Shown here one piece after another: positions 1 through 33,177 of a DNA stretch of 33,177 bases (positions within the stretch are counted from its first letter, which is position 1; the number at the start of each line of letters is the position of its first letter). The stretch spans positions 1-33,177 of the forward strand of contig JACRKZ010000139.1 in the NCBI GenBank assembly GCA_016235455.1. Reading direction: 5' to 3'. This DNA is from Armatimonadota bacterium (GTDB taxonomy: Bacteria > Armatimonadota > UBA10988). A model generated the notes under the pieces. The model was not told the DNA's origin. It saw only the letters and a list, made by a program, of their open reading frames with translations, and searched no databases. Both the position numbers and the translations under genes were made by a program.

Positions 1-1314
1 CAGGACGCGCAGGCCCTGGGCCTGAGCACGGTGTATCAGGAAGTCAACCTGATTCCGCACCTCTCGGCGGCGGAGAACATCTTCCTCGGCCGGCAGCCCA
101 AGCGCTGGGGTCGCCTGGATTGGCGGGCCATGCGTCTGGGCGCTGAAGCGGCCATGGCGCGGCTGAACATCGACATCGACGTCATGCAGCCGGTCTCCTC
201 GTTCTCGGTGGCCATTCAGCAGATGGTGGCCATCGCCCGCGCGCTGGATGTGGAGGCCAAGGTGCTGGTGCTCGACGAGCCCACCGCGAGCCTCGACTCC
301 AGCGAGGTGGAGCGGCTGTTCGAGCTCATTCGCCAGCTCAAGGCCGACGGGCTGGGCATCGTCTTCGTCACGCACTTCCTCGAGCAGGTCTATCAGGTCA
401 CGGACCGCATCACCGTACTGCGCAACGGCCAACTGGTGGGGGAATGGCTCACCGCCGAACTGCCGCGTCTGGAGCTGGTGGCCCGCATGATGGGCAAGGA
501 GCCGGCCGAGATCGAGGCCATGACGCCCGCCGCTGCCAGCGTAACCGAAGGCGCGCGCCAGCCGCTGGTGAGCGTGGACGGCCTGGGCCGGCGCGGGTCG
601 ATTGCGCCGTTCTCGCTGGACATCGGCTGCGGCGAGGTGGTGGGTCTCGCGGGCCTGCTCGGCTCGGGGCGCACCGAGGTGGCGCGGCTGCTGTTCGGCG
701 TGGATCGCGCCGAGACCGGCACGGTGAGCGTGGACGACAAGGTGGTGCACCTGTCCTCGCCGCGAGCGGCCATGCGCGTCGGCTTCGCCTTCTGCCCCGA
801 AGACCGCAAGACCGAGGCCATCGTGCCCAGTCTGTCGGTGCGCGAGAACATCATTCTGGCGCTGCAGGCCAGCCGCGGTTGGCTGCGCGCCCTGCCGCGG
901 GCCAAGCAGGAGGAGATTGCCGAGGGCTACATCAAGGCCTTGGCCATCAAGACGCCAGACGCTGAGAAGCCCATCGGCCAGCTCAGCGGTGGTAACCAGC
1001 AGAAGGCGATCATCGCGCGTTGGCTGGCCTCCAAGCCGCGACTGCTCATCCTCGACGAGCCAACGCGCGGCATCGACGTGGGCGCCAAGGCCGAGGTGGA
1101 GAAGCTGACCGCGGACCTCAGCGCCGAGGGCATGGCCATCGTGTTCATTTCGTCCGAGCTGGAGGAGGTGGTTCGCGCCAGCCACCGCGTCATGGTGCTG
1201 CGCGACCGCGCCAAGGTTGGTGAGCTGACCGGCAATCAGATCGACGAGGCCACCATCATGGGCACCATCGCTGGCGGCGTCGGCGCCGCGGAAGGGGCCA
1301 GCCATGTTGCGTAA
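1..1314 (+). CDS. ytfR: Sugar ABC transporter ATP-binding protein (two-NBD, YtfR-like), 5' truncated by window edge
   Basis: Frame is open from base 1 (QDAQALGLSTVYQEVNL). Q-loop YQEVNL; Walker B LVLDEPT and LILDEPTRG; degenerate second Walker A GLLGSGRTE; signature LSGGNQQK. Confidence 0.9.
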   Translation, partial: QDAQALGLSTVYQEVNLIPHLSAAENIFLGRQPKRWGRLDWRAMRLGAEAAMARLNIDIDVMQPVSSFSVAIQQMVAIARALDVEAKVLVLDEPTASLDSSEVERLFELIRQLKADGLGIVFVTHFLEQVYQVTDRITVLRNGQLVGEWLTAELPRLELVARMMGKEPAEIEAMTPAAASVTEGARQPLVSVDGLGRRGSIAPFSLDIGCGEVVGLAGLLGSGRTEVARLLFGVDRAETGTVSVDDKVVHLSSPRAAMRVGFAFCPEDRKTEAIVPSLSVRENIILALQASRGWLRALPRAKQEEIAEGYIKALAIKTPDAEKPIGQLSGGNQQKAIIARWLASKPRLLILDEPTRGIDVGAKAEVEKLTADLSAEGMAIVFISSELEEVVRASHRVMVLRDRAKVGELTGNQIDEATIMGTIAGGVGAAEGASHVA

Positions 1315-2308
1315 GGTCCCGCCCGGTGTGGCCAAACTCATCTGGCCGTTGCTCGCTCTGGGTGTGGTGTTGCTGTACGACGTGTTCTACGTCCCCGGCT
1401 TCTTCCACATCGAGGTGCGAGACGGTCATCTCTACGGCAGCCTGGTCGACATCCTCAAGAACGCCGCGCCGTTCGCGCTGCTGGCGCTGGGCATGACTCT
1501 GGTGCTGGCCACCAAGGGCGTCGACCTGTCGGTCGGCGCGGTCATGGCGGTGTCCGGCGCGGTAGCGGCGGTGCTGGTCACTCGGCAGAACCCGCCGCCC
1601 ATTGGCGTGGCCTTCGGGCTGGCGCTGCTCGCCGCGCTGGTCTGCGGCGTGTGGAACGGCGCGCTGGTGGCGCTGCTCGACATCCAGCCGATCGTGGCCA
1701 CGCTCATCCTCATGGTCGCCGGTCGCGGCATTGCGCAGTTGCTGGCCGATGGCCAGATCATCACCTTCGAGAACAAGACCTTCGCCTTCCTCGACGGCGG
1801 GTTCCTGCTGGGCATCCCCGTGCCTATCTTCATTGCCCTGGCGGCGCTGCTCATCGTCGGTGCGCTGACCCGCATGACGGCCTTGGGCCTGTTCATCGAG
1901 GCGGTCGGCGACAACCCCACGGCCAGCCGCTACGCCGGCGTGCCGACCTGGCTGGTGAAGATGATGGTCTATGCCGTGTGCGGCGTGTGCGCCGGGGTGG
2001 CCGGGCTCATCGCCACCTCCAGCATCAAGGGCGCCGACGCCAGCAACGTGGGTCTGACCTACGAACTGGATGCCATTCTGGCCACGGTCATCGGCGGCAC
2101 CTCCCTGAACGGTGGCCGCTTCTTCCTGATGGGCTCGGTGCTCGGCGCGGTGCTGTTGCAGACGCTGACCACCACCATTCAGACCAGCAACATCAAGCCG
2201 GAGTACAACCTGGTGGTCAAGGCCGTGGTCATTGTCGTCGTCTGCGTCCTGCAGTCCGAGGTGGTCCGGCGCAAGCTGGCCGGCCTGCGCCGAGGAGGTG
2301 CCCAATGA
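1304..2308 (+). CDS. ytfT: Sugar ABC transporter permease (YtfT-like)
   Basis: Multiple hydrophobic helices. RbsC-family motifs GMTLVLATKGVDLSVG and YELDAILATVIGGTSL; GSLVDIL segment as in YtfT. Overlaps the ATPase stop. Confidence 0.88.
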   Translation: MLRKVPPGVAKLIWPLLALGVVLLYDVFYVPGFFHIEVRDGHLYGSLVDILKNAAPFALLALGMTLVLATKGVDLSVGAVMAVSGAVAAVLVTRQNPPPIGVAFGLALLAALVCGVWNGALVALLDIQPIVATLILMVAGRGIAQLLADGQIITFENKTFAFLDGGFLLGIPVPIFIALAALLIVGALTRMTALGLFIEAVGDNPTASRYAGVPTWLVKMMVYAVCGVCAGVAGLIATSSIKGADASNVGLTYELDAILATVIGGTSLNGGRFFLMGSVLGAVLLQTLTTTIQTSNIKPEYNLVVKAVVIVVVCVLQSEVVRRKLAGLRRGGAQ

Positions 2309-3285
2309 GCACTCCCGGCGCCAAGCGCTCGCTGCTGCCGCGCATGAACGTGGCGCTGGTGGCCACCACCGGTGTCTGTCTGCTGCTGTACCTGGTGGCG
2401 GGTCTCCGTTTCCACCAGTTCTTCAGTGGCAAGGTCCTGCTCGATCTGCTCAACGACAACGCCTACCTGGGCATCTGCGCCGTGGGCATGACTTTTGTCA
2501 TCCTGTCGGGCGGCATCGACTTGTCCGTGGGCTCGATGATCGGGCTCGTGGGCATCAGCAGCGCCGTGCTGATCACCAACATGGGCTGGCATCCGCTGCC
2601 CACCTTCCTGCTGATGCTGCTCGTCGGCGCGACGTTCGGCGCGGCGCACGGCGCACTGGTGCGCTGGTTCGAGCTGCCGCCGTTCCTGGTCACGCTGGCG
2701 GGCATGTTCATGGCGCGTGGCCTGGCGCTCGTCATCAGCCAGGAATCGGTCACGGTCAGGCACCCGTGGTACAGCCAGGTGGCCGACTACCGCTTGCCGA
2801 TTGGGCCGGGCATGGCGCCGCCGGCCATCCTGCTGCTTTTGACATTTGCCGTGGCGCTCTACCTGGGCACGTACACCAAGTTCGGCCGGAACACGTATGC
2901 CGTGGGTGGCAACGAGAACTCGGCGCTGCTCATGGGCCTGCCGTGCGGCGCGACCAAGGTGTGGGTCTACGTGTGGAGCGGCTTCTGCTCGGCGCTGGCG
3001 GGTGTGGTGCATGTGCTGGCCCTGCCCGGCGGCGACGCCAACGCCGGCATGGGCCTGGAACTCGACGCGATCGCCGCGGCGGTCATCGGCGGCACGCTGC
3101 TCAGTGGCGGCGTGGGCCATGTGGGCGGCACATTCTTCGGGCTGATCATCCTGGCCGTGATCCAGACTGCGATCACATTCAAGGGCAATCTGAACTCGTG
3201 GTGGATTAAGATAGCCATCGGCCTGCTGCTGCTGGTGTTCATCCTGCTCCAGCGTGGCATCCAGCGAAGGGCGGAACGCAAATGA
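2305..3285 (+). CDS. yjfF: Sugar ABC transporter permease (YjfF-like)
   Basis: ATG at 2305 in an ATGA overlap with the upstream stop, GAGGAGG SD just upstream. Motifs NAYLGICAVGMTFVILSGGIDLSVGS and ELDAIAAAVIGGTLLSGG. The ORF-track start at 1651 is spurious. Confidence 0.88.
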   Translation: MSTPGAKRSLLPRMNVALVATTGVCLLLYLVAGLRFHQFFSGKVLLDLLNDNAYLGICAVGMTFVILSGGIDLSVGSMIGLVGISSAVLITNMGWHPLPTFLLMLLVGATFGAAHGALVRWFELPPFLVTLAGMFMARGLALVISQESVTVRHPWYSQVADYRLPIGPGMAPPAILLLLTFAVALYLGTYTKFGRNTYAVGGNENSALLMGLPCGATKVWVYVWSGFCSALAGVVHVLALPGGDANAGMGLELDAIAAAVIGGTLLSGGVGHVGGTFFGLIILAVIQTAITFKGNLNSWWIKIAIGLLLLVFILLQRGIQRRAERK

Positions 3286-4178
3286 AGTCTCTGTGGGCAG
3301 TGGTTCTGGCGGTGGTGGCGGCGAATGCACAGGCGGTGCAGCGCCCGACCATCCTGGTGGCGGATTACAGTGGCGGTCGGGTGGCGCGCGTGCTGCCTGA
3401 CGGCAAAGTCGACTGGGAGATGCCGGCGCCCAACAGCACCGACGTCTGGCAGTTGCCCAACGGCAACATCCTCTACTCGTGGATCCGTGGCGTGCGCGAG
3501 GCCACTCCCGACCGCAAGATCGTCTGGGAGTACAAGGCCGCCGACAACGAGGAAGTCTATGGCTGCCAGCGCCTGGCTGACGGCAACACGCTGGTCGGCG
3601 AGTTGGCCTCCTGCCGCGCCATCGAAGTGGCGCCCGACGGCAAGACCGTTGTCAAGGAAGTCAAGCTGCCGGCGACCGGCGCTCAGCATGCTCGGTACCG
3701 CAATCTGCGTAAGCTGGCCAACGGGCACATCCTGTTCGTCGCGCTCAGTGAGGGCATGGTCAAGGAACTCGACGACGCGGGCCAGGTCGTTTGGTCGGTG
3801 AAGGCTGTCGGCAACCCCTTCGGCGCCTCGCGCCTGCCCAACGGCAACACACTGGTCGGCTGTGGCGACGGCCACACCATCCAGGAGTTCGACAAGGACG
3901 GCAAGGCCGTTTGGCAGGTCAACGAGAATGATCTGATCTGGGTCGACGAGCAGGGCCGGGAATCGGTCGTGCCGCTGCGCTTCGTTGGCAACTGCCAGCG
4001 GCTCCCCAACGGCAACACCGTCGTCTGCAACTGGGTGGGCCATGGTTTCATGGGTCGCGGCCCGCACCTGATGGAGATCACGCCTGACAAGAAGGTCGTC
4101 TGGCGCATGGACGACCACCAGCAGTTCAAGGCCATCGCCGGCGCCTGCGTGCTGCCGATCGACGGCGTCACCCGGTAG
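3282..4178 (+). CDS. Secreted beta-propeller repeat protein (PQQ/arylsulfotransferase-like blades), function unknown
   Basis: Signal peptide MKSLWAVVLAVVAANAQA. Repeated blade motifs LPNGNIL, LADGNTL, LANGHIL, LPNGNTL, LPNGNTV with DG/DK-x-VVW segments. ATGA overlap with the permease. Confidence 0.8.
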   Translation: MKSLWAVVLAVVAANAQAVQRPTILVADYSGGRVARVLPDGKVDWEMPAPNSTDVWQLPNGNILYSWIRGVREATPDRKIVWEYKAADNEEVYGCQRLADGNTLVGELASCRAIEVAPDGKTVVKEVKLPATGAQHARYRNLRKLANGHILFVALSEGMVKELDDAGQVVWSVKAVGNPFGASRLPNGNTLVGCGDGHTIQEFDKDGKAVWQVNENDLIWVDEQGRESVVPLRFVGNCQRLPNGNTVVCNWVGHGFMGRGPHLMEITPDKKVVWRMDDHQQFKAIAGACVLPIDGVTR

Positions 4179-4194
4179 TGGACCAAGCGCCAAC

Positions 4195-4254
4195 GGCCCG
4201 GCATCACACCAGCCTGGGGCAACGTCCCAGGGTGCGCTGGCATGGCGCCGGGCC
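4195..4254. terminator. Long imperfect hairpin between convergent genes, possible bidirectional terminator
   Basis: GGCCCGGC/GCCGGGCC (4195-4202/4247-4254), CCAGC/GCTGG and CCTGGG/CCCAGG nested helices. No U-tract. Confidence 0.4.
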
Positions 4255-4268
4255 CCGGCCCTCTTCCC

Positions 4269-5384
4269 CTACAGCTCTGTTCGCAGCAGCTTGGCCTTGA
4301 CGTCCAGGTAGTACCTGAAGTCGTCCCAGCTCACGTCGGGCGGCACCGTGTGGTCGACGTGCGGCACGAATCCGCCCTGTTCGACCAGCGGTTGCAGTTC
4401 CCGCAGATGGGCGTCGATGGCCGCGCGGCCCTTGGCCAGTTCGCGCTTGTCCACACCGCCCCACAGGTGCAGGCTCGGTCCGAAGCGGGCGCGCAGGCGC
4501 ACGGGATCCTGATCGGCGGCACGCTCCAGCGGCCACACCACATCCACGCCGACATCCATCAGCAGCGGGATGAGCGGCTCCGGGTTGCCGTCGGTGTCGA
4601 CCACCACATAGGCCACGCCGTGTGATTTGTAGAACTCGACCACGCGCCGTAGCCGCGGCTGGATGAAGGTGCGGTAGGTGCTCGGGCTGAGCAGCGGACC
4701 GGTCTTCATGGCCATGTCTTCGTTCATGCAAATGTACTCGACGGTGGTCTCGGCCAGCACCGGCCGGGCGACTTCGATCAGCCAGTCGGCCCAGTGGTCC
4801 ATCATGTCGTGCATCATCGCCGGGTGGTCGTACCAGGCCAGGCTCAGCCCCTCGGTGCCCATCTGGTCGCGCGCGAACCAGTAGAAGCCCAGCGTGGTGC
4901 AGTTGGGGCCGAACACCAGGGGCACCTGCCGGCCACGCCAGCCGGCCAGGCGTTGCTGCCAGTCGGCCTGCACGCGGCCGGCCGTGTGCGGGTCGTAGCG
5001 ACGCTTGACGGCCTGCCAGTCGTCGGGCGTGGTGACGGCGAAGCGCAGGTACTGGTCCATCGAGGCGCGTGTGCCACCCACCATGCCGGACTTGAGCGCG
5101 CGACGCGTGCGGCCAAGGTGGTCGATTAGCAGCTCCGTGTCGCCCTCATCGGCGATGACGCTGCAGTCGAAGGCCGGGATCGGCCCGCTGTTCAGCCCGA
5201 TGAACTCCTTACGGTCGAAGCCGAGCGTGTCCTCGCCCCAGAACCAGTTCCAGCCCAGTTCGGCCGGCGCGCCTTCACCGCGCCAGCGCTCGACCGTCTG
5301 GCCCCAGACTCCCAGCTCCCAGTTTGGCACCTGGTCGAGGGACTCACCGCGCATGAGCGCCCTGAATCGATCGAGATCCGTCAC
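4269..5384 (-). CDS. Uroporphyrinogen decarboxylase (URO-D)/MtaA-CmuA-like family protein
   Basis: GTG start with GGAG SD. Motifs MGTEGL, EDMAMKTGPLLSP, VDTDGN, WGGVDKR and GGFVPHVDHTVPPDVS typical of URO-D-like TIM barrels. Not a canonical HemE. Confidence 0.85.
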   Translation of the reverse strand: MTDLDRFRALMRGESLDQVPNWELGVWGQTVERWRGEGAPAELGWNWFWGEDTLGFDRKEFIGLNSGPIPAFDCSVIADEGDTELLIDHLGRTRRALKSGMVGGTRASMDQYLRFAVTTPDDWQAVKRRYDPHTAGRVQADWQQRLAGWRGRQVPLVFGPNCTTLGFYWFARDQMGTEGLSLAWYDHPAMMHDMMDHWADWLIEVARPVLAETTVEYICMNEDMAMKTGPLLSPSTYRTFIQPRLRRVVEFYKSHGVAYVVVDTDGNPEPLIPLLMDVGVDVVWPLERAADQDPVRLRARFGPSLHLWGGVDKRELAKGRAAIDAHLRELQPLVEQGGFVPHVDHTVPPDVSWDDFRYYLDVKAKLLRTEL

Positions 5385-5619
5385 GTGCTCACTCCGTCTG
5401 CCGCGCGTGGGGTTAGCGGCTGACTCTGTGGGTCCTTCCCACGTTCGGGCAAGATGACCATCTGGCGGTGCCGACGATGGGGGGATCGCGGCACTGGCGG
5501 CGTTGCGGCCCTGACCAGGTGAATGTCGAACAGGTGGATGGCCAGGTGAAGATGCTGTCGGGCTGCAGCTTCACCGGCGCCGATGACAGTGCGGCCGCGG
5601 CGGTTGGAGTGCCGACTGC

Positions 5620-5725
5620 TCAGTATACGCGGAAGTAGCTGGTCTGGCTGGCCTGCGCCTCCAGCCATTCGTTTCGCAGCGTGCCGGTGCTGAGCCACTT
5701 GGCGTGGCCGTCGCAGACGGCGTGA
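5620..5725 (-). pseudogene. 3' remnant of a prepilin-type/DUF1559-like H-X9-DG protein
   Basis: Codons with host-like G/C third positions read AVCDGHAKWLSTGTLRNEWLEAQASQTSYFRVY*. CDGHAKW matches the C-terminal H-X9-DG motif. No plausible upstream coding part or start. Confidence 0.6.
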
Positions 5726-5928
5726 TGTCGCCGTCGAGGGCGTACCTCCGATGCGGGTGATCGGCCTACCGGCGGGGCACCGATGGGGTCGAAGATCCTG
5801 GCGCCTTCCCAGGCAGCCGGCACGGCGAACTCCTGGGCTGGCGAGCGGAGCATAGACCCATCGATGGCCGGGCCCGTGAAGTGGGGTACGAGTGGCTGCC
5901 GTCCTGTGCGGCGCGTGGCCGTCGACGC

Positions 5929-5957
5929 TTGCATTGGTCCGGTGCGGCCGGTATGCT
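5929..5957 (+). promoter_or_regulatory. Sigma70-type promoter for the GH2 gene
   Basis: TTGCAT (5929-5934), 17 bp spacer, TATGCT (5952-5957), followed by SD AGGAG and ATG 5981. Confidence 0.6.
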
Positions 5958-5980
5958 CCATCTGCCAGCAGGAGCAGACG

Positions 5981-8311
5981 ATGCGCACGGTGGATTTGAA
6001 CGGCATCTGGGATTTGTGGTTGGCGCCAACCAACGGCCAGCTAGGCGAGCAGCTTGAGCCGCCGGCCGATGCGGTGCAAGTGGCTTGCCGGGTGCCGGGC
6101 AATGTTGAACTCGACCTGCTGGACGCCGGGCTGCTGCCCGCTCCGTTGGAGAAGGGCAACAACATCTACGCCGCGCAGGATTACGAGCACCACGCCTTCT
6201 GGTATCGCCGCACCTTTGCCACGCCCCAGACCAAGCCGGACGAGCAGATTGTGCTCTGTTTTGGCGGCGTCGACTGCATCGCCACGGTCTTCCTCAACGG
6301 GCAGGCCATCGCCCGTCCGCGCAACATGCTCGTGCCGCTGCGGGTCGACATCACCGGGCTGGTGGCCGAGGGCGGGGAGAACACGCTGACCGTGCACATC
6401 GAGCCGGCAGTCGACTACGGCGACATGAGCGCCGTGCCCGCGCATTGCTGGGCCATGGCCACCAACTGGGAGTCGCTGCGCATCCGCAAGGCGCCGCACA
6501 TGTACGGCTGGGATATCCTGCCGCGGCTCGTGTCCGCTGGGCTGTGGCGCGACGTGTGCCTCGAGATATGGCCGCCGACGCGCTTCGAGAGCGTCTACTT
6601 CACCACCGCCGGCGTGGACGTCGACGGGCGCTCGGCGCGGCTGGTGGCGCAGTGGCAGGTGGTCAGCCACGGTCGCCCGCTGGCCGGCACTCGGCTGCGG
6701 CTGACGCTGTCGCGCGACGGCGAGGTCAAGCTGCGCCAGGAGCAGACGCTGCAGGGCAGCCACGGCCGGCTCATCGCGCATGTGTCCGACGCGGCGCTGT
6801 GGTGGCCGCGCGGCTGGGGTGAGGCAGCGCTCTACGATGCCACGCTGACACTGCTGGATGCTGGCGGCCGCGTGCTCGCCATGCACGAGCAGCGCATCGG
6901 TCTGCGCACCGTGGAGCTTCGCCGCACCGAGGTGACCGACGCGCAGGGCTCCGGCGAGTTCCTGTTTGTCGTCAACGGCCGGCCGCTGTTCGCCAAGGGC
7001 ACCAACTGGGTGCCGCTCGATTCGCTGCACAGTCGCGACGGTGAGCATCTGCCCGGCGCCATGGCCATGCTGGCCGAGCTCAACTGCAACATGGTGCGCT
7101 GCTGGGGCGGCAACGTCTACGAGAGCGATGCCTTCTTCGACGCGTGCGACGAGCTGGGCATCCTGGTCTGGCAGGACTTCGCCTTCGCCTGCGCGGTCTA
7201 CCCCCAGGACCAGTGGTTCCTGAGCCGCTGCGAGGAAGAAGCCGAGGCGGTCGTCCACCGCCTGCGCAACCATCCGAGCCTGGCGCTGTGGGCCGGCAAC
7301 AATGAGATTGATGACTGCATGTACGCGGGCTGGGGCGGGTTCCGTATCGACCCCAATGGCGACCCGCTGAGCCGCGAAGTGCTGCCCAGCGTGGTACGCC
7401 AGCTCGACCCGGCGCGGCCGTACCTGCCCAGCTCGCCCTATGTCGGGCCAGAGCTGGTGGCCAGCGGCTACCCGGAGGCCAAGCCCGAGGAGCACTTGTG
7501 GGGGCCGCGCGACGACTTCAAGGGCTCGTTCTACATGGGCTCAGCCGCGCATTTCGTCAGCGAGATCGGCTATCACGGCTGCCCGGCCCGTGCCAGCCTC
7601 GAGGCCATGATGGACGCTGACCATCTCTGGCCCTGGCAGGACAACGACCAGTGGCTGACCCACGCCGTACGGCCTAAGCCGGGTGTGGACAGCTACGACT
7701 ACCGCATCCCGCTCATGGGCAAGCAGGCGGCCGTGCTGTTCCACACGGTGCCCGAGGACCTGGACGACTACATCCTGGCCAGTCAGGCCAGCCAGGCCGA
7801 GGCGCTCAAGTTCTTCCTGGAGCGCTGGCGCGGCGGTGAGCGCCAGGGCGGCAAGTTCCGGCGCACCGGCATGTTGTGGTGGAACCTGCGCGACGGCTGG
7901 CCGGTCATCTCCGATGCCATCGTCGACTACTACGGCCGCCGCAAGCTGGCCTACGAGGTGGTCCGGCGCTGTCAGGCCGATGTACTGGTGCTGTGCGGCG
8001 AGCCAGACGGCGGCCGGCACGAAGTGGTCGCCGTCAACGACACGCTGCGACCTCGCGCGGGCCATGTGGTCATCACCGACCTAGACAGTGGGGCGGAGCT
8101 GTTCGGCGCCGCGTTCGAGTTGCCGCCGAACGGCCGGGTCCATCTCGGCTGGCTAGCCGAGTCAGCAGCACCGGGCATGTGGGAGATCAAGTGGACGGCC
8201 GACGGCGAGGCCGGCCACAACCACTACCTGGCCGGGCCGCGCCCGTTTGTCCTGGCAGAATACCGCCGCTGGGCGGACGCGCTGGGGCTGTTGGCGGTGA
8301 CGACGCAGTAG
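5981..8311 (+). CDS. Glycoside hydrolase family 2, beta-mannosidase-like
   Basis: IRKAPHMYGWD, KGTNWVP, NMVRCWGGNVYE, WQDFAF, acid/base WAGNNE, nucleophile FVSEIG. ATG 5981 with AGGAG SD. No signal peptide. Confidence 0.92.
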   Translation: MRTVDLNGIWDLWLAPTNGQLGEQLEPPADAVQVACRVPGNVELDLLDAGLLPAPLEKGNNIYAAQDYEHHAFWYRRTFATPQTKPDEQIVLCFGGVDCIATVFLNGQAIARPRNMLVPLRVDITGLVAEGGENTLTVHIEPAVDYGDMSAVPAHCWAMATNWESLRIRKAPHMYGWDILPRLVSAGLWRDVCLEIWPPTRFESVYFTTAGVDVDGRSARLVAQWQVVSHGRPLAGTRLRLTLSRDGEVKLRQEQTLQGSHGRLIAHVSDAALWWPRGWGEAALYDATLTLLDAGGRVLAMHEQRIGLRTVELRRTEVTDAQGSGEFLFVVNGRPLFAKGTNWVPLDSLHSRDGEHLPGAMAMLAELNCNMVRCWGGNVYESDAFFDACDELGILVWQDFAFACAVYPQDQWFLSRCEEEAEAVVHRLRNHPSLALWAGNNEIDDCMYAGWGGFRIDPNGDPLSREVLPSVVRQLDPARPYLPSSPYVGPELVASGYPEAKPEEHLWGPRDDFKGSFYMGSAAHFVSEIGYHGCPARASLEAMMDADHLWPWQDNDQWLTHAVRPKPGVDSYDYRIPLMGKQAAVLFHTVPEDLDDYILASQASQAEALKFFLERWRGGERQGGKFRRTGMLWWNLRDGWPVISDAIVDYYGRRKLAYEVVRRCQADVLVLCGEPDGGRHEVVAVNDTLRPRAGHVVITDLDSGAELFGAAFELPPNGRVHLGWLAESAAPGMWEIKWTADGEAGHNHYLAGPRPFVLAEYRRWADALGLLAVTTQ

Positions 8312-8325
8312 GTCGGTCCGGGCGG

Positions 8326-8403
8326 CCCCCGTGTGGTCCCCCCGCGTGCGGGGGGACGGTCATTGGGCTCCCTTCCCGCTCGCGGGGAGGGTTGGGATGG
8401 GGG
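8326..8403. repeat. REP-like palindrome doublet between convergent genes
   Basis: Hairpin A is GTCCCCCCGC-GT-GCGGGGGGAC (8336-8357, perfect 10 bp) preceded by CCCCCGTGTG. Hairpin B is CCCTTCCCGC-TC-GCGGGGAGGG (8370-8391) followed by TTGGGATGGGGG. Related sequences flank the IS at 16335-16360 and 17633-17660. Confidence 0.75.
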
Positions 8404-8414
8404 CTGCTCGCGAC

Positions 8415-9953
8415 TCAGTACCGCTGAATCAGCTCCAGCATCTTCCGATCCAGCTTCAGGCCCTCATAGTCCTCATACTGCACGTCCCGGCGGCCGCTGT
8501 CGAAGATGCCAAAACCGCCGCGGAAGTTCCACATGGCCCAGCCCCAGCCGAGCTCCTGCCAGTTGCGCAGGCAGTCTTCCATCCAGCGCAGGACCACGTC
8601 GTGCGGTGTGAAGGAGAACGCGCCCCACTCGCCGACCATGATTCCGCCACCGGCCTTCTCCCAGGCCACGAACGGCCCGCACACCTGCTGGCGCAGTGTG
8701 CTGCCATCCTCTTTGGTGGTCGACGAGAACGGCGCGCCGGCCACCGCGGGCTGGTAGGTCAATTCGGCCGGCCGTTTGCCCCAATCGTTGCTCAGGGCCA
8801 CTTCGTGCGTGGTTCCGTCTGCGCGGACCAGGGCCAGCTTGGTCAGCGTCAGCCAGTCGCCGCTCTCCACACCGACCTCGATCTTGGCCGCACCGGCTGG
8901 CAGCTCGATGTCGTAGGCCTTGTCGTAGATGTTCTGGTAGATGTTCCACTGGGCCATGTGGCGAGCTTCTTTCCACTCGCCCTGGCCAGGACCACAGACG
9001 AAATCCTTGTTCCAGACCGGCTGCCCGTCGGCCTTGACCACCAGCTTGGCCCGGCCCGACACCACGTCCACGGTCAGGCGTAGCGTCTTGGCCTCGGCCA
9101 CCGGACCGGTCAGCGTCAGCGGCTTGTGTGCCTCCTCGGGCATGCCCGGCTTCTTGGGCTCCACCAACAGGCCATTGGCCAGCACATGCGGCCAGGTGGG
9201 CACGGGTAGCCGATCGCCGCCGGAGATCCAGGAGGCCTTGTAGTGGGTGATGCCCATCGGCGCGTAGCCGCGCGTGGCCTGGGCCACCTGCAGGTCCAGC
9301 AGGCCCATGGCCGGCTGCGTGCCCCATTGCAGACCGTCGGACACGATGAGCCGCTGCGGGTCCTCGCGGCGGATAGCCTCAATGATCGGCTTGACGACCT
9401 TCACATAGTCGGCCTCGCTCACGCCGGCGGGCTCGTTGAACAGGTTGAAGCTGAGCCGCTCATTGGGGATGCCCCGGTAGCGCTTGGCGAAGGTGGCCCA
9501 ATGCAGCGCGCAGACGCGCTGCGCCTCGGCGTCGCTCCACAGGCTCTTGGCCTCGGGCGGGCTGGCCACGGTGTAGCCTGGCGCACGGTGGAAGTTAATC
9601 ATCACGTGCACGCCGTACTGCTTGCCGTATTCGACCGCCTGGTCGATCTCGGCCAGGCACTTCTCATCGAACCGCTCCCAGTCGCCGTCGACCAGCCAGC
9701 AGCGGTAGTCCATGGGCAGGCGCACGAAGTTGAACCCCAGCTTGTGGATCAGCTGGAAGTCCTTCTCGGAGAAGGGCTTATTGCTCGCCTTCTGGAACTT
9801 CTCCAGCAGGTTGAACCCGCGCCAGCGCGGCAGGTGGTTCCAGCTCGCGGGCATCCAGGTAACCTCGTCGGCGGCCTGGCAGCCGGCGGCGCAGGCCAGG
9901 GTCAAGGACAGCATGGCAACTCTTCTCCACATCGTGCATCGGGCTCTGTCCAT
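8415..9953 (-). CDS. Secreted glycoside hydrolase family 5 (cellulase family) with inserted domain
   Basis: RWRGFNL, GFNFVRLPMDY, NFHRAPG, acid/base LFNEP, nucleophile VGEWG, WAMWNFRG. Signal-peptide-like N-terminus. GGGAGA SD before ATG 9953. Confidence 0.9.
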   Translation of the reverse strand: MDRARCTMWRRVAMLSLTLACAAGCQAADEVTWMPASWNHLPRWRGFNLLEKFQKASNKPFSEKDFQLIHKLGFNFVRLPMDYRCWLVDGDWERFDEKCLAEIDQAVEYGKQYGVHVMINFHRAPGYTVASPPEAKSLWSDAEAQRVCALHWATFAKRYRGIPNERLSFNLFNEPAGVSEADYVKVVKPIIEAIRREDPQRLIVSDGLQWGTQPAMGLLDLQVAQATRGYAPMGITHYKASWISGGDRLPVPTWPHVLANGLLVEPKKPGMPEEAHKPLTLTGPVAEAKTLRLTVDVVSGRAKLVVKADGQPVWNKDFVCGPGQGEWKEARHMAQWNIYQNIYDKAYDIELPAGAAKIEVGVESGDWLTLTKLALVRADGTTHEVALSNDWGKRPAELTYQPAVAGAPFSSTTKEDGSTLRQQVCGPFVAWEKAGGGIMVGEWGAFSFTPHDVVLRWMEDCLRNWQELGWGWAMWNFRGGFGIFDSGRRDVQYEDYEGLKLDRKMLELIQRY

Positions 9954-10073
9954 GGCGATCTCTCCCGTGGCGCAAGGGACGACCAGAGTCGAGGCCACGT
10001 TCCCGGCGAGCATTTTCGGAGGACTCGCTCTGTCTCCTGCCAATCGGTAACCGGCAAGGACAGGAGACAGCGA

Positions 10074-12422
10074 ATGACTCGTGCAGCGGCTCTGTTGATG
10101 GTGGTGGTGACTGCCGGATGCGCCCAGACGCCGCCCACGCCGCCCAATCCGCGCGCGGCCGAGATCGCGCCGATGTTGGCCAAGCAGCCCACGGGTCTGG
10201 GCAAGCCGATCAGCGACCGCGCCTGCTGGGATCTGCTGGCGGCCAGCGAGGCCGGCGCCGATGTCGTCAAGAACGCGGCCAACCTGCTCCGCACACCACT
10301 GCCCGAGCAGCCGGACGACCTGTTCCTCGAGTTCTCGCGCAACGGCAATCGCACGCGCTGGCAGAACGTGGCCGCCCGTCGCCGTGGCCGCATCGACACT
10401 TTCACGGTGGCCGAGTGCCTGGAGAACAAGGGGCGCTTCATCCGCCCCCTGGAGGAGGCCATCGCCGCGCTCTGTGCCGAGCGCACCTGGCTCATGCCCG
10501 CCCACGACGGCAAGCTGGACAACTTCAACGGCAAGGTCGTCGACATCGACCTGGCCTCCTCGGCGCTCGGCTGGCGTCTGGGCACCAGTGCCTGGCTGCT
10601 GGGCGACAAACTCTCGGCGGCCACCCGCGCGCTGATCGCGGACAACGTGGCCAAGCGCGTCACCACGCCGTTTCGCGACATGATCGAGGGGCGCCGTGGC
10701 CGGAACTGGTGGATGACCACCACCAACAACTGGAACGCCGTGTGCCTGGCCGGCAGCACCGGGGCGGCCTTGGTGACCATCGACAAGGCCGAGGACCGCG
10801 CGGTGTTCGTGGCGGGCGCCGAGCAGTACATCCAGAACTTCCTGAAGGGCTTCACGCCTGACGGCTACTGCTCCGAGGGCATGGGCTACTGGAACTACGG
10901 GTTCGGCAACTTCGTGGACCTGGCCGAGACTCTGAACCAGGCCACCGGCGGCAAGCTCGACCTGCTCGCCAATCCGGCGGCCAAGGCACCGGCGAGCTTC
11001 GGCCCAGGTTTGGAGATCACCAGCGGCGTCTATCCCGCCTTCGCCGACTGTGGCGTCGGCGCGCAGCCCAGTGCCGTCATCATGGCCTATCTCAACAAGC
11101 GCTTCGACCTCGGCCTGGCCCAGTATGCGCAGATGCCGGCGCGCTCGGCTATGGGCGATCTGGTCTCGACGCTGCTCTACGCGCTGCCCAACTCACTCAG
11201 CGCCAAGCCGGCGACGACGGTGGCCGCGGCGGTCCGGCCGGTGCGCACGTACTTCAAGGACGCGGGCATCCTCATCGACCGGCCTGGCGACGGCGGTTGC
11301 CGCCTCGGTGTCGCCCTCAAGGGCGGCAACAACAACGAGCACCACAACCACAACGACGTGGGCTCGTACGTGGTCGTGGTCGGCGGCAGCCCCGTGCTGC
11401 TCGACCCGGGCGCGGAGGCCTATACGGCACGCACCTTCAGTTCACGACGCTACGAGAGCAAGCTGCTCAACAGCTTCGGCCATGCCGTGCCGCGCGTGGC
11501 CGGCAAGCTCCAGGCCGAGGGCGCCGAGTCGCGGGGCAAGGTGCTCGCCGCCGAGTTTGGCGACCAGGCTGACACTTATCGCCTCGACCTGGCAAGCTGC
11601 TACCGCGTGCCGGAGTTGACCCGGCTCGAGCGCAACTGGGTCTTCTCTCGTGCGGCCGAGGGCTCGCTGGTGGTCACCGATACCGTGGCTTTCACGTCGC
11701 CGCAGAGCTTCGGCACCGCGATGATCACCGCGGGCAGCTGGAAGCAGATCGCGCCCGACACCTTCCTGGCCGGCTATGCGGGCGAGGTGGTCCAGGTCAA
11801 GATCGCCGTCGAGGGCGGCGAGTTTGCCACCGACATCGTCCAGATCAAAGAGGAGTCGTCGGTCCAGCCCTACCGGCTCGGCATCGAGATGACCAAGCCC
11901 GTGACCAACGCCGCGATCACCATGACCATCACGCCGGCCCGGTTGCCGGGCGAGACGGGCGGGTCGTTGCTGCGCGACGGCTCGTTCGAGACGGCGGAGT
12001 GGTTCTGGACGCTGGGCGCGGCCGACCTGGCCAAGGTGGAGGCGCTGCCCGAGGGTGGCCAGGCGCTGCACATCACGGACGCCGCCGCCGACCGCGGTAC
12101 CGATATCAACTCGACGCGCATGGACGCCGCCGGCGACCGATCCTATGTGTTCACCGGACGCGTGAAGCACGTCAAGGGCGCCGGTATCGGCGTGTATGTC
12201 AACTGCTACGACGATTCGGGCAACCGCCTCAATCCCATCGATGGCAACGGCAATATGGCGCCGATCGGCACGCTGAGCGGCGCCGAAGGTAAGTGGGTGG
12301 ACATCGCCATCCCCTTCAAGACACCCGCCGGCACGACGCGCATGGCGCTCTGGATCCACAGCTTCAACGGCGCGCAGGTGGACGCCTACCTGGACAAGCT
12401 GGCCATCATGCCGGTGCGGTAG
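10074..12422 (+). CDS. Heparinase II/III-like polysaccharide lyase lipoprotein with C-terminal CBM-like domain
   Basis: Lipobox-like MTRAAALLMVVVTAG-C. Motifs NNWNAVC, EGMGYWNYG, HNHNDVGS and LLDPG. C-terminal LLRDGSFE... jelly-roll-like domain. SD AGGAGA before ATG 10074. Confidence 0.82.
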   Translation: MTRAAALLMVVVTAGCAQTPPTPPNPRAAEIAPMLAKQPTGLGKPISDRACWDLLAASEAGADVVKNAANLLRTPLPEQPDDLFLEFSRNGNRTRWQNVAARRRGRIDTFTVAECLENKGRFIRPLEEAIAALCAERTWLMPAHDGKLDNFNGKVVDIDLASSALGWRLGTSAWLLGDKLSAATRALIADNVAKRVTTPFRDMIEGRRGRNWWMTTTNNWNAVCLAGSTGAALVTIDKAEDRAVFVAGAEQYIQNFLKGFTPDGYCSEGMGYWNYGFGNFVDLAETLNQATGGKLDLLANPAAKAPASFGPGLEITSGVYPAFADCGVGAQPSAVIMAYLNKRFDLGLAQYAQMPARSAMGDLVSTLLYALPNSLSAKPATTVAAAVRPVRTYFKDAGILIDRPGDGGCRLGVALKGGNNNEHHNHNDVGSYVVVVGGSPVLLDPGAEAYTARTFSSRRYESKLLNSFGHAVPRVAGKLQAEGAESRGKVLAAEFGDQADTYRLDLASCYRVPELTRLERNWVFSRAAEGSLVVTDTVAFTSPQSFGTAMITAGSWKQIAPDTFLAGYAGEVVQVKIAVEGGEFATDIVQIKEESSVQPYRLGIEMTKPVTNAAITMTITPARLPGETGGSLLRDGSFETAEWFWTLGAADLAKVEALPEGGQALHITDAAADRGTDINSTRMDAAGDRSYVFTGRVKHVKGAGIGVYVNCYDDSGNRLNPIDGNGNMAPIGTLSGAEGKWVDIAIPFKTPAGTTRMALWIHSFNGAQVDAYLDKLAIMPVR

Positions 12423-12434
12423 GCCCGCCGGCGC

Positions 12435-15389
12435 CTATGATTGCAGTTCGGGCATCATGCCTCGGCGCATGGTGTTCTCGCTGCAGACGCGCGGGTCGGC
12501 GAACTGGAGCAGGTAGTTGGGTCCGCCGGCCTTGGTGCCGATGCCGCTGTGCCCGTGTCCGCCGAACGGCTGGCGGCCGACCACCGCGCCAGTGCAGCCG
12601 CGGTTGAGGTAGAGGTTGCCCACGCGGAAGCGCTGGCGGGCGAGTTCCAAGTGGCTGGGCAGACGCGAGAAGACGGCGCCGGTGAGGAAGAACCGGGTAC
12701 CTAAGGCCACGTCGAGTGCGGCCTCGAACGTCGGCACGCGGTGCAGGGCCAACACTGGCGCGAACAGCTCCTCTTGCATCAGCCAGTGGTTCGCGTCGGC
12801 CACCTCGAACAGCATCGGCGGCAGATACCAGCCCTCGGCCGGCACGGTGCCGCGGTGCAGGAGCTTGGCGCCGTCGACCTGGGCGAGCCGCGCCATCAGC
12901 CGCTCGGCGGCCTTGGGATCGGCCAGCGGCGGCACCTGACAGGCGGGGTCGTGCGGCGCGGTGACCAGCAGGCTGCGGCAAGCCTCGAGCAGGCGCTCGG
13001 TGAAGTGCTCCGCGGCCGAGCCCACCACGATGACGCGCGAGCAGGCGGAGCACTTCTGGCCGGCGAAGCCGAAGGCGCTCTTGACCACTCCCGCCACGGC
13101 TTCGTCGAGATCGGCGTCCTCATCAACGATGATTGCGTTCTTGCCGCCCATCTCGCAGACGACGCGCCGCACCTGCGGCTGATCGAGGCTGGTCTGCGCA
13201 GCGCGCGCGACGATGCTCAGCCCGACCTCACGCCCACCGGTGAAGGCGACTTGGGCCACCTTGGGGTGCTCCACCAGTCGCATACCGACCTTCTCGCCAG
13301 GGCCGGGCAGGAACTGCACCACGCCAGTGGGGAAGCCGGCTTCCACGCAAGCGCGGTAGAGCCCATGCGCGACCGCGGCCGACAAGCTGGACGGCTTGAG
13401 CAGCACGGTGTTGCCCGCGACCAGCGCGGCGGCGGCCATACCGGTGAGGATGGCCAAGGGAAAGTTCCAGGGCGCAATGACGACTGTCGGCCCGCGGCCT
13501 TCGTACCACATCTCATTGGCCTCGCCCGCCGGGCTGAGGCAGGCGCGATGGCCCAGTTCTGGCTCGGCCTGGCGGGCGTAGTAGCGACAGAAGTCCACCG
13601 CCTCGGCTACGTCGGCGTCGGCCTCACGCCAGGGCTTGCCCACTTCCCACACGCAGAGCGCCGACAGCGTGTCTCGGTCACGTGCAAGGATGTCGCCGAG
13701 CCGATCCAGCAAGGCCACGCGCTGGGCCAACGGCGTGTCGCGCCAGGCTGGCCAGGCGGCCCAGGCTGCTGCGGCCGCTGTGTCGGCCTCGGCTTCGGTG
13801 GCCATCGTGACCTGGCTGACCACCGTGTCGCCGTCGCCGGGGTAGCAGCGCGCCACGCCTTGGGCGTCGAGTCGATCGCGCCCGGCAACGGCCACCGGCA
13901 CGGACAGCGGTAGTCGCGCCCGCATGGCAGTGACGGCCTGGCCGAAGGCAGACTGGCGCGCGGGATCGGCGAAGTCGGTCAGCGGGCAGCAGGTGTAGCC
14001 GGTGTCCAGCGCGGGCGCTGGCAACGGTGCGGCTTGCTCCGCGCTGGGTGCGGCCAGCAACTGCGCCACATCGACGCCATCGTGGTGGCTGAGCCGCAGA
14101 AAGCCGGAGTTGGAGGTGTTCTCGAGCAACCGGCGCACCAGATAGGCCACGCCTGGCAGCAGGTCGCCCACGGGCGAGTAGACGCGCACGCGGTAGCCGA
14201 GGTTGCGCACGGCCTTGCGCTCGGGGTCGCCCATGCCATAGAGCATCTGCGCCTCGATGGCCTCGGGCGGCAGACCCAGGCTGCGCGCCGTGACCAGCGC
14301 GGCCGTCATCGAGCGCACGTTGTGGCTGGCGAAGGCGCAGGAGATGTGCTCACTGGCCTCCAGCAGCTGTCGCGCCACGGCCTCGTAGTTGGCATCGGTG
14401 GCCGGCTTCTCTGTGAACACCGGACAGCGGTGGCCGTTCTGCTGCGACAGCGCTACCTCGTACTGCCAGTAGGCGCCCTTGACCAGCCGCACGGTGAGCG
14501 GCGCGCCGCGACGTCTGGCGAGTTCGATGACGCGCTGCGCATCGTTGGCCGCGTCGGTAAGGTAGGCCTGGATGACCACGCCCAGGTGCGGGTACTCGCG
14601 CAGCTCGGGGTCCATCGCCAGCCGCTCGAAGAGACCGAGGATGATCGGCCGGATGGCATACTGCTCCAGGTCGAGGTTGACCAAGGCGCCCTTCTGGGCC
14701 GCGCGCACAAACAGCGGACGTACGCGCTCCAGGGCACGCTCGATACTGCCGTCGATGTCGACGGGGTCCAGACAGGCCGACATGGCCGATACCTTGACCG
14801 AGACGTTCACTCGTGGGATCGGACCACGATGGTCGCGGTCCAGGCGCGGATCGGGCTTCCAGCCCTGCGCCTCGGTGGTCAGGTGGTCAATGAGGTCGAG
14901 ATAGCGCGCCTGGTATGCGGCCGATTCTGACTCCGAGACGGTGGTCTCGCCCAGCAGGTCGCAGGTGAACGCGAGACCCTCCCGGCGTAGACCGCGCAGC
15001 GTGGCCACGGCCGTCTTGGCATCTTGGCCGACAATGAACCGCTCTGCCAGACCGGTGATGTTGGCGCGGATGGTGCGCGCCGCGAGGCCCGCGGTCAGGC
15101 CGCCGGAGGCCAGCTTGATGGCGCCGCCCAGCACCGCGCCCAGATCGCGGTCGTCGCGCTGCAGGTACTCGCGCACGTGTTCGGAGATGGGCTCGGTGCC
15201 GGTCAGCACCGGCATCACGTCCACCAGCCTGAACAGGTCGGTCTTGAAGTCCGGATCCGCCATGGCCCAGTCCATCAGCTTGCCCTGCCAGAAGTCCCGG
15301 TTGAACAGCCCTGGTACCTCCCCGGCGATCTGCTTCCACAGATCGGCGCCAAACAACTGCACCTGCGCCTCAAGCTCCCTGGGTTCCAT
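12435..15389 (-). CDS. putA: Bifunctional proline dehydrogenase / P5C (glutamate semialdehyde) dehydrogenase
   Basis: PRODH motifs DLLGE, VRLVKGAYW, FASHNVRS, QMLYGM, YLVRRLLENTSN. ALDH motifs PWNFP, FTGG, EMGGKN, GQKCSAC, EELFAP, QPFGG. GGAGGA SD before ATG 15389. No RHH domain. Confidence 0.95.
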   Translation of the reverse strand: MEPRELEAQVQLFGADLWKQIAGEVPGLFNRDFWQGKLMDWAMADPDFKTDLFRLVDVMPVLTGTEPISEHVREYLQRDDRDLGAVLGGAIKLASGGLTAGLAARTIRANITGLAERFIVGQDAKTAVATLRGLRREGLAFTCDLLGETTVSESESAAYQARYLDLIDHLTTEAQGWKPDPRLDRDHRGPIPRVNVSVKVSAMSACLDPVDIDGSIERALERVRPLFVRAAQKGALVNLDLEQYAIRPIILGLFERLAMDPELREYPHLGVVIQAYLTDAANDAQRVIELARRRGAPLTVRLVKGAYWQYEVALSQQNGHRCPVFTEKPATDANYEAVARQLLEASEHISCAFASHNVRSMTAALVTARSLGLPPEAIEAQMLYGMGDPERKAVRNLGYRVRVYSPVGDLLPGVAYLVRRLLENTSNSGFLRLSHHDGVDVAQLLAAPSAEQAAPLPAPALDTGYTCCPLTDFADPARQSAFGQAVTAMRARLPLSVPVAVAGRDRLDAQGVARCYPGDGDTVVSQVTMATEAEADTAAAAAWAAWPAWRDTPLAQRVALLDRLGDILARDRDTLSALCVWEVGKPWREADADVAEAVDFCRYYARQAEPELGHRACLSPAGEANEMWYEGRGPTVVIAPWNFPLAILTGMAAAALVAGNTVLLKPSSLSAAVAHGLYRACVEAGFPTGVVQFLPGPGEKVGMRLVEHPKVAQVAFTGGREVGLSIVARAAQTSLDQPQVRRVVCEMGGKNAIIVDEDADLDEAVAGVVKSAFGFAGQKCSACSRVIVVGSAAEHFTERLLEACRSLLVTAPHDPACQVPPLADPKAAERLMARLAQVDGAKLLHRGTVPAEGWYLPPMLFEVADANHWLMQEELFAPVLALHRVPTFEAALDVALGTRFFLTGAVFSRLPSHLELARQRFRVGNLYLNRGCTGAVVGRQPFGGHGHSGIGTKAGGPNYLLQFADPRVCSENTMRRGMMPELQS

Positions 15390-15471
15390 CGCGCGTTCCT
15401 CCGCCAGCCTGCCGCATGATGCCAGCCGCCGGCCACTTCCGGCTTGGCGCATCCCACTGTCTTTCAGCCTG

Positions 15472-15501
15472 ATTCTACTTCAAGTGCCCGCCTCTTGGCA
15501 A
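15472..15501 (-). promoter_or_regulatory. Sigma70-type promoter for putA
   Basis: Minus strand TTGCCA (15501-15496), 18 bp spacer, TAGAAT (15477-15472). Confidence 0.55.
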
Positions 15502-15567
15502 ACGTGTGCTGCGAGGTCCCGGAGGAGCAGGCGGCGGGGCGGGGAATGGTGGAGTCGGGAGAACGGG

Positions 15568-16347
15568 ATGCCGGCCTCGAGGGCCAAGCGAATGGTGCGT
15601 TCGGCGCTGATCACGGTGCCGTGGCTGTATGACGCGCAGATGGCGTTGCGCTGGCGGATGAGCGAGCGACGCGGCCAGCCTCATGAGGAGGACTTCCGGG
15701 CGTTGCCCAGCCTCGGGCTGGCGGGTGCGCTGGTGCTCGATGTGGGCGCCAACCTGGGCCAGTCTATCGCGTCGATCAAGCTGGTGGAGCCGCGCGCGCG
15801 CATCGTCAGCTTCGAGCCCAACACGCTGTTGGGGCCGGCCTTGGCTAAGGTGGCGGCGCGCTATGACGATGTCCGTGTGGAGATGGTGGGGCTGGGCGCG
15901 CGGGACGAGGCCTGTCCGCTGTGGGTGCCGCGCGTGCGGGGCTACGACTTCCGCCAACTGGCCAGCACCGAGCCGCCAGACCCGGCCGAGACCGTAGCCT
16001 TCCTCAGCGACGAGGTGTTCTTGCGGCCCGTGCGGCCTGACGAAGTGGAGCCGCGCCGCGTGGATTGCCGACTGGTGACGCTGGACAGCCTGAACCTGCG
16101 GCCAGCGCTGATCAAGGTCGACACCGAGGGCACGGCGCCGGCGGTGCTGGCGGGCGGCATGGCGACGCTCGAAGCGTGCCGGCCGATCCTGCTGATCGAG
16201 AGCGATCCGCGACAGGTGGACGAGTTGCTGCGCGTGCTGTCGCCGTGGCGCTACCGGCTGCACGCTTGGCGCGACGGAGCGTTTGTCGCTGACGAGCCGG
16301 GGGATCTGAATAGCTGGTTCTTCGCCGACGGGAGCCCCCCCCTGTAG
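15568..16347 (+). CDS. FkbM family methyltransferase
   Basis: VLDVGANLG SAM motif, SFEPN, LIKVDTEG, PILLIE. The start could be 15568 or 15592. Confidence 0.88.
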   Translation: MPASRAKRMVRSALITVPWLYDAQMALRWRMSERRGQPHEEDFRALPSLGLAGALVLDVGANLGQSIASIKLVEPRARIVSFEPNTLLGPALAKVAARYDDVRVEMVGLGARDEACPLWVPRVRGYDFRQLASTEPPDPAETVAFLSDEVFLRPVRPDEVEPRRVDCRLVTLDSLNLRPALIKVDTEGTAPAVLAGGMATLEACRPILLIESDPRQVDELLRVLSPWRYRLHAWRDGAFVADEPGDLNSWFFADGSPPL

Positions 16348-16360
16348 TCCTCCCGCGAGC

Positions 16361-17632
16361 CTGACCCTGAGTCACATCGTCAAGCCGAGTGTCCATCGGG
16401 ACAGGAGGCGACGATGGAGGCAGCGGCCTGGGCGGTGGAAGAGGCGGCGGGAGCGCAACTGGGTGATCGGCGGCGCAATGGGGCCTTCGCGAAGATCCTC
16501 ACGGCGCTGGTGAGCGGTGCTGGGCGGTCGTTCTCGGCGGCGCTGGGCGAGGCCACGCGGCAGTCGGCCAGCCTGCTGTTGCATCGGGAGGGGCTGAAGC
16601 CGAATGCCTTGTTGGCCGGACACTATCAGGCCACGGCGCGGCGTTGCTGCGCCGAACGGTTCGTGCTGGTCTCGCAAGACAGCACCACCTTCAACTACAC
16701 GCGACAGCGCGCCACCAGCGGGCTGGGCCGGCTGGCGGACACGTCCAACAGCCGCGGCCCGTGGGCCCACAGCGCGCTGGCGTTGAGCCCGGACGGGCGT
16801 GCGCTGGGGTGGCTGGCACTCGCTTTCTGGTCGCGTTGCGAGCAACGCACCAAGGCTCAGCGGCGCGAGCGCCCCCATGAGCAGAAAGAGAGCTTCAAGC
16901 GGGAGGCGACGCTGCGTGACGTGGCTCAGGCGCTACCACTCGACTGCCAGGCGGTGATCGTCTCGGACCGCGAGTCGGATGTCTTCGAGTACCTGCGCGC
17001 GCCGGTGCGCGAGGGGCTGGACAAGCTGGTGCGCGCGGCCTGGGCGCGGCGTTGTCAGGGCGAGGAGGGCCAGGTCATGGCTGCGCTGGCGCCGGCTGGC
17101 GGTGCGCTCGCCGCACTCCTGGCCGGCGGCGCGGCGCGCCGAAGTCGAGCTGTACGTTGTCGCCGCGGACGAGGTGGGCGCGCCGCCGGGCGCCAAGCCG
17201 CTGTCCTGGACGTTGCTGACCACTTGGCCGGTGGAGGACGCCAGCGGGGCACTGACCGTGCTGGACTGGTATCGCCGACGCTGGCGTGTGGAGCAGGCGC
17301 ACCGCGCGCTGAAGCTGGACGGCCACCGGGTGGAGCGGCTACAGTTGGGCACGGCGCAGGCGCTGCAACTGGCGTTGGCGACCTACTGGGTAGTGGCGTG
17401 GCGAGCCATGAACCCGGCATTGGAAGCGCGTGAGCATCCCGATCTGCCGGCCGACCAGCGGTTCGACCCCGACGAGCTGCAGGTGCTGTCGCGGCTGGCC
17501 GGCCTACGCTTCGTCGCCCAAGCCTGGTGTGCAGGCGGTGCAGCAGGGCTTGCTGTTATTGGCGCCGATGGTCACCTACCATCGTGCCCTTCGAGACGGA
17601 TGGCGCGATGTGGAGATGTGACACAAGATCAG
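16361..17632 (+). mobile_element. IS4-family (IS50/Tn5-like) insertion sequence, internally deleted, 1272 bp
   Basis: IRL CTGACCCTGAGTCACATC (16361-16378) and IRR reverse complement CTGATCTTGTGTCACATC (17615-17632), 15/18 identical and resembling IS50 ends. 8-bp direct repeat CCGCGAGC at 16353-16360 and 17633-17640. Confidence 0.9.
16414..17621 (+). pseudogene. Frameshifted IS4-family DDE transposase in three frames
   Basis: Frame 1 (16414 to about 17085): LGDRR, QDSTT, KES, DRESD. Frame 2 (about 17081-17503): WTLLTT and the YREK motif WYRRRWRVEQAHRALK. Frame 3 (about 17505-17621): KPGVQAVQQGL, with the stop inside IRR. Confidence 0.88.
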
Positions 17633-17698
17633 CCGCGAGCGGGGAGGGTCGGGGTGGGGGCCGCCGATCGGTCACCCCAGGAACGAGGACATGAACCG

Positions 17699-20494
17699 AT
17701 GCGAACTGCTATCCTAACGCTCTGCCTGCTGGCCTACCGCGCCACGGCCGCGCCAGTGGTCATCTGGGCCACCGATCCCGTCGGCCCTGGTCAGACCGTC
17801 GTGGTCACCGGCGACGGCTTCGGCGCCAAGCCGACGGTCGAGTTGACGCGGCTGCCCGACGATCCGGCGGGCGAACCGAGTGGGGCCGCCGTCATGTGGC
17901 CTGCGGTGGTGGCGAAACCGGAGGCACTGCAGGCTGGCGAGACGTCCCTGAAGTTCGTCGTGCCACCCACCTCCAAGCCCGGCGTCTACGCCTACCGCAT
18001 CGCCGGCGGCGCTGCGGGCCTGCTCAATCGGCCGCGCATCCATTGGCTGCAGGGCGACAACGGCGCGCTGGCGCGGCCGGGCGGGGGCCTCGACCTGTTC
18101 GGCGTGAATCTGGGCGGCGACGGCGCGATTGTTCGCCTGTCGGGCAAGCAAACGCGCCGCCTCAAAGCCACCGCCGCGGCATGCCGGCTGACGGTGACGC
18201 TGCCCGCCGACTTGCCGCCGGGCGACTATCAGGTGCAGGCGCACAGCGGCCTGGGCGGCCCGCTGGCCTGGAGCAAGCCGGTGGCGCTGACCGTGGCCAG
18301 ACCCGAAGTGTGGCCCGCGAAGGTCTACAACCCGCGCGACATGGGCGCCGAAGGCGACGGCTCACGAGAGGACACGCTGGCCATCCAGGCCGCGCTGGAC
18401 GCCGCGGGCCAGGCCGGCGGCGGCATCGTGCTGCTGCCGCGTGGCCGCTACACGGTCAAGGGCACGCTGACCATCCCGCCGCGCACGGTGCTGCGTGGCG
18501 CGGGCGCGGCCAGCACCTGCCTGTGCTGGCCCGACACCGATGATCCACCCCGGGAGATGGTCCGCGGCACCAACCGCTTCACCGTGGAAGACCTGACCAT
18601 CTACGCCGCCAACCAGCAGCATGTGCTCGTGGCCGACACGGGCGAGAAGCCTGATGCCGGCCACGTCGCCTTCCGCCGGCTGGTCATCCGCGCCAATGCC
18701 TACCGCGGCCACCTCAAGGAGGAAGAGGTCGACCAGCGCTTCCGCGCCAGCATGAAGCTCTCCACGGGCGGCGGCGACAGCTTGCGCGCCGGTGGGCCGG
18801 ACGTGGTGGTCGAGGACTGCGACGTCATGGGCACCGGCCGCGCTGTCTACCTCAGCCGCGTGAGCGGCGGGCGGGTGACCGGCAACCGCCTGGCCAACGG
18901 CCGCTGGGGCTGGTACTGCATCTCCGGCAGCAACGGCCTGGTCATCGCCAACAACCAGATCGTCGGCGCGGACCTGATGAGCACCGGCGGCGGGCTCAAC
19001 TGCCTGGATGGCTCCAACGCCAGCGAGAACGTCTACTATGCGAACAACAGGCTGTCGATGATGCACGGCTGGGACCGTGAATCGATGACCAGTGATGCCG
19101 GCGGCGGCCCGTACATCGGGGGCATCGCCTCCGCGGACGGTGTGAAGCTGACGCTGGCCACGGCTCCCAAGTGGGACCGCGACTGGTCGGGCGCGGGCGT
19201 GTTCTTCCTCGATGGCCGAGGCGCTGGTCAGGTGCGGCGGCTGGTCAAGCACGACGGCGCGGTGATCACGCTCGATCGCGCGCTCGACGTGGCGCCCGAC
19301 GCCAAGACGGTGATCAGCATCACCCAGTATCAGGGCCATTATCTGCTGCTGAACAACGACTTCTCCGACTGCGGTGCGGTGCAGTTCTACGGCACGGCCA
19401 TCGAGAACGTGGTGGCCGGCAACCGGGGTCAGCGCATGTCGGGCTTCAGCGCCTGGGCGCTGTGGTACTACGGGTTCCAGCCTGCCTTCTACAACCTGTT
19501 CGAGGGCAACCGGCTGAGCGAAGCCTACTACCACTGGACCAGCGCGGCGCCCAGCGCCATGGGCGTGGCCGGCCACCGACACGAGGGTTACGCCGGGCCC
19601 ATGAACCGCGGCTGCATCGTGCGCGACAACACGCTGGCGCACAACGCCATGGTCCGCGTGAGCGGCGCCGTGACGGACTGCGTGGTGGAGCGCAACGCCA
19701 TCAGCGACTCCGACGAAGGCATCTTCGTGGCCAACGAGGCGACCGGCGTGCTGTGCCGCGAGAACCGCTTCGACAATGTCTTGCGCCCGACCATGGACGA
19801 GCCCGCCGAGCGCGCGCTGAGGGCTGAGCGGCTCAAGCGCTACATCGGCGCCAAGGACCCGCTGCTGAAGCTGGACTTCGACACGCTTGACGGCAAGGTC
19901 TACCGCGACGGCTCGACCAACCACTTCGACGCTCTGCTGGTGGGCGGCGTGAAGCCCGAGCCCGAGGGCCTGCGCGGACCGGGCGTGCGCTTCGACGGCA
20001 CCGGCTACCTGCGTGTCGACGAGACAGCGGCCTTCAACGTGCCCGACGTGACGCTCAGCCTGTGGGTCAAACCCGACGTGGTCAGTGGTCGGCGCGGGCT
20101 CATCTCCAAGCGCTTGCCCGGCGGCGGCTGCCCGTTCGTGCTGGCTCAGATGGGCGCCAGCGTCACCTTTGAAGCGGCCGACGAGGCCGGCGGCTGGCCG
20201 TTCAACTTCGGCGGGCCGGCGGTGCTCAAGGTCGGCGATTGGACGCACATCGCCGCGGTGGTCAAGGCCGACACGGGCATCACGCTCTATGCCGGTGGCG
20301 TCAAGGTGGCCGAGAAGGCCATTGCCAAGCCGCGTGTGCCCAACGGCGATCCGCTGATCATCGGCCGCGAAGGCTGGGGCGGCGATCCACCCAAGGGCGA
20401 CACGCCGGGCTTCTACCTCGGCGCGCTCGACGAGATCACCGTCTGGGGCCGGGCACTGAGCGCCGAGGAGGTCGCGGCGCTGGCCAAGCGGTGA
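17699..20494 (+). CDS. Secreted right-handed beta-helix (pectate lyase 3-like) protein with N-terminal Ig-like and C-terminal LamG-like domains
   Basis: Signal peptide MRTAILTLCLLAYRATA. NPRDMGAEGDGSREDTLAIQAALD and LPRGRY glycosidase N-cap. Asn-ladder repeats. LamG hallmarks TLSLWVKP, WTHIAAV, GALDEITVWGRALSAEEV. Confidence 0.85.
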   Translation: MRTAILTLCLLAYRATAAPVVIWATDPVGPGQTVVVTGDGFGAKPTVELTRLPDDPAGEPSGAAVMWPAVVAKPEALQAGETSLKFVVPPTSKPGVYAYRIAGGAAGLLNRPRIHWLQGDNGALARPGGGLDLFGVNLGGDGAIVRLSGKQTRRLKATAAACRLTVTLPADLPPGDYQVQAHSGLGGPLAWSKPVALTVARPEVWPAKVYNPRDMGAEGDGSREDTLAIQAALDAAGQAGGGIVLLPRGRYTVKGTLTIPPRTVLRGAGAASTCLCWPDTDDPPREMVRGTNRFTVEDLTIYAANQQHVLVADTGEKPDAGHVAFRRLVIRANAYRGHLKEEEVDQRFRASMKLSTGGGDSLRAGGPDVVVEDCDVMGTGRAVYLSRVSGGRVTGNRLANGRWGWYCISGSNGLVIANNQIVGADLMSTGGGLNCLDGSNASENVYYANNRLSMMHGWDRESMTSDAGGGPYIGGIASADGVKLTLATAPKWDRDWSGAGVFFLDGRGAGQVRRLVKHDGAVITLDRALDVAPDAKTVISITQYQGHYLLLNNDFSDCGAVQFYGTAIENVVAGNRGQRMSGFSAWALWYYGFQPAFYNLFEGNRLSEAYYHWTSAAPSAMGVAGHRHEGYAGPMNRGCIVRDNTLAHNAMVRVSGAVTDCVVERNAISDSDEGIFVANEATGVLCRENRFDNVLRPTMDEPAERALRAERLKRYIGAKDPLLKLDFDTLDGKVYRDGSTNHFDALLVGGVKPEPEGLRGPGVRFDGTGYLRVDETAAFNVPDVTLSLWVKPDVVSGRRGLISKRLPGGGCPFVLAQMGASVTFEAADEAGGWPFNFGGPAVLKVGDWTHIAAVVKADTGITLYAGGVKVAEKAIAKPRVPNGDPLIIGREGWGGDPPKGDTPGFYLGALDEITVWGRALSAEEVAALAKR

Positions 20495-20611
20495 GGGTCG
20501 CTACGCGCGCCATAGGTCGGTTGACGGGAGACGCAGGTGACGACGGTCCGACGCCGCCCGCTGCTCCCCACGTCCTGCGTGCCGCCGCCCACGTCCCGCA
20601 ACGCGATCCAG

Positions 20612-20620
20612 TGCTATCAT
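20612..20620 (+). promoter_or_regulatory. Extended -10 promoter implying a leaderless mutS2 mRNA
   Basis: TGcTATCAT located 7 nt before ATG 20628. No SD present. Confidence 0.55.
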
Positions 20621-20627
20621 GCCTACC

Positions 20628-22964
20628 ATGGACCGCCACGCGCTGGATGTGCTCGAGTTCGCCAAGATCCGCGATCTACTGGCCCAGGGCGCCGCCTCGG
20701 CGCTGGGCCTCGAAGCCGCGGCGGCGTTGGCGCCGCTCGACGATGTGCCGCGCATCCGCATCTGGCGGCAGCGCACCAGCGAGGCGCGCGCCATCCTCGA
20801 TCTGGGCGACGATATCCCGCTGGCCGGACTGCACGATGTACGGGCGAAGCTGCGCCAGGCGGCCATTGGCGGCGTGCTCGACCCGACCGGTCTGCGCGAG
20901 GTGGCCGACACGCTGCGCTGCGCGGCCAACGTGCGCCGCTGCCTGCGCGAGCGGCCCGAACTCGAGAACCTCCACGACCTCGCCGCACAGCTGGTCGAAT
21001 TGCCGCACCTGGTCAGCGATATCGAGCGGTGCATCGGCGATGACGGCGAAGTTCTGGACTCGGCCTCGCCCGAGCTGCGCCGGCTGCGCCAGAGCCTGCG
21101 CACGCTGAGCAGCCGCGTGCAGGCCACGGTGAGATCGGTGATGAGCCGGCTGGCCGCCGACCAGGCGCTGCAGGACTCTGTGGTCACGTTGCGTGGCGGG
21201 CGCTACTGCGTGCCCGTCAAGACCACGCACCAGGGCCGTGTCGAGGGCATCGTCCACGACCGCAGCAGCACCGGCGCCACGGTGTTTGTCGAGCCGGCCG
21301 AGGTGGTGCGGCTCAACAACGAGCTGCGCGAGGCCGAACTGGCCGAACGCGAGGAGGTCAACCGCATCCTCCGCGCGCTGAGCGCCATGGTGGCCGAGGA
21401 CTCCGAGTTGCTCGAGAGCAATCTGCGGCTGTTGACCATCTTCGATGAGTCGCGCATGAGGGGCCGCTTCTCGCTGCGGCTGGAGGCCACTGCGCCCGAA
21501 CTCGACGAGAACGGTGTGTGGGAGTTGCGCGGTGCGCGGCATCCGCTGCTGGCCTCGATGCCCGGCGTCAAGGTCGTGGCCAACGACATCCGCATCGGCG
21601 ACGACTTCCGCACGCTGCTGGTCACCGGCCCCAACACCGGTGGCAAGACCGTGGCGCTCAAGACGCTCGGCCTGCTGACCATGATGGCTCACTGCGGCCT
21701 GCATATCCCCGCCGACGAGGGCAGCCGCGTGGCGCTGTGCCCCGACGTGTTCGCCGATATCGGCGACGAGCAGAGCCTGGAGCAGAGCCTCAGCACCTTT
21801 GGCTCGCATCTCAAGCAGATCGTCTGGATCCTGGCCCAAGCCCAACCCGGCAGCCTGGTGCTGCTCGACGAAGTGGGCGCCGGCACCGACCCGGTGGAGG
21901 GCGCCGCGCTGGCCCAGGCCATCCTGACGGCGCTGCATGAGCGCGGCTGCCGCGTCGTGGCGACCACGCACCATGGTTCTCTCAAAGCCTTTGCCTACGC
22001 CACCGCCGGTATTGAGAATGGGTCGGTGGAGTTCGACCGCCGCACGCTGCGGCCGACCTATCGCCTGTTGACCGGCATCCCCGGCGCCAGCCACGCTTTC
22101 GAGATCGCCTCGGGCCTGGGCTTGAGCGACGAGGTACTGGCCCACGCCCGCGACCTGCTGCCCGGTGGGCATGTCGAGGCGGCCGACCTGATCACCGAGA
22201 TGCAGAACACCCAGCAGCGCCTGGCCGCGGAGTTGCGCAGCCAGGAGCACGAGGCGGCCGGCGTCAGCCACCAGAGGCGCGAGCTGGAGCGGGAGCGCCA
22301 GCGGCTCCGCGATCTGGAACAGGAGATCCGCGCCGAGGCCGAGCGCGAGGCGCGCACCAAGCTGGCCGAAGTCGACAAGGAAGCCAGCCGCATCCTCAGC
22401 GAGCTACGCAAGGCGGACCGTGAGGGCACCCAGACCGAGGCCGCGCGCCAGCGGCTGCGCAAGCTCGATACGCGGGTCGGCAGCCGGCCCGCGAGCCCGG
22501 CCGTGGCGCACCGACCGCCGCCCACGGTGGCCGCCGAGGACACCGTGCTGGTGGTGCGCCTGGGCAAGACCGGCCGGGTGGTCACCGTCAACGGCAGCAA
22601 GGTACAGGTGCAGGTCGGCGCCATGCGCATGAACCTGGAAGTGGCCGACCTGGAGCTGGTGGAACGCGGTCGAGCGGAGCCCCAAGCGGCGCCGCCGCGG
22701 CGCGGGTCGTCGGCGGGCTGGGATGCCGCGCTCGAACTGCATGTGCGCGGCGAGACGGTCGACGAGGCCATGGTCAAGGTGGAGCGCTTCCTCGACCAGG
22801 CCCTGCTGGCCAACATGCCCGAGGCGCGCATCGTCCACGGCAAGGGCACCGGCACACTCAAGCGCGCGGTGTGGGACTATCTGAAGGCCCATCCCTACGT
22901 GGTATCGTACGGGCACCCGCCCGAGAACATGGGCGGCACCGGTGTGACGGTCGCCAAGTTGTGA
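20628..22964 (+). CDS. mutS2: MutS2 (RqcU-type) ATPase with KOW and Smr domains
   Basis: Typical N-terminus MDRHALDVLEFAKI, GIVHDRSSTGATVFVEP, Walker A GPNTGGKT, DIGDEQS, LLDEVGAGTDP, Smr IVHGKGTG. Alternative start at 20619. Confidence 0.95.
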   Translation: MDRHALDVLEFAKIRDLLAQGAASALGLEAAAALAPLDDVPRIRIWRQRTSEARAILDLGDDIPLAGLHDVRAKLRQAAIGGVLDPTGLREVADTLRCAANVRRCLRERPELENLHDLAAQLVELPHLVSDIERCIGDDGEVLDSASPELRRLRQSLRTLSSRVQATVRSVMSRLAADQALQDSVVTLRGGRYCVPVKTTHQGRVEGIVHDRSSTGATVFVEPAEVVRLNNELREAELAEREEVNRILRALSAMVAEDSELLESNLRLLTIFDESRMRGRFSLRLEATAPELDENGVWELRGARHPLLASMPGVKVVANDIRIGDDFRTLLVTGPNTGGKTVALKTLGLLTMMAHCGLHIPADEGSRVALCPDVFADIGDEQSLEQSLSTFGSHLKQIVWILAQAQPGSLVLLDEVGAGTDPVEGAALAQAILTALHERGCRVVATTHHGSLKAFAYATAGIENGSVEFDRRTLRPTYRLLTGIPGASHAFEIASGLGLSDEVLAHARDLLPGGHVEAADLITEMQNTQQRLAAELRSQEHEAAGVSHQRRELERERQRLRDLEQEIRAEAEREARTKLAEVDKEASRILSELRKADREGTQTEAARQRLRKLDTRVGSRPASPAVAHRPPPTVAAEDTVLVVRLGKTGRVVTVNGSKVQVQVGAMRMNLEVADLELVERGRAEPQAAPPRRGSSAGWDAALELHVRGETVDEAMVKVERFLDQALLANMPEARIVHGKGTGTLKRAVWDYLKAHPYVVSYGHPPENMGGTGVTVAKL

Positions 22965-23042
22965 TGATCGCAGCGCAGCCGAGGTCCGCGTGGTCTGACT
23001 TGTCCGACCTGCCGGGCGGCTGGCAGGAGCGGACTCGAGACG

Positions 23043-23951
23043 ATGGATCTGTCAGTCGACATCGCCGGCCTGAAGCTGGCCAACCCCGTGATGACGGCCT
23101 CGGGCACCTTCGGCTACGGCCCGGAGTACGCACCGTACCTGGACCTGACCAACCTGGGTGCCGTGGTGGTCAAGGGCATCACCCTGGAGCCCCGCACCGG
23201 CAACCCGCCGCCGCGCACCGTGGAGACGCCGTCGGGCATGCTCAACGCCATCGGCTTGCAGAATCCGGGCGCACAAGCTTTTCTCGATGAGAAGCTGCCG
23301 TACCTCAAGCCGCTCGGCGTGCCCGTCATCGTCAACCTCAACGCCTCGGTCATTGAGGACTACGGTACGCTGGCGGCGATGATGGACTCCGCCGAGGGCG
23401 TGTCGGCCATCGAGGTCAACATCTCCTGCCCCAATGTCAAGCACGGCGGCATGGCCTTCAGCGCCGACCCCGAGCTGGCCGCGGCGGTGACGCGCATCGT
23501 GCGCGACAACACCCGCAAGCCGGTCATCGTCAAGCTCTCACCGAATGTGACCAGCATCGCGACGCTGGCTCGGGCCGTGGCCGACGGCGGGGCGGACGCG
23601 CTGAGCGTGATCAACACCCTGGTCGGCATCGTCATCGACGTTGAGCGACGGCGGCCGGTGCTGACCAACGTCACCGGCGGCTTGAGCGGCCCGGCGGTGC
23701 GGCCGGTAGCCGTGCGCTGCACGTGGGAAGTGTTCCGCGCGGTGAAGCTGCCGATCATCGGCATGGGCGGCATCACCTGCGGCCGCGACGCGCTGGAGTT
23801 CATCCTGGCAGGCGCCAGAGCGGTGGCCGTGGGCACGCAGACGTTCGTCGACCCAAGCGCGGCCCAGAAGGTGATCCGCGAGCTTGGCGAATACTGCGAG
23901 CGACACGGCGTGGCTCGTGTGGCAGACTTGGTGGGTCAGGCCCACGGATAG
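23043..23951 (+). CDS. pyrD: Dihydroorotate dehydrogenase class 1 (1B-type catalytic subunit)
   Basis: NPVMTASGTFG, MLNAIGLQNPG, NISCPN catalytic Cys, VKLSPN, INTL, GGLSG. Confidence 0.95.
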   Translation: MDLSVDIAGLKLANPVMTASGTFGYGPEYAPYLDLTNLGAVVVKGITLEPRTGNPPPRTVETPSGMLNAIGLQNPGAQAFLDEKLPYLKPLGVPVIVNLNASVIEDYGTLAAMMDSAEGVSAIEVNISCPNVKHGGMAFSADPELAAAVTRIVRDNTRKPVIVKLSPNVTSIATLARAVADGGADALSVINTLVGIVIDVERRRPVLTNVTGGLSGPAVRPVAVRCTWEVFRAVKLPIIGMGGITCGRDALEFILAGARAVAVGTQTFVDPSAAQKVIRELGEYCERHGVARVADLVGQAHG

Positions 23952-23960
23952 GAGCAGCCC

Positions 23961-24665
23961 TTGGCGCCGCGAGAACGCATCATCATCCCCCTCGACATGC
24001 CCGATCTGGCGCGCGCGCGCGCCATGGCCACCGCCCTGGCGCCGCACGTGGGCGCGATGAAGGTGGGCCTCGAGCTGTTCAACGCCGCCGGCCTGCCCGC
24101 GCTCTCTGAGTTGGTGGCCACGGGTGCCCGGGTCTTCTACGACGCCAAGCTCCACGACATACCCAACACCGTGGCCGGCGCCGTGCGGGCGGTGACCGCG
24201 GCGGTGCCTGGCCTGTGGATGATCAACGTGCACACCACCGGCGGCTCGGCCATGATGGCCGCCGCGGTGGAAGCCGCCAAAGGTGCGGAGCACTCGCCAC
24301 TGGTCATCGGTGTGACCGTGCTGACCAGCCTGGATGCTCAGCAGTTGCGCGACGAGTTGAGCGTGAGCTGCACGCCGGCCGAGCAGGTGGTGCGCCTGGC
24401 TGAGCTGGCCCAGCGCTGCGGTCTTGACGGCGTGGTGGCCTCGCCACTGGAGGCGGCGGCCATCAGGGCGGCTTGCGGGCCGGACTTCCTCATTGTCACC
24501 CCAGGCGTGCGGCCCGCGGGCAGCGACATGGGCGACCAGCGGCGCGCCACCACGCCGCGGCAGGCGGTGGACAACGGTTCGGACTACCTGGTCATTGGCC
24601 GGCCCATCACCGGCGCGGCCGACCCGGTTGCGGCGGCGCGCGCCATTGCCGAGGAGCTGGCCTGA
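23961..24665 (+). CDS. pyrF: Orotidine-5'-phosphate decarboxylase
   Basis: KVGLEL, DAKLHDIPNTV, VTVLTS, VTPGVRP, DQRR, VIGRPI. TTG start with AGGAG SD. Confidence 0.95.
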   Translation: MAPRERIIIPLDMPDLARARAMATALAPHVGAMKVGLELFNAAGLPALSELVATGARVFYDAKLHDIPNTVAGAVRAVTAAVPGLWMINVHTTGGSAMMAAAVEAAKGAEHSPLVIGVTVLTSLDAQQLRDELSVSCTPAEQVVRLAELAQRCGLDGVVASPLEAAAIRAACGPDFLIVTPGVRPAGSDMGDQRRATTPRQAVDNGSDYLVIGRPITGAADPVAAARAIAEELA

Positions 24666-24970
24666 TGCCCGATGAACTGCCGCCCGGGCAGGTGGTCGAG
24701 GTCGAGTACCTGCGCGAGGGCAAGGCCAACGAGCGCGGGCTGGTGCCGGCGCCGCTGGACTACGACGCGCGCGGGTTCGAGTTGGTGGTCATGTTCGTGC
24801 CCGACAGCCTGGGCTTTGGCGACCCGTTCAGAGTGGAATGGCAGCGCAAGTGGGTCAACCTGGCCGCGGTGGCAGAGGTACGGTATCTCGAGCGGGCCGT
24901 GCTCGAGGCGGAGTTGGAGCGCATGAGCGGGGTGCACGAGTTGGTGCGCGGTCGCATGGCTGGCCGGTGA
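24665..24970 (+). CDS. Small hypothetical protein (101 aa)
   Basis: ATG overlaps the pyrF stop (TGATG). Host-like codon use. Fills the gap to the HAD gene. Confidence 0.7.
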   Translation: MPDELPPGQVVEVEYLREGKANERGLVPAPLDYDARGFELVVMFVPDSLGFGDPFRVEWQRKWVNLAAVAEVRYLERAVLEAELERMSGVHELVRGRMAGR

Positions 24971-24986
24971 AGGATGAGCTGACGCG

Positions 24987-25637
24987 ATGATCAAGGCGGT
25001 GCTCTTCGACTTCGACCATACGCTGGTATCGACGCCCATCGACTTTGGGCTCATGCGCCGCAGCGTCGTGCAGCTCTGTGGGTCGTTCGGGGTGACCGTG
25101 CCCGAGCCGGATACCAAGCTGGTGCTGGAGATCGTCGACGAGGCCGTGGCACAGCTCGACCCGGTGGTTGGCGCGCGGCTGCGCGGCATGGCCGACAACT
25201 GCATTCGCGAGGTGGAACGCGGCGCCGCGCGCGGCGTGCTGCCCATCGCCGGTGTGGCCGAGGCGCTGGACCGCCTGCGGGCCGAAGGCCGGCTGGTGGC
25301 CATCATCACGCGCAACTGCCGCGAGGTGGTGCTCGCGGCGCTGCGACGCGTGCCGCTGGCCTATGACCTGCTGCTCACCCGCGACGATGTGGACAAGGTC
25401 AAACCCGATCCGGCGCACGCCTTGGCCGCCCTGGCCGCACTCGACACCGACCGCGCGCACGCGCTGCTGGTGGGCGACTTTCGGGCCGACATTGCCTGCG
25501 CCACCCGCGCTGGACTGCCCGGTCTCGGCGTGACCACCGGTGCCTCGACCGCTGAGGAGCTCTTTGAGGCCGGCGCCGTGGACGTGTTGACCAGTGCGGC
25601 CGGCGTGCCCGATTGGCTGGCGGCCAGGGAGTGGTAG
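24987..25637 (+). CDS. HAD-family hydrolase (phosphoglycolate phosphatase-like)
   Basis: Motif I LFDFDHT, motif II ITRN, motif III KPDP, motif IV VGDFRAD. Confidence 0.9.
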   Translation: MIKAVLFDFDHTLVSTPIDFGLMRRSVVQLCGSFGVTVPEPDTKLVLEIVDEAVAQLDPVVGARLRGMADNCIREVERGAARGVLPIAGVAEALDRLRAEGRLVAIITRNCREVVLAALRRVPLAYDLLLTRDDVDKVKPDPAHALAALAALDTDRAHALLVGDFRADIACATRAGLPGLGVTTGASTAEELFEAGAVDVLTSAAGVPDWLAAREW

Positions 25638-25639
25638 TC

Positions 25640-27466
25640 ATGAGCGCGGGCCGATTCTGTCCCGAATGCGGCAGCGAGAACCTGCCCGAGCGCCGCTACT
25701 GCCGCGAGTGCGGCGTCTGCTTCATCGATGCCTGCCCCGACTGCGGTGCCAGCAGTCTGGTTGGCGATGCCGCTTGCGCCGCCTGCCAACGCCCCCTGGT
25801 GGACGGCGATGGGACTCGCCTGACCGACTGGCAGCCCCGGTGGGCCGCTTGCGTCGAGGCGGCTTCGGGCCCGGCGCGCTACCACTTCCCCGAGCACTGG
25901 GAGCCGGGCGAGGCGCGGCTCGACCCGGCCGCGGTGGTGGCCAGCGAGAACCGCTTGGCCACGGTCGTCAAGGCCGATCTGAGCGGCTTCACCGCCATGA
26001 GTGAACTGCTCGGCGACCCCGAGGAAGTCACCATCATCATGAACCAGGTGTTCGAGCCCCTGGTCGAGGTGGTGCGCCGGCACGACGGCTACATCGACAA
26101 CTACGCCGGCGACATGATCATCAGTTTCTGGGGCGCGCCCAACGCGGTGGAGGCCGGCGCCGAGCATGCCGTGCGCTCCGCGCTGGAGATGCGCGCCGCG
26201 GTGGAGACGCTCAATGCGCGCGGCATCAGCCATGGCGTCGAGTTGGGCATCTCCACGGGCGTGGCCACCGGCGCTGGCCTGTGGGGCGAGGTGGGCACCG
26301 GCGCCAACCTGCGGCACACGCTCTCGGGTGAACTGGGCGACTACGCCGCGCTGCTCGAGAAGTACACCGATCGCGGCCATGTGGGCATCTGCCCGGCGAC
26401 GACGGCGCGCGTGCGTGGCCGCATCGCGGTGACGCCCATCGCCGACAGCCACGTGACGCCGCCGGGCGAGACCGAAGAGCAGCCCATCTACAACGCCGAG
26501 GCGCTGGCCGAGGAGCCCACCTGGCTGGAGCTGGCCGGAGCGGATACCGTGCCCCGCGCGGGCCGCGACAAACTCGGTCGCGAGCTGGCCGCGCATTGGC
26601 AGGCCGCGGCTGGCGGCGTGCGACGGTTCGTGCATCTGGCCGGCGAGCCCGGCTCGGGCAAGTCGCGCCTGGCCTACGAGGTGGCGCAGTTGGCGCTGGC
26701 CTCGGGCGCCCAGGTGTTGGCCGCCGGCGGGCGGCCGCTGTCGCGGGCCATGGGCTGGACTCTGGAACTGCCGCCCGTGCCGCGGACGCCGGCCCTGATC
26801 GTGCTCGACGGGCTCAACTTCGTCGACAGCTGGCCGCTGGAGCGCGTGCTCGACTTGCTGCCCGACCAGCCGGTGCTGGTCCTGACGGTCAGCCGCGACC
26901 GCCAGCCGGCGGCGCAGTTGCGGGCCGCCGGGCTGCATGTCGAGGCCTATGAGGTGCCGCCGCTCGACGCCGAGGCCGTGGAGGCGCTGGCGCAGCGCTG
27001 CCTGAGCCGCGAAGTGAGCGAGGCCGAGAGCGACTGGCTGTGGCACCAGAGCGAGGGCAATCCGCTGCTCGTGCGCGCGCTCTGCGGGCTGCTCGGCGGG
27101 GGCGCCACGGACGACGGCGCCGAACTGGAGCACAGGCTCGAGCGGCTGCCCTGGCCCATGCAGGAGTTCGCCGCGGTCGCGCTCGACCAGCTCTCGGAGC
27201 CGGAGCGTGCGGCGGCCTACGTGGCGGCGATGGCGGCCGACCAGGAACTGCGGCTGCGTCCCGAGGCCGTGGGCTGGGTGCTGGCCGACCCGCTGTGGTC
27301 GCGGCGGCTGGAGCGGCTGGAGGCCTTGGGGCTGGTGTGGCGCGAGGATGAGCCGACGGCCCTGGTCTGGCGGCACCGCTGCGTGCGCCGCGCCGCCGCG
27401 GCCCGGCTGATCGACACGGTGCGCGTGCAAATCGAGGCGCGGCTGGCGGCGATGCCCGAAGGATAA
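25640..27466 (+). CDS. Double zinc ribbon + class III nucleotide cyclase-like + truncated STAND-type ATPase protein
   Basis: Four CxxC pairs (CPEC, CREC, CPDC, CAAC), ADLSGFTAMSE, GYIDNYAGD, WGAPNA, GISTG, Walker A GEPGSGKS, SEGNPLL. Confidence 0.85.
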   Translation: MSAGRFCPECGSENLPERRYCRECGVCFIDACPDCGASSLVGDAACAACQRPLVDGDGTRLTDWQPRWAACVEAASGPARYHFPEHWEPGEARLDPAAVVASENRLATVVKADLSGFTAMSELLGDPEEVTIIMNQVFEPLVEVVRRHDGYIDNYAGDMIISFWGAPNAVEAGAEHAVRSALEMRAAVETLNARGISHGVELGISTGVATGAGLWGEVGTGANLRHTLSGELGDYAALLEKYTDRGHVGICPATTARVRGRIAVTPIADSHVTPPGETEEQPIYNAEALAEEPTWLELAGADTVPRAGRDKLGRELAAHWQAAAGGVRRFVHLAGEPGSGKSRLAYEVAQLALASGAQVLAAGGRPLSRAMGWTLELPPVPRTPALIVLDGLNFVDSWPLERVLDLLPDQPVLVLTVSRDRQPAAQLRAAGLHVEAYEVPPLDAEAVEALAQRCLSREVSEAESDWLWHQSEGNPLLVRALCGLLGGGATDDGAELEHRLERLPWPMQEFAAVALDQLSEPERAAAYVAAMAADQELRLRPEAVGWVLADPLWSRRLERLEALGLVWREDEPTALVWRHRCVRRAAAARLIDTVRVQIEARLAAMPEG

Positions 27467-27528
27467 CCGCGGCCGGCCTGGAATGGTGTTGCTGGCCACC
27501 GCATCGGTTGTGGTCCCGGGAGCCTGCC

Positions 27529-28398
27529 ATGCTGCTGTCCGTTTGCGTGTCGGCATTTGCTGGAACCGTGTCCGAGCAGTTGGCTGCCGCCGCGGAGGCC
27601 GGCTTCGAGGCGGTCGAGTTGCGCGGTCTGATCGACGGCCAGCCGATCACCCAGCTCTCCGTGGATGCCTTCGGCGACGTCTGTCAGTTGGCCGCCGAGT
27701 ACGGCCTGATGGTGGCCACCGTGGCAGTGGGCCAGGTGGGCGATCTGGCCGACAACGCCGAACTGCTGCGCCGCGTGGGGGCCATGAGCGCGCTTAATGG
27801 CGCGCGGATCCGGCTGTTCAGCTCCATGCGGCCGGGCGTGAGCGATGCCTCGGAGGCGGGCGAAGAGCCGCCGGCCATGCTCTGGGAGCATGAACTCAAA
27901 GCACTGGCTCGGTGCGTCGACGCCATCCACGCCGAGCATGCCCAGGCGCTGGTCATGGTCGAGTCCGAGCCGGTCAGCGTGGCTAACACCGTGGCGCTCG
28001 GCGCGCGGCTGCTGGCCGACCTGGATCGCCCCAACGTCGGACTGAACTGGGACTTCGTCAACTGCTGGATGGCCGGTGAGCACCCCTGGCCGGGCACCTG
28101 GGTGACGCTGCGCGACTGGCTCTATGGCGTGCACTACAAGGGCGCCAAGGCCGATCCCTTCGACCCCACGCGCTACGCCAGCCAGTGTCTGCCGGGCGAC
28201 GACGACATCCCGCATCGCTCCATCTGGGCCACCTTGGCCGCCGTGGGCTTCGACGGGCCGGTGACCATCGACCCCAACTACGCCGAGTTCCGACCGGTCG
28301 ACTGGTTCGAGCCGGAGCCCGAGCAGCCTGACCGCGAGATTGCCGTGCGCACCTTGCCGCGCCTGGCGGCCTATCGACAGCACGCCTGGGCGCGCTGA
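27529..28398 (+). CDS. Sugar phosphate isomerase/epimerase (xylose isomerase-like TIM barrel)
   Basis: AGFEAVELRG, metal-ligand segments VESEP, NWDFVN, HYKG, GFDGPVTID. GGGAG SD before ATG 27529. Confidence 0.8.
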   Translation: MLLSVCVSAFAGTVSEQLAAAAEAGFEAVELRGLIDGQPITQLSVDAFGDVCQLAAEYGLMVATVAVGQVGDLADNAELLRRVGAMSALNGARIRLFSSMRPGVSDASEAGEEPPAMLWEHELKALARCVDAIHAEHAQALVMVESEPVSVANTVALGARLLADLDRPNVGLNWDFVNCWMAGEHPWPGTWVTLRDWLYGVHYKGAKADPFDPTRYASQCLPGDDDIPHRSIWATLAAVGFDGPVTIDPNYAEFRPVDWFEPEPEQPDREIAVRTLPRLAAYRQHAWAR

Positions 28399-28447
28399 CC
28401 GGCGTTTGTTGTTCCGCCTCCAGCGGTGCTGTTTTTGGAGAATGCAC

Positions 28448-29965
28448 ATGCCGGGCCTGCCCCTGCACACACTGACCGATATCTGGGCCAACACCGTCGG
28501 CAAGTACCCGCGCAAGACCGCACTGGTCATGGACGGCCGGCGGTACAGCTTCCGCGAACTCGACGTCGACATCGCGCGCATCGCCGGCCGGCTCATCACG
28601 CTGGGTGTGCAGCCGGGCGACCGCATCGCCGTGGCCATGCCCAACTGCTGGGAGTTCTACATCGCTTACTGGGCCACGCTGCGCGTCGGTGCAGTGCTGG
28701 CGCCGGTGAACTTCAGGCTCGGCCCCGACGAGATGCGCTATGTCCTGGCCAACATCGACCCGCGCGTGGTCTTCGTCCATGCCGACTGCTGGGCCCAGGT
28801 GCAGCCGGCGCTACCCGACGGCGCCCGGCTGATCGGCGTGGGCGTGGCCGAGGCGGAGCCGTTCGCCGAGGCGCTGCGCAGCGAGCCGGCCGCGGCGGTG
28901 CCGGTGGACACCGAGGCGCTGGCGGTCATCGCGCACACCTCGGGCACCACGGGCGTGCCCAAGGGCGCCGTGATGCGCCACTGCGACCTGCTGTTCAACA
29001 TCAAGAACACGGTCATCCCGTTCTCGTGGCGCCACGAGGACGTGAATCTGCTGCTCTCGCCGCTGTTCCATGTGGTCGCGCTGTACAGCATTGTGCCCTC
29101 CAGCGCGTATCTCGGCGCCACCGTCGTGGTCGCGCCGCGGCCCGATGCCAAGGAGGTGGTGGACATCATCGAGCGCGAGCGGGTGACCAACTTCCTGTCC
29201 ACGCCGACCTTCCACCACATGGTCATCTCGCTGCCCGACATCGCCAGCCGCGACCTGGGCTGTCTGCGCATGATCGGCTACAGCGGCGCGCCGATGCCGG
29301 TGCGCACCATCGAGCGGCTGGCGGAGCTGTTCCCCGGCACGCGGCTGCACAACTTCTTCGGCCTGACCGAGACCATCAGCCTGACGCACATCACGCCCTC
29401 GACCCATGCCGTGAGCCGCGCCGACAGCATCGGCCTGTGCATCCCCGAAGTGGGCATGAGGATCGTGCGCGAGGACGGCAGCGACTGCGACTTCGACGAG
29501 ATCGGCCTGCTGCACATCCACCGCGAGAACACCATCCGCGGCTACCTGAACCGCCCCGGGCTGCTGGACGAGGCCATCACCGCCGACGGCCAGTGGTTCA
29601 ACACCGGCGACCTGGCGCGCGTCGACGAGGACGGATTCGTCTACCTCGAAGGCCGTAAGAAGGAAATGATCATCGTCGCGGGCGAGAACGTCTTCGCGCT
29701 GGAAGTCGAGCGCTGCATCCTGGCGCTGGACGGCGTGAAGGAGGTCGCGGTGGTGGGCATCCCAGCCACGGGCCCGCGCGCGGCACTGGGTGAGCTGGTC
29801 AAGGCGGTGGTGGTGCCGGTGCCGGGCTCGGGCCTGACCCCCCGCGACGTCAAGCGCTGGTGCGTGGAGCGACTGGCCAGCTACAAGGTGCCGCAGGTGC
29901 TGGAGTTCAGCGACGGTCTGCCGCGTAACCCGAGCGGGAAGGTGCTCAAGCAGCAGTTGGTGTAG
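28448..29965 (+). CDS. Class I adenylate-forming enzyme (long-chain acyl-CoA synthetase-like)
   Basis: AMP-binding motif HTSGTTGVPKG, PLFHV, FGLTE, TGDL, GRKKEMI, PRNPSGKVLK. GGAG SD. Confidence 0.92.
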   Translation: MPGLPLHTLTDIWANTVGKYPRKTALVMDGRRYSFRELDVDIARIAGRLITLGVQPGDRIAVAMPNCWEFYIAYWATLRVGAVLAPVNFRLGPDEMRYVLANIDPRVVFVHADCWAQVQPALPDGARLIGVGVAEAEPFAEALRSEPAAAVPVDTEALAVIAHTSGTTGVPKGAVMRHCDLLFNIKNTVIPFSWRHEDVNLLLSPLFHVVALYSIVPSSAYLGATVVVAPRPDAKEVVDIIERERVTNFLSTPTFHHMVISLPDIASRDLGCLRMIGYSGAPMPVRTIERLAELFPGTRLHNFFGLTETISLTHITPSTHAVSRADSIGLCIPEVGMRIVREDGSDCDFDEIGLLHIHRENTIRGYLNRPGLLDEAITADGQWFNTGDLARVDEDGFVYLEGRKKEMIIVAGENVFALEVERCILALDGVKEVAVVGIPATGPRAALGELVKAVVVPVPGSGLTPRDVKRWCVERLASYKVPQVLEFSDGLPRNPSGKVLKQQLV

Positions 29966-30137
29966 CCCACGCGGCCAGCGCACGGCGCACTGTGAGCGCC
30001 AAGCTCCAGCTTGGCAGGTATGGATCGCCCCGGAGGGGCGACGCAGCGTCGCAGCGGCCGGGGCGCGCGATCCTACGGTTCGGTGCCGCGCCGAAGCGCG
30101 GCCCTCGTTCACGGTCCTGGCTGACGCTTACAGGTGG

Positions 30138-31022
30138 GTGATGAACGGCGCGCCAAACTGGTGGTACCTGATGATCGGGCTCTGGTTGCCCGCGCTGGCC
30201 CTGCTGGCCATGGCGGCGGCCGGCGCGGTTGGCACTGTTGCCGAGGCGCGGCTGGTGCGGCTGTCGCGTTACGGTGTCTACTGGCTGCCCCGCATCCTGC
30301 CCATACCATGGTCGGCAATCACGGGCATCCGCGCCGAATCCGGGCTTTGGGTGCTGTCTACCGCGGCCGGCGACGTTCCACTGCCCGGCCGGCTCCGCGA
30401 CGTGGGCCCCTTGGTGACCGAGGTGCGGCGCCGCGCCACGGTCGGAGAGGCGGTGCCGCCGGCGCCACTGGGCAGCCAGATGCTTGGTTGGCTAGGCTTG
30501 GAGCCAGGCTACCGCAGGCAGGTCCGGCTGCAGCCTGACCCGCGAGAGAGGCAGCGACTGTTCGTGGCGCTGTGTGGCGTCGCCATGGCCGCATCCTTCA
30601 GCCCGATCTGCTTCGCGGTCGGCCAGAGCCTCGAAGGGCTGCTGCTGGTTGCGGCGGGCGCCTTCAGCCTCTGGCGCCTGGCCTTCCGCCGCCCGAACGC
30701 CGACCTCGCCTGGTTCGACGACGACTGCATGGAGTTCGACGACCGCCACGGCCGCCGCACCAAGCTCCCCTGGCACCAACTCATCTCCCTGTGCGACGAA
30801 GGCGACCGCTTCACGCTGGTCACCACCGCCCAAGACCTGACCATCCTGGCTGACGGCGAGGCGGCTGCGGCGGTCCGGCACACCGCCGAGCAGGTGCTCG
30901 CGGCGCTGGCGGCGAACGGCGGCTGGGCGGCGACACCGGGCGACGCGTCGCTGTCGCCGGCCGAGCGGCTGACGGGCGAGGCTGAGCGTGGGCTGAGCGT
31001 GACTTCAGGGCCGTCGGAGTGA
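30138..31022 (+). CDS. Membrane protein with two PH-like modules, paralog 1 of tandem array
   Basis: Hydrophobic segments followed by IPWSAITGIR and LPWHQLISL modules. C-terminal PGDASLSPAERLTGEAERGLS. Start uncertain (30138 or 30141). Confidence 0.75.
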   Translation: MMNGAPNWWYLMIGLWLPALALLAMAAAGAVGTVAEARLVRLSRYGVYWLPRILPIPWSAITGIRAESGLWVLSTAAGDVPLPGRLRDVGPLVTEVRRRATVGEAVPPAPLGSQMLGWLGLEPGYRRQVRLQPDPRERQRLFVALCGVAMAASFSPICFAVGQSLEGLLLVAAGAFSLWRLAFRRPNADLAWFDDDCMEFDDRHGRRTKLPWHQLISLCDEGDRFTLVTTAQDLTILADGEAAAAVRHTAEQVLAALAANGGWAATPGDASLSPAERLTGEAERGLSVTSGPSE

Positions 31023-31025
31023 GCC

Positions 31026-32048
31026 ATGCCAATGCAGACTGAGCCGCCGGACCCGTCGAGCCAGCCGAGGCAGCCGATAGGTGCTCGATGGTGGCTGGCC
31101 GCCTTGGCGGCGTCGGTTGCCGGCGTGATGTGCGGGTCGGACAAGTGGTTGGCCCTGTGGATGCTGATGTCCGCCGGCCCATGGCTGGTGCTGTACGCGG
31201 CCCACATGCATCCGGTGTTGGGCAATACGGTGTCGGTGAGCCGCCGAGGTGTGCTCATCGGCTACGCCTTGCGTTGTACGCCGTGGACAGAGATCATCGA
31301 AGTCAGGGAAGAGCCGGGCGGAGTCGCCCTTGAGACGGCCCAAGGAGTGCGACACTTGCCGGCCTGCTCCCTTCAGCTAGGCAGGTTGCTCAGCGAAGCC
31401 CGGCGCCGTCTCCAGCCACCCGCCGATCCGCCGCCGGCCGCCGACGCGGCGGGCATCGAGGCGCGGCTGGGCGTGGCCAGTGGCGCATGTCGTACAGTAC
31501 CGGGCGCACTCTCCCACTTCGTGGTCGTGCGAAGGGCCGTCCTGGCTGGCTGCGGCGCGGTGCTGGCGCTCTTGTGCCTGGACTACCGCTGGCGCCTCGA
31601 CGCCCGCAGCCTGGCCTTCAACGTGGCCTGTGTCGCACTCTTGGTTGCCGTATGGGGCGTGCTGCCGCTGGTCGGGCGGCGGACACTGGTATGCGATGGG
31701 CTGGGCCTGACCATAACGTCGCGCATTGGCCGACCCAAGTGCTTGCGTTGGGATGATGTGGTTGCATTGCGCGAGGAGCACGGCGGCTATGTGCTGGTTA
31801 CGAGCGTAGGCGACATCATGGTCGACTCCGGCGCCGACGGCGCGGCCGAACTCAAGCGCACGGTGGAGTACGTGTTCTCCACTCGCACGGAGGCGCCGGG
31901 CTGGGCGCCGACGCCGGGCGAGGCATCTCTGTCGCCCGCGGAGCGGCTGACGGGCGAGCAGAAGCGCGGGCTGAGCCAGACGGACGCATCCCAGACGGGA
32001 GGGGCAAGTCAGTGGCAACTGGACCAGGACCAGCAACGCAGCGGCTAA
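31026..32048 (+). CDS. Membrane protein with two PH-like modules, paralog 2
   Basis: TM pair + TPWTEIIEVR; TM pair + LRWDDVVALR. C-terminal PGEASLSPAERLTGEQKRGLS. Confidence 0.78.
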   Translation: MPMQTEPPDPSSQPRQPIGARWWLAALAASVAGVMCGSDKWLALWMLMSAGPWLVLYAAHMHPVLGNTVSVSRRGVLIGYALRCTPWTEIIEVREEPGGVALETAQGVRHLPACSLQLGRLLSEARRRLQPPADPPPAADAAGIEARLGVASGACRTVPGALSHFVVVRRAVLAGCGAVLALLCLDYRWRLDARSLAFNVACVALLVAVWGVLPLVGRRTLVCDGLGLTITSRIGRPKCLRWDDVVALREEHGGYVLVTSVGDIMVDSGADGAAELKRTVEYVFSTRTEAPGWAPTPGEASLSPAERLTGEQKRGLSQTDASQTGGASQWQLDQDQQRSG

Positions 32049-32084
32049 CCGAGGCGAACAGGATCGCCCTGGCCGATATGGCAG

Positions 32085-32972
32085 TTGCTTGGCGTCTCTC
32101 TGGGCCTGCTGGCGTCTTACTTTGTCTACAACCGGCCGTCGCCTTGGCTGACGGGCGGTGTCCTCGGTGCCACAATCCTGGTCGGCTCGCTGTTGCAGCG
32201 CCTATCGCGCGGACACGCTGACCGCCGCGGCCTGTCTCTGCCGTGCCGCGCACGGCCCATCCCCTGGTCCGAGATCACCGGCATCCGCGCTGAGCAAGGC
32301 AGGTGGCTGGTGGAGACGACGCGCGGCACGGTCGCTCTGCCGCGCTGGCTGACCAACAGCGGTGCGGTGGCGGCCGGGATTAGCCGCCAGTTCCAGGCCG
32401 CGGGCGCCCTGCCGAGTCGCCCGCCGGCCGACCGCGTTCGCGACTGGCTGGGCCTGGGCAACGAGCGTCGGCTCCACGTTGCGGGTGGCGTGCTGGTCGT
32501 GGCCCTCCATCGGCGTGCGGTGTGCCTGCTGGGCGGGCTGGCCCTGCTCCTGCTCGGCTTGGCGGAACTGCCGGCCGGCTTGGCGATCCTGGCTCCCATA
32601 CCGCTACTCGGTGGCGCCGCGGTAATCGCTAACTGCCTTCGGCGGGCGACCATGGCGGTGTTCGTCGACGAGGCTGTTATTGAGTGCGACACGCCAGCGG
32701 GCGAGCGCGGCAGCGTGCCATGGGAGGCGGTGTTGGCGGTGGTTGAGTCGCGCGGCTTCTTCGTGCTACAGACCGCCGACTACGACATCCGGTTCGCGAC
32801 CGGGGCGCCTGGAGCCGAAGCCTTGCGCCGTGCCGCGCTGGCCTACCTCGCCGCGCGCGAGGCGGCCGGCGGCTTCGTGGCCGGGCCGGGCGATACCTCG
32901 CTGTCGCCCGCGACGCGGCTGACGGGCGATGAGGATCGTTGGTTGAGCCAAGCGGAGACCCACGCCGAGTGA
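32085..32972 (+). CDS. Membrane protein with two PH-like modules, paralog 3 (start uncertain)
   Basis: TM pair + IPWSEITGIR; TM pair + VPWEAVLAV. C-terminal PGDTSLSPATRLTGDEDRWLS. Confidence 0.72.
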   Translation: MLGVSLGLLASYFVYNRPSPWLTGGVLGATILVGSLLQRLSRGHADRRGLSLPCRARPIPWSEITGIRAEQGRWLVETTRGTVALPRWLTNSGAVAAGISRQFQAAGALPSRPPADRVRDWLGLGNERRLHVAGGVLVVALHRRAVCLLGGLALLLLGLAELPAGLAILAPIPLLGGAAVIANCLRRATMAVFVDEAVIECDTPAGERGSVPWEAVLAVVESRGFFVLQTADYDIRFATGAPGAEALRRAALAYLAAREAAGGFVAGPGDTSLSPATRLTGDEDRWLSQAETHAE

Positions 32973-33004
32973 CCGGGACTCGCCACCGGCCCGCCTCAAT
33001 GCGC

Positions 33005-33010
33005 TACAAT
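33005..33010 (+). promoter_or_regulatory. -10 element implying a leaderless transcript
   Basis: TACAAT located 7 nt before GTG 33018. No SD. Confidence 0.5.
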
Positions 33011-33017
33011 GCCGCCC

Positions 33018-33177
33018 GTGGTACCACCTTCGGCGTCAACTCCCATCGATCGTCGCCGCCAGCGTGTCTGGCTGGCCGTGGCCACGGTACTGCTCATCCT
33101 CGGCGGGCGGCCCTATGCCTGGCTGCCCGAGTCGCTCGAGGCGCTGGTGCCCGCGGTGCTGTTGCTGGTGGGCACGG
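33018..33177 (+). CDS. Membrane protein N-terminus, truncated by window edge; possibly a fourth array paralog
   Basis: Open frame MVPPSASTPIDRRRQRVWLAVATVLLILGGRPYAWLPESLEALVPAVLLLVGT. Pro/Arg-rich lead followed by a TM pair, like paralog 2. Confidence 0.6.
   Translation, partial: MVPPSASTPIDRRRQRVWLAVATVLLILGGRPYAWLPESLEALVPAVLLLVGT

Follow-up and report, generated by a model that had tools for sequence, protein, structure and literature searches.

The proteins encoded by three tandem genes at the end of the window, which is the whole stretch of 33,177 nucleotides analysed, carry a short C-terminal tail with two conserved boxes. As judged by comparison with its homologues, this tail is a portable peptide element restricted to one lineage. 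In our reading, to which we assign a probability of roughly 45%, it would act as a cytoplasmic docking or modification tag that is read by one shared partner.

The three genes (paralogs 1 to 3) are arranged head to tail on the + strand and encode membrane proteins with bacterial PH-like domains that are about 30% identical to each other. After paralog 3 the contig continues for 205 bases. The window contains the following features:

30138..31022, + strand: paralog 1, ORF of 294 aa
30540..30686, + strand: TM hairpin of paralog 1, helices 135-154, 156-160 and 165-183 in the AlphaFold model
30705..30914, + strand: PH-like domain 2 and terminal helix of paralog 1, strands 190-237 and helix 240-259, pLDDT 90-97, with the tail directly downstream
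30921..30998, + strand: tail motif of paralog 1, GWAATPGDASLSPAERLTGEAERGLS; pLDDT 45-58, no secondary structure
30936..30962, + strand: box 1 of paralog 1, PGDASLSPA, with the nearly invariant Ser at 30954-30956
30984..30998, + strand: box 2 of paralog 1, ERGLS
31026..32048, + strand: paralog 2, ORF of 340 aa with the architecture of paralog 1 and a longer acidic/Gln-rich end after the tail
31899..31976, + strand: tail motif of paralog 2, box 1 at 31914-31940 and box 2 at 31962-31976
32085..32972, + strand: paralog 3, ORF of 295 aa with the architecture of paralog 1
32871..32948, + strand: tail motif of paralog 3, box 1 at 32886-32912 and box 2 at 32934-32948, with the Gly of box 2 exchanged for Trp

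Paralog 1 consists of a TM helix, PH-like domain 1, a 'WLG' helix, the TM hairpin, PH-like domain 2, a terminal helix and the tail, in this order. The AlphaFold model, calculated with an alignment of 114 sequences, has a mean pLDDT of 80.8 and contains helix 8-36, strands 40-82 and helix 112-119 in the N-terminal half, followed by helices 135-183, strands 190-237, helix 240-259 and a coil from 260 to 294. It has two modules that are rich in strands and end in a helix, with pLDDT values of 82-97. Because the TM hairpin lies between them, both PH-like domains and the tail are located on one side of the membrane. Across the 114 homologues the K+R values are 0.3 for the hairpin loop and 1.6 and 2.1 for its flanks, and according to the positive-inside rule this side would be the cytoplasmic one.

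With bPH_6 (PF10756, gathering score 22) paralog 3 scored 26.8 bits, paralog 2 21.0 bits and paralog 1 14.8 bits, and paralog 3 additionally matched YcxB-like with 21 bits. Among 21 other tailed ORFs bPH_6 was detected at E<=0.05 in seven and above the cut-off in two. Using the PH model, a Foldseek search of the PDB revealed no match at E<=0.001; PH, PTB and FERM-F3 folds were matched weakly (E 0.01-0.1, probability <=0.95, single PH domains). When PDB sequences were searched with a profile, the matches were limited to Kelch, FERM and unrelated entries, all aligned to the PH part. The ESM Atlas yielded clusters without names and one cluster in which 12% of the members have bPH_6. In a word-indexed protein search paralog 3 matched itself alone, and the family alignment matched six proteins without source-given names. 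A search of genome contigs with the trio alignment produced 598 pattern matches, none of them a relative.

A first-pass annotation of this DNA had described a conserved 26-residue motif at the C-terminus of the three proteins. The three stretches quoted there correspond exactly to the translation, and each is located 6-22 residues upstream of the stop of its ORF. The counts were reproduced as well: the three-way alignment has 15 invariant columns within the 26 of the motif, and copies 1 and 2 are identical at 22 of 26 positions. In the rest of the alignment, 34 of the 232 columns without gaps are invariant (14.7%); against this background the binomial probability of at least 15 invariant columns in 26 is 4.7e-7, and the highest non-overlapping 26-column stretch elsewhere contains nine. 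When all 294 residues of the protein are ranked by conservation, 7 of the top 25 positions fall into the tail. The strict pattern PG[DE]xSLSP had no further copy in a six-frame translation of the 6.5-Mb genome, and relaxed forms of the motif are present in many other genes of the same genome. Read in this wider context, the 26-residue motif is an array-specific variant of a two-box tail with the core [VI]P[DE]xA[LI]S[RPL]A-x(6-9)-[DE]RG[LI]S. The spacer is variable and mostly acidic, and box 2 is followed by a short acidic end of 1-23 mostly acidic or polar residues without a hydrophobic stretch. The annotated motif is a real peptide motif, but the unit found in hundreds of proteins is the shorter two-box core.

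A tail profile seeded with 27 tails of the window's genome, an assembly of 185 contigs, was searched against 42,333 stop-to-stop ORFs at E<0.1. This search yielded 36 ORFs, and in 34 of them the match ended no more than 30 residues from the stop; seven of these 34 were absent from the seed. The top match to reversed sequences had an E value of 0.39. Among 1.84 billion cluster representatives, a profile covering PH domain 2 and the tail matched 580 at E<=0.001 (273 at E<=1e-10), and the two-box pattern is present in 142 of the best 150 of these 580. Across 154 representatives box 1 contains A in 140, L or I in 151 and S in 152 cases, and box 2 contains R in 147, G in 142, L, I or V in 151 and S in 145. 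The two representatives without the first Ser are gaps, and this residue is invariant in 27 tails of the genome. The bipartite form that had been proposed is confirmed, with two nearly invariant Ser, in the 27 tails and in the 154 representatives alike. Thr is the sole recurrent replacement of Ser (RGLT in 3 of 150 representatives, R[SA]LT in 2 of 14 ARM/HEAT tails), which points to a hydroxyl requirement at the Ser positions of the boxes.

Within 301 genomes of the phylum, matches extending through box 2 were confined to the window's GTDB family, where the genome itself and all five relatives sampled have the tail, and to one genome of the same order with a simpler form. At seven loci of other families the protein stops right after the PH helix, without a tail. 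Of 41 PH-body ORFs, the profile finds the tail in 28, and including variants recognised by eye the number rises to about 36; proteins with one, two or four PH domains have one twin-box tail each.

The annotation had concluded from synonymous differences that selection acts on the peptide and not on a DNA repeat. The codon pairs named there (TCG/TCT, CCG/CCC and GCC/GCG) are indeed present, but for the trio of the window the argument is weak. The dS of the tail is 0.27-0.45 in the trio, compared with 1.1-1.5 for the body, and the codon identity at conserved residues is 71-80% in the tail vs 39-47% in the body (permutation P of 5e-5, 0.014 and 0.003). Because tail and body differ in both dS and codon identity, the 3' ends of the trio were partly homogenised by gene conversion, and since the tail dS is 3-4 times lower, this process explains part of the 22/26 match. 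A second array (contig C13 of genome G005) shows tail dS values of 0.07-0.23 and body values of 1.0-1.3, and in an orthologous trio of another assembly the last helix and the tail are the same in all three proteins. As the tail DNA of the trio and of the G005 array is homogenised, part of the local similarity does not result from selection; the extra identity of the trio beyond the two boxes reflects gene conversion of the 3' ends. The similarity of tandem paralogs therefore mixes selection and gene conversion, and the two need to be separated.

Taken to its limit, this evidence would mean that the similarity arose purely at the DNA level, by recent gene conversion or through a nucleotide element in the 3' ends of tandem genes, and that the peptide has no function. 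We regard this as barely conceivable. On the arrays of contigs C167, C3 and C7 the tail dS of 0.7-2.1 is no lower than that of the body, and in the closest pair of each array dN/dS is 0.15-0.27 for the tail vs 0.54-0.96 for the body; pairs with more divergent tails have tail dN/dS values of 0.25-0.64. Saturated synonymous sites together with a low dN/dS argue for selection on the peptide in these arrays. Furthermore, the core boxes are kept in hundreds of proteins at less than 50% identity, in two otherwise dissimilar families on different contigs, and in five other genera. Selection on the peptide is also indicated by the Ser codons of the 27 tails, in which each invariant Ser is encoded by both codon families: the first Ser is TCN in 25 and AGC in 2 tails, the second AGY in 22 and TCN in 5. 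On the other hand, the codons are unusually uniform, with TCG used in 20 of 27 first Ser codons, AGC in 20 of 27 second Ser codons and GGG in 14 of 21 codons for the Gly of box 2. This uniformity may be due to common descent alone, but a constraint at the DNA level is also conceivable. As a full explanation the DNA-only reading is already contradicted, and it stands for the array-specific linker residues only. Of the gene-conversion scenario that the annotation had named against itself, the low tail dS was found in the trio, but a motif confined to these genes was not, as it occurs widely. The claim of selection on the peptide is upheld by the other arrays and the wider family, and the synonymous differences of the trio contribute little to it.

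The portability of the tail was examined by a test set beforehand, and the tail passed it: it also ends ARM/HEAT-type proteins which are otherwise unlike the PH-domain proteins. Contig C7 encodes five such proteins in tandem with the same C-terminal tail. The AlphaFold model of an ARM/HEAT carrier is all-helical with a pLDDT of 91.3, and Foldseek identified armadillo-repeat proteins as matches (E 1e-5). In an hhalign comparison of the ARM/HEAT and the PH family only the 31 columns of the tail were aligned (probability 74%, E 2.9e-5). A PH-body profile without the tail gave no match (E>10) to the five C7 proteins, to a membrane protein on contig C145 and to a pentapeptide-repeat protein. Tailed full-length homologues of the ARM/HEAT proteins are present in all five family relatives. 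An N-terminal hydrophobic segment was not seen by eye in the soluble ARM/HEAT carriers.

The annotation had called the tail polar and probably disordered. This agrees with the models, in which the tail is predicted to be disordered: it is a coil without DSSP structure in both families, with pLDDT values of 45-58 for the PH carrier and 54-56 for the ARM/HEAT carrier, although low pLDDT alone is no proof of disorder. The features of a short linear motif are present, with boxes of 5-9 residues that are predicted to be unstructured and are conserved over a diverging background on unrelated carriers. Alternatively, the PH-like domain could include the tail as its final structured piece, or the tail could in this way end a short C-terminal domain that is already known, e.g. 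SHOCT. The C-terminal helix of the PH-like domain precedes the tail nearly always, and in our own reading of the sequences each box has the form hydrophobic-Ser-x-x-acidic, similar to the N-capping box of a helix. However, the coil adjoins a domain with pLDDT values of 90-97, the same tail is borne by an all-helical solenoid, and PH relatives outside the order have no tail. In addition, comparison of the 27 tails with Pfam revealed neither SHOCT nor another plausible family at E<=10. Modelled as a coil on two folds and without a Pfam match, the tail is very unlikely to be the final structured element of a known domain, which the annotation had listed as an alternative. A comparison with NCBIfam, including models of C-terminal sorting domains, gave one match at chance level and nothing else for the 27 tails. 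The statement that the tail is not a recognised sorting signal is in line with both searches. The literature searched did not describe the motif; RGLS occurs there in abbreviations for other things.

A different possibility is that the tail binds to a PH-like (PTB-like) domain in an adjacent subunit or paralog. By self-association the proteins could form rings or chains at the membrane, with the tailed ARM/HEAT proteins recruited as clients. Structurally, the model matched nothing but PH, PTB and FERM-F3 folds, and these weakly; such folds are classical peptide binders. Domain and tail occur together in most PH-type members, and the 3' ends are homogenised within arrays, as expected if members must fit one another. 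According to the part of PMC3581485 that refers to Xu et al. 2010, bacterial PH domains form oligomeric rings, in some Bacillales via a short helical C-terminal extension. Against this possibility, the PH bodies are only about 20-35% identical while the core of the tail is nearly invariant, and a combination of divergent bodies and an invariant core fits better with one constant reader than with many diverged ones. Moreover, the number of tails is independent of the number of PH domains, and the AlphaFold models show no docking of the tail in cis in the PH family (alignment of 114 rows) or the ARM/HEAT family. Self-association, with its rings or chains, is in our view rather unlikely. A complex prediction with the body of paralog 1 (1-260) and its own tail (255-294), with 114 rows each, gave a score of 0.00; controls were absent and the result counts neither way.

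The tail could also be cut by a dedicated protease, or serve as the start of degradation by it. Proteases typically attack membrane proteins at flexible, conserved cytoplasmic tails, and on contig C3 of the window's genome three tailed paralogs with four PH domains are directly followed by three paralogous membrane proteins, two of which score above the Peptidase_C39 cut-off of 22 (38.3 and 26 bits). By eye, the Gln-x5-Cys, His and Asp residues, which we take to be catalytic, are in place. At this locus the adjacent membrane-anchored C39-type cysteine peptidases might therefore act on the tail. Nevertheless, the two matches to PF03412 in the whole genome are both located at C3. Of 13 tail loci of this genome that were compared, one has C39 genes as neighbours, and no C39 homologue adjoins the tail arrays at seven loci in genomes G001, G002, G003, G005 and G006. 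Homologues of the C3 peptidases were found in one of the five family relatives, although all five have many tails. The C-terminal position of the tail and its lack of Gly-Gly also differ from known C39 substrates. Since the pairing is confined to the C3 locus, the C39 peptidases were rejected as the general reader, and we consider a processing site or degron improbable.

Several known systems resemble the tail in part. SHOCT (PF09851) is described by Eberhardt et al. 2013 (PMC3581485) as a pair of amphipathic helices in which one Gly and one Glu are conserved, widely distributed across bacteria and attached to bacterial PH domains in nine proteins. Like SHOCT as presented there, the tail has about 30 residues, is overwhelmingly C-terminal, is attached to unrelated domains, is absent from model organisms and has no assigned function. 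Unlike SHOCT, it is modelled as a coil, is marked by two Ser and Arg-Gly and was found in one order only. An identity with SHOCT was rejected, with 0 of 27 tails matched at E<=10 and a coil in place of helices. The tail shares with the PH-ring extension (Xu et al. 2010, in the account of PMC3581485) the position of a short element right after a bacterial PH domain; that extension, as outlined there, forms a helix within the oligomer interface, whereas the tail is a modelled coil and also occurs without a PH domain.

Sorting tags and hub-binding peptides are parallels in logic. In the sorting tag of an exported protein, the signature motif precedes a hydrophobic transmembrane helix, and a basic cluster closes the C-terminus. 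LPXTG/sortase, PEP-CTERM/exosortase and GlyGly-CTERM/rhombosortase tags are, like the tail, short lineage-specific C-terminal regions common to many otherwise unrelated proteins of a genome (compare PMC3237569 and PMC1569441), and their many-to-one logic suggests a single reader. In contrast to these tags, the tail has no hydrophobic segment, ends acidic, lies on the presumed cytoplasmic side and is also found on soluble carriers. A signal of the sortase, exosortase or rhombosortase type was rejected because of the acidic or polar end, the missing NCBIfam match and the soluble carriers. The beta-clamp-binding motif, the C-terminal tip of SSB and the C-terminal peptide of FtsZ are near-universal motifs with known hubs, and by these motifs many different proteins are docked onto one hub. 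The tail resembles them in having few conserved residues in a flexible terminal segment, but it is unrelated in sequence and found in a single uncultured lineage. Double-glycine leaders are N-terminal, end in Gly-Gly (or Gly-Ala/Ser) and are cut by a Peptidase_C39 encoded nearby. A Leu-Ser with an acidic residue and the three tailed proteins next to three C39-type peptidases at C3 are reminiscent of such leaders; a C-terminal position, the absence of Gly-Gly and a pairing that is not conserved are not. A double-glycine leader or C39 substrate was rejected on these grounds, with C39 near 1 of 13 loci.

In the reading that we prefer, a docking or modification tag with one shared partner, the twin LS-box tail would be a flexible cytoplasmic stretch attached, in small membrane proteins, to the final PH-like domain; independently, the same tag would be attached to soluble ARM/HEAT-repeat proteins. 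Most likely, a single common cytoplasmic partner would recognise it in trans as a short linear motif; we infer the cytoplasmic location, the recognition in trans and any role of the Ser as modification sites. As candidate partners we consider docking proteins and enzymes that target the hydroxyls of both Ser, e.g. a Ser kinase/phosphatase pair. By such a handle dozens of different proteins per cell could be addressed or regulated. Against an outside partner, the motif nearly always follows a PH-like domain and could act together with that domain. Around 13 tail loci of the genome no gene was recurrent except for glycosidase and sulfatase genes, and none of the eight Hanks-type kinase genes (Pkinase) of the genome is located on a tail-bearing contig. 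The more specific proposal of an order-specific cytoplasmic address tag on 20-40 PH-domain membrane proteins and soluble ARM/HEAT proteins per genome, with a single reader or Ser-modifying enzyme, is possible but doubtful.

In eukaryotes, much of cell biology depends on short linear motifs for its organisation, and to our knowledge the few known in bacteria are ancient and universal. The tail looks recently evolved, in one lineage, and has reached about forty proteins in each genome, on at least two unrelated folds and with two almost unchanging Ser. If the address-tag reading is true, it would resemble the many-to-one logic of sortase and exosortase signals or of eukaryotic sorting and phospho-docking motifs, but inside the bacterial cytoplasm. 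If one reader handles all tails, this would be a new route to address, assemble or regulate sets of membrane-associated proteins, and the reader, if found, would offer a first way into the function of a family of bacterial PH-domain membrane proteins that is large and unannotated.

The assembly of this genome (G000) comprises 6.5 Mb with 69% G+C in 185 contigs, and the window is the entire contig C114. Three open reading frames for PH-like membrane proteins are arranged head-to-tail in it:

30138-31022, plus strand: paralog 1
31026-32048, plus strand: paralog 2
32085-32972, plus strand: paralog 3

The mutual identity of the three products is about 30-35%. The first-pass annotation had described a conserved 26-residue motif at their C-termini. 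The three stretches quoted there are exact in translation, and the 15 invariant columns among 26 were confirmed, compared with 34 of 232 (14.7%) outside the motif (binomial P 4.7e-7). The runner-up 26-column stretch holds nine invariant columns, and copies 1 and 2 are identical at 22 of 26 residues. The observation is real, and larger than reported. The strict pattern occurs nowhere else in G000; relaxed patterns and tblastn revealed many further paralogs with C-termini like VPDAALSRA...ERGLSRAE. This twin-box tail consists of [VI]P[DE]xA[LI]S[RPL]A (box 1), a variable linker and [DE]RG[LI]S (box 2).

Two other regions of the window may be mentioned. The gene at 25613-27466 (plus strand) encodes a 617-aa protein in which a double zinc ribbon and an adenylate/guanylate cyclase domain occur together with an AAA_16/STAND-type NTPase; between it and the trio come genes for a xylose-isomerase-like TIM barrel and an AMP-binding enzyme. 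The first part of the gene for a 1171-aa beta-helix/Laminin_G_3 protein (16979-20494, plus strand) is overlapped in a different frame by an ORF (16414-17433, plus strand) whose product has a transposase DNA-binding domain (PF14706, 27 bits); probably one of these two starts has been called wrongly.

An alignment of 27 tails from G000 retained as invariant columns only the box-1 Ser, the box-2 Arg and the box-2 Ser. Using a profile of these tails, 36 of 42,333 ORFs were matched at E<0.1, 34 of them no more than 30 residues from the stop codon; seven of these 34 were outside the seed. The best E-value on reversed sequences was 0.39. A profile of the PH body with the tail removed found 41 ORFs, of which 28 are tailed according to the tail profile and eight more carry, by eye, a twin R-G-L-S variant. 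In one PH subfamily (contigs C120, 245-6706, and C90, 678-4252; proteins P0114 and P0134) the tail is followed by an extreme C-terminal [VLTN]-D-A. Members that have lost the twin-box tail still terminate in this way, so that this end may be another terminal motif, independent of the tail.

Pfam gave weak bPH_6 matches for the trio (14.8, 21.0 and 26.8 bits; cut-off 22), and an NCBIfam search nothing useful. An AlphaFold model of paralog 1, computed with a 114-sequence alignment (mean pLDDT 80.8), shows the following elements:

Residues 8-36: N-terminal membrane helix
Residues 40-100: strand-rich module 1 with closing helix
Residues 112-119: short helix bearing a conserved W-L-G
Residues 135-183: transmembrane hairpin
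Residues 190-259: strand-rich module 2 with its helix
Residues 260-294: tail region, no secondary structure (pLDDT 45-58)

Foldseek detected weak resemblances of this model to PH/PTB/FERM-F3 folds. Because the hairpin loop is nearly free of Lys/Arg family-wide (0.3, versus 1.6-2.2 in the flanks), the positive-inside rule places both PH-like modules and the tail, as we infer, in the cytoplasm. W-L-G[IL] (window 30489-30497 and equivalent positions in paralogs 2 and 3) lies on the short helix that separates PH domain 1 from the hairpin; W, L and G are conserved in 77, 90 and 76% of the 114 sequences, and single-PH variants keep the motif.

The tail is also found on unrelated proteins, which the first-pass annotation had named as the sign of a portable tag. 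Contig C7 encodes five tandem soluble proteins ending in [DG]R[AS]LSPA...RGLS[PR], none of which is matched by the PH-body profile. Their AlphaFold model is an all-helical solenoid (pLDDT 91.3) resembling armadillo-repeat proteins (Foldseek E 1e-5) and PP2A PR65, and hhalign aligned the C7 and PH families over 31 tail columns only (probability 74%, E 2.9e-5). Full-length tailed homologues occur in all five family relatives, often in tandem. PH similarity is likewise absent from a C145 membrane protein whose tail matches at E 1.2e-7. On C66, the tail match in a pentapeptide-repeat protein (PF00805, 110.7 bits) is marginal (E 0.024) and lies 28 residues before the end. The PH proteins share their superfamily with the single-PH variants on C98, C52 and C154. 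That the tail is merely the structural end of a domain is very unlikely, as it is modelled as coil both in the PH protein and in the C7 solenoid (pLDDT 54-56).

The earlier argument from synonymous change required correction. In the window trio dS is lower in the tail (0.27-0.45) than in the body (1.1-1.5), and conserved residues share the same codon in 16/22, 12/17 and 12/15 cases, compared with 39-47% in the body (permutation P 5e-5, 0.014 and 0.003). An array in a relative (G005:C13) is more extreme (tail 0.07-0.23, body 1.0-1.3). Another assembly contains an orthologous trio (P0155, P0156 and P0157; 62, 41 and 52% identity to paralog 1) whose last helix (AAAAVRHTAEQVLAALA) is identical in all three and followed by GDASLSPAERL..ERGL[SR], which shows 3'-end homogenisation across about 60 codons; in P0155 the second invariant Ser is replaced by Arg. 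Given the low tail dS, the shared codons and this orthologous trio, such homogenisation best explains both the 22/26 identity and the array-specific linker PAERLTGE. A pure effect at the DNA level, with which the low tail dS of the two arrays would agree, is nevertheless extremely improbable: in arrays C167, C3 and C7 synonymous sites of the tail are saturated like those of the body (dS 0.7-2.1), and the closest pair of each array has a dN/dS of 0.15-0.27 in the tail and 0.54-0.96 in the body (tail 0.25-0.64 in pairs with more divergent tails). Since, in addition, both Ser codon families are present at each invariant Ser, the core boxes are held by selection on the peptide, the part of the earlier claim that stands. 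Gene conversion and selection both act.

Run against 301 genomes of the phylum, a profile covering PH domain 2 and the tail matched 40. Matches extended through box 2 only in the GTDB family of the window (G000 and 5/5 relatives) and in one genome of the same order, which has two A-L-S boxes and no Arg-Gly; in the remaining matched genomes the match was confined to the PH part. G284 gave one weak match (22 bits, profile positions 25-99), and at seven loci of other families the proteins stop just past the PH helix. With the tail profile alone, the five relatives gave at least 6, 21, 23, 9 and 16 matches. Among 1.84 billion cluster representatives, 580 matched PH domain 2 plus tail at E<=0.001 (273 at E<=1e-10). 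The two-box pattern was present in 142 of the 150 best-scoring of these, with a spacing of 8-11 residues, as the pattern delimits the boxes, in 137; in most, 1-13 residues follow box 2. Of 154 representatives, 152 keep the first Ser, 147 the Arg, 142 the Gly and 145 the second Ser; when the positions of the entire protein are ranked by conservation, 7 of the top 25 fall in the tail. In a same-genus genome (G001:C314, L047, 10293-15081, minus strand), box 2 is degenerate and lacks Arg (S/G/T-G-L-S-V-A-P-A-P) in the three homologues of the C3-type proteins (about 515 aa), and a longer Pro/Gln-rich end follows. Other families of the phylum have distant relatives with PH domains, about 490-560 aa long (L034, L042 and L044 in G189, G274 and G180), that end in A-E-R-G-W-[AG] directly after the PH helix, which recalls E-R-G-L-S of box 2, without its Ser and without box 1.

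In agreement with the first-pass annotation, which recognised no sorting signal, none of the 27 tails gave a plausible Pfam or NCBIfam match, SHOCT included, at E<=10. Sortase-type signals have a hydrophobic helix and a basic cluster and C39 leaders a Gly-Gly, all of which the tail lacks. The closest described element is SHOCT, which, according to its description (PMC3581485), is short, mostly C-terminal, portable, also found after bacterial PH domains and of no known function. The tail shares these features of form and position; SHOCT, by that account, is helical and widespread, whereas the tail is modelled as coil and lineage-restricted. A full-text literature search returned no account of the motif.

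On contig C3 (32406-39956; L012:12404-19957; minus strand) three tailed four-PH paralogs are directly followed by three membrane proteins, paralogous to one another, that carry a Peptidase_C39 domain at the C-terminus (38.3 and 26 bits; in the remaining one only BLAST recognises it). The next gene downstream encodes a 1070-aa protein without a Pfam match. This pairing of three tailed with three membrane-anchored proteins would fit a processing or degradation signal, which we nonetheless judge quite unlikely: the pairing is absent at the other G000 loci and beside the arrays of relatives, G000 has no C39 matches beyond this locus, and homologues of the peptidase were not found in 4/5 relatives. 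As a general reader of the tail the peptidase was rejected, since its pairing is confined to C3, where it may act locally. Apart from glycosidase and sulfatase genes, the G000 tail loci have no recurrent neighbours, and no kinase gene is linked to them. Self-association via the PH-like domains also seems unlikely.

The boxes resemble each other in their form, acidic-x-small-Leu-Ser; Thr is the one recurring substitute for either Ser, and Arg stands at -3 of the second Ser. Because of these features, of the flexible, putatively cytoplasmic tail and of the unrelated folds of its carriers, about forty per genome, we tentatively favor (probability about 45%) a reading in which a single reader or Ser-directed enzyme, common to all carriers, would recognise the tail in trans. 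Taken together, the twin-serine tail is portable, restricted to one lineage and previously undescribed: as a kind, portable peptide tags at protein termini and short linear motifs are already known, and this variant is new.
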